Source of the DNA: Veillonella sp. VA137
GTDB lineage: Bacteria > Bacillota > Negativicutes > Veillonellales > Veillonellaceae
Length of the DNA: 40,000 nucleotides
Direction of reading: 5' to 3'
NCBI RefSeq assembly: GCF_003992015.1
Contig: NZ_RQVK01000005.1
Location: 24,093 to 64,092, forward strand
Positions within the stretch are counted from its first letter, which is position 1; each line of letters opens with the position of its first letter. Positions 1 to 40,000 of this stretch are shown one piece after another. The position numbers and the translations under genes were made by a program. The notes under the pieces were generated by a model. The model made no database searches. It saw only the letters and a list, made by a program, of their open reading frames with translations, and was not told where the DNA came from.

Positions 1-1
1 A

Positions 2-601
2 GTAAAAGCAGCAGCGGCTACAAAAGATGATGCGAATATCTATGAAAATACAGTAGACTTGATTTTAGACCCTCATGATCCAGAAGTAGTGAAAGCGGCT
101 CGTGCTGAAGGTATTGGTGAAGCTTGGATTAAAGCAGCGCAAAAATCTCCAGTCTACAAATTAATCAAGGAATGGAAAGTGGGCTTACCATTGCATCCAG
201 AATATCGTACATTACCAATGGTTTGGTATGTACCACCATTGAGCCCAATCGTACAACGTATTACATCTGAAGTATACTTACCAGATGCAAATGAAATGCG
301 CGTGCCTGTGCAATATCTTGCAAATCTATTTACAGCAGGTAATGCAGATGCCTTAGCTCGTGTATTACAACGTGTATTAGATATGCGTGAATATATGCGT
401 CGTCGTGATGTAGGCGGTGAAGCTCCTGAGCATCCAATCGATTTAACAGAAGATCAAATGTATGAAATGTACAAATTATTAGCCTTGTCTAAATACAATG
501 ATCGTTTCGTGATTCCTACAGATATCAAAGCGTCTCGTGAAGGTCGTGCAGATATGCAACATAAACGTGGTTTTGCCTGTCCTACAGGGGGATGCCAATA
601 A
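2..601 (+). CDS. narH: respiratory nitrate reductase beta subunit, C-terminal part (5' end outside window)
   Basis: The frame is open from the window edge. The translation (..LPMVWYVPPLSPI.., ending ACPTGGCQ) looks like a NarH C-terminus. It is followed by narJ and narI with overlapping stop/start codons. Confidence 0.9.
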   Translation, partial: VKAAAATKDDANIYENTVDLILDPHDPEVVKAARAEGIGEAWIKAAQKSPVYKLIKEWKVGLPLHPEYRTLPMVWYVPPLSPIVQRITSEVYLPDANEMRVPVQYLANLFTAGNADALARVLQRVLDMREYMRRRDVGGEAPEHPIDLTEDQMYEMYKLLALSKYNDRFVIPTDIKASREGRADMQHKRGFACPTGGCQ

Positions 602-1125
602 TGAATGATGCTCAGAAAATAGCGCTTATTGCGTCATTTCTGCTTCGTTATCCTGATGCCACTTGGTACGATGAATTACAAGAATGGAAGGGGGACGCAA
701 CATCTGTTGCGCACCCTCAACTCCGTCAAGCCTTGATAGAATTCTTCGACTATGTGGAAGAAACACCTCGTAAAGAGTTTGAAGATCAATATGTGCGTAC
801 TTTTGATTTCAGTCAAAATACAAATATGTATTTATCTACTTATGAATTACAAGGTACAGGGGAACAAGCAGAAGAACTTGTGAAATACAAAGCATTTTTC
901 CTTGAAAATGGCTATGACTTACCAAAAGAAATGCCAGACTTTGTCCCAGCTATTCTTGAATTATGTGCGCTTATCGAAGAAGAAAAAGCAAAAGAAATTT
1001 ATGAATACTGTAAACCAAAATTAGAATATATTCGGGAGCGCTTCATTGAAGCAAAACTGCCGTATGCATTCTTATTTGATATTATTTTATCTGTTGCAAA
1101 TGGATTGGAGGACGGTGTACTATGA
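601..1125 (+). CDS. narJ: nitrate reductase assembly chaperone (delta subunit)
   Basis: About 175 aa and acidic, lying between narH and narI. The ATG at 601 overlaps the narH TAA (TAATG) and has GGGGGA 8 nt upstream. The ORF track offers an alternative start at 592. Confidence 0.85.
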   Translation: MNDAQKIALIASFLLRYPDATWYDELQEWKGDATSVAHPQLRQALIEFFDYVEETPRKEFEDQYVRTFDFSQNTNMYLSTYELQGTGEQAEELVKYKAFFLENGYDLPKEMPDFVPAILELCALIEEEKAKEIYEYCKPKLEYIRERFIEAKLPYAFLFDIILSVANGLEDGVL

Positions 1126-1793
1126 GTTTATTTCTATGGGGCGCCCTGCCTTATATCGCTTTCACCTTCTTTGTCGTAGGGACTCTTGTTCGCTTCTTTT
1201 ACTTTGAAAGAAACTGGACTACTAAATCAAGTCAATTTTTAGAAAAGAAACAATTGCGTATTGCTAACCCATTGTTCCACTTTGGTTTGCTTTGCGTTAT
1301 CGGTGGTCACGTGGTAGGTGTATTAATTCCTAAAACTTGGACTGCTATGATGGGTGTAGATGACCATATGTATCATGCTGGTGCCTTGTATATGGGTGCT
1401 GTAGCTGGCTTCCTATTTATCGTAGGATTCTTGATGCTTATGAAACGTCGTTTCACAACACCTGAATTACGTGCTAATACATCTAAAATGGATGTATGGT
1501 TATATGTATTCTTTACACTAGCTATCTTCAGTGGTATGGCTGGTACCTTATTGAATGCATCTGGATTCTTCGACTATCGTGTGTCTATTGGACCTTGGTT
1601 CCGTAGTGTATTGATGGCTATGCCAGACCCATCCTTAATGGAAAACGTTCCTGGTATCTTTAAGTTCCATATGCTATCCTGGATGATTGTGGCTATCGTA
1701 TTCCCATTCAGCCGTTTAGTACATTGTTTAAGCGTACCATTTAATTACTTAGCACGACCATTTATCGTGTATAGAAAAAGAGACCGTCGCTAG
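1122..1793 (+). CDS. narI: respiratory nitrate reductase gamma subunit (membrane cytochrome b)
   Basis: 223 aa with multiple hydrophobic helices and conserved His residues (FHFGLL.., GGHVVG). ATGA overlap with the narJ stop. Operon context. Confidence 0.9.
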   Translation: MSLFLWGALPYIAFTFFVVGTLVRFFYFERNWTTKSSQFLEKKQLRIANPLFHFGLLCVIGGHVVGVLIPKTWTAMMGVDDHMYHAGALYMGAVAGFLFIVGFLMLMKRRFTTPELRANTSKMDVWLYVFFTLAIFSGMAGTLLNASGFFDYRVSIGPWFRSVLMAMPDPSLMENVPGIFKFHMLSWMIVAIVFPFSRLVHCLSVPFNYLARPFIVYRKRDRR

Positions 1794-1810
1794 TTTTCTC
1801 TATGAAAGTC

Positions 1811-1958
1811 TGTGGCGTTCCTGTCTAACATAATAAAAATAAAGACCGCAATACACCCCCTCAGAAACGGCATTTCATGATGTTTCTTCGGAGGTATATT
1901 GCGGTCTTTTGGTGTTTGTGTGATTTAGGTAGAAAGGGAACGCCACAAGGCTTTCTAC
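1811..1958. repeat. nested inverted repeats at the host-prophage junction
   Basis: tgtggcgttcc (1811-1821) is the reverse complement of ggaacgccaca (1937-1947), and the pair encloses the 1841-1910 hairpin. There is a separate hairpin gtagaaag/ctttctac (1929-1958). Confidence 0.7.
1841..1910 (+). terminator. long imperfect hairpin plus T-run downstream of narI (probable nar operon terminator)
   Basis: aaagaccgcaata (1841-1853) pairs with tattgcggtcttt (1897-1909). Inner pairs are cctc/gagg and agaaac/gtttct. Followed by tt. Confidence 0.6.
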
Positions 1959-2094
1959 GATAAAGGGGCGCTCCTTAGAGTTGTCTCTTGTTATGTTATG
2001 TAGCCTGTGGATTTCGTAACTGAATAGGGTAAAAGAACGCCCGTAACACACCCCTTCTCAAACTATACAGTGGTAATAATTACATAAATTTATA

Positions 2095-2124
2095 AACCCC
2101 GTAACTATGCGTGTTTACGGGGTT
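2095..2124. terminator. bidirectional hairpin terminator downstream of the integrase gene
   Basis: aaccccgtaa (2095-2104) pairs with ttacggggtt (2115-2124). T-rich on the plus side (ttttctc) and U-rich on the minus side (tttataaat). Confidence 0.6.
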
Positions 2125-2149
2125 TTCTCACTTTTGATTTGCTCTAATT

Positions 2150-3250
2150 TTATGCATTTTCTAGGCGGTTGCTCAACCGTTGCTCAACCTTTTGGAGACT
2201 ATCACCAAACGGAAGTTTATTCACGGCATCGATATACTGATCAATTGTTTTATGAGTATAAACTCCCTGAGTGATATTATTCTGTGTAGAATGCCCTACG
2301 ATGTTTTTGATGATAATTTCGGGGATACTGTAATCGCTGCATAACGTTATAAACGTATGGCGAGTGTCATGTGGCTTGCGCCTATCCATCCCCAATCGTT
2401 CACATATTTCGGTCAATTTTCTTCTATATCCATCTTGCCCAATAATGCCATCCATTAAGCATATTGAGCGTTTAAATTTAGCTGTGGCGTATAACTCCTG
2501 GATGAATGGAGCGATGCATTCAGCAATAGGGATGATGCGGTCACGCCCTGCATCGGTCTTTGAACCGCCTACCATGTACCGTTCCTTCAAGTGAATGTCA
2601 TCCACCTTCATATGTAAGAGTTCGTTTAATCGAACTCCAGTGTAAATATAGATAAGAATGATACGGACAATTTGCTCATCCTGGTGTAACCATAATTGGT
2701 GAATATCTTCCTCACGAAATGGAGTTGCCTTCTTAATAGATGTAGCATTCTTGCTGATAATAATATCTTTCATATAATTTTTAACGAGCACTTCATTTTT
2801 AATGGCTATATTGCAAGTTTTAATCAATGTCGATTTTATAACCTCTTGATATGATTTACTATATATAAAATTATCAAAATATGGTTGTACATGAGCTGTT
2901 CTTAGCGCCGTGATATCCATTGGTAGAATGGGTTTCATCATCTTTTTAACAGCATTAATTACCTCTATCCGACCTACTGAAAGCCCCATGCGCTCGGCTT
3001 CTTCAAAATACCATTGAAAGCACTGCTCAACGGTAATCACTTGTTTTTTCTCTAGTGCACTAGGGTCATTGGAGAATAGAGCCAATGCCTCGTAGGCTTC
3101 CTTTTGGCTGGCATATGTGCCTAGAGTTTTACGAATTGGCTTACCTTCATCCGTCCATCCAGTCGTGATGACGGCACGGAATGGCTTGCGTAATTTCTTA
3201 TGTTTCATCTTGTAAACGGATCCCGATCCGTTAGAGCGTTTCAACGCCAT
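2150..3250 (-). CDS. int: phage integrase, tyrosine recombinase family
   Basis: C-terminal motifs TGVRLNEL, HDTRHTF, VGHS, GVYTH (R..HxxR..H..Y). The N-terminal arm-type domain reads GSGSVYK..FRAVIT..GTYASQKEAYEAL. The likely start is ATG 3250 with SD aaggtgg 8 nt upstream. The ORF track start at 3262 is a GTG inside that SD. Confidence 0.9.
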   Translation of the reverse strand: MALKRSNGSGSVYKMKHKKLRKPFRAVITTGWTDEGKPIRKTLGTYASQKEAYEALALFSNDPSALEKKQVITVEQCFQWYFEEAERMGLSVGRIEVINAVKKMMKPILPMDITALRTAHVQPYFDNFIYSKSYQEVIKSTLIKTCNIAIKNEVLVKNYMKDIIISKNATSIKKATPFREEDIHQLWLHQDEQIVRIILIYIYTGVRLNELLHMKVDDIHLKERYMVGGSKTDAGRDRIIPIAECIAPFIQELYATAKFKRSICLMDGIIGQDGYRRKLTEICERLGMDRRKPHDTRHTFITLCSDYSIPEIIIKNIVGHSTQNNITQGVYTHKTIDQYIDAVNKLPFGDSLQKVEQRLSNRLENA

Positions 3251-3352
3251 AAAAATAACCACCTTTTATGTGTAGCAAATACACCTAAAAAGTGGTACAA
3301 TATATGTATTGAATATATGTGGATGTACCACCCTTTAGGTATGTTCAGAATT

Positions 3353-3387
3353 TACCTCTCCAGTTGGCGCTGGGGAGGTATTTTTTT
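3353..3387 (+). terminator. plus-strand hairpin plus T7 run between int and immA-like gene
   Basis: tacctctccag (3353-3363) pairs with ctggggaggta (3370-3380) with one mismatch, followed by ttttttt (3381-3387). There is no plus-strand gene upstream. Confidence 0.45.
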
Positions 3388-3429
3388 ATGCAATTTTAAA
3401 ACTTGAGCTATTTCCATCTTGGAAAGAAA

Positions 3430-3705
3430 TCAATCGATGAATTGATAGTAAAAGTTCACTTCTTCATGGTTGAAGTCAGCTTCATTTCCATGCAATAGGG
3501 ATTCTATTAGCCCTGCATGCATGTCTTGCGTAAAATGTCCTTCCATGATGTGGCACACCTCGTGGGCGATGCTCTCTCTTAATACATCAATAGGCTTGTT
3601 CTTATTAACTAATATGGTGTAACAATCTGTATCCTCGCTCGTACATAGTGTAGCGGATATCTTCCTTGGTAATTTCGTATACAGTATAGTGATATTAATC
3701 TCTAT
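3430..3705 (-). pseudogene. ImmA/IrrE-like HExxH metallopeptidase, open frame without canonical start codon
   Basis: The minus-strand frame reads IEINITILYTKLPRKISATLCTSEDTDCYTILVNKNKPIDVLRESIAHEVCHIMEGHF..YYQFID*. It carries an HEVCH zinc motif and lies directly downstream of the XRE repressor, as in ImmR-ImmA pairs. There is no ATG, GTG or TTG before the internal Met of HIMEGH. The frame opens right after a TAA that overlaps the repressor stop. Confidence 0.55.
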
Positions 3706-4049
3706 TTACCCCCTCGTAAACGATTTACTAAATCTATCACATAATCCAAATCTTCATCGCTTAAATCCTTCGCAGCATCTAACAGAATACCCTCTTGTGT
3801 TCTAGCATATTCTGCTTTGGCATTGACTGCTGGGTCGATGTAATAAGCATTACTTGGCGCTCCATATAATCTATTCATATCAACATTGAAAAAATCTGCT
3901 ATAGCCTCTAACATTTCATAGCTAGGTTTTCTTTGATTGGATTCATACATACTAATCATGCTTTTAGATATATTTAAATAGTCTGAAAGTTCTTGTTGTG
4001 TAACCTTACGTTCGGTACGCAATTCTTTTAATATTTTACCGAATGACAT
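3702..4049 (-). CDS. XRE-family repressor (cI/ImmR-like)
   Basis: HTH sequence KILKELRTERKVTQQELSDYLNISKSMISMYESNQRKPS. Divergent from the cro-like gene. The likely start is ATG 4049 (MSFGK) with AGGAG 8 nt upstream. The ORF extends to 4094. Confidence 0.85.
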   Translation of the reverse strand: MSFGKILKELRTERKVTQQELSDYLNISKSMISMYESNQRKPSYEMLEAIADFFNVDMNRLYGAPSNAYYIDPAVNAKAEYARTQEGILLDAAKDLSDEDLDYVIDLVNRLRGGK

Positions 4050-4086
4050 ATTCATCACTCCTTTCATAAATAATATATCACATTTT

Positions 4087-4163
4087 GTGAACAAAGTTCA
4101 AGAAAAAAGTTCACAAAAAGTGATTGACAAAGAATTGTTTTGGGTGTAAACTTTAAGTGAACT
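4087..4163. promoter_or_regulatory. immunity switch region: operator-like GTGAAC/GTTCAC half-sites and a sigma70-type promoter towards cro
   Basis: Palindromes tgaacaaagttca (4088-4100) and tcacaaaaagtga (4111-4123). agttcac (4108-4114) is the reverse complement of gtgaact (4157-4163). TTGACA (4124-4129), a 17-nt spacer, then TAAACT (4147-4152). Confidence 0.6.
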
Positions 4164-4176
4164 CAAAGGAGGTGTA

Positions 4177-4377
4177 ATGATGAACAATAAAATCGGTAAA
4201 AAAATTATGAAGTTAAGATTAAAAATGAATTTATCTCAAAGACAATTAGCTGAAAGAGTTGGAGTATCAGTATCTGCAATCGCTATGTATGAAGCAAATG
4301 AACGAGTGCCAAGAGATGAAGTAAAAGTTCGCTTAGCGCATTTTTTTGATACGTCAGTTCAAAGCTTATTTTTTTAG
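4177..4377 (+). CDS. Cro-like XRE-family HTH regulator
   Basis: 66 aa, LSQRQLAERVGVSVSAIAMYEANERVP. SD aaggagg upstream. Divergent from the repressor. Confidence 0.85.
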   Translation: MMNNKIGKKIMKLRLKMNLSQRQLAERVGVSVSAIAMYEANERVPRDEVKVRLAHFFDTSVQSLFF

Positions 4378-4443
4378 CCACATAGTTCACTAAAAGTAAA
4401 CTGTATGGTTAAAGTATAGCAACCACGGAAGTGAGGTGATGAG

Positions 4444-4593
4444 GTGTATTTGAATGACAAGGACTTTAGGCGGTCATTGATACAAGATATTACAGATAAA
4501 ATCGACAATATTTTGCTAGGTATATCGTTTGGAGCAAGCATCATTTGCTTATTTATCAGTTTGATAATGTTAGCAATGCTATTACCGAAATAA
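4444..4593 (+). CDS. possible small membrane protein (49 aa, GTG/TTG start)
   Basis: Frame (V)YLNDKDFRRSLIQDITDKIDNILLGISFGASIICLFISLIMLAMLLPK* with GAGGTGA just upstream. The 3' end overlaps the convergent 4582-4968 gene by 12 nt. Below the ORF-track cutoff. Confidence 0.3.
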   Translation: MYLNDKDFRRSLIQDITDKIDNILLGISFGASIICLFISLIMLAMLLPK

Positions 4594-4968
4594 AGCATAG
4601 GCAGAAAAGCACAAAGCTACTAGAGAAATAACAATAGGAGCAGTCCTAAAAAATCTATCTTCAATACGAATTTTACGGCGTTCAGAGTAATCAAAGTCAT
4701 AATCTTCAATGGCTTTTAACCCTGAATCAGTAATAAATAAAAATTTGCTGACAGAAGTGGACGTGATACCAGTTAATTCATCTAATATGGGTTCGCTTTT
4801 GTAATTTACGAATGAAGCAGCGCGAAGCAACTGCATTCGATATGGAATGGTTTTAAAGGTTTTAAACTCTTGTAAAATTTCGTCAACAGTTACATCGCGA
4901 TCCCGATAAAAGGCTAAGTATTTAAGAAGATTAATATCAATAGGTGTAAGTTCTTTATAAGATTGCAT
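4582..4968 (-). CDS. hypothetical protein with C-terminal transmembrane anchor (possible winged-helix N-terminus)
   Basis: The ORF-track ORF is 4582-4986. The likely start is ATG 4968 (MQSYKEL) with GGGAG upstream. The C-terminus APIVISLVALCFSAYALF is hydrophobic. Reverse orientation within the immunity region. Confidence 0.6.
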   Translation of the reverse strand: MQSYKELTPIDINLLKYLAFYRDRDVTVDEILQEFKTFKTIPYRMQLLRAASFVNYKSEPILDELTGITSTSVSKFLFITDSGLKAIEDYDFDYSERRKIRIEDRFFRTAPIVISLVALCFSAYALFR

Positions 4969-5023
4969 ATAATCACTCCCTTTCAAGGTGATTATAGCAC
5001 AAATAGTGAGGAGGTGAAGAAGG

Positions 5024-5404
5024 ATGACAAAAAAAGAGTTTGGGCGCCATTTAGCAACTTTGATAGATGCGTATGGATTCTCTCAAAAAGATCTCTCAAG
5101 GTTAACAGGAATTAGAGAGTCAACTATATCTGATTGGATTAATGGGAAGTATTACCCAAAGCAAGATAAACGATTGCTTATTGCAAAGGCTTTAAAAATT
5201 TCGCCTACTCGTTTGTTTGCCATTGATGGAGATGAACCGCCAACAGAAGGGGACTCTTTGAAAGACCAATATAGAGAACTACAAGAACTAGCTACATCTA
5301 TCGTGGATAGAATGGATGAGGATGGAGTAGGGCTTTCAAAAGGTGATGTGAATACGTTGCTAGAGTTATTAAGGCTAGAAATTATGTATCGGTACAGAAT
5401 GTAA
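5024..5404 (+). CDS. XRE-family HTH protein
   Basis: FSQKDLSRLTGIRESTISDWINGKYYPKQ. SD gaggagg upstream. Confidence 0.8.
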   Translation: MTKKEFGRHLATLIDAYGFSQKDLSRLTGIRESTISDWINGKYYPKQDKRLLIAKALKISPTRLFAIDGDEPPTEGDSLKDQYRELQELATSIVDRMDEDGVGLSKGDVNTLLELLRLEIMYRYRM

Positions 5405-5507
5405 GGAGGTGATGACGTTGAGGATTTCTTAGCAGGATTTTTTGCAGGCGTTGGCATTACATTATTAACGGTAGTGATTACTATCAAATTTGGATGAGGA
5501 GCAAAAC

Positions 5508-5729
5508 ATGTTACCAGGATTAACCCCGCAACAAAGACAGTATTTATATGAATTACATAATAAGTCAGCGATGGAGGCGGAGAAGAATTTAGACTTATGG
5601 CTAGAAGGCTACGATGATGAGAGCGAGGCTTATTATGTATACGAGCAAGAGCTTGAAAGAGCGTGGGTATACGCTGAACTAGGCGGGTTCCCAATAAATG
5701 ATTTTGTAAAGGATAAATTAGGATGCTGA
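5508..5729 (+). CDS. small early protein, LTxEQ paralogue family member 1
   Basis: The ORF-track ORF is 5490-5729. ATG 5508 has GAGGAG 6 nt upstream. Motifs LTPQQRQYL and VYAELGGF. Confidence 0.6.
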   Translation: MLPGLTPQQRQYLYELHNKSAMEAEKNLDLWLEGYDDESEAYYVYEQELERAWVYAELGGFPINDFVKDKLGC

Positions 5730-5932
5730 TAAAACTAACTAATGAGCAAAACCAAGAATTGCAGGCCAGATATAAGAAAGCCGTGGACAATGCGCTTAAA
5801 TATAGGCAGTTGGCAAAGATGGACTCTGATCCACATTCACATTATTACGATTGGTTTTGGGATGCATGGGGCCAAGCAACTGCGTATTATTTATTGGGAC
5901 AGTTTGAGTTAGACCCAAGGCTTAAGGAGTAA
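5723..5932 (+). CDS. small early protein, LTxEQ paralogue family member 2
   Basis: Motifs LTNEQNQEL and AYYLLGQFE. Overlaps the previous stop. Confidence 0.6.
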   Translation: MLIKLTNEQNQELQARYKKAVDNALKYRQLAKMDSDPHSHYYDWFWDAWGQATAYYLLGQFELDPRLKE

Positions 5933-5936
5933 ATTT

Positions 5937-6230
5937 ATGGATTGCAATGAATTTTATAAATCGCTCACAGAAGAGCAAAGAGAATACTTAAAAAAAAGGC
6001 TGGATGCGTTGGTTGAGGTAGCCCATAATTTTTTTGATGAGTGGGAAGTATATGATGAAGTACGCGACTTAATCGATTTTATTAGGTTAGTAAATGAGGC
6101 CAAGCGGATTAGTATCATCACAGGTGTTATAAGTGATTCTTTTATTGACTTATTAAAATCAGATAGAGGTCGGTTTATTAAGAACAGAGACAGAGTTATT
6201 TCTTTAATGGAGGAACGCATTAATGGATAG
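5937..6230 (+). CDS. small early protein, LTxEQ paralogue family member 3
   Basis: EFYKSLTEEQREYLKKRL. Tightly packed in the operon. Confidence 0.6.
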   Translation: MDCNEFYKSLTEEQREYLKKRLDALVEVAHNFFDEWEVYDEVRDLIDFIRLVNEAKRISIITGVISDSFIDLLKSDRGRFIKNRDRVISLMEERING

Positions 6231-6651
6231 AGGAGAATTTACTGCAAGCATTAGTAAAGAGCAAGAAGAATTTATCTTTCATAGGCGAGATGGATTCTTA
6301 AAATTAGCAAAAACTTGTATTAATGAGTACAAGGATAATCCGAGTGAAGAAATTTTTCGACGAATAGAAGATAACTTATTATCTGCCAATACACTTCACT
6401 TCTTGTTAAATCAACGCCCAATATGGGAGTATAACAAAACGTATGAAGAGTATCACAATATTGCTGATAGCCATCAAAAAAACATGGCACTAGTGCACCG
6501 TAACAAGAAATTAGAGAAAACTCTAATGATTAAAGTGTTAGCTAAAGCAGGGGAATTATTGGAGCTAACTTATGCGGCATTAACACTTGGATTTGGTGCA
6601 GGGGTAGGATTATTCGTGTTAAATCAATTATGTAAAATACTGGGGGTCTAA
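6223..6651 (+). CDS. early protein, LTxEQ paralogue family member 4 with C-terminal hydrophobic segment
   Basis: EFTASISKEQEEFIF. The C-terminus LTLGFGAGVGLFVLNQLCKILGV is hydrophobic. Confidence 0.6.
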   Translation: MDRGEFTASISKEQEEFIFHRRDGFLKLAKTCINEYKDNPSEEIFRRIEDNLLSANTLHFLLNQRPIWEYNKTYEEYHNIADSHQKNMALVHRNKKLEKTLMIKVLAKAGELLELTYAALTLGFGAGVGLFVLNQLCKILGV

Positions 6652-6938
6652 TGCCAAGAAGAAATAAGAATGCAAGAGTGCGGAAACAAAAGCCGTACCA
6701 CATCATGGCCAAGCACAAACAGAAATTAGAAGTTGAAAAGAAAGTCGAGCAACAGCTCGCATTCATCCAACGCAAAACAGATGAATATGATCGTAAGAGT
6801 AAGGAACGATTGAGACAGGCTGAGGAAATGATTCGAGCGACACATGAGAAAAGCAAGCTAACTACACAAATCTTGCTTGCAAGCTGTGTGGTAGGGTTGA
6901 TAGTAATGAGTTTATTTATTTTATGGTTAGGGAGGTAA
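6651..6938 (+). CDS. basic coiled-coil protein with C-terminal TM helix
   Basis: MPRRNKNARVRKQKP.. followed by LLASCVVGLIVMSLFILWLG. ATG overlaps the previous stop. Confidence 0.55.
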   Translation: MPRRNKNARVRKQKPYHIMAKHKQKLEVEKKVEQQLAFIQRKTDEYDRKSKERLRQAEEMIRATHEKSKLTTQILLASCVVGLIVMSLFILWLGR

Positions 6939-6940
6939 CT

Positions 6941-7060
6941 ATGGCTAAGGAATTGGCAAAATTAATCGGAGGTTTACTAACAACATTTTTAGTGTGGTTG
7001 GCAGTGGTGGCATTCATTGTTTATGTATTGGCGCAAGTTGTTAAGTCGGTTTTCTTTTAA
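6941..7060 (+). CDS. small membrane peptide (39 aa)
   Basis: MAKELAKLIGGLLTTFLVWLAVVAFIVYVLAQVVKSVFF* with SD gggagg upstream. Below the ORF-track cutoff. Confidence 0.45.
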   Translation: MAKELAKLIGGLLTTFLVWLAVVAFIVYVLAQVVKSVFF

Positions 7061-7069
7061 GGAGGCAAC

Positions 7070-7291
7070 ATGAAGGTAACACCTACACATATTGCTGACA
7101 TCATGGGCGTATCACCCCAATTTGTTCGGTGCGGACTGCGTGCCAACAAATGGGAATGGGGCGATGCAGTTCAGATGCATGGCAAAGCGTACACATACTA
7201 CGTGTACTGGCACAAATTCAAAGAATGGTGGGGACAAAGTGATGCAAAAACAAAAAAAATCGAGCAAATGCTCGAAACGGAAGAATTTTAA
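7070..7291 (+). CDS. small putative DNA-binding (HTH-like) protein
   Basis: THIADIMGVSPQFVRCGLR. SD aaggagg upstream. Confidence 0.6.
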   Translation: MKVTPTHIADIMGVSPQFVRCGLRANKWEWGDAVQMHGKAYTYYVYWHKFKEWWGQSDAKTKKIEQMLETEEF

Positions 7292-7562
7292 AATCTATTG
7301 GGATAGGGTGGCAATGGTTGCGATGGTTCCTATTCTGGCGGTTGGATTATACAGCGCTACATTCCCTAGTAATGTGGTTGAATTTGAAGAACGTGAGATA
7401 ATCGTTCAAAACGGCGATACTTTATGGACAATCGCAAAAGATGCGGTGGGCGAAACCGAAGATGTGCGCCAAACGATTAGGGAGATTATGACTACCAACA
7501 AATTGCAAGATGGAACAATTCATCCTGGAATGACGCTCAGAGTTAGAGCAATCAAGGAGTAA
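7242..7562 (+). CDS. membrane-anchored LysM-domain protein
   Basis: TM segment VAMVAMVPILAVGLY. LysM-like sequence IVQNGDTLWTIAKDAVG..NKLQDGTIHPGMTLRV. The ORF track shows the frame open from 7092, but ATG 7242 is the plausible start. Confidence 0.65.
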   Translation: MQKQKKSSKCSKRKNFKIYWDRVAMVAMVPILAVGLYSATFPSNVVEFEEREIIVQNGDTLWTIAKDAVGETEDVRQTIREIMTTNKLQDGTIHPGMTLRVRAIKE

Positions 7563-7566
7563 GCAT

Positions 7567-7833
7567 ATGGATTTAAAAGCATACTGTAAAGGCCTAGGAA
7601 TCAAGCAAAGTAGAATTGTTAGATTGGTTGGCATCCCAAAAGATAGGCTATGTCGATTGGTTAATGGTAAACCAGTTAACCTAACGATTCTAGAGTTGAT
7701 GAAGTTTTGTAAATTCTTAGGATTAAAACCATCAGAGGTAACAAGCGGTTACGCCGTATTTATGGATAGCCAAAAGTTCTACTTAAAAGAAAAAGCCCCT
7801 CAAGGATGCGCTAACATCGAGGGACTTAATTAA
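7567..7833 (+). CDS. HTH-domain protein
   Basis: GIKQSRIVRLVGIPKDRLCRLVNGKP. Confidence 0.6.
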   Translation: MDLKAYCKGLGIKQSRIVRLVGIPKDRLCRLVNGKPVNLTILELMKFCKFLGLKPSEVTSGYAVFMDSQKFYLKEKAPQGCANIEGLN

Positions 7834-7871
7834 AATAATGTAACTATAGTATATCACAGGTGGGAGGAACC

Positions 7872-8045
7872 ATGGAAGATAATAGCAAAAAATTGTATCT
7901 AATAATTGATATGTTACAGGGCATTCCGAAACATCGATGGGATGCATTAGTAATAGAGGTGAATAGAGAGTATGAAAGAAACGCCAGTAAGGTGATGCTT
8001 ACTGACGTTTCAGGGTTAAAAAAACTACTCGCTAGCAATTTGTAA
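7872..8045 (+). CDS. hypothetical small protein
   Basis: The ORF-track ORF is 7860-8045. ATG 7872 follows GGGAGG. Confidence 0.45.
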   Translation: MEDNSKKLYLIIDMLQGIPKHRWDALVIEVNREYERNASKVMLTDVSGLKKLLASNL

Positions 8046-8217
8046 CATAGATAATGTCACTCATGAAGCATGGTTAGAGGCGAGGTGAATATAGATATGC
8101 CAGAAAAAGATGCAAATATTATTGGTGGTATTCAAACTGAAACATTACATATTCATGTAACATACAATACCTTCGCAGGATTATTGTATATGGATCTAAA
8201 AAAAGGAATCAAAAAAA

Positions 8218-9087
8218 TTATATCGATTCTACGTTGGAAATCGTAACACGTTTAATCTTAGGTGTAAAAGAAGCATAGGTAATAGTTCTTTGCATAGTGG
8301 CCATTATTGGGTATCCCTTTATAGAATCTATCACTAAATCGATATTTGCTGTAGGTTGTAAATCGAAGGGGATCTCTATATTGTTAGTATCCTCTTGATA
8401 CCAAAGTTTACCACTCATGCTTTCCCTATTGAAACTGAATATAGTGACACTTTTTACAATAGGAGCAGGGTCAATAATTGTTTTTTCCTTGAATACACTG
8501 TAGTCACTGTTGGTAGGAAACGCAATTATAGGAGATGAGATATCATTATTTTGGGCTTCAAACATAGTAAATTGACCATTTTTTTGAGCTTGTTCTAATT
8601 TTCTATACGTTGGTATGGATGAACTTGCAATGGTATATGCTTCTAGTGGATAAGTTGTTGTGATGTCTCCACAATTGTAGATGACGGTATTATTGTTACC
8701 GTTTACATTTATTGATGGTTGTTTATCATTTCCGATATCAGTGAAAAAACGTTGAGCTAGATCGAAAGCATAGGCTGTATAATCCCATAATGTTTTAGGA
8801 TTACTAAATCCTAATAGTGGTAATGCTAGTGCTACGCCTTCCGTTAGCAATAATAAATCAGCACCTAAAGAGCCTACGTGAAATTCTTTTACTAGTAGCT
8901 TATAACTTTTTTTATCATTTTTAGAAATATTCTGTTTGGCGTTTATTACGCAATATGTTTTATCAATAAGTTGTTGAAAATACAGTAGAAATGAAGCGGT
9001 ACTTCTTAAATCAATAGGATATTCTCCGTTGTATCCGCCAGAAAGGTGGAAAGATATCTTTTGTGGTGTTAATAGATTGTTACTCAT
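8218..9087 (-). CDS. hypothetical 289-aa protein, reverse-oriented AT-rich moron
   Basis: A long clean ORF opposite to the surrounding early operon. Visibly AT-richer than its neighbours. I recognise no motif. Confidence 0.7.
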   Translation of the reverse strand: MSNNLLTPQKISFHLSGGYNGEYPIDLRSTASFLLYFQQLIDKTYCVINAKQNISKNDKKSYKLLVKEFHVGSLGADLLLLTEGVALALPLLGFSNPKTLWDYTAYAFDLAQRFFTDIGNDKQPSINVNGNNNTVIYNCGDITTTYPLEAYTIASSSIPTYRKLEQAQKNGQFTMFEAQNNDISSPIIAFPTNSDYSVFKEKTIIDPAPIVKSVTIFSFNRESMSGKLWYQEDTNNIEIPFDLQPTANIDLVIDSIKGYPIMATMQRTITYASFTPKIKRVTISNVESI

Positions 9088-9133
9088 ACATTGTCCTCCT
9101 GTATTTAGTATACCAAATTAGAAAGAGAAAGCT

Positions 9134-9331
9134 ATGAAATTTAATAAAACCTATAGAATGAGGGGGTACGCCATGGTACCCATTGACATTACAATTCCCC
9201 TGGATGAGGGGCAAGACCCAGATGATGTGGCAGATAATTTTGATGATAGCGATTATGCGGAGTTCATTTTAGGGAGTGCCATTCCCTATATTATAAAAGC
9301 TGAAATTGATGAAATTGAGGAGGTTCACTAA
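9134..9331 (+). CDS. small highly acidic protein
   Basis: 65 aa with D/E-rich stretches (DEGQDPDDVADNFDDSDYAEF, EIDEIEEV). Lies immediately upstream of the YqaJ/RecT genes. Confidence 0.6.
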   Translation: MKFNKTYRMRGYAMVPIDITIPLDEGQDPDDVADNFDDSDYAEFILGSAIPYIIKAEIDEIEEVH

Positions 9332-9334
9332 AAC

Positions 9335-10267
9335 ATGTACAAAAAAATCTTTAACGGCAAGAATGCCACTCATGATGAGTGGTTAGAGGCTCGTAAACAA
9401 GGCATTGGCGGTAGCGATATGGCAGCAATCCTAGGATTTAATAAATACCGTGATGCGGTGAGTGTATGGCTCGATAAGCGAGGAGAGTTGACACCAGTCG
9501 AGGAAAACGAGCCCATGTATTGGGGGAATGTACTGGAGGAAGTAGTCGCCCAGGAGTTCGCCAAACGTACAGGGTGGAAAGTTAGAAACAATAACTATAC
9601 ATTACAGTCAATCGAGCATCCATACTTATTGGCCAACATTGATCGTGAGATCGTAGGCGTGGATGCGGGATTAGAATGTAAGACCGCCAATGCATTCAAG
9701 CGAGATGAATGGGAGGGGGATGAAGTCCCTACATCCTATTACATCCAGTGCCAACATTACATGGCAGTCACTGGTAAATCATCTTGGTGGATTGCTTGCT
9801 TATTAGGTGGTAATACCTTCATTTATAAGGAAATACCAAGAAATGAAGACGTAATAGAGGCTATCATCCGAGAGGGCAAAGTTTTTTGGGATATGGTGCA
9901 AAATGGAACAGTGCCAGCTGTAACTGGTAGTGAATCGAGTTCCGAAGCACTCAAGATGATGTATAACAAGTCAAATGAACAGACAATAGAACTTGATGAT
10001 GTTGCGGTTAATTACATTAACCAATATAACAATGCCAAGGCAAAGATTAAAGAAGCCACAGACGCTAAGGATGAAGCTGAAAATATCCTGAAATCCTTGC
10101 TTGGAGAAAATGAGGTAGGAACTGTTGGCGGGTTCAAGGTTACTTGGAAAATGCGAAAAGGTGCAAGCCGTTTCAATACAAAACAATTCCAAGCGGATCA
10201 TCCAGAATTACATAAGCAATACATGGTAAAAGGCGAAGATACTCGTTCAACATTTAGCATTAAATAA
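9335..10267 (+). CDS. YqaJ-like viral recombinase exonuclease
   Basis: The N-terminal motif HDEWLEARKQGIGGSDMAAILG is typical of YqaJ/lambda-Exo-like domains. Paired with RecT downstream. Confidence 0.85.
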   Translation: MYKKIFNGKNATHDEWLEARKQGIGGSDMAAILGFNKYRDAVSVWLDKRGELTPVEENEPMYWGNVLEEVVAQEFAKRTGWKVRNNNYTLQSIEHPYLLANIDREIVGVDAGLECKTANAFKRDEWEGDEVPTSYYIQCQHYMAVTGKSSWWIACLLGGNTFIYKEIPRNEDVIEAIIREGKVFWDMVQNGTVPAVTGSESSSEALKMMYNKSNEQTIELDDVAVNYINQYNNAKAKIKEATDAKDEAENILKSLLGENEVGTVGGFKVTWKMRKGASRFNTKQFQADHPELHKQYMVKGEDTRSTFSIK

Positions 10268-10281
10268 GGAGGAATTACAAT

Positions 10282-11169
10282 ATGGCAAGCGTATCACAGG
10301 GGTTAAGCATCAAGAAAGGAGCCGTACAGACGGCAGAATCACAAAAGGCGGTAACTATCCAAAGTTTAGTATCTCAAGAAAGTGTGAAAGCACGATTTGA
10401 GGAATTACTGGGAAAGAAAGCGCCAGGGTTTATCTCAAGTCTATTATCGGTAGTTAATAACAATAAATTGCTCGCAAAAGCGAACCCGAAGACAGTCATT
10501 GCAGCTGGTGCGATGGCGGCGTCGCTAGACCTACCAATTAATCAGAATTTAGGCTTTGCTTATATCATTCCTTACGGAAATGAAGCGCAGTTTCAAATGG
10601 GCTATAAAGGATACATTCAGTTGGCTATGCGGACTGGTCAATACCAGACCATCAACGCAGCTGAGGTATATGAAGGAGAAATCATCAAACAAAACCGCTT
10701 TACAGGCGAGTATGAGTTTGGTGAGAAAACCTCCGATAAAATCGTAGGTTACATTGCCTACTTCAAGCTAGTAAACGGATTCGAGAAATACCTTTACATG
10801 AGCATTGAGGAAATGCAAGCTCATGCCAAGAAGTTCAGTAAGAACTATAAAGGTGGTACTGACAAATGGGGCATCACAGACTTCCATAGCATGGCCATCA
10901 AAACTGTGCTCAAACGATTGATTAGCAAATACGGCATTTTATCTATCGAAATGCAAGGACAACCGATAGTAGATGCGATCACCAATGATGGCGGCAAGAT
11001 GACCATTAAAGATGATGGAACACTTGAAGCAGAATTTGATGGGGATACCATCGATGCAGATGGTATGGTAATCCACCAGGATGAGCCACATACTGTAATC
11101 ACAATGGATGATGGTGTTACTGTAAATACTGAAACAGGGGAATATATGGATCCCTTATTTAATAAATAA
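10282..11169 (+). CDS. recT: RecT-family single-strand annealing protein
   Basis: Motifs AYIIPYGNEAQFQMGYKGYIQLAMRTGQY. Adjacent to the YqaJ exonuclease. Confidence 0.85.
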   Translation: MASVSQGLSIKKGAVQTAESQKAVTIQSLVSQESVKARFEELLGKKAPGFISSLLSVVNNNKLLAKANPKTVIAAGAMAASLDLPINQNLGFAYIIPYGNEAQFQMGYKGYIQLAMRTGQYQTINAAEVYEGEIIKQNRFTGEYEFGEKTSDKIVGYIAYFKLVNGFEKYLYMSIEEMQAHAKKFSKNYKGGTDKWGITDFHSMAIKTVLKRLISKYGILSIEMQGQPIVDAITNDGGKMTIKDDGTLEAEFDGDTIDADGMVIHQDEPHTVITMDDGVTVNTETGEYMDPLFNK

Positions 11170-11188
11170 GTAACAAGAAAGATTTTAC

Positions 11189-12001
11189 ATGAAAAAAGGC
11201 ATCCAGTACTTTTCCATGGATGTGGACTTTTTCACAGATTCAAAAATCCAGTTTGTAGATGCGAGGTTTGGAGCTAAAGGTATCGTAATAACGATTAGGC
11301 TCCTAACTCTCATCTATCGACAGGGATATTACATCACCTGGAATGATGATGAAGCATTTTTACTTGCGAAAAGCGTCGGTGATAATGTAACCGCTTCTTT
11401 AGTGAGTGACGTAGTGCAGGAATTGGTTAAGCGAGGATTCTTCAATGAGGAATTGTTTAACTCGTTCAAAATTCTGACATCTAGGGGCATACAGGAACGA
11501 TATTTAGAAGCATGTAAGCGAAGAAAAACGGTTGAAATGGATGAACGATATTTACTCTATGAAAGACCTGAAAAAATTCCGAATTTGCATGTGTTACCTT
11601 TGTGTACTCAAAATGACGGTAAATGCATACGTGATGTTAACATTTCAGACAAAAATGTATACATTTCTGATGAAAATGTGCACGTAAATGGACAAAGTAA
11701 AGAAAGTAAAGTAAAGAAAGTAAATAAAGAAAGGAAAGAAAGTAAGACCGTGCTCTTTTATCTAAATCATTTTGGTGATGTAAATCCATTCATTGGAGCA
11801 CAGTTAGAAGAGTTGATTGACTTTCATGGAGATGATGAAGTAGAAGGCGCATTGAAGATAGCGGTTGAACGTGGTGTGCGTAAGCTTAATTATGTGAAAG
11901 GAATATTAAATAGTAAGGAGCGTGATGCAAATAATGGAGGATACAATAATGGAGCCCGTCGGGAAGTCGATTGGGATATGGAGCCAGATGAGTTGCGATG
12001 A
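11189..12001 (+). CDS. replisome organiser (DUF4373-like N-terminus plus DnaD-like C-terminal domain)
   Basis: The N-terminus YFSMDVDFFTDSKIQ.. is Lin1244-like. The C-terminus ..GAQLEELIDFHGDDEVEGALKIAVERGVRKLNYVKGILN is DnaD-like. Followed by a DnaC-like loader. Confidence 0.75.
   Translation: MKKGIQYFSMDVDFFTDSKIQFVDARFGAKGIVITIRLLTLIYRQGYYITWNDDEAFLLAKSVGDNVTASLVSDVVQELVKRGFFNEELFNSFKILTSRGIQERYLEACKRRKTVEMDERYLLYERPEKIPNLHVLPLCTQNDGKCIRDVNISDKNVYISDENVHVNGQSKESKVKKVNKERKESKTVLFYLNHFGDVNPFIGAQLEELIDFHGDDEVEGALKIAVERGVRKLNYVKGILNSKERDANNGGYNNGARREVDWDMEPDELR
11605..11750. repeat. candidate origin: iteron-like repeats plus A-rich tract inside the organiser gene
   Basis: acatttcagacaaaaatgt (11640-11658) and acatttctgatgaaaatgt (11661-11679) have a 21-bp period. 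Further (A/T)AAATG motifs occur near 11610, 11621 and 11684. An A-rich tract of (a)agtaaag-type repeats spans 11695-11748. Confidence 0.45.
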
Positions 12002-12701
12002 ACGACGGGAATATATTGCAAGCTTACTTGGAGAACCAAAACATACAGGTAAAACATATTCATTTGATAAACCAGTATATGATGAACCAATTTACTTGGA
12101 TCCAAGACCTATATTAGGGCGATATGGAGTACAAAAACGGCAACAACATATTAGCTTTGAATGGATTATTGATAAAGGTAATTTTAATGACTGCGATAGA
12201 GAAAGTTATCGAAAGGCATATCAATATGGGCAAAATATAACTGGAGCTATCAGCAATGGCAGAGGGCTTATTTTAAAAGGTACAGTAGGAACTGGGAAGA
12301 CTACACTTGCTATTGCGATTATGCGTAAGGCGGTAGAACAAGGCATACGTTGTCTATTTGTGAACAATATTAGCCTTAATGATAAGCTGCTGAATTTACT
12401 GAATAGTGACCGTAAAGAGCTTACCAATTATGACAAGCTGCTTAGAACAGTGCCACTACTAGTCATTGATGACTTTGGAGCGGAATCAGATAGAAATAAT
12501 CGCTCCTGGGTAGTTGAAAAAATGGAAAGTATCATAGGAGATAGATACGATCGCATGCTACCAATCATCATTACGACCAATTTAGGAAATGATGAGTTAA
12601 AGGAAAGATATAACTTGCGAATATTTGACAGACTTAGAGATACTTGCGATGTTCTTAATTTTAAAGGTCAAAGTTTGCGAGGAAATAAGGAGGAAATATG
12701 A
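11988..12701 (+). CDS. DnaC/IstB-like AAA+ helicase loader
   Basis: Walker A GTVGTGKTT and Walker B LLVIDDFG. The ORF track starts at 11922. ATG 11988 has GGAG 5 nt upstream and only a small overlap with the previous gene. Confidence 0.85.
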   Translation: MSCDERREYIASLLGEPKHTGKTYSFDKPVYDEPIYLDPRPILGRYGVQKRQQHISFEWIIDKGNFNDCDRESYRKAYQYGQNITGAISNGRGLILKGTVGTGKTTLAIAIMRKAVEQGIRCLFVNNISLNDKLLNLLNSDRKELTNYDKLLRTVPLLVIDDFGAESDRNNRSWVVEKMESIIGDRYDRMLPIIITTNLGNDELKERYNLRIFDRLRDTCDVLNFKGQSLRGNKEEI

Positions 12702-12955
12702 CTTACGAAGAGTTTGCCAAATCTTTAAACGAAGAGCAAAGAGAATTCCTAAAATTTCAATTAAAATTCATGCTAGGTGCTATTGGATTTCAAATTTTAT
12801 TAGTTGAATCATTAAAGGGGGAGGATGATTATGAATTTCTAAAAAAAGATGTGTTAGAAAACATCAAAGTTGCAAAAGTTTATTACGAATTGTTAGGCGA
12901 GAATGAGTTCAGACAAAAGTACTTGGATTGTGTTACAAAGTATACTGAACTTTAA
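12698..12955 (+). CDS. small early protein, LTxEQ paralogue family member 5
   Basis: EFAKSLNEEQREFLKFQL and VYYELLGENEF. Same motifs as the 5508-6651 array. Confidence 0.6.
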   Translation: MTYEEFAKSLNEEQREFLKFQLKFMLGAIGFQILLVESLKGEDDYEFLKKDVLENIKVAKVYYELLGENEFRQKYLDCVTKYTEL

Positions 12956-12969
12956 AAATAGGGGGATTA

Positions 12970-13206
12970 ATGAAAGAACAAACGCATGATGCAGTCAATA
13001 GTCCTAAGCATTACAAACTCCGAGGGCTTGATGTGGAATCAGTGGACGTGATTAAAGCTACACTCACACCAGAAGAGTTTAAAGGTTGGTTAAAGGGCAA
13101 CGCCATGAAGTACTTATTCCGATTAGGGAAGAAGGACGATGAAGCGCAGGATGCCAAGAAAGCTATGAAGTATCTGGAGTGGCTTGTTAAGGAGTTGATG
13201 CAATGA
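12970..13206 (+). CDS. DUF3310-like phage protein
   Basis: VNSPKHYK..G.DVESVDVIKA..GNAMKYLFRLGKKD pattern. Confidence 0.7.
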   Translation: MKEQTHDAVNSPKHYKLRGLDVESVDVIKATLTPEEFKGWLKGNAMKYLFRLGKKDDEAQDAKKAMKYLEWLVKELMQ

Positions 13207-13574
13207 ACATTCTGCTAATGCCAATTTGGGATGAACGATTTGGAAATGGTGAGGCTTATAAAGTTATCCTTGGATCCAATGAAAAGAAAATTAAAAACAC
13301 TAGCACATCATTACATTTTGATGCAGATACTGCATATGACGTAACGGTGTGGGATGAAGTTTTAACCCTGACAAAAATTGATTTTGAATACGATTCAGAA
13401 ATGAAGTTAATCGATGAGGGAATTGTATCGAAAGAAGATTTAAAAGAGTCAATTTCCGTATTGCAACAATTCGGTGGTAAATTTCGTGAATTACAGAAGG
13501 CGATTAAAGAAAGGGAACGCATAGATAATTGGTTGCATTCAAAACCGATTGAAATTGAAGTGGATTGGTGGTGA
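13203..13574 (+). CDS. hypothetical protein
   Basis: Clean ORF in the operon. No motif recognised. Confidence 0.55.
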   Translation: MNILLMPIWDERFGNGEAYKVILGSNEKKIKNTSTSLHFDADTAYDVTVWDEVLTLTKIDFEYDSEMKLIDEGIVSKEDLKESISVLQQFGGKFRELQKAIKERERIDNWLHSKPIEIEVDWW

Positions 13575-13578
13575 CGGT

Positions 13579-13989
13579 ATGAGACGAGATAAAGAAATGC
13601 CGATTAATTATGATGGGATTAGGAAGTTACATGAACATGCTGAATTTTTGAAACATGAAATGAACAATATCATGACCCACAGCTATCGGGAAAAGATTAA
13701 AGCGCAAGCGATGGTGTTATATTATGTATGCAACACAATTGCTGCGTTCACAAAGAGTCGGTCAAAGGCTGCGTATCAATGGGATAGATTCATTGTTGAC
13801 ATGATGGGGTGCTACTACTTATTCTATAGTGTTTACACCAGCAGGATATTGGAGTTGCGAGACGTGTTAGAAGTTTGTGAAAACAGTGATGCAGCATGGG
13901 ATAGTTTCGAGTGGATGATTGATGTTTTAAGAGACTTTGGTGAATCAGTTACACTTAGGGACCGAGATGCCTGGATTTATGGAAGATAA
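13579..13989 (+). CDS. hypothetical protein
   Basis: The ORF-track ORF is 13549-13989. ATG 13579 follows GGTGGTGA and avoids the overlap. Confidence 0.55.
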   Translation: MRRDKEMPINYDGIRKLHEHAEFLKHEMNNIMTHSYREKIKAQAMVLYYVCNTIAAFTKSRSKAAYQWDRFIVDMMGCYYLFYSVYTSRILELRDVLEVCENSDAAWDSFEWMIDVLRDFGESVTLRDRDAWIYGR

Positions 13990-14010
13990 AGAATTAAGGA
14001 GTTGTAAAGC

Positions 14011-14415
14011 ATGAAGAAAAAGGTAAAGAATTTGAGGATTTTTGCTGGAAGGTTAAAAGGAGCTAGAGATGAAAAAGGAATGACAGAGTTGGAATTAGCT
14101 CAAGAAGTTGCTGTATCTGTATCAAGTGTTAAAGGCTGGGAAAAGGGCATTACAAATATCAATAGCATAAATCTAGGTAAATTATCTCAGGTCTTAGGCG
14201 TTAGCGAAGAATATTTAACGGGTGAAGTTGATGAAAATCAAATTACAGAAGCTGAAAATAGTGGCTTGTTTACTCAAAATTGTAATCATGCAATTGATAT
14301 AAGCACGGTAAAAGAGCTTGTAAATAAATTAGTGTGTGATCGTAATTTAAGCGAGGAAAAACATACGATAGTAAATCATGCATTAGCTATTATTGAAACA
14401 ACCTTAAATGAATGA
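14011..14415 (+). CDS. XRE-family HTH protein
   Basis: MTELELAQEVAVSVSSVKGWEKG. Confidence 0.75.
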   Translation: MKKKVKNLRIFAGRLKGARDEKGMTELELAQEVAVSVSSVKGWEKGITNINSINLGKLSQVLGVSEEYLTGEVDENQITEAENSGLFTQNCNHAIDISTVKELVNKLVCDRNLSEEKHTIVNHALAIIETTLNE

Positions 14416-14425
14416 GGAATTAGTT

Positions 14426-14638
14426 ATGACAGAGTATGAAATAGAGGAACTAAAAGCGGAGGCCTTAGATTTAATTATGACCATGGCATATTGGCCAGGT
14501 GACAATGATGAACAGTTTTGGGAGGTAAAGTATAGAGCGTTGCCATTACTTAAACAGTTGAAGCCTGTATTGAATAATGATGAGTTTGAAGAATTGTACG
14601 AAATGTACGAGCAAGCGATTATTTGGGTGGAAGCATGA
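14426..14638 (+). CDS. hypothetical acidic small protein
   Basis: The ORF-track ORF is 14408-14638. ATG 14426 has GAGGA 7 nt upstream. Confidence 0.5.
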   Translation: MTEYEIEELKAEALDLIMTMAYWPGDNDEQFWEVKYRALPLLKQLKPVLNNDEFEELYEMYEQAIIWVEA

Positions 14639-15012
14639 ATATGATTGCAATCAGATGCGATTTTGTGTACCTAAACGAGTACATCAATAAAGAACGTCGC
14701 AATAAGTATGCAGCTGCTAAAGTCAAAGATGATTTAACTAATGAGGTGGCTTGGCAGTGTAAAATGGCTCGATGCACTAAGCCAAAAGGCAAAGTGGACA
14801 TGATGTTTCGTTGGCATGTGAAAGGTCGCCATGATAGTGATAATATCGCCTTTGCCAAGAAATACGTACTTGATGGCATGGTACAAGCTGGACTATTAGA
14901 AAATGACAATCCGAAATGCGTACGGCATTTGAAAGATTACATCTATCGTGATGTGAAGAAACCTAACTTAGATTATGTGGAAGTGTTTTGGGAGGAAGCC
15001 AAAAATGAATAA
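14635..15012 (+). CDS. RusA-like Holliday junction resolvase
   Basis: The motif HDSDNIAFAKKYVLDGMVQAGLLENDNPKCV resembles the RusA D.DN..K...D.L....DD signature. The ORF track starts at 14623 (TTG). Confidence 0.6.
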   Translation: MNMIAIRCDFVYLNEYINKERRNKYAAAKVKDDLTNEVAWQCKMARCTKPKGKVDMMFRWHVKGRHDSDNIAFAKKYVLDGMVQAGLLENDNPKCVRHLKDYIYRDVKKPNLDYVEVFWEEAKNE

Positions 15013-15391
15013 TGTTCAATTACTAGGCAATTTGGTTAGAGATGTGGAGTTGCGATATATGCAAAGTGGTTCATCGGTAGCTACATTTACGGTGGCAGCA
15101 ACAAGCACGTATAAGGGACAAAATGGAGAGGCAAAAGAACTCACAGCATTTGTAAATTGCGTGGCATGGGGCAAGAACGGCGAGCATATGAGCCAATTCA
15201 TGAAAGGGCAAAAGGTATTCGTACAAGGGCGGTTGCAAACACGCTCCTATGAGGCACAGGATGGCTCAAAACGCTATGTAACAGAAGTAGTGGCAGACTT
15301 CTGCACAGGGCAAGACCAAACACCAGGAGCGCAAACATCAACGAGCAATTTCGACAGTATGACAACATCACACGAGGAAATTCCGTTCTAA
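15005..15391 (+). CDS. ssb: single-stranded DNA-binding protein
   Basis: MNNVQLLGNLVRDVELRY..FVQGRLQTRSYE.. OB fold and a C-terminal EEIPF tail. The ORF-track frame is open from 14975. Confidence 0.9.
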   Translation: MNNVQLLGNLVRDVELRYMQSGSSVATFTVAATSTYKGQNGEAKELTAFVNCVAWGKNGEHMSQFMKGQKVFVQGRLQTRSYEAQDGSKRYVTEVVADFCTGQDQTPGAQTSTSNFDSMTTSHEEIPF

Positions 15392-15497
15392 TGTGGTGCA
15401 TAAGCTCGATTTTATGGGTAATAGGTATAATGTATCTAAAACTCATAAAGTCGAGCAATATGACCCCTAAATTTAAGTTTTACAGCGTGGTTGAAGC

Positions 15498-15965
15498 ATG
15501 AAAGATGGTGATAGGTTGGAGATGACAAACATATTACAAGAGATGAAAAGGATTAGTCGTGAAATCGACTGTTTACAAGACGAAATAAAGAAATTGCGGG
15601 AAGAATGCGACGGACTCAGAGCGACTGATTATAGCGCCCCAAAGGTAGAAGGAGGAACTCCATCTGGGATAGTGGATAGAGTAATTAAACTCGAAGATAG
15701 AATTGAGAAATTAAAGAAACTCATCAATAAACGATATGAGTATGTGGACATGATCAATACAGTTCTTGATAAAATGCCTACCGTTGAATATGCCTTGTTG
15801 ATACGTAATCGTTACCTTTACGGAGAAACATGGGGGCAGATAGGCAAGCTTATTCATACAAATAGAGAAACTGCTAGAAACCGAATGCATAAGGAGGCAT
15901 TGAAAGAATTTCAAAAATATTGCACAAATTGCAATGATTGCACAAATTGCAAGGATTGCAAGTGA
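15498..15965 (+). CDS. DUF1492/RinA-like late-gene transcriptional activator with Cys-rich C-terminal tail
   Basis: Coiled N-terminus, then LLIRNRYLYGETWGQIGKLIHTNRETARNRMHKEALKEF (sigma region-4-like). Position is just before a terminator and the packaging operon. The tail reads CTNCNDCTNCKDCK. Confidence 0.7.
   Translation: MKDGDRLEMTNILQEMKRISREIDCLQDEIKKLREECDGLRATDYSAPKVEGGTPSGIVDRVIKLEDRIEKLKKLINKRYEYVDMINTVLDKMPTVEYALLIRNRYLYGETWGQIGKLIHTNRETARNRMHKEALKEFQKYCTNCNDCTNCKDCK
15921..15962 (+). repeat. 18-bp tandem repeat (2.3 copies) encoding CTNC(N/K)D
   Basis: tgcacaaattgcaatgat (15921-15938), tgcacaaattgcaaggat (15939-15956), tgcaag (15957-15962). Confidence 0.9.
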
Positions 15966-16047
15966 AAAATGTGTTATTATATAGTTGCGAAGATTGGTTT
16001 TACCAATAGTTTTCACTCCTTATAATCTTATAAAACCCAAACACAAG

Positions 16048-16078
16048 AAATGACGTCAAAGCTGCGACGTCATTTTTT
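16048..16078 (+). terminator. rho-independent terminator separating early and late operons
   Basis: aaatgacgtc (16048-16057), an 8-nt loop, then gacgtcattt (16066-16075), followed by a T-run. Confidence 0.8.
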
Positions 16079-16108
16079 GTTGTCCAAAATCAGAAAGGCG
16101 GTGATACA

Positions 16109-16300
16109 GTGACGGAAATAAAATGCATCAAACGGAAGTGCTTGCATAATGAGCAAGGCATTTGCACGGCTAAGACAATCGAATATGACGGGTTATGCCA
16201 AACCTATGCGACACCAGACTTTATGATGCGGACTAAAACGGCTCATGTATCAAAGCGCCATGGACGATATAAGCAACAAAAGGGGGAGGTATTGCGATGA
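16109..16300 (+). CDS. small Cys-rich protein (DUF1540-like)
   Basis: GTG start with SD aaaggcgg. Sequence CIKRKCLHNEQGICTAKTIEYDGLC. Confidence 0.55.
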   Translation: MTEIKCIKRKCLHNEQGICTAKTIEYDGLCQTYATPDFMMRTKTAHVSKRHGRYKQQKGEVLR

Positions 16301-17322
16301 ATATTGTGCAATTACCAATAGAAGAGTTAACACCATACGAGAATAATCCGAGGAACAACAAAAAGGCGATTAAATACGTTGCCAACAGTATTCATGACTT
16401 TGGATTCAAATCTCCAATTATCTTGGATGCCAATAAAGTCATCATATGTGGTCACACCAGGTATGAGGCGGCAAAAGTACTGGGTTACACTTATGTACCA
16501 TGTATTATTGCTAGTGACCTAACAGAATCACAGGTAAAAGCCTATAGGCTAGCAGATAACAAGGTGGCTGAAATGGCGAAGTGGGATTATGATTTGCTTT
16601 CATTCGAAATACAAGACCTATCATTTGATATGGAGGACTTTGGGTTCGATGTGGAGCGGTTGCTAACTCCAGCAGAAGAAAAAGAAAATGAACGTGAAAG
16701 AACGATGGATGCTTACAACTTACACGACTATGATAGCGGTAATGTTGAGGGATTCTATCAGATGCCAATCATCACTAGGACGTATGCTAAGCCTAGCGAG
16801 TTGATTGGCTTTAATTATGTCAAAACAAACAAAAAGAAAGAAGGGCAAGGCGTGCACTTCTTCATTGATGATTACCAATTTGAACGGATTTGGAATGATC
16901 CTGATAAATACGTGGATATGCTAATTCCTTATGAGTGCGTGCTTACACCTGACTTTAGTTTATATACTGAAATGCCAATGGCAATGAAAATATGGAATGT
17001 GTATCGCTCCAGGTTGATTGGTCAAATTCTCCAACAGAATGGGGCAAACGTGGTACCTACCCTTTCATGGTGCGAGCGTGATACGTTCGCATTCTGTTTT
17101 GATGGCATTGAACCAGGTGGCACAGTGGCAGTATCAACAATAGGGGTCAAACGAGCAGATGGTGCCTATCATATGTGGTCAGAGGGAATGGATGAAGCAA
17201 TACGTAAGTTAAAACCAGATCACATTATCGTATATGGTGGTGATATTGGCTACCAGTTTCCTTGCGAGGTTACATACATCAATAATGCGGTAACGGAAAG
17301 GATGAAGAACAATGGGAGGTAG
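16297..17322 (+). CDS. ParB-like nuclease N-terminal domain fused to DUF4417-like domain
   Basis: N-terminus IEELTPYENNPRNN..FGFKSPIILD..ICGHTRYEAAK. C-terminus GVHFFIDDYQFERIWNDPDKY..LTPDFSLY. Confidence 0.75.
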   Translation: MNIVQLPIEELTPYENNPRNNKKAIKYVANSIHDFGFKSPIILDANKVIICGHTRYEAAKVLGYTYVPCIIASDLTESQVKAYRLADNKVAEMAKWDYDLLSFEIQDLSFDMEDFGFDVERLLTPAEEKENERERTMDAYNLHDYDSGNVEGFYQMPIITRTYAKPSELIGFNYVKTNKKKEGQGVHFFIDDYQFERIWNDPDKYVDMLIPYECVLTPDFSLYTEMPMAMKIWNVYRSRLIGQILQQNGANVVPTLSWCERDTFAFCFDGIEPGGTVAVSTIGVKRADGAYHMWSEGMDEAIRKLKPDHIIVYGGDIGYQFPCEVTYINNAVTERMKNNGR

Positions 17323-17704
17323 AGGCGCTAGTGCTGGTATCAGTAAAAAGGGGAAACCATACGGTACAGAGCATTATACGGTATATCAATATGAGAATAT
17401 CAAGTTTATTAAGAATGCAGAAAATAACTCAAAAGTCCCTATGGAGACGATGACCCAAGGGCGTATCTATGCAATCATTAACAAACGCAATGAAGTTCAC
17501 TCTATTAGCTTTTATGATGAAAACAACAAGAGATATAAGCAAATAGATGTAAGAGGCTCAAAACATTCAATTGATGGAAAGAAAACAATACCGCATACAC
17601 ATCATGGATATGAGCACGACGAACGCGGAACGAAAGCGTTGACGAAAATAGAAAAACAAATAGTTGAAGATGTATTAAAAGTGTGGGATAATAGGCACAA
17701 ATAG
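17312..17704 (+). CDS. hypothetical protein starting MGGRGAS, His-rich motif HTHHGYEHDERG
   Basis: Clean ORF overlapping the previous stop. The N-terminal heptapeptide is shared with 17910-18512. Confidence 0.6.
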   Translation: MGGRGASAGISKKGKPYGTEHYTVYQYENIKFIKNAENNSKVPMETMTQGRIYAIINKRNEVHSISFYDENNKRYKQIDVRGSKHSIDGKKTIPHTHHGYEHDERGTKALTKIEKQIVEDVLKVWDNRHK

Positions 17705-17853
17705 ATTGACTAGTAGTTTAATGGCAGCAGAACGCGGGCCTTTACAAGAAAACTGAACTAGAGGGGTTCTCTAGGCTTGTTTAAGTTTCTAGGGCGCTGT
17801 ATAGCAGGTAAAACGTCCGAAGCGTGTGGTTCGACTCCCACCTAGTCAATCTA
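17702..17853 (+). ncRNA. tRNA-like structured RNA with 12-bp closing helix and a roughly 75-nt branched insertion replacing the anticodon loop
   Basis: tagattgactag (17702-17713) is the reverse complement of ctagtcaatcta (17842-17853). U8-A9. D-arm gttt/gaac with loop AATGGCAGCA (A14, GG, A21). Stem cgggc (17735-17739) pairs with gtccg (17815-17819). T-arm gtg(t)gg TTCGACT cccac (17824-17841). Followed by a terminator. No canonical 7-nt anticodon loop. Confidence 0.6.
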
Positions 17854-17860
17854 TTTTTTT

Positions 17861-17887
17861 GCATCCTATAAATAGGGTGCTTTTTTT
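17861..17887 (+). terminator. rho-independent terminator after the tRNA-like RNA
   Basis: gcatccta..tagggtgc hairpin (17861-17880) followed by ttttttt. Confidence 0.75.
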
Positions 17888-17909
17888 ATGCCCGAAATGA
17901 GGTGAAAAC

Positions 17910-18512
17910 TTGGGCGGACGTGGTGCTAGTTATGGGGCGAAAAGTAGTGTTTTTTACAAAAAGAAAAACGGAAGAATTCTTGAACTTGCAGATGCTAATG
18001 AATCAAATTTTAAAAAGTTTGGGGTAAATGCTAAAGAGTTTCAAGGACTAAAAACGATGGTTAGAGATTTGGGAGGAGCATGGAGAGGCGATAATAACGA
18101 TAAAAGTGTGTTCATGTTTGGCGGTAATTCAATAAGCCGGTCAACAGCTAATCGTATTTTAAAATCTGGTAAATATGTAAATGAAGAACAACGCAGAAAA
18201 AATAACGAATTAAAGTTTAGACTTCAAGAAAAATTAAGCGGCAGAAGTTCCTCATATATCACTGCAAAAGATACTTCTACGGCTGGTAAAGCTGGCAGAA
18301 GTAAAATTTCTAAAGCTAAACGAGAATTTAGTTTATCTACTGCACATGGTGTGGCGGTATCAGATATAAAGCGAGTTAAAAGTGATATTGCATTTAATAA
18401 GAGGTTTATAGGTAAAGGAGCTACAAAAGAACAGTTAAAAGAAGTTTCTAAACTTGAAAGAAAAATTAAAAGTATAGAACGTGAAGCGAAAAAGTATAGC
18501 ATTAGCTTATAA
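17910..18512 (+). CDS. hypothetical basic protein starting (M)GGRGAS, TTG start
   Basis: TTG start with SD gaggtga upstream. 200 aa, Lys/Arg/Ser-rich. Shares its N-terminal motif with 17312-17704. Confidence 0.55.
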   Translation: MGGRGASYGAKSSVFYKKKNGRILELADANESNFKKFGVNAKEFQGLKTMVRDLGGAWRGDNNDKSVFMFGGNSISRSTANRILKSGKYVNEEQRRKNNELKFRLQEKLSGRSSSYITAKDTSTAGKAGRSKISKAKREFSLSTAHGVAVSDIKRVKSDIAFNKRFIGKGATKEQLKEVSKLERKIKSIEREAKKYSISL

Positions 18513-18527
18513 AGGAGGGGGTAACAG

Positions 18528-20111
18528 GTGGCCAATCCTAGAGGGCATCCTGAAACCCTCAAGAGTACAAACACTTTAGACAAGAAAACACACGCTGCAA
18601 TGTCTTCAAAAGGTGGCAAGAATTCTGGTGCCAAAAGACGTGAAATGAAGAAGTGGAAAGACCTTGCTAAGGAGATAATGGCAATGCCACTACAAAAGGG
18701 CAAGGTTAAGGATAAAATCACGTCATTAGCCGAGGCAAAAGGGCAGAATATAGACACTCAAACGGCGGTGTTGTTAGCCCAGGTTGTTAAGGCGACTAAA
18801 GGTGACACTAAAGCTGCAGAGTTCTTATACTCATTGTCACATGAAGAGGTGGAGCAAATCACGGAAGCGCCTATTGTGGTGCCAGATGATACGGATAAGA
18901 TTATTCCATTCTTTGATTCGGTTAGTGGTGACATCAAGCGCCACGGCCATACACATTACTGGTTTAAAGGCGGTCGTGGTAGTACTAAATCATCGTTTAT
19001 TAGCATGAAGATTCCACAGCTAATCATTAGTAACCCAGATGTGAATGTGGTTATCTTAAGGAAAGTGGCGAACACCCTCAAAAACTCTGTATATGCTCAA
19101 ATCGAGTGGTCGCTCGAACAATTGGAATTATTGCAAGAGTTCGAGTTCAAGAAGTCACCGCTTGAGATTATTTACAAGCGAACAGGGCAGAAGATTTTGT
19201 TCTTAGGTGCTGATGACCGTTCAAAAATCAAATCCTTGAAAATGCCATTCGGTTATGTCGGATGCGTATGGTACGAGGAATTAGACCAATTCAGTGGAAT
19301 GGATGAGATTCGCTCAATCAATCAGTCGCTACTGCGTGGCGGTGATAAATATTGGTGCTTTTACTCATTCAACCCACCAAAGAGCCGTGATAATTGGGTA
19401 AATGTGGAGCAATTGACGGATTACCCTGACAGGCTCATTAGTCATAGTAATTACACGATGGTTCCAAGCGATTGGCTAGGCGATCAATTCATAATTGAAG
19501 CGGAAAAGCTGAAAGAACAAAGACCCGACCTATACGAGCATGAGTACATGGGGATTGCCACAGGGACAGGCGGTGACGTATTCGCCAACGTAGAGGAAAT
19601 GACCATAACCGATGAAATGATAGAGAACTTTGACAATAACTATCACGGAATCGACTTTGGTTTTGCGCAAGACCCGTTTGTATATGTCAAATTACACTAT
19701 GACATCAAGCATGATTGTATTTACATTTATGATGAAGTGTATAGTACAAGGCTCAAAAACTCGATGGCATACGAGAAAATCAAAGATAAAGTAGGCACGA
19801 GTGTAGTATGGGCTGATAGTGCTGAACCAAAATCTATAGCAGAGCTTGCTGATATGGGCTTGCGTATCTATGGAGTTAAGAAAGGCCCAGATAGCCGTGA
19901 ATTCAGTATAAAATGGCTATCCGACCGTTACAAGATTTACATTGACAAACAAAGATGTCCGAACGCATACCGTGAATTCACGATGTACGAATACGACCAG
20001 GATAAGCACGGCAATTTCATTAGTGCCTATCCTAAGCGCAATGACCATACGATTGATGCAGTGCGGTATTCGTTGCGTAGCGAAATGGATGCGAATAAAT
20101 TTAGTTGGTAG
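18528..20111 (+). CDS. terL: terminase large subunit (PBSX/XtmB type) with a TerS-like N-terminal extension of about 100 aa
   Basis: YWFKGGRGSTKSSFIS (Walker A region), LFLGADD, WYEELDQF. GTG start after aaaggaggggg. The N-terminus NPRGHPETL..KGGKNSGAKRRE resembles small-terminase N-termini. No separate TerS was recognised. Confidence 0.85.
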   Translation: MANPRGHPETLKSTNTLDKKTHAAMSSKGGKNSGAKRREMKKWKDLAKEIMAMPLQKGKVKDKITSLAEAKGQNIDTQTAVLLAQVVKATKGDTKAAEFLYSLSHEEVEQITEAPIVVPDDTDKIIPFFDSVSGDIKRHGHTHYWFKGGRGSTKSSFISMKIPQLIISNPDVNVVILRKVANTLKNSVYAQIEWSLEQLELLQEFEFKKSPLEIIYKRTGQKILFLGADDRSKIKSLKMPFGYVGCVWYEELDQFSGMDEIRSINQSLLRGGDKYWCFYSFNPPKSRDNWVNVEQLTDYPDRLISHSNYTMVPSDWLGDQFIIEAEKLKEQRPDLYEHEYMGIATGTGGDVFANVEEMTITDEMIENFDNNYHGIDFGFAQDPFVYVKLHYDIKHDCIYIYDEVYSTRLKNSMAYEKIKDKVGTSVVWADSAEPKSIAELADMGLRIYGVKKGPDSREFSIKWLSDRYKIYIDKQRCPNAYREFTMYEYDQDKHGNFISAYPKRNDHTIDAVRYSLRSEMDANKFSW

Positions 20112-20122
20112 GAGGTGATAGA

Positions 20123-21562
20123 GTGGACTTAGGACAATTATGGAGTGCCATTATTCGTGGTGGCGCAGGTATTAGCGACAAAGAATTTGTAAGGCGTGAA
20201 ATGCAGAAGTTCTTAAGTTCTAAGGAACGAAAGAATATCCTTACTGGTCGCAAATATTACGAAGGTGATCACGATATTAAACAGAAGAAGCGAACGATGA
20301 GCATCGAAAACTCAACCGTTGTACAGGATGCAAGCAATGAAATACCGCTCAACCTACCGAATAATCAGTTGGTAGACAACAAGTTTGACGACTTAGTAGA
20401 TCAAAAAGTCAATTACTTATTTGGGAATCCATTAGAGGTCAAGACAGATGATGCGGTGCTGACTGAATTATTAGGCAAGGAGTTTCACAGGCAATTATTA
20501 AACGTAGCAAAGGATGCCTATATAGGTGGTAAAGGGTATTTACACCCTTACATTGCAGAAAACGGTGACCTAATATTTAGGCGCATGAAACCTGAGAATG
20601 TCATACCGTATTGGCATGATGAAGAGCATAGTAAACTTGATGCATTTATTTACTTTTACGATATGGACCAATACCACCTATTAGAAAAGACAAATACAGT
20701 ACAGTATGTGGAGTTTTACAAGCCAGACGGTGTAAGCTATTACATCTATGATAACGGTAGCCTAAGAGTCAATGCAGATAAGGAAAAGTCAAGTTACATT
20801 CAGTACGAAGGCAAAGTATACAATTGGCCTTCCGTTCCGTTATTGGTATTCAAGGCAAATTCCATCGAACAACCATTGATTAATCGAGTAAAGAGTTTAC
20901 AAGATGCATTAAATGAAATGTACTCGATGTTCCTTGATAGGTTGCAAGAAGACCCTAGGGAAACTTTGATAGTGTTACGGAACTATGACGGCACAGACCT
21001 AGCAGAATTTAGGCGAATGCTTGCTAAGTATGGAGCGGTAAAAGTCAGAGATGATGGCGGTATTGATACGTTAACTATTGAAGTTAACGCAGGCAATTAT
21101 GATTTCATCACCCAAGCACTAAAACGTTCTATCATTGAGAATGGTCGAGGTTTTGACGCCAAGGATGACCGCATGGCCAACAATCCTAATCAGATGAATA
21201 TTTCATCTATGTACAGTGACATCGACCTTGACGCCAATCAAATCGAGGTAGAATTCCAAGCCACATTGGAGCAATTAGTGGAATTCTATCACGCCTACCG
21301 TGGATTAAGTAATGCAACAGCCCCTAAGGATGTAGAGTTTATCTTCAACCGAATGACCCCAGTTAATGAGGGGGAGGTAATCAACAACTGTAAGGCAAGC
21401 ATTGGCATTCTATCCAATGAAACCATCGTGGCTAACCATCCATGGACGGCTAACACGGCGGAGGAACTAGAGCGGTTGCAGCAAGAACGATTACAGATGA
21501 TGCAAGAGATGGCGTTACAGGATTACATAACAGGCGGTGATGACGATCAACCAGAAGAATAA
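20123..21562 (+). CDS. portal protein, SPP1 gp6 type
   Basis: GRKYYEGDHDI.. motif, size and position after the terminase. GTG 20123 has AGGAGG 7 nt upstream. The ORF track starts at 20105. Confidence 0.85.
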   Translation: MDLGQLWSAIIRGGAGISDKEFVRREMQKFLSSKERKNILTGRKYYEGDHDIKQKKRTMSIENSTVVQDASNEIPLNLPNNQLVDNKFDDLVDQKVNYLFGNPLEVKTDDAVLTELLGKEFHRQLLNVAKDAYIGGKGYLHPYIAENGDLIFRRMKPENVIPYWHDEEHSKLDAFIYFYDMDQYHLLEKTNTVQYVEFYKPDGVSYYIYDNGSLRVNADKEKSSYIQYEGKVYNWPSVPLLVFKANSIEQPLINRVKSLQDALNEMYSMFLDRLQEDPRETLIVLRNYDGTDLAEFRRMLAKYGAVKVRDDGGIDTLTIEVNAGNYDFITQALKRSIIENGRGFDAKDDRMANNPNQMNISSMYSDIDLDANQIEVEFQATLEQLVEFYHAYRGLSNATAPKDVEFIFNRMTPVNEGEVINNCKASIGILSNETIVANHPWTANTAEELERLQQERLQMMQEMALQDYITGGDDDQPEE

Positions 21563-22592
21563 GGAATATTGGGCTAAGCGGTACGAGTTACTAAAAGATG
21601 AAGCTATGCAAGGCGCTGAAATGACGGTTGATGAACTATCATCTAACTTTGATAGAGCGCTTAGGCGCTTAACGGTGGAAATAGAGGATTGGTACAAACG
21701 GTACGCCACAGAAAACGGTATCACCCTAGAAGAAGCAAGAAAACAGCTCAACAAAAGAGAGCTAGCTGACTTCAAGATAACACTTGAGGAATACATCGAG
21801 CAAGCCAAGCGAGAAGACTTATCCAAGGAGCACCAACGTATGCTTGAAAATGCATCGATACGTGCTAGATTGGATAGAACGCAAGCACTCTATATAAGCG
21901 TTGTGCATGAGATTGAGCGCCTATCCAAGGCAGAAGATGATAGCCTAAGCCAATTGCTTAGGGAGACTTACGAAACGACCACATATAAGACGGCTCACCT
22001 TACGCAAACGGTACTAGGTGAATATAACATCGTGCCTAAGGTATCTGACAACGTTGTAGATGTGGTCATAAAGAAACCATGGGCACCAGACGGTAAAGAT
22101 TTTAGTGGTCGCATATGGGATGATCGTACAAAACTCGTTCAAAGCATTCAAAACGATTTCGTTCAATCAGTGCTAGCGGGTGACGGCATGGCAAAGATGA
22201 CGGAAAGCCTTGCTACACGGATGAAAGTTTCACAATCGAACGCAAGGCGACTAGTGGAAACTGAAACGGCTAGAATTTATGAAGAGGCATTCACTAATAA
22301 CATGAATGATATTGGAGTTGAAAAGCTAGAGATTCTAGCGACGTTAGACCGCAAGACCTCGAAGATATGTCAGCGCATGGATGGCAAGATAGTACCACTC
22401 AAGGATGTTAAGCCAGGTGTAACGATTCCGCCTTTCCATTGTCATTGCAGAACCACCACGATTCCCTATTTCGATGACCTGGAAATCAAAGGGGAAACGA
22501 GGGCAAGCCGTGGCGAAGGCGGTAAAGGTAAGAGCGAGCAAGTAGACGGCGAATTGAAGTACGATGAATGGTATTCAAAGTATGTGAAATGA
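21537..22592 (+). CDS. head morphogenesis protein, SPP1 gp7 / Mu F family
   Basis: ETETARIYEEAF.., LDRKTSKICQRMDGKIV..PPFHCHCRTT motif. Confidence 0.85.
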   Translation: MMTINQKNKEYWAKRYELLKDEAMQGAEMTVDELSSNFDRALRRLTVEIEDWYKRYATENGITLEEARKQLNKRELADFKITLEEYIEQAKREDLSKEHQRMLENASIRARLDRTQALYISVVHEIERLSKAEDDSLSQLLRETYETTTYKTAHLTQTVLGEYNIVPKVSDNVVDVVIKKPWAPDGKDFSGRIWDDRTKLVQSIQNDFVQSVLAGDGMAKMTESLATRMKVSQSNARRLVETETARIYEEAFTNNMNDIGVEKLEILATLDRKTSKICQRMDGKIVPLKDVKPGVTIPPFHCHCRTTTIPYFDDLEIKGETRASRGEGGKGKSEQVDGELKYDEWYSKYVK

Positions 22593-22602
22593 GGTGAACT
22601 AT

Positions 22603-22698
22603 ATGTGTGACTTCATCACAATTTTACAAATAATCCAAGCACTATGCGTGATATATCTTGGATTTGCACTGTATCACATTAACAAAAATAAAAAGTAA
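22603..22698 (+). CDS. possible 31-aa membrane peptide
   Basis: MCDFITILQIIQALCVIYLGFALYHINKNKK* with GAGGTGA upstream. Below the ORF-track cutoff. Confidence 0.35.
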   Translation: MCDFITILQIIQALCVIYLGFALYHINKNKK

Positions 22699-22700
22699 TA

Positions 22701-22730
22701 GCACTCTAGGCATTGCCTAAGGGTGCTTTT
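22701..22730 (+). terminator. hairpin plus T-run after the MuF gene
   Basis: gcactct(a)gg .. cc(a)agggtgc imperfect stem, followed by ttttatt. Confidence 0.55.
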
Positions 22731-22826
22731 ATTATGCCATTTTGGTATTGTTGGGCGAAAACTAACAAGCTCACGTAGAGTGGTGTTGCACTCGAAAATA
22801 AAGCGAAGTGGAAAGGAGTCATAGCA

Positions 22827-23438
22827 ATGACAAAAGAAGAATTAAAGGCTTTAGGGCTCGAAGAAGAGCAAATTGAAAAAGTAGTAGAGGATTACGGAAA
22901 GAACTACGTTACTAAAATTCAATTTAATCAAAAAAATGAGGAACTAAAGCAAGCCAAGGAATCATTAACTACGATGCAATCTGACATCGACGCATTGAAA
23001 AAGACCAATGCAGATAATGCAGAATTAGCTAAACAAATCGATGAAATGAAAGCCAACCAAACCAAACGAGAGGAAGAGTACACGGCTCAAATTCACAAGA
23101 TGGAGGTAGACGGCATCGTAGAACGTACACTAATGACTTTCAAGGCGAAAAATGGAAAAGCCGTTCGAGCTTTACTCGATTTAGAAGACGTAAAACTCAA
23201 AGACGGCACTATTAAGGGATTGGATGACCAACTGACTAAGTTGAAGGAATCTGATCCTTATTTATTTGAGTCCGAAAGTAAACCGACTGGAGTCACACCA
23301 GGTGAACCACATGGTGGCCAAGGCTCCACAGGAATTACTCAAGAACAGTTCAACAAAATGGGTTATTTAGAACGAGCAAAACTCAAAGAAGATGACCCAA
23401 ATACGTATTCAGAATTAACAAATGGAGGTAACGAATAA
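22827..23438 (+). CDS. capsid scaffolding protein (GP20-like)
   Basis: Coiled-coil protein MTKEELKALGLEEEQIEKVVEDYGKNYV... Lies directly before the capsid gene. Confidence 0.75.
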   Translation: MTKEELKALGLEEEQIEKVVEDYGKNYVTKIQFNQKNEELKQAKESLTTMQSDIDALKKTNADNAELAKQIDEMKANQTKREEEYTAQIHKMEVDGIVERTLMTFKAKNGKAVRALLDLEDVKLKDGTIKGLDDQLTKLKESDPYLFESESKPTGVTPGEPHGGQGSTGITQEQFNKMGYLERAKLKEDDPNTYSELTNGGNE

Positions 23439-24289
23439 TGCCACAAGGAACAACAAAATTAGAACAATTAATTAATCCAGAAGTTATGGCGGACATGATT
23501 TCCGCTAACTTACCTAAGGCGATTAAATTCGCAAATATTTTAGCGGTCGATACGAAACTTGAAGGACAACCTGGTAACACTGTAACAGTACCATCCTTTA
23601 AATACATCGGTTCCGCAAAAGACGTAGAAGAGGGCGCAGCAATTGACCTTGCTCAATTAACAACATCCGTCGAAAAATTCACTATTAAAAAAGCTGGTAT
23701 CGGAGTAAAAATCACGGATGAAGCAGTGTTATCTGGATACGGCGACCCAATTGGTGAAGCAGTTAAGCAATTAGGTATGTCAATTGCTGACAAAATTGAA
23801 GAGGATGTAATCGAAACCTTGAAATCAACAACATTAGCGGTAACATCCGCAAATCAAATCTCTTATGAGGGCATTGTGAATGGTGTTGACAAATTCGCAG
23901 AGGAATCTGACGTGCCTAAGGTGTTATTCATTCACCCTGAGCAATTGACACAAATTCGCAAGTCCACAGACTTTATCGACAAAAATAAATACGGCGGTGA
24001 CTTGATGATGACAGGCGCTATCGGTTCTATTTGTGGCGTTGAAGTTGTTGTATCTCGCCGAGTGCCAAAAGAGGGTGCTAACTTCACTAACTTCATGGTG
24101 CAAATGGCACCTAACAGCGGTGAGGGCACACCAACATTACCAGCAGCATCCTTGTACTTGAAACGAAACGTACAAGTAGAATCTGATCGTGACATTGTTG
24201 GCAAAATGACAGTCATCACAGCTGACGAACACTACGGTGTAGCATTGACTAACCCAGCACGTGTGTTAAAGATGACGTTTAAGGCCTAG
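23438..24289 (+). CDS. major capsid protein
   Basis: 283 aa. LINPEVMADMISANLPKAIKFANILAVDTKLEGQPGNTVTVPSFKYIGSAKDVEEG pattern. Position after the scaffold gene. Confidence 0.8.
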   Translation: MPQGTTKLEQLINPEVMADMISANLPKAIKFANILAVDTKLEGQPGNTVTVPSFKYIGSAKDVEEGAAIDLAQLTTSVEKFTIKKAGIGVKITDEAVLSGYGDPIGEAVKQLGMSIADKIEEDVIETLKSTTLAVTSANQISYEGIVNGVDKFAEESDVPKVLFIHPEQLTQIRKSTDFIDKNKYGGDLMMTGAIGSICGVEVVVSRRVPKEGANFTNFMVQMAPNSGEGTPTLPAASLYLKRNVQVESDRDIVGKMTVITADEHYGVALTNPARVLKMTFKA

Positions 24290-24300
24290 GAGGTTCACAT

Positions 24301-24486
24301 ATGGGAATGTTGTTACAACAATATTTACATCCTGAAAAAGAAGTGAATACAGTAGCAGAAGAAGGCGCAAGCGCTGATGTGGAAACTGTAGAGGTAGAAG
24401 AAACCGAGGATAAGCCAGAAGGCAAGAAGGCGGTGAAAGATGATGGAGACACAGCAGCAGAAGAAGGCGCAAGCGCTGATTCCTAA
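24301..24486 (+). CDS. small acidic protein with duplicated AEEGASAD motif
   Basis: SD taggagg upstream. Contains both copies of a 24-bp perfect direct repeat. Confidence 0.45.
   Translation: MGMLLQQYLHPEKEVNTVAEEGASADVETVEVEETEDKPEGKKAVKDDGDTAAEEGASADS
24355..24480 (+). repeat. 24-bp perfect direct repeat, two copies 102 bp apart
   Basis: gcagaagaaggcgcaagcgctgat occurs at 24355-24378 and 24457-24480. Confidence 0.9.
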
Positions 24487-24838
24487 GGTGGTTGAGCTTA
24501 TTGAAGGCTCAACAAAGTTTGTTGCCATCGAAACACAAACACTTGAGTACATCATTCAAAGCGAACTGGATAAGGTACTCGCTGACATCAACCACACGGA
24601 ACTACCTAAAGAGCTTGAAACGTACGTTGTACGTCGAGCGAGTGGCATGTTCATTCACTTGAATGCCAAGGAGATTTTAGGCGGTGATGGTGCCCAGATT
24701 GCTAAATCCATTCGTATGGGTGACACATCAATTGACCTAGGCGGTACCACCGATGAAGACCGATTGCGAGCACTCATTGGCGAACTCACTCAAGAAGATA
24801 GGAGGTTGCTAGCATGTTACCGACGAATCAGATGGTAA
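24440..24838 (+). CDS. head-tail connector protein (putative)
   Basis: Position and size. Start uncertain: ATG 24440/24443, or GTG 24488 right after the stop of the previous ORF. Confidence 0.6.
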   Translation: MMETQQQKKAQALIPKVVELIEGSTKFVAIETQTLEYIIQSELDKVLADINHTELPKELETYVVRRASGMFIHLNAKEILGGDGAQIAKSIRMGDTSIDLGGTTDEDRLRALIGELTQEDRRLLACYRRIRW

Positions 24839-25188
24839 ATATTTACCGTAAGAATTTGGAGCAAATGTATGATTGCTTGGTGACCGTGTTAACCGAAGAG
24901 GAAACGGTCGACGAAGCGACTGGTATTACTAGTATTAATCGAACCGTAGAAGAGGGACCCTATCCGTGTAGGGTCTCTTTTAAATCCTCGACCACATCGC
25001 AAGCTGACGGATTACCAAAATTCGCTCAAAACACAACGTTATTCATGTCGCCTGACGTGATTGTAGCTAAAGGGGCACGCATGCACATTGTAGGCCGTCA
25101 GAGAGAGTTTTATGCAAAGTCTAGTTCAATGCCAAACGTGTATGACAGCCACCAAGAAATTCAGTTAGAGAATTTGGAGGTGCGATGA
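24814..25188 (+). CDS. head closure / head-tail adaptor protein (putative)
   Basis: Position and size in the connector module. Confidence 0.55.
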   Translation: MLPTNQMVNIYRKNLEQMYDCLVTVLTEEETVDEATGITSINRTVEEGPYPCRVSFKSSTTSQADGLPKFAQNTTLFMSPDVIVAKGARMHIVGRQREFYAKSSSMPNVYDSHQEIQLENLEVR

Positions 25189-25751
25189 TGGCAGAGTTAG
25201 ATTTTGATTTTAGTGGAATTAAAAACCTCCAAAAAAATTTACAAACATTAGCTCAATCTGGAAACCTTGAAGGTGCCATGAATGCTATTGTTAATAAAAT
25301 GGGCGCCGTGTATTTACGTGAGGCAAAGAAGAAAACGCCAGTAGGACCTCGGAGCATTCAAATGCTAGTGGGGCATGACAGCAAAGGCAATCCGAAATAT
25401 GAAACTCACTACTTTGATACGCAGAATATGCGCCGTAGTTGGTTTATGGATAAGCCATTTTTTCATAATGGCAATAGCCGTAATAGGTTAACTTTATCTG
25501 TAAAAGTATTCAACACATCTCGATATGCATCTTATGTAGATGATGGACACCGCCAAAAAGTAGGGCAGTTCCTACCATTTATTGGTACTGGATGGCAAGG
25601 TGGTAAAGTTCACGGAGGTCGATTGAAGAAGTCGTGGGTTGATGGGTTAGACATCACGTTGCATGCCAAGAATGTGGTTGAAAATAACGCAAACAACATC
25701 ATGAATAGTGGGTTCAATGCGTGGCTAAGGAGCGTGTTAAACAATGGTTGA
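25185..25751 (+). CDS. HK97 gp10-like tail-completion protein (putative)
   Basis: Position. The N-terminal pattern ..AMNAIVNKMGAVYLREAKKKTPVG... Confidence 0.55.
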   Translation: MMAELDFDFSGIKNLQKNLQTLAQSGNLEGAMNAIVNKMGAVYLREAKKKTPVGPRSIQMLVGHDSKGNPKYETHYFDTQNMRRSWFMDKPFFHNGNSRNRLTLSVKVFNTSRYASYVDDGHRQKVGQFLPFIGTGWQGGKVHGGRLKKSWVDGLDITLHAKNVVENNANNIMNSGFNAWLRSVLNNG

Positions 25752-26184
25752 TATTCAGTTAACTGAAGGCATAACTAAAGCCTTATATGATGCGTTCAAA
25801 GTGCCAGTGTACTTGGAGTGGAAAGAAAATAAAATGAAGTTTCCTTGTTTCGTTGTTAAGGTGGCAGATTCTAACCACGATTTACACGTTTCCAAGTTGT
25901 ATGATCGCAAGCTTGATTATTCCGTGAAATACTTCCTAAATGCTGAAAGTATTCCAGTGAATTACCGCAAGGACCTACTGCAAATAGGCGAACAACTTTA
26001 CGACGTATTGGAATATGTGAAAGTGGGAGACCGCATCACACGTGGTGAGGGTATGAAGTATAACGAAAATGATGGGGTTTTGCACTTTAGCGTGACATAC
26101 GAAATGCTACTTCATAAGGAAAGCAAGAAGGTTCCAGCAATGGAGCGATTACAAGTGAACGAAAGGAGTTCAAAGAATGGATGA
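25744..26184 (+). CDS. tail terminator / sheath-proximal connector protein (putative)
   Basis: Position immediately upstream of the sheath module. Confidence 0.5.
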   Translation: MVDIQLTEGITKALYDAFKVPVYLEWKENKMKFPCFVVKVADSNHDLHVSKLYDRKLDYSVKYFLNAESIPVNYRKDLLQIGEQLYDVLEYVKVGDRITRGEGMKYNENDGVLHFSVTYEMLLHKESKKVPAMERLQVNERSSKNG

Positions 26185-26344
26185 ACGATTTGATGGCTAC
26201 ACAATCATTGCATCGGAGAAATACAAACGATACAAGGATATTTTAGCCGTACTTTTAGATGATGACATGACATATACGCATGAAGAGATTGACGAGATTT
26301 TACAAAACGAGTTCAATCGTCAGATTGTGGAATTTAAGAATTAG
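26177..26344 (+). CDS. small hypothetical protein (55 aa)
   Basis: MDERFDGYTIIASEKYKRYKDIL.. with SD aaaggag upstream. Fills the gap before the sheath gene. Below the ORF-track cutoff. Confidence 0.45.
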   Translation: MDERFDGYTIIASEKYKRYKDILAVLLDDDMTYTHEEIDEILQNEFNRQIVEFKN

Positions 26345-26355
26345 GAGGTGCACAG

Positions 26356-27711
26356 ATGGCATTAGGTGGAGGAACGTTCTTGTTCCACAATAAGGTGTTG
26401 CCAGGGGCATACATCAACTTTATTAGTAAAAATAGAGCATATGCAGAAGTGGCTGACCGTGGATACGGCGCTATGATGTTATCTCTTGATTGGGGGCCAA
26501 GTGGCGAAGTATTCCGAGTAGATGTGGATGAGTTCCAAAAGAATTGCCAAGATTACTTTGGTTACGACTTTGGCCACCCTAAAATGAAAGGCTTACGTGA
26601 CTTGTTTAAGCATTTAAAAACAGGCCAGTTCTACCGCTTAAATAGTGATGGCGAAAAAGCAAGCAATGACTACGGTAAGGCGAAATACTCAGGTATTCGA
26701 GGAAATGATCTTGGGGTATCTGTACAGTCTGACCCAGACGCAACAAGTGCGTTCATCGTAACGACCTACATCACAACAAATGATGTGCGCAAAGTTGTTG
26801 ACAAACAAACAGGCGTTGCGAAGGCAGCCGATTTGGTGGACAACGCCTACGTTGAATTTAAGAAGAATGCTAACTTAGTAGCAACTGCTTACACTGCTTT
26901 CACAGGTGGTACAAATGGTTCCGTTGTGACTAGCAAGAACTACCAAGATGGACTTGAGTTCTTAGAGCCTTACTACTTCAATATATTAGGTTATGTAGGT
27001 TCAGATGAAACCATTAAGAACTTATTAATTGCCTTTACATCTCGAGTGCGTAATTTCACGGGAGCAAAATGTCAACTTGTATGCCACGGAAAAAAAGGCG
27101 TTAACAACGAGGGTATTATTAGTATTTTAAATACAGTAACAGACCAGGGCGAAGATCCAACCTCCGCAGTCTATTGGACGGTTGGCAGTGAGGCTTCTTG
27201 TAATATCAATGAGTCTTTATCTAACCGTAGATACGACGGTGAGTTTACAATCAATACCAAATATAAGCAATTTGAACTTGAGCAAGCTATCAAAGATGGA
27301 ATGTTTATGTTTCATAACGTATCCGACCCAGTAGGCGGCAATGTGCAAGGTGAAGTGCGTGTATTAAAGGATATCAACACATTTACAGAGTTCACAAAAG
27401 AAAAGAACCAAGATTTCGCATTAAATCAATGTATTCGAGTGTTAGACAATTGGGCGATTGATGCAGGTCGTACGTTCAATAAAGGATACTTAGGCAAAGT
27501 TCAAAACGATGCAGATGGACGTCGTGCGTTGTGGGGTGACCTTGTTTATCTTGGGGAACAATATCAAAGAGTTAGAGCAATTCAAAACTTTGACGATAAA
27601 GATATTGAAATTCCAACGCAAGGCGACAATAAAGAAGATGTCATTGTAAATGTAAACATTCAACCTACGGTTGCGATGGAAAAACTTTACATGACGGTAA
27701 TCGTAGAATAG
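26356..27711 (+). CDS. contractile tail sheath protein (XkdK-like)
   Basis: 451 aa. Position before the tube gene. SD ttaggagg upstream. Confidence 0.8.
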   Translation: MALGGGTFLFHNKVLPGAYINFISKNRAYAEVADRGYGAMMLSLDWGPSGEVFRVDVDEFQKNCQDYFGYDFGHPKMKGLRDLFKHLKTGQFYRLNSDGEKASNDYGKAKYSGIRGNDLGVSVQSDPDATSAFIVTTYITTNDVRKVVDKQTGVAKAADLVDNAYVEFKKNANLVATAYTAFTGGTNGSVVTSKNYQDGLEFLEPYYFNILGYVGSDETIKNLLIAFTSRVRNFTGAKCQLVCHGKKGVNNEGIISILNTVTDQGEDPTSAVYWTVGSEASCNINESLSNRRYDGEFTINTKYKQFELEQAIKDGMFMFHNVSDPVGGNVQGEVRVLKDINTFTEFTKEKNQDFALNQCIRVLDNWAIDAGRTFNKGYLGKVQNDADGRRALWGDLVYLGEQYQRVRAIQNFDDKDIEIPTQGDNKEDVIVNVNIQPTVAMEKLYMTVIVE

Positions 27712-27721
27712 GAGGTAACAG

Positions 27722-28219
27722 ATGGCAGAAGAAACTACTTTTAATTCAGTTGGCACAATGAATGCTAGTGATGTTATCAGCGCTAAATTGGCGACATGTT
27801 ACGTCATTGCTAATAATAAACGCAAGTTATTATTTCAAGCCAAGAATTTAAAGGCGGAAGTTAAAAAGAAAAAGGATCAAGTTGCTATTTTAGGGCGCAT
27901 GTTGAAAGGCAATAAAACAACATCCTTAGAAGGTACTGGTAAACTTACGATTTATAAAAATACATCCTTGTTTGATGAAATGATTGAAAAGTTGATTAAA
28001 ACAGGTGTAGATACGTACTTTGATATGCAAGTTACAAATCTTGATCCAACGTCAAATGCAGGACCTCGTTCTGTTATTTTAGTTGGCTGTAACTTAGACG
28101 TTACGCCAGTAGCCGATTTTGATGCGGATGGGAAATGGCTTGAAGATGAGTTAGCATTTACATTTGAAAGTGTTCGATACGTTACACACTTTAAAGAATT
28201 AGATGGAATGAATGCATAG
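27722..28219 (+). CDS. tail tube protein (XkdM-like)
   Basis: Resembles the XkdM pattern (..GTGKLTIYKNTSLF.., ..FTFE..). Confidence 0.75.
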   Translation: MAEETTFNSVGTMNASDVISAKLATCYVIANNKRKLLFQAKNLKAEVKKKKDQVAILGRMLKGNKTTSLEGTGKLTIYKNTSLFDEMIEKLIKTGVDTYFDMQVTNLDPTSNAGPRSVILVGCNLDVTPVADFDADGKWLEDELAFTFESVRYVTHFKELDGMNA

Positions 28220-28228
28220 GAGGAAGAA

Positions 28229-28660
28229 ATGGTTGAAACATTAAAAGGCTTTTTTAAGCAAAATGCCAAGATTGTAACGGAAGTAGAATATGTGGCATCC
28301 AAACGATTTACAGATGAGAATGGTGACCCAATCGTATGGCGCATCCGTGTATTAACTAATAAGGAATTAGACAAGTTACGTGCTCGTTTTACTAAAAAAG
28401 TATACGAGCCTGGTACACGTACCGCCGAAGAACGTATGGATTTGACTGCATTTACAGATGAATTGTTAGTCCGTACGATTGTATTCCCAACATTGGATGA
28501 TATGGAATTGCAAAACTCTTGGGGAGTATCCAATGAGTTAGACCTCGTAAAAGCAATGTTAAACGGTGGCGAGTTGACAGATTTAACACGTGCCATCCAA
28601 GAGGCGCAAGGCTTTGAAACTGGCTTTGAGGATAAGGTTAAAGAAGTAAAAAACTCCTAA
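28229..28660 (+). CDS. tail assembly chaperone (XkdN-like), short form
   Basis: Position between the tube and tape measure genes. VASKRFTDENGDPIVWRIRVLTNKELDKLR. Confidence 0.75.
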   Translation: MVETLKGFFKQNAKIVTEVEYVASKRFTDENGDPIVWRIRVLTNKELDKLRARFTKKVYEPGTRTAEERMDLTAFTDELLVRTIVFPTLDDMELQNSWGVSNELDLVKAMLNGGELTDLTRAIQEAQGFETGFEDKVKEVKNS

Positions 28661-28827
28661 GCGCCAATGACGGTGAGACATACCTTGCCTATGTAGCATT
28701 CGTAAAATACAATATCCGTCCCTCCGAGTTCATTAACATGGACTTAGAGGAACGGGCTTGTATTTACGCATTTATGCAACAACACGCCAAGGATGAGAAG
28801 AAAGCACAGAAAGGAGGCGGGATCTAG
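28229..28827 (+). CDS. tail assembly chaperone, -1 frameshift-extended form
   Basis: The -1 frame is open from 28654 to a TAG at 28825-28827 (..LLSANDGETYLAYVAFVKYNIRPSEF..KAQKGGGI*). That TAG overlaps the tape measure GTG start. Confidence 0.7.
28648..28654 (+). promoter_or_regulatory. -1 programmed ribosomal frameshift slippery heptamer A_AAA_AAC
   Basis: The heptamer is in the correct zero-frame phase (gtA AAA AAC tcc taa), 4 nt before the chaperone stop codon. Confidence 0.7.
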
Positions 28828-30839
28828 TGGCAACGATTACAAACTATATAAACTTATCAACGAATATTCCAGCGGTTGCTCAAAGTGCAGCAAATGGGAT
28901 GATAAACCTTGCCAACGGCGCTAATAATGCGACTGGCAAAATGCAACAATTTATTAATGTCACAAACTCAGCTAAAAGCGGTTGGGGAGGATTCCTTGCA
29001 TCGTTTACAGGCAATTTCTTTGCAGACTTGGCAATGCGAGGTATTAGCATGGTCACTGGCGCAATTAGCAGCCTTAATCAAACAGCCAACGAGTTTAATT
29101 CGATTCAAGCAAGGCTTAACTTGGTCACAGGCGATCAAGCAAATGCAGTAGCATTGAATAAACAAATTTATGATTCAGCAATACGAGCCCGTGGGGGTTA
29201 CATGGAAATGGCAGAATCTGTAACGCAATTATCGATGTCAGCACACGATGCATTCCCTGACCCACGTGAGGCGGTTGGATTCATGGAGGGCATTCAAAAA
29301 TTATTCGTTATTGGCGGTGCAAGCAAGGCTAGCCAAAAGAATGCTATGCTCCAATTAACCCAAGGTATGGCAAGCGGTCAATTACAAGGTGATGAGTTCC
29401 GTTCCATTGCAGAGAATGCACCAATCATTGAAAATATGATTGCCAAAACGATGGGTGTAAGCCGTGGCGAACTCAAGCAGTTAGCAGCGGATGGTAAAGT
29501 TACATCCGAGGTAATTAAGAAGTCGATTATGGACAATATGCCAGAAATTGAAGCACAATTTGCTAAAATGCCTAAGACATTTGATGACCATATGACGGAG
29601 TTAAAAAACCGGGCTATCAACGCATTTACACCAGTATTTGAGAGATTAAAAGATTTTGGTAACAGTGAAGTCATGGGTAGGATGTTTGACGGCATAGCCA
29701 ATGCCATAGAATATGTAGCGCCGTTCTTCTATTGGCTCGTAGGAGTTGCAGAATGGGCAATGTCAGGAATTACCACGGCATTCGGAGCGGTCAGCGATTT
29801 CCTCAGTGAAAACTTTGGAATCGTTGAGGTGGCATTAGGTATATTAGCAGGCGTGATAGCTTATTATGCTACGATGTCCTTAATTTCCGCAGCTAATACG
29901 GCGATTGCAATGGGAGCTGTTGCTGCTAAAACGGTGGTCGATTGGGCAGAAACCGCAGCTATTATTGCCATGGAAGCGGCACAATATGGATTGAATGCAG
30001 CAATTGCTTTATGCCCAATTACGTGGATTGTTGGTGGGATTATTCTTCTTATAGGATTATTCTACTTAGCCGTTGCTGGAATCAATTACTTCGCAGGTAC
30101 TTCAATTAGTGCCACAGGTATTATATTTGGGGCTTTTGCATGGTTGTGGGCAGGCATTAGGAATACATTTACATTTGTATGGAATTTAGTTGCAAGTGTA
30201 GCCAACTTCTTGGCGAATGTATTCCAAGACCCATTGGCGGCAATTTATAATCTATTCTCCGACATTTGGAGCAACGTGGTTGATTTGATTGCGACGGCTG
30301 TAAACTCATCAATAGATTTGATTAAGAAGATACCAGGAATGTCGCTTCTAATCGGTAATGCTCACGTAACAGCGGATGATTTTAAATTTAGCCATGCGCC
30401 AGTAGCGGGCGGAGAAAAAACGATTATGCCTAAAATGGAGATGGTTAACGCAGCAGATTATGCGAGCGCAGGATATGCTATGGGTGAGAATCTATTCAAT
30501 TTTGAAATGCCAACTCCTACGATTCCTGAGTATAAAGCCAAAGAAATGGAAGGTACTAAGAAAGATGGCACTCCAAAAGATTCAAAGGCGGGTAAAGAAA
30601 CCGCCAATAATACGAAACGAATGGCGGATGCGGTTGAGATGACGGCGGATGAAATTAAAGAATTACGTGAAAGTGCGGTTCAATCGGCGCTTAACCAATT
30701 CAACCAATCTCACGTCATCGTGAATGTGGACATGGATAACAACATCTCCAATGAAATGGAATTAGACGGAGTAACATCCAAGTTGCTTGATGGCATTCGT
30801 AATGCAGTTGGAATGAAACGGGAAGGGGTGGCAATGTAA
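28827..30839 (+). CDS. tail tape measure protein
   Basis: 670 aa. TMP core ..NAMLQLTQGMASGQLQGDEFRSIAENAP.. and a central hydrophobic region. GTG start. Confidence 0.9.
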   Translation: MATITNYINLSTNIPAVAQSAANGMINLANGANNATGKMQQFINVTNSAKSGWGGFLASFTGNFFADLAMRGISMVTGAISSLNQTANEFNSIQARLNLVTGDQANAVALNKQIYDSAIRARGGYMEMAESVTQLSMSAHDAFPDPREAVGFMEGIQKLFVIGGASKASQKNAMLQLTQGMASGQLQGDEFRSIAENAPIIENMIAKTMGVSRGELKQLAADGKVTSEVIKKSIMDNMPEIEAQFAKMPKTFDDHMTELKNRAINAFTPVFERLKDFGNSEVMGRMFDGIANAIEYVAPFFYWLVGVAEWAMSGITTAFGAVSDFLSENFGIVEVALGILAGVIAYYATMSLISAANTAIAMGAVAAKTVVDWAETAAIIAMEAAQYGLNAAIALCPITWIVGGIILLIGLFYLAVAGINYFAGTSISATGIIFGAFAWLWAGIRNTFTFVWNLVASVANFLANVFQDPLAAIYNLFSDIWSNVVDLIATAVNSSIDLIKKIPGMSLLIGNAHVTADDFKFSHAPVAGGEKTIMPKMEMVNAADYASAGYAMGENLFNFEMPTPTIPEYKAKEMEGTKKDGTPKDSKAGKETANNTKRMADAVEMTADEIKELRESAVQSALNQFNQSHVIVNVDMDNNISNEMELDGVTSKLLDGIRNAVGMKREGVAM

Positions 30840-31504
30840 TGTATTATTTCTTCTTAAATTCAATGCAGATACCAATTCCACCACCTTCGATGACTACATC
30901 CATTAATGGGAAGAACGAAACCATTGACCTAATTGGCGCTGGAGAGGTTAACATTGTTAAGCCGCCAGGGCTAACAGATTGGTCATTCAAAATATTACTT
31001 CCTAACAACGATTACCCTTTCAATCAATCTCTTATTATGAAGTCGAAAAAGGCGGAGTATTACCTCGACAAACTCAAGCGATTTAAGCAAGAGAAAAAGC
31101 CTTTTCAGTTTATCGTAGTACGGATGAGTGAAAAGGGTGACATGCTTAGTATGACCAATACTAAGGTGACGTTAGAGGATTACTCAATTGAGGAATCTCA
31201 TGAGCTAGGCATTGATTGTGAGGTGCCTATTAAGCTCAAGCAATGGAAGGATTGGGGAGCTAAGAAACTATCTGTAGAAACCGATGAAAAGGGCAATGCA
31301 AAAGGCACGGTCACAACCAATCGACCATCAGATAAAGCGCCTAATCCAACGGTTAAGGTAAAACAAGGCAACACCTTGCAACAAATTGTAAAGCGTGAAT
31401 TTGGAAACACTGACAATCTATTTGCCATTGCATCGCTCAATAAGGTTGCAGTTCCTGCTGTACTTGCGGTTGGTCAAGTTATTCAGTTGAAAGAAGGTAA
31501 ATGA
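30839..31504 (+). CDS. XkdP-like baseplate/tail protein with C-terminal LysM
   Basis: The C-terminus VKVKQGNTLQQIVKREFGNTDNLFAIASLNKV..VGQVIQL is LysM-like. Confidence 0.7.
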   Translation: MYYFFLNSMQIPIPPPSMTTSINGKNETIDLIGAGEVNIVKPPGLTDWSFKILLPNNDYPFNQSLIMKSKKAEYYLDKLKRFKQEKKPFQFIVVRMSEKGDMLSMTNTKVTLEDYSIEESHELGIDCEVPIKLKQWKDWGAKKLSVETDEKGNAKGTVTTNRPSDKAPNPTVKVKQGNTLQQIVKREFGNTDNLFAIASLNKVAVPAVLAVGQVIQLKEGK

Positions 31505-33006
31505 TGGTTAATCAAATGGCAATGCCAGTACCGTATCGATACCAACTCATCATAAGAAATGGTAATGATCAATACCTAGTAGACCCTTTAGAGGGAGTGC
31601 AAGTCACAAGAGGAATTGACGGCATTCCCTCTAAAATGTCGTTTAAAGTGATGACAGACGGAATCTTGCAATTTGAAGAGGGGAACGCCATTCAGTTCAA
31701 GTTAAATGATGACATCGTATTTGTTGGTAATGTGTTTGAGAAATCACGCGACAAAAGTGGTGTAATCAGTGTTACCGCCTACGACCAATTACGATATTTG
31801 AAGAATAAGGATTGCTATGTATATGGCGGTATTACAGCAACTGACCTAATTAAAATGATAGCCACTGATTTCGGATTACAAATAGGCGAACTTGACAATA
31901 CGCAGTATGTCATTCCATCTACCCCAATGCGTGTAGAGAAGAATAAAACTCTCGTTGACATCATTATGTACGCATTAGAACAAACGGTAATCAACATACC
32001 AAAGCATGACCTTTACCATCTATATGATGATAAAGGAAAACTTATGCTAAAGTCGCTTGAAGCCATGAAAACAGACATCTATATTGATGATGACGTGATG
32101 GAAAATATCAATTATAAAACATCGATTGATAAAGATACATTTAATCAGGTGAAAGTTGTCCGTAACGTGCCAGATGGAGACAAGAAAAAGTTAGTAACTA
32201 CCGCCATTTTAAAAGATGATGAAAACATCAAAAAATGGGGGCGATTGCAATACTTAATGATACCAGACGATAAGGTAGCGAATGCAGTCGATAGGGCTAA
32301 GCGAATCATAAGCCTAAAGAATCGTAAAACTCGTGAGATTAGGCTCAAAAATGTCATTGGTGACATTAGGGTGCGTGGCGGTACCTTGTTATACCTGAAG
32401 AAGAATCTAGGCGATATTGTGGTGGATAATTACGTTATGGTGGAATCGGTAACTCATACATTCAAACATGGCTACCACTCCATGGACTTAGATTTATACT
32501 ACCAAGGCGACCCTGCTAAGTATGAAGTTGCCAAAGATGAAGATGCGAAAGCGGTTGAGCAGATTAAGGCGGCGGAGCAGAAAAAGTCGCAACATAATGG
32601 AGGTAATGCAGTGGCAGGAGTTAATCCAAATCAAGTAGATTACGGATTCCAAGCAAATGAAGGCATGGTATCCCAATATGGCGAAGTCGGTTGTGTAGAC
32701 GTAGCTGTAAAAACTGGTTCTTATTACAACAAAGACCTCAAGGAGTTAGCCGATAGAGGGGTGACAGATGTTGATACTCTTGAAAGTTCGTTAAAAGCCA
32801 AAGGGTACAAAGTAGAACTCTTTAATGGCTATGCTAACAAAGGCGACTTGCTCGTATACGGCAATAATGATCACGTTATTATCGCAGATGGCGCAGGCGG
32901 TGGATTTGGCAACAGTTCAAGTCGTGGCCATGCCATGAGATATGGCGATGTGAATTACGCATGGGGTAATGGTGAAGCACCTACTAAGATAATAAGGATG
33001 ACGTAG
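31501..33006 (+). CDS. XkdQ-like baseplate hub protein fused to a C-terminal Cys/His peptidase-like domain
   Basis: TAYDQLRYLKNKD motif of XkdQ/YqbQ type. The C-terminal ~135 aa contains GEVGCVDVAV and NNDHVIIADG, a CHAP/NlpC-P60-like Cys..His arrangement. Confidence 0.7.
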   Translation: MMVNQMAMPVPYRYQLIIRNGNDQYLVDPLEGVQVTRGIDGIPSKMSFKVMTDGILQFEEGNAIQFKLNDDIVFVGNVFEKSRDKSGVISVTAYDQLRYLKNKDCYVYGGITATDLIKMIATDFGLQIGELDNTQYVIPSTPMRVEKNKTLVDIIMYALEQTVINIPKHDLYHLYDDKGKLMLKSLEAMKTDIYIDDDVMENINYKTSIDKDTFNQVKVVRNVPDGDKKKLVTTAILKDDENIKKWGRLQYLMIPDDKVANAVDRAKRIISLKNRKTREIRLKNVIGDIRVRGGTLLYLKKNLGDIVVDNYVMVESVTHTFKHGYHSMDLDLYYQGDPAKYEVAKDEDAKAVEQIKAAEQKKSQHNGGNAVAGVNPNQVDYGFQANEGMVSQYGEVGCVDVAVKTGSYYNKDLKELADRGVTDVDTLESSLKAKGYKVELFNGYANKGDLLVYGNNDHVIIADGAGGGFGNSSSRGHAMRYGDVNYAWGNGEAPTKIIRMT

Positions 33007-33007
33007 C

Positions 33008-33421
33008 ATGGAAAATGATTTTAACAAATTAGTTGATACTTTCAAAACACTAGTCACTGACACCATGAATGCCTACGTCATGAGTGATATCGTGATAGGT
33101 GAAGTTATTAGTGCTAGCCCCTATCAAATTCAAGTTGACCCTAAGATTATTATCCCTGAAAGTAATCTAGTGTTCACTAAGAATACCACGGATTGGACGG
33201 CAGAGATTAGTGTTGACCACGTCACAGAGAATAGAGGCGGTGGCGGTGGATATGCTGAATTTGCTAGTCACAATCATGATTATGTTGGTAGGAAAAAATT
33301 CCTTATCCATAATGCATTGCAAGTTGGAGACAAGGCAATTCTAATTCAAGAAAGTGGCGGACAGCGCTATATTGTGCTTGACCGCTGGTACAATCCGAAT
33401 AGGGGGTGCACTACTAAATGA
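33008..33421 (+). CDS. XkdR-like (DUF2577) baseplate protein
   Basis: VIGEVISASPYQIQVDPKIII.. pattern. Gene order. Confidence 0.65.
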   Translation: MENDFNKLVDTFKTLVTDTMNAYVMSDIVIGEVISASPYQIQVDPKIIIPESNLVFTKNTTDWTAEISVDHVTENRGGGGGYAEFASHNHDYVGRKKFLIHNALQVGDKAILIQESGGQRYIVLDRWYNPNRGCTTK

Positions 33422-33834
33422 GTGATAGGTTAATACCAAATGAAACCATCGCAGATGTTACGATTACTCATCAACCTAGTTACACGTACGCCATTGACTA
33501 TGCTAGAGATAGCCAAATTAGAGGGTTTACAGATGAATTAGAAGCGATGAAACAAGCTATCTATAAGATTATTAACACAGAGCGGTACGAATACATCATA
33601 TACAGTTGGAATTATGGAATTGAACTGCAAGACCTGTTTGGACAGCCTATACCATACGTATACGCAGAGTTACAACGACGCATCTCGGAAGCCTTATTGG
33701 CGGATGATCGCATAAAGGATGTGTACGGATTTGAGTTCGGACATAACCAAGGCGATGTATTCACAACCTTTAGTGTAGATACTATCTACGGTACTATTAC
33801 AGACTTGAGGAAGGAGCTGATTAACGTTGTATGA
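33418..33834 (+). CDS. XkdS-like (DUF2634) baseplate protein
   Basis: MKQAIYKIINTERYEYIIYSWNYGIELQDLFG. Confidence 0.7.
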   Translation: MSDRLIPNETIADVTITHQPSYTYAIDYARDSQIRGFTDELEAMKQAIYKIINTERYEYIIYSWNYGIELQDLFGQPIPYVYAELQRRISEALLADDRIKDVYGFEFGHNQGDVFTTFSVDTIYGTITDLRKELINVV

Positions 33835-34897
33835 GCATATGACGGCTGACAAAATTGAACAGCGCATGCTTGGTAGGGTCAATCATGCATTCGATAGGCG
33901 TGAGGGGTCAATCATTTATGATGCAACAGCTCCCGCATCTATCGAATTATCTGAACTCTATATTATGGCCGATGTGATTTTAAAAGAAACATTCGCCAAA
34001 ACGGCGAGCCGTGAGTTCTTGAAATTACGAGCCTCGGAGTTCAATATATACCCAGAAGAAGCGACTTTCGCAGAGGTAGAGGGTAAATTCAATGCCCCAG
34101 TCCCTTTAGGAAGTCGTTTTAATTTTGAAGAATACAATTTTATCGTTGATGAAGTGATTGATGATGCCAACCATAGGTATAAAATGCGCTGTGAGACACG
34201 TGGACGTGGGGCCAATGGATGCATTGGATATATCACACCTGTAGTTCCTGTAAACGGCCTTACAAGCGCTGAAATCGTAAAAATCATAACTCCAGGTGAA
34301 GATGAAGAAGACACAGAAGTGTTCCGCAAGAGATACTTTGAGATGTTGAAATCTAAAGCCTATGGCGGTAATGGTGCTGATTACAAGGAAAAGGTGCTTG
34401 CCATTCCAGGTGTTGGCGGTGTGAAAGTGTATCGTTGTTGGAATGGCGGTGGTACCGTCAAACTTGTCGTTACCAACAGCGAGCACGGTGTAGCAGATTC
34501 TGAACTTATTAAAATGGTTCAAAATAAAATCGACCCAGTGCCACAAGGTAAGGGTTACGGGATTGCTCCAATTGGTCATACTGTAACCGTAGTCAGTGCA
34601 GAGCCATCACCGCTTACAATTACAGCAAGAGTGACGTTGAGCGGTGGAAGAACACCCCAAGACTTACAACCAATCGCAACCAAGGCGATAGAATCCTATT
34701 TACTAGGTATTCGCAAAGGATGGGGAGAGAATGACGATAGAGGTCGTGACACTGTAAGGACCGCTTACATTGTTGCTGAAATCTTAAAACTTCCGAATGT
34801 TATTGATGTTGATTCCGTCACAATCAACGGTAGAAGTGATAAGGTGCTACTTGAGGCACATCAAATTCCTACCGTTGGTCGATTAACATTAACATAG
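33827..34897 (+). CDS. baseplate J-like protein (XkdT-like)
   Basis: 356 aa. Order and size fit. ..REGSIIYDATAPASIEL.. at the N-terminus. Confidence 0.75.
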   Translation: MYEHMTADKIEQRMLGRVNHAFDRREGSIIYDATAPASIELSELYIMADVILKETFAKTASREFLKLRASEFNIYPEEATFAEVEGKFNAPVPLGSRFNFEEYNFIVDEVIDDANHRYKMRCETRGRGANGCIGYITPVVPVNGLTSAEIVKIITPGEDEEDTEVFRKRYFEMLKSKAYGGNGADYKEKVLAIPGVGGVKVYRCWNGGGTVKLVVTNSEHGVADSELIKMVQNKIDPVPQGKGYGIAPIGHTVTVVSAEPSPLTITARVTLSGGRTPQDLQPIATKAIESYLLGIRKGWGENDDRGRDTVRTAYIVAEILKLPNVIDVDSVTINGRSDKVLLEAHQIPTVGRLTLT

Positions 34898-35527
34898 GTG
34901 GTAAATATGGAATATAGACGTAACGACATTGATATATCACAATTCCTACCACCTGTTAGCCGTGATAGTCGGGATATCCAAGAAATCATGCGTGTAGAGA
35001 ATCCCGAGTTCATACTTTTATGGGGAATTATGGCTGATTTACTTGATAATCAGTTCATTCCTACCATGGGTGAACTTGGATTGTCACATTGGGAATGGAT
35101 ATTTGACGTATTACCCCAAGACACTGACACCATTGAAGATAGACGTAATCGGATATTACGACTATTAGCTGGTACTAGACCTTACACCGTGGAGAAACTT
35201 CAAGAAATGCTTGATGCCACGTTTGGTCGTGGTGCTGTTGGTGTGGATTTGAACGAAAATCTATATGAAATTTGGTTTGTTTTGAGTAAAGAAATGCGTG
35301 AACGATCAAGTGAAGTTATTAACTACGCTGAGCCAATTGTTCCTAAGAACTTACTGCTCAAAACCCTTGTTGAAGAGAAGGTTCAAACAAAATCTAACTT
35401 TGGTGGGGGGTTATTCTTAGTTGATAAGGAGATCACGATTCTTAAACCTAGAAATTATGATATTTCAACTACCATTTATAACGGTGGAGCCCTTGCAAGC
35501 ACCACTATTGAAATTACAAGGAGGTAA
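34898..35527 (+). CDS. XkdU/YmfQ-like (DUF2313) tail protein
   Basis: ..LDNQFIPTMGELGLSHWEWIFDV..RRNRILRLLAG... Start is GTG 34898 or ATG 34907. Confidence 0.65.
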   Translation: MVNMEYRRNDIDISQFLPPVSRDSRDIQEIMRVENPEFILLWGIMADLLDNQFIPTMGELGLSHWEWIFDVLPQDTDTIEDRRNRILRLLAGTRPYTVEKLQEMLDATFGRGAVGVDLNENLYEIWFVLSKEMRERSSEVINYAEPIVPKNLLLKTLVEEKVQTKSNFGGGLFLVDKEITILKPRNYDISTTIYNGGALASTTIEITRR

Positions 35528-35530
35528 CAG

Positions 35531-36802
35531 ATGGCGTGGAGTCAAGCCTATCTAACAGATGTTGGCAAGCAATTACAAGCATCCGTTATGGCGAACGAAT
35601 TAAAATTACATATTGAAGAAATTTGGCTAGGGGATGGCAATGTAACTAACGTGGAAACAGCCAACAACCTAGGCTCAAAGAAATTGAAATTACAGATTGC
35701 TGGAATCACGCAAGATAATACCGAATGCTTAGTTCGGTTCAGAATCTCAAACGAATCTATTCAAACGCCTATTGTCATGCGTGAGATTGGCTTTTACGCT
35801 AGAGATAAACGAGGTCAATTAATACTTTACTCAATAATGAAAGATGAAGACCCATCCACATTGCCAGTGATGAATGGTCAGGCTATTTATCGCCAAAATA
35901 TGAATGTGGCGTTTGGGTTCAGCAATGCTCAACAAGTGACATGTAATGTGACGTTACATGAAGGTTTGAACGAGCAACAAGTAGATGCGAAGATTACAGC
36001 TCACAATGCAAATGACACTGCCCACAATTTAGATAGATATGCTGGTGGTTCCACCATTCCAAGTAATATCCGTAACTGGAATGATTTAACGAAACCAGGA
36101 ATCTATGAATGCAACGCAGGAGTGCTAGGATGGGCGAATGCCCCAAGCTCCAGTAAAATCTATCCATACGGGCAAATTCATGTGACTAAAACCGATGGAA
36201 ACGTCATCACGCAAACGTTTTATTCTCACGGACAAGGAAAAGCAATAAAACAAGCCAGCCGTACGTTCTATGTTGCTTGGGGTGCATGGCAATACTTTGG
36301 AGATTGGGACAATACGATTACAGGTATTGCCAAACATAACGAGGGCATTAATGTGACTAAAGGCGATGCAACGGAACTTGTTAAGTTAATCACTAACAAC
36401 AAGTCCGACTCTAACACCTTGTTAGCGCCTACATTGGCTGTAGTTAAGGCGCTTATTGGTGATGTGAATATTGATGTAACGAGTATCTTAAAATCCCAAG
36501 GAGTTCGTTACGATTTTAGTAACGAAAATGCTTGGTACATATGCTTAGGGTCCTCGTTCGGCGGCCTAATTATCCAAGGGGGAAAATTCATTCCTGAAAC
36601 TGCAAATATTACGTATTCCATTAGATTCACTAAAGTATTGGCAGTACTCCCCATGATGTTAGATGAGCCAACGGCATGGCACGAAATGATGGTGCGGCCA
36701 AAGTCTATCACAACAAGCAATTTTAAGATCGTAAGCGGAAGCAACAACACTAATTACCCTAAATCTCGCAATAATGGTTGCTGGATTGCGATAGGAATTT
36801 AA
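35531..36802 (+). CDS. tail fibre protein (DUF3751-type N-terminal collar domain), currently expressed C-terminal variant
   Basis: The N-terminus resembles P2 gpH/Mu S-type collar domains (..IEEIWLGDGN.., ..MREIGFYA..G.LILYS.., ..VDAKITAHNANDTAHN). It is the last gene of the baseplate cluster. Confidence 0.8.
   Translation: MAWSQAYLTDVGKQLQASVMANELKLHIEEIWLGDGNVTNVETANNLGSKKLKLQIAGITQDNTECLVRFRISNESIQTPIVMREIGFYARDKRGQLILYSIMKDEDPSTLPVMNGQAIYRQNMNVAFGFSNAQQVTCNVTLHEGLNEQQVDAKITAHNANDTAHNLDRYAGGSTIPSNIRNWNDLTKPGIYECNAGVLGWANAPSSSKIYPYGQIHVTKTDGNVITQTFYSHGQGKAIKQASRTFYVAWGAWQYFGDWDNTITGIAKHNEGINVTKGDATELVKLITNNKSDSNTLLAPTLAVVKALIGDVNIDVTSILKSQGVRYDFSNENAWYICLGSSFGGLIIQGGKFIPETANITYSIRFTKVLAVLPMMLDEPTAWHEMMVRPKSITTSNFKIVSGSNNTNYPKSRNNGCWIAIGI
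36574..36586 (+). repeat. left inverted repeat CCAAGGGGGAAAA (candidate recombination core) inside the tail-fibre gene
   Basis: Exact 13-mer. Read as at(C) CAA GGG GGA AAA, giving I-Q-G-G-K. Confidence 0.9.
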
Positions 36803-36987
36803 CTTCCGTAAGCTAGCCATGTAGTTAGATAATTTCTATTGTCGTGGGAATAAAGTTTAAAATTACGCAATGTTACATCTTTGTAACTTGGAGCATTTAC
36901 ACCCCAACCTTTAGTTGCTTGGATACCTAAAACTTTCCGCTGGAATGCAATAGGGAAAGCTACTAAGTCGTCATTTGTTTCAGTTCG
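36587..36987. other. candidate invertible DNA segment (401 bp)
   Basis: Bounded by the two 13-bp inverted repeats. Contains the expressed 3' end (36587-36802) and the silent cassette (36799-36987), tail to tail. Confidence 0.65.
36799..36987 (-). other. silent, start-less alternative tail-fibre C-terminal cassette (62 codons)
   Basis: The minus-strand frame reads RTETNDDLVAFPIAFQRKVLGIQATKGWGVNAPSYKDVTLRNFKLYSHDNRNYLTTWLAYGS*. No start codon lies between the upstream TAG and the cassette. It shares ET, I.F..KVL, NFK(I/L) and W(I/L)A.G with the expressed C-terminus. Confidence 0.7.
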
Positions 36988-37000
36988 TTTTCCCCCTTGG
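36988..37000 (-). repeat. right inverted repeat (reverse complement of CCAAGGGGGAAAA)
   Basis: ttttcccccttgg on the plus strand. On the minus strand it is read ga(C) CAA GGG GGA AAA, giving D-Q-G-G-K. It abuts the recombinase stop codon (37001-37003). Confidence 0.9.
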
Positions 37001-37927
37001 TCATTTAAGCAATTTGATTGCCTTACGCAATTGACCTAATGATTTATGGGTGTACACTCCATCGGTAACATTGCCACTAGCATGCCCAAGCAGTAATCGC
37101 TTCGCATTGTAATTAGCGCCCTCGTTATCAAGGCGTGTAGCGAAGGTGTGGCGACAGTCATGGGTGGTGTGTTTGGAATTAATGGCACGCATTACCTTAT
37201 TAAACTCACGGCTAAGTGATGAATAGGTGCGACATTCCTGAATGATGTATACCGCATCAAGCCGTCTTTCAATAATGGGCCATATGCGATCATGAATAGG
37301 AATTGTTCGGATTCCTGATTTAGTTTTGGCCGATGTGATCCTAATCGTGCGCTGTTTACGGTTAACATCACGAGATTTGAGGTTGATTAATTCCGAGGCC
37401 CTCATTCCCGTGTAAAGCAGAATCAGGGGAATATCATGCAATGGGGATTCTAACCGCCATAATCGGTTGATGGATTGGGTGGTGAATGGTTTGTGTGGTC
37501 GCACTGGCTTATTGTGGCCAAGGTTTAGGAATTTGGCATAATTAGTGGAGCACCAACCGTTAATTATGGAGTAGTCAAAAATCTGACTAATGAGTGTGCG
37601 GACCTTCTTGCAAGAACTGTAAGATAGCCCAACACTTAGCATGTAATCAATTATGGCTTGCAGTTGTAAGTATGTGATGTCGCTCATTGCTACATTGTGA
37701 ATGCTAACAAGGTGTGAGAATGCTGAACCGTAGTTATTTAGAGTGTTAACGCTAACACTCTTAGAATGCGACGGTAGCCACATTTCGTAGACTTGCTGGA
37801 GTGTTAAGGATGTACGAGATTGGTTAAGTGCATTAACCGCTTCATCGTAGGTTGCGAAATAGCCAACCACAGAATAAACAACATAAGGGCGCTTGGTTGC
37901 GCCCTTTATCTTTTGAATTAATTTCAT
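37001..37927 (-). CDS. tyrosine recombinase (phage-integrase family), candidate tail-fibre invertase
   Basis: TGMRASEL (Arg), HDCRHTFAT (HxxR), LLGHAS, GVYTHKS (Tyr). Lies immediately adjacent to the inverted-repeat-bounded segment. Confidence 0.85.
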   Translation of the reverse strand: MKLIQKIKGATKRPYVVYSVVGYFATYDEAVNALNQSRTSLTLQQVYEMWLPSHSKSVSVNTLNNYGSAFSHLVSIHNVAMSDITYLQLQAIIDYMLSVGLSYSSCKKVRTLISQIFDYSIINGWCSTNYAKFLNLGHNKPVRPHKPFTTQSINRLWRLESPLHDIPLILLYTGMRASELINLKSRDVNRKQRTIRITSAKTKSGIRTIPIHDRIWPIIERRLDAVYIIQECRTYSSLSREFNKVMRAINSKHTTHDCRHTFATRLDNEGANYNAKRLLLGHASGNVTDGVYTHKSLGQLRKAIKLLK

Positions 37928-37959
37928 TTTGATTACCTCGCTGAAAGGAGAATAAAGAA

Positions 37960-38358
37960 ATGGAAAATAAGTACGTATTTATTTTAAATGAAAAGGGAGC
38001 TCGTGTAACATCCCTGTTAGTAGGCGTGCATGCTGAATCAGAAGAGTCATGCCTTGAACTTGCCAAGAAAGAGTACCCTGATCATAAGTATGTGGCAGGT
38101 GGAGATGAAATGCAAGCGCAATTCATTGCTTACAAATGCTACGTCAATGGGGAGTTCATTGACTACGTTCCTGAGGTTGTCGAGCCATCTAAAAAGGACA
38201 AAATTGAAGCCTTGAAGAAAGAGGCGGAGACAGAGCGCGATAAGTTAAAAGAAGTCTTCTTGACTAAACAAATGAAAGGCTTGCCTACTGACGATATTAA
38301 GGCACAGTTTAAACAAATTGATGTTGACCTTATTAAGAAGATTCGTGAGTTGAAATAG
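37960..38358 (+). CDS. hypothetical protein (weak resemblance to tail-fibre assembly chaperones)
   Basis: SD aaaggag upstream. The C-terminal charged helical region reads ..KQMKGLPTDDIKAQFKQIDVDLIKKI... The functional call is weak. Confidence 0.55.
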   Translation: MENKYVFILNEKGARVTSLLVGVHAESEESCLELAKKEYPDHKYVAGGDEMQAQFIAYKCYVNGEFIDYVPEVVEPSKKDKIEALKKEAETERDKLKEVFLTKQMKGLPTDDIKAQFKQIDVDLIKKIRELK

Positions 38359-38370
38359 GAGGGATTTCCG

Positions 38371-38535
38371 ATGAAAGAACAATATTGCGAATGGTGCGGT
38401 TCGGTGCTGTTAGAGAACGGTCGTTGCCCGATTGAAGATTGTGTACAAAATGTCTTGATCGATGAACTAGCAAAGGCTGAACAAGAGGCAACGGATAAAA
38501 CAGAGGAAAAGAAAGATGAAAATCCAACAGCATGA
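38371..38535 (+). CDS. small zinc-ribbon-like protein (54 aa)
   Basis: MKEQYCEWCGSVLLENGRCPIEDC.. (CxxC..CxxxxC). SD taggaggg upstream. Below the ORF-track cutoff. Confidence 0.5.
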   Translation: MKEQYCEWCGSVLLENGRCPIEDCVQNVLIDELAKAEQEATDKTEEKKDENPTA

Positions 38536-38881
38536 TTTCGTGAAGGAGCAGGGCGTGCCTTGCTCCTTCGTTGTGGAGTACAACAGGGATGTACAAGCAG
38601 ATGACCTATTCGCCGTGGTACGTGTGAATGCAAGTGACGAGGAATACGTGGCAAGATTTGACGTCGTTAAAATAGAGAATGTCGATGAAGATGCAGTATC
38701 TACATTCAAACTAACTCTTGATAGCGACATTCCTCAAGGTCGATATGTCTATGATGTCTTTGTTTACGATGCAAATAACAAGCCAAAGGCAAAAATTTTA
38801 AAAGGTCACATCCTAGTCAAGGCGAGCATCTCAGATAGGGGGCGAAAACATGGGCGAGACAGTGGTAATACGAACGTATGA
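38516..38881 (+). CDS. hypothetical beta-rich protein
   Basis: Clean ORF overlapping the previous stop. ..GRYVYDVFVYDANNKPKAKILKGHILVKASI.. suggests an Ig-like or beta-sandwich fold (inference). Confidence 0.5.
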   Translation: MKIQQHDFVKEQGVPCSFVVEYNRDVQADDLFAVVRVNASDEEYVARFDVVKIENVDEDAVSTFKLTLDSDIPQGRYVYDVFVYDANNKPKAKILKGHILVKASISDRGRKHGRDSGNTNV

Positions 38882-39023
38882 AGATGATGAAGGCATTGTA
38901 GACGTTGTAAAAGTAAAAGAATTAACCATGTGTGCGCATGAGGATCAAAACCAATCGACAACAAAAGCCATTATCGAGGATAGAGATTTCTTAGCATTAT
39001 ATATTTTAGAACGAGGTAATTAA
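38850..39023 (+). CDS. small hypothetical protein (57 aa)
   Basis: MGETVVIRTYEDDEGIVDVVKV.. with SD ataggggg upstream. Ends 1 nt before the next ATG. Confidence 0.4.
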   Translation: MGETVVIRTYEDDEGIVDVVKVKELTMCAHEDQNQSTTKAIIEDRDFLALYILERGN

Positions 39024-39024
39024 G

Positions 39025-39405
39025 ATGAAATTAGTTGAAAGAATCACCTTAGTGGTGAAAGAAATTGGGAAAGACATTAAGGCGTTGAAAAGCCGTGTAT
39101 TGACGTTGGAGAGCAATGCAGGAAATGGTGCAGTTGATGAATCCGTGATTACAAATAAGGTGAGTGAAGAAATCGCCAAAGTAGTGGGTGGTGCTCCTGA
39201 GACGTTCAATACTCTAAAAGAGATTGCTGACTATATAGAGCAGGATAAAACAGGTGCGTCTGCAATGGCAGAAAGTATTAACAAGCGATTGCGAGTTGAT
39301 GAACAGCAAACATTATCTGAGCAAGAGCAAGCAAACGTATTAGGAGCATTAGGGTTTACTGATACGGATTTTGTAACAGCATACAACACAGCGGTGAATG
39401 GCTAG
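39025..39405 (+). CDS. tail-fibre-like protein (GAPETxxTLKEIAD motif)
   Basis: ..VVGGAPETFNTLKEIADYIEQDK.. is a motif common in phage fibre proteins. The coiled N-terminus IGKDIKALKSRV is shared with the next ORF. Confidence 0.6.
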   Translation: MKLVERITLVVKEIGKDIKALKSRVLTLESNAGNGAVDESVITNKVSEEIAKVVGGAPETFNTLKEIADYIEQDKTGASAMAESINKRLRVDEQQTLSEQEQANVLGALGFTDTDFVTAYNTAVNG

Positions 39406-39415
39406 GAGGGAAAAG

Positions 39416-40000
39416 ATGGGAATTATCGAAGATATTAAACAACTAGCAACAACAATCGGCGAAGATGTTAAAGCATTAAGGGATGAAAAGGCTAGCAAGG
39501 CGGATATTGACAAAGCATTAGTTTTGCTAGACGGGCTCACTGGTGTAATCCGTAAATCACAAGTTAATGAGGAATTTAAAAATTCTTTATTGTCAAGAGC
39601 AATTGTGAAAGCCCTCGGAGACAAACAAACGATTCCATTTAAAGAAGTCAATGAATCGAACTTCCAATTATTTGTTGACTTTATCAAGAATAATGTGAGT
39701 ATAGTCAATCCGACTACAGAATTTAAGGGAAGAGTATTTGCAGTACTAAAAGACGGGAATACCACAGTAACGATTAAACTAGATGATTCTTCAATCAAAA
39801 GTGGGTACAAAATGAAAGTTGTCTACACCAAAGGCAACGAAATAACAGAAGTAATTACAAACAGTGAATTTACTGTAGTTGACCCAGTTGAGTGTAAGTA
39901 TCTAGTATTCAAAGATACTGATGTAATAGATGTTGAATATTTTACTGTGTATTTAAAAGAACTTGAAAAGCACGATAATGTGACGGTGGAGATGACAGAG
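39416..40000 (+). CDS. hypothetical structural (fibre-associated?) protein, 3' end outside window
   Basis: ATG 39416 follows taggaggg. The frame is open to the window end (MGIIEDIKQLATTIGEDVKALRDEK..). It is absent from the ORF track because there is no stop in the window. The 39349-39810 minus ORF is its shadow. Confidence 0.6.
   Translation, partial: MGIIEDIKQLATTIGEDVKALRDEKASKADIDKALVLLDGLTGVIRKSQVNEEFKNSLLSRAIVKALGDKQTIPFKEVNESNFQLFVDFIKNNVSIVNPTTEFKGRVFAVLKDGNTTVTIKLDDSSIKSGYKMKVVYTKGNEITEVITNSEFTVVDPVECKYLVFKDTDVIDVEYFTVYLKELEKHDNVTVEMTE

Follow-up and report, generated by a model that had tools for sequence, protein, structure and literature searches.

The window, by which we mean the whole 40-kb stretch of Veillonella DNA analyzed here, contains a tail-fibre gene whose 3′ end meets a short coding cassette on the opposite strand, followed by a tyrosine recombinase gene (Table 1). 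The fibre open reading frame (ORF; 35531-36802) encodes 423 aa and reads ..LIIQGGK, directly followed by FIPETANITY..WIAIGI and a stop codon. Counted with the QGGK residues, its constant part comprises 352 aa, which are joined to a tip of either 71 or 62 aa, depending on orientation. On the minus strand, the frame at 36799-37041 reads H, a stop codon, VNCVRQSNCLNDQGGK and then RTETNDDLVAFPIAF..WLAYGS with a second stop codon. Among the codons between the upstream TAG and QGGK (GTC AAT TGC GTA AGG CAA TCA AAT TGC TTA AAT GAC) there is no ATG, GTG or TTG, and the ORF listing of the window reports no ORF in this frame, in agreement with a preliminary description of the locus that had called the opposite-strand cassette silent. 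The two cassettes lie tail to tail with overlapping stop codons, also as described there, and the 401-bp segment contains the two tips and nothing else. Scanning the surroundings of the locus for promoters and terminators gave signals no better than those in shuffled sequences.

Table 1. Features of the tail-fibre locus (window coordinates).
Feature	Position	Strand	Basis or remark
Constant part of tail-fibre gene	35531..36573	+	codons 1-348, ends ..FGGLII; ORF, Pfam
Left crossover site	36574..36586	+	within fibre gene; exact inverted-repeat arm, CCAAGGGGGAAAA
Core of left site, CCAAGGGGGAA	36574-36584	+	translated QGG(K)
Cassette 1, currently expressed tip FIPETANITY...WIAIGI, 71 aa + stop	36587..36802	+	
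Cassette 2, silent start-less tip RTETNDDLVAFPIAF...WLAYGS, 62 aa + stop	36799..36987	-	
Invertible segment, 401 bp, both cassettes	36587..36987	strandless	found reversed in Logan contig SRR14346561_2536
Right crossover site, inverted core copy	36988..37000	-	exact inverted-repeat arm
308-aa tyrosine recombinase, presumed shufflon invertase	37001..37927	-	PF00589, catalytic residues

The segment is bounded by the 13-mer and its reverse complement to which the preliminary description had drawn attention. Both copies are exact and share the same codon phase (C CAA GGG GGA AAA), so that QGGK is read on both strands, as had been noted. A search for further copies, proposed at the same time, showed that the 13-mer occurs exactly twice in the whole window, even with two mismatches allowed; its 11-nt core likewise has no third copy at up to one mismatch (two occurrences in 40 kb versus 0.43 expected). 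The inverted repeat can be extended to 23 nt at 83% (36564-36586 and 36988-37010), and the outer arm of the right site, TTAAATGA, which is weakly conserved, overlaps the last codons and the stop codon of the recombinase gene. The significance of the 13-mer by itself was rejected, as a 40-kb sequence of the window's composition should on average contain 0.84 exact inverted repeats of 13 nt or longer within 1 kb; 46% of random sequences hold at least one, and the window has three further places with such a repeat. The 13-nt repeat therefore gains weight only from where it lies and from being conserved in relatives.

At its N-terminus, the fibre carries a tail-collar fibre domain (Pfam PF12571, residues 6-140, E=6e-6), and its constant part provides the first strands of a C-terminal knob. 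Together with the constant strand, each tip matches Gp53-like_C (PF21882, profile positions 4-83), with E-values of 2.5e-8 for the fused cassette 2 and 8.4e-6 for cassette 1; tested as C-terminal fragments, the tips score 34.8 and 26.7 bits versus a gathering score of 24.9. The N-terminal tail-collar domain and the C-terminal Gp53-like domain mark the protein as a gp53-like or pyocin-knob fibre. Its relatives carry the NCBI name "pyocin knob domain-containing protein", and NCBIfam offered no specific family for it. The AlphaFold2 model of the full-length fibre has low confidence (pLDDT 64.6, pTM 0.31), and only the C-terminal ~100 residues and fold-level matches were used. In this model, QGG belongs to a beta-strand (347-353) of the C-terminal domain. 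Foldseek matched the model to an H-type lectin as well as to the R2 pyocin fibre (6cl6, 1.7e-8) and AP22 gp53 (4mtm, TMt 0.60). Across 50 fibre homologues, column conservation is ~0.9 through G351 and then 0.3-0.4. The exchangeable tip, which makes up most of the gp53/pyocin-knob-like domain, probably binds the receptor. The two tips had been described as diverged homologues on the basis of shared residues. BLASTP gave no alignment between the 71-aa and the 62-aa tip, but both match PF21882, profile–profile comparison with hhalign aligned them collinearly over 56 columns (27% identity, E=0.0035), and the two tips are also linked through weak single-linkage chains. Judged by these sequence comparisons, the tips are homologous, as proposed, although only weakly so as a pair.

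The recombinase ORF ends 1 nt from the right repeat, as described before, with its TGA stop codon at 37001-37003. The protein matches PF00589 (E=2.8e-20) and SAM-like core-binding domains (PF14659, PF13102), as well as Phrog_1 (E=4.4e-57) and XerD (1a0p, E=5.5e-13). It combines a core-binding domain with a C-terminal catalytic domain and has the complete R-K-H-R-H/W-Y set of the tyrosine recombinase superfamily (R176, K203, H256, R259, H282 and Y292). In NCBIfam, every match was far below cut-off, and no specific or curated invertase family was found. The possibility that this protein is the integrase of the prophage was rejected because a separate integrase (2150-3262) lies together with an HTH repressor at 2150-4094 and the window contains no tRNA; the two recombinases are related over 320 aa, including an N-terminal motif (E=7e-20). 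Among 50,697 deposited phage genomes, tblastn with the recombinase yielded matches of at most 32% identity, and in the three phage contexts inspected (Fusobacterium phiHugo, FNU4 and Butyrivibrio Arawn) these were ordinary integrases beside modules for lysogeny or lysis and no part of a fibre shufflon. A tblastn search with an approximate Hin query found no serine invertase homologue in the window better than E=4.5. The adjacent 308-aa enzyme is most likely the recombinase that catalyzes inversion.

About 45 Veillonella prophage loci share this organization: a constant part ending in ..IIQGG is followed by two to six cassettes, each opening with CCAAGGGGGA, and then by the recombinase, which adjoins the array in all related Veillonella and IMG/VR loci. 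The set comprises Veillonella genomes (L003-L008) and 38 IMG/VR contigs (L044-L081); Veillonella sp. VA142, VA139 and 3891 are isolate genomes, and several others are metagenome assemblies. The core is nearly invariant over 28 bona fide sites (29 were listed, and one false positive in the constant region of L004 was left out), with a weakly conserved A/T-rich arm and a variable cassette-side flank. The recombinase-proximal site is ..CTTAAATGACCAAGGGGGAA or a near variant in all loci compared. Conservation of the 13-mer had been suggested as a check on the original idea, and the core, in the QGG frame, indeed begins every cassette in the related loci. Among the matches listed, 117 of the 120 fibre homologues have ..(I/L)(I/L)QGG followed by a full-length tip, and the homologues diverge abruptly downstream of QGG. 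Clustering the 202 unique tips at E<=1e-10 gave 21 families. A megablast search of the 50,697 deposited phage genomes with the region 35000-38400 gave no match.

Elsewhere, each tip type of the window is found in the state opposite to its present one. The cassette 1 tip type is silent in L005, L007, L046, L051, L054, L056 and L080, whereas the cassette 2 tip is expressed in protein P0001 and its contig L001, with close variants expressed in P0002-P0004, L007 and L054. The preliminary description had predicted that inverting the segment would produce a seamless in-frame fibre of 352+62 aa. This prediction was matched exactly: the simulated inverted fibre (414 aa) is 100% identical to P0001 over all 414 aa. 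The contig in question (L001, Logan contig SRR14346561_2536) is 100% identical to window positions ~34200-36586, a flank of 2.4 kb, and beyond 36586 carries window positions 37000..36579 in reverse, again at 100% identity, with the natural inversion breakpoint inside the core site. As both the flank and the flipped segment are fully identical, this event must be very recent. An exact-protein look-up in the assembly collection returned no entry for the 423-aa fibre of the window.

Inversions with breakpoints at the repeats also separate other pairs of loci. L054 and L055 differ by an inverted middle part of 437 bp between 100% identical flanks of 1703 and 2397 bp, two nested inversions separate L057 from L058 (both from IMG dataset id 3300045988), and L056/L080 and L044/L045 are multiply shuffled pairs. 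L003 and L007 have three cassettes in common, with their states swapped. In near-identical pairs, inversions or permutations at the sites are the only differences. In addition, eight assemblies (L041, L042, L002, L065, L067, L069, L071 and L077) are broken within the recombinase-proximal site or shortly beyond it, as would be expected if the reads hold both orientations; such breaks could have other causes.

With two cassettes, the window holds the minimal form of the array. Its junction resembles a deletion product of the five-cassette array in L043, and the window copy has probably lost three cassettes through a deletion between direct sites. The invertible tip switch described earlier is thus borne out by the inverted state and the permuted relatives, but not as a stand-alone two-state system; what the window shows is a multi-cassette shufflon in reduced form. 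Having lost cassettes, the window copy could in principle be decaying, and the deletion-like junction, together with the missing record of its exact fibre, would fit a frozen relic, a shufflon descendant that stopped switching after the loss of three cassettes and whose opposite orientation is an old, fixed lineage difference. We regard this as unlikely, given that the inversion seen in L001 is very recent, that the recombinase ORF is unbroken and both 13-nt sites are preserved, and that two contigs with an identical recombinase stop inside the site, as expected for mixed orientations. Comparisons between assemblies suggest instead that the window's own copy may still be switching.

Still less probable, in our estimate, is that the tips were rearranged by general homologous recombination (through RecA or a phage recombinase) or by modular exchange between co-infecting phages, with the recombinase doing another job such as integration or element resolution. 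The prophage does encode a YqaJ-like recombination exonuclease (9335-10267), mosaicism of phage fibre genes is well known, and the nearest deposited-phage relatives of the recombinase are ordinary integrases at ~30% identity. However, 11-13 nt is far below the length that homologous recombination uses efficiently, the recombinase accompanies the array in every related locus and contributes, with its 3′ end, the outer arm to the last site, and integration is already accounted for by the separate integrase and repressor at the prophage end. Modular exchange, for its part, would not yield inverted cassettes that lack start codons and lie tail to tail, nor would it permute one set between otherwise identical genomes. 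Finally, although the chance rate of such repeats is high and several supporting sequences are metagenome assemblies, a coincidental 13-mer with "inverted" contigs mis-assembled at the repeat can practically be dismissed, as the core opens each cassette in about 45 independent loci, isolate genomes included, both tips are in frame and complete one protein domain, and repeats of only 13 nt would probably not have misled the assemblers used.

Taken together, a tail-fibre tip shufflon with a tyrosine recombinase is very probably the best explanation of the locus, given its anatomy, the naturally occurring inverted state, the permutations in relatives and the intact catalytic set. The central reading of the preliminary description, an invertible tip with a silent homologous cassette and a dedicated recombinase, is hence supported by the comparative evidence. 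We propose that a temperate, contractile-tailed Veillonella prophage carries this shufflon. Its fibre consists of a constant part ending in the invariant ..GGLIIQGG and an exchangeable tip of about 60-100 aa. The QGG codons make up the core in a short, asymmetric site for recombination with an A/T-rich outer arm, one copy of which stands ahead of every tip cassette. The recombinase encoded past the last site would pair the site in the fibre gene with an inverted one and exchange strands at a position presumed to lie within the core; the intervening DNA would flip, and a previously silent tip would be joined in frame to the constant part. With two cassettes, as here, the system would act as a toggle between the present 423-aa fibre (FIPET... 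tip) and a 414-aa fibre (RTETN... tip). Virions with alternative tips, which presumably differ in receptor specificity, would then emerge from a lysogen population and in this way hedge the host range.

The preliminary description had supposed that this combination of enzyme and target might be undescribed, which does not hold: the Rin shufflon has already been reported (PMC6109161; PMC8778435). In Bifidobacterium breve and B. longum prophages, it consists of a tyrosine invertase, a constant N-terminus of the receptor-binding protein (RBP) and promoterless variable C-terminal cassettes with 11-bp crossover sites (Mavrich et al. 2018, PMC6109161), and it was later seen in Eggerthella lenta prophages, too (PMC8778435). 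The Veillonella loci share with it the presumed mechanism, the constant RBP N-terminus with start-less C-terminal cassettes of about 60-100 aa, the short (11-bp) asymmetric site that precedes each cassette and is rare elsewhere, and the tyrosine recombinase that abuts the last site on the opposite strand, on the far side from the constant part. A separate prophage integrase and inversions at the sites between genomes are further likenesses, and L102, a locus bearing the Rin site, rix, has a matching layout. The two systems differ in their enzymes, as the Veillonella recombinase and that of L102 are only 20% identical over 166 aa (E=1e-3) and not orthologous, the former being closer to the integrase of its own prophage, and in their sites, CCAAGGGGGAA versus TTCCCTAACCC for rix. 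No rix-like site was found near the locus; the lone one-mismatch match in the window (29253) is within chance. They also differ in their fibres, a tail-collar/gp53-pyocin-knob protein of a contractile-tailed phage versus the TP901-1/1358-like RBP of Rin phages (PMC6109161), and in their hosts, a diderm Negativicute with ~40% GC versus an actinobacterium. With a recombinase that is not a Rin orthologue and a site that is not rix, the Veillonella system is therefore Rin-like in its working and no member by descent. The principle is thus already published, and the Veillonella case is a new example that probably evolved independently; a literature search found no report on Veillonella prophage tail fibres or shufflons. 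On balance, we lean towards seeing here a second lineage of phage tail-fibre shufflons, independent of Rin, which would have recruited a phage-integrase-type recombinase that kept a remnant of the integrase N-terminal motif. This lineage would be widespread in Veillonella prophages, with up to six cassettes and at least 21 tip families, a core that encodes the invariant QGG of a knob beta-strand, and deletion between direct repeats giving rise to minimal two-state switches.

The Veillonella loci show that the range of tyrosine-recombinase shufflons for phage receptor-binding tips extends beyond actinobacterial siphophages. Contractile-tailed prophages of a diderm Firmicute have them too, apparently because an integrase-like enzyme was recruited convergently. 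The system is compact, with a recombinase gene of ~0.9 kb and an 11-nt in-frame core site, and the public related loci offer at least 21 families of exchangeable knob tips, a library for the study or engineering of host range in Veillonella phages. Short-read assemblies break at such loci, and gene callers list many "different" fibre proteins from one phage, which bears on virome clustering and host prediction. The apparent direct-site deletion also bears on a question raised for Rin, namely how (near-)armless tyrosine invertases avoid or permit excision.

Other known systems resemble the Veillonella shufflon in part. Diversity-generating retroelements (DGRs) of phage tail fibres, common in human-microbiome phages (PMC8778435), also diversify the distal receptor-binding tip of the fibre, but act by mutagenic retrohoming through a reverse transcriptase, an enzyme absent from the Veillonella locus. 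Closer in outcome are Gin/G of Mu, Cin/C of P1, Pin of e14 and Min of p15B, the last a multi-cassette version (PMC6109161) of a (pro)phage fibre switch, in which site-specific inversion joins alternative fibre C-termini to a constant N-terminus and changes host range. These enzymes are serine invertases that depend on Fis and an enhancer, and each fibre C-terminus is exchanged along with a chaperone gene (Sv-U / Sv'-U'). Here, in contrast, the enzyme is a tyrosine recombinase, and the 401-bp segment, which lacks U/U'-type chaperone genes, exchanges a knob-domain tip alone. In the shufflon of R64/IncI plasmids, the tyrosine recombinase Rci, which acts at 19-bp sfx sites, is encoded at the array end, and multiple inversions swap the C-terminal tip of pilV. 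The Veillonella locus shares with this well-known system the position of its recombinase at the array end, the in-frame short asymmetric sites where the constant and variable parts of an adhesin gene meet, and the exchange of the C-terminal tip alone (cited in PMC9881135). The target in R64 is the tip adhesin of a conjugative pilus encoded on a plasmid, whereas in Veillonella it is the fibre of a phage.

The invertible tail-fibre tip that the preliminary description proposed is real, and its alternative state occurs in nature. The fibre predicted from inverting 36587-36987 (352+62 = 414 aa) was run against a protein collection, and its best match, P0001, agrees with it at all 414 residues (100% identity). 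P0001 is encoded on the Logan contig SRR14346561_2536 (L001), which is 100% identical to the window at about 34200-36586 and, beyond 36586, carries window 37000..36579 reversed, again at 100% identity, up to the contig's end, which falls within the far repeat. These identities place the breakpoints inside the 13-mer and support the mechanism first proposed. The repeats, QGGK frame, start-less tip, overlapping stops and recombinase were all seen as originally described.

Features of the invertible-tip locus and the integrase end of the prophage
Feature	Position	Strand	Remarks
Prophage integrase	2150-3262		prophage end
HTH repressor	3702-4094		same end as integrase
Tail-fibre ORF, 423 aa	35531-36802	+	reads ..GGLIIQGGK/FIPETANITY..WIAIGI, stop
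Left repeat copy CCAAGGGGGAAAA	36574-36586	+	exact match
Silent tip	opposite strand	-	reads ..H, stop, VNCVRQSNCLNDQGGK/RTETNDDLVAFPIAF..WLAYGS, stop
Right repeat copy CCAAGGGGGAAAA	36988-37000	-	exact match
Tyrosine recombinase, 308 aa	37001-37927 (TGA stop 37001-37003)	-	PF00589, E=2.8e-20

Both repeat copies are read as QGGK, and the inverted repeat extends imperfectly to 23 nt. By itself, the 13-mer proves nothing: about 0.84 exact inverted repeats of at least 13 nt within 1 kb are expected by chance per sequence of the window's size and composition, and three other places in the window contain one. What gives it meaning is where it lies and what related loci show. Allowing up to two mismatches, no third copy of CCAAGGGGGAAAA was found in the 40-kb window, and the 11-nt core CCAAGGGGGAA has the same two copies only. 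Of 29 listed sites, one falls in the constant region of the related locus L004 and was left out; across the 28 bona fide ones, the consensus is roughly tTAAwTrw-CCAAGGGGGAA with an almost invariant core, and the outer arm of the last site overlaps the final codons and stop of the recombinase gene. Elsewhere in the window, exact inverted repeats of 15 nt (17699-17713/17842-17856, between the ORFs 17312-17704 and 17910-18512, upstream of the terminase gene) and 13 nt (1841-1853/1897-1909, just beyond the integrase end of the prophage) were noted.

The fibre carries a tail-collar domain (PF12571) at its N-terminus and a Gp53-like_C domain (PF21882) at its C-terminus. The silent tip has no start codon between its upstream stop and QGGK, and it lies tail to tail with the expressed tip. 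The AlphaFold2 model of the fibre is poor overall (pLDDT 64.6) and better in the last ~100 residues; in this prediction, a beta-strand of the terminal domain (347-353) contains QGG. Foldseek matched the model to R2/R1 pyocin fibres (6cl6, 1.7e-8; 6cl5), Acinetobacter phage AP22 gp53 (4mtm, TMt 0.60) and an H-type lectin. BLASTP found no match of one tip to the other. Fused to the constant strand, each tip matches profile positions 4-83 of PF21882 above its cut-off of 24.9 bits (silent, 34.8 bits; expressed, 26.7 bits), and profile-profile comparison aligned the two types collinearly over 56 columns (27% identity, E=0.0035). BLASTP single-linkage at E<=1e-3 joined 197 of 202 unique tips into one cluster, with weak links between the window's two types; at E<=1e-10, there are 21 tip families. 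By these sequence comparisons, the tips are diverged versions of one domain, as had been suspected.

The site and its setting are conserved in relatives. Among the fibre homologues listed, 117 of 120 have ..(I/L)(I/L)QGG with a full-length tip after it and diverge abruptly thereafter, with column conservation falling from about 0.9 to 0.3-0.4 past QGG. Recombinase-based scans recovered nine Veillonella loci from genomes and 38 more from IMG/VR, whose recombinases form two clades (one at 87-92% identity, the other at about 61%). All of these loci share one layout as far as their DNA extends: the fibre constant part, two to six cassettes on either strand, each starting with CCAAGGGGGA in the QGG frame, and the recombinase. 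The multi-cassette arrangement that had been raised as a possibility exists in relatives, and the window has only two cassettes. The variant core CCAAAGGGG (read QRG) occurs in the locus L005 at both the fibre-gene site and the recombinase-proximal site, while its three internal sites are CCAAGGGGG; a variant that only the outermost pair shares, two sites inverted relative to each other, might reflect past exchange between them and could help to place the crossover point.

Several relatives differ by inversion. The IMG/VR contigs L054 and L055 are 100% identical in flanks of 1703 and 2397 bp around a 437-bp inverted middle. Veillonella sp. VA142 (L003) and sp. 3891 (L007) carry the same three cassettes with swapped states. 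Two contigs of IMG dataset 3300045988 (L057 and L058) are two nested inversions apart in a three-cassette array, and L056/L080 and L044/L045 represent multiple permutations. Eight contigs (L002, L041, L042, L065, L067, L069, L071 and L077) have their end inside the recombinase-proximal site or 2-76 nt past it, which would be the expected effect of mixed orientations on assembly. Assemblies systematically break at the shufflon, through which one phage gives several "different" fibre proteins in protein catalogues.

Locus anatomy and natural inversion products are directly observed. The adjacent tyrosine recombinase most likely brings the fibre-gene site together with an inverted one; strand exchange, probably at positions within the translated core, would then fuse a silent tip in frame to the constant part. 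The predicted beta-strand that contains the crossover is close to where the knob begins, so that an inversion would exchange almost all of the distal domain and leave the shaft and baseplate attachment unchanged; the swap presumably affects receptor specificity. A frozen relic, homologous recombination or modular exchange, and an artefact are all unlikely alternatives. An approximate serine invertase query found no homologue in the window.

The recombinase has a complete set of catalytic residues (R176, K203, H256, R259, H282 and Y292). As the prophage has its own integrase at one end, this is a second recombinase, inside the tail module. The two enzymes align end to end (320 aa, 23% identity, E=7e-20) and have in common an N-terminal motif, G-x-(F/Y)-A-(T/S)-x-x-E-A, which resembles the arm-binding domain of integrases; the recombinase is ~60 aa shorter, with ~26 of these residues absent from the N-terminus, and is about 30% identical to ordinary phage integrases. 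Its sequence points to an integrase ancestor, in contrast to Rin, which is XerD-like and armless. Codons 8-14 contain a perfect 8-bp GC-rich hairpin (37885-37906, AAGGGCGC..GCGCCCTT) followed by a T-run on the + strand, which could be a terminator of fibre-operon read-through or an attenuator of the recombinase; terminator-like sites around the locus are no more frequent than in shuffles.

The surrounding region is a temperate contractile-tailed prophage with terminase, SPP1-type portal, sheath, tape measure and baseplate J genes, and a Mu gp48-like protein gene directly upstream of the fibre. Related proteins and loci come from Veillonella, and the GC content of the window is 39.8%. A second tail-fibre-like gene (39025-39405, +; phrog_4757, fibre N-terminal-like) lies past the recombinase, which therefore lies within the late fibre operon, midway along it and in opposite orientation. 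The recombinase gene and this gene are nearly alike in ribosome-binding site and first codons (GAGGTAATCAAAATGAAATTAATTCAAA and GAGGTAATTAAGATGAAATTAGTTGAAA, respectively), and a 29-nt inverted repeat (86% identity) spans 37912-37940/39012-39040. In L004 and L005, the matching region encodes long collagen-like G-X-Y repeat proteins. Unrelated to the shufflon, one protein near the early/late junction (16297-17322) has both a ParB N-terminal domain and DUF4417 (E=4e-70).

The two-cassette copy may have a larger ancestor. L043 (SRR14346557) encodes a recombinase with 100% identity to the window's and, after it, a tandem row of four silent cassettes (MQSS.., KADIEI.., TTASIY.. and KRTETN..). At the window junction (36988-37010), the recombinase-proximal flank and the KRTETN cassette are joined at a single site; in L043:1300-2100, the other three cassettes lie between them. 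In the simplest reading of these sequences, the three were lost, rather than gained, by site-specific deletion between directly oriented sites, which would make the window a multi-cassette shufflon cut down to two states. Such deletion is usually thought to be avoided by shufflon recombinases.

The suggestion that the arrangement may be undescribed does not hold for its principle. The Rin shufflon of Bifidobacterium prophages combines a tyrosine invertase gene (rin), a constant Rc, variable Rv cassettes and the 11-bp rix site TTCCCTAACCC (PMC6109161, Mavrich et al, 2018), and was later seen in Eggerthella prophages (PMC8778435). For the Veillonella shufflon itself, no description was found in the part of the literature covered, including a survey of programmed inversions (PMC9881135), and an earlier one may exist. 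Rin-type shufflons may be common in metagenomic viral contigs: 64 in IMG/VR carry two copies of rix (TTCCCTAACCC) 285-315 nt apart. In L102 (61% GC), the one detailed here, a 269-aa ORF and a 291-aa recombinase flank five rix sites, the same layout as in Veillonella, but the recombinases are only 20% identical over 166 aa (E=1e-3). Rin also has another site sequence, another fibre fold, another tail type and a host of another phylum. The Veillonella system therefore resembles Rin, and likewise the Rci shufflon of plasmid R64, in its working but does not belong to the Rin group by descent. Mu Gin, P1 Cin and p15B Min belong to another enzyme class, and in contrast to them the Veillonella system swaps the tip only.
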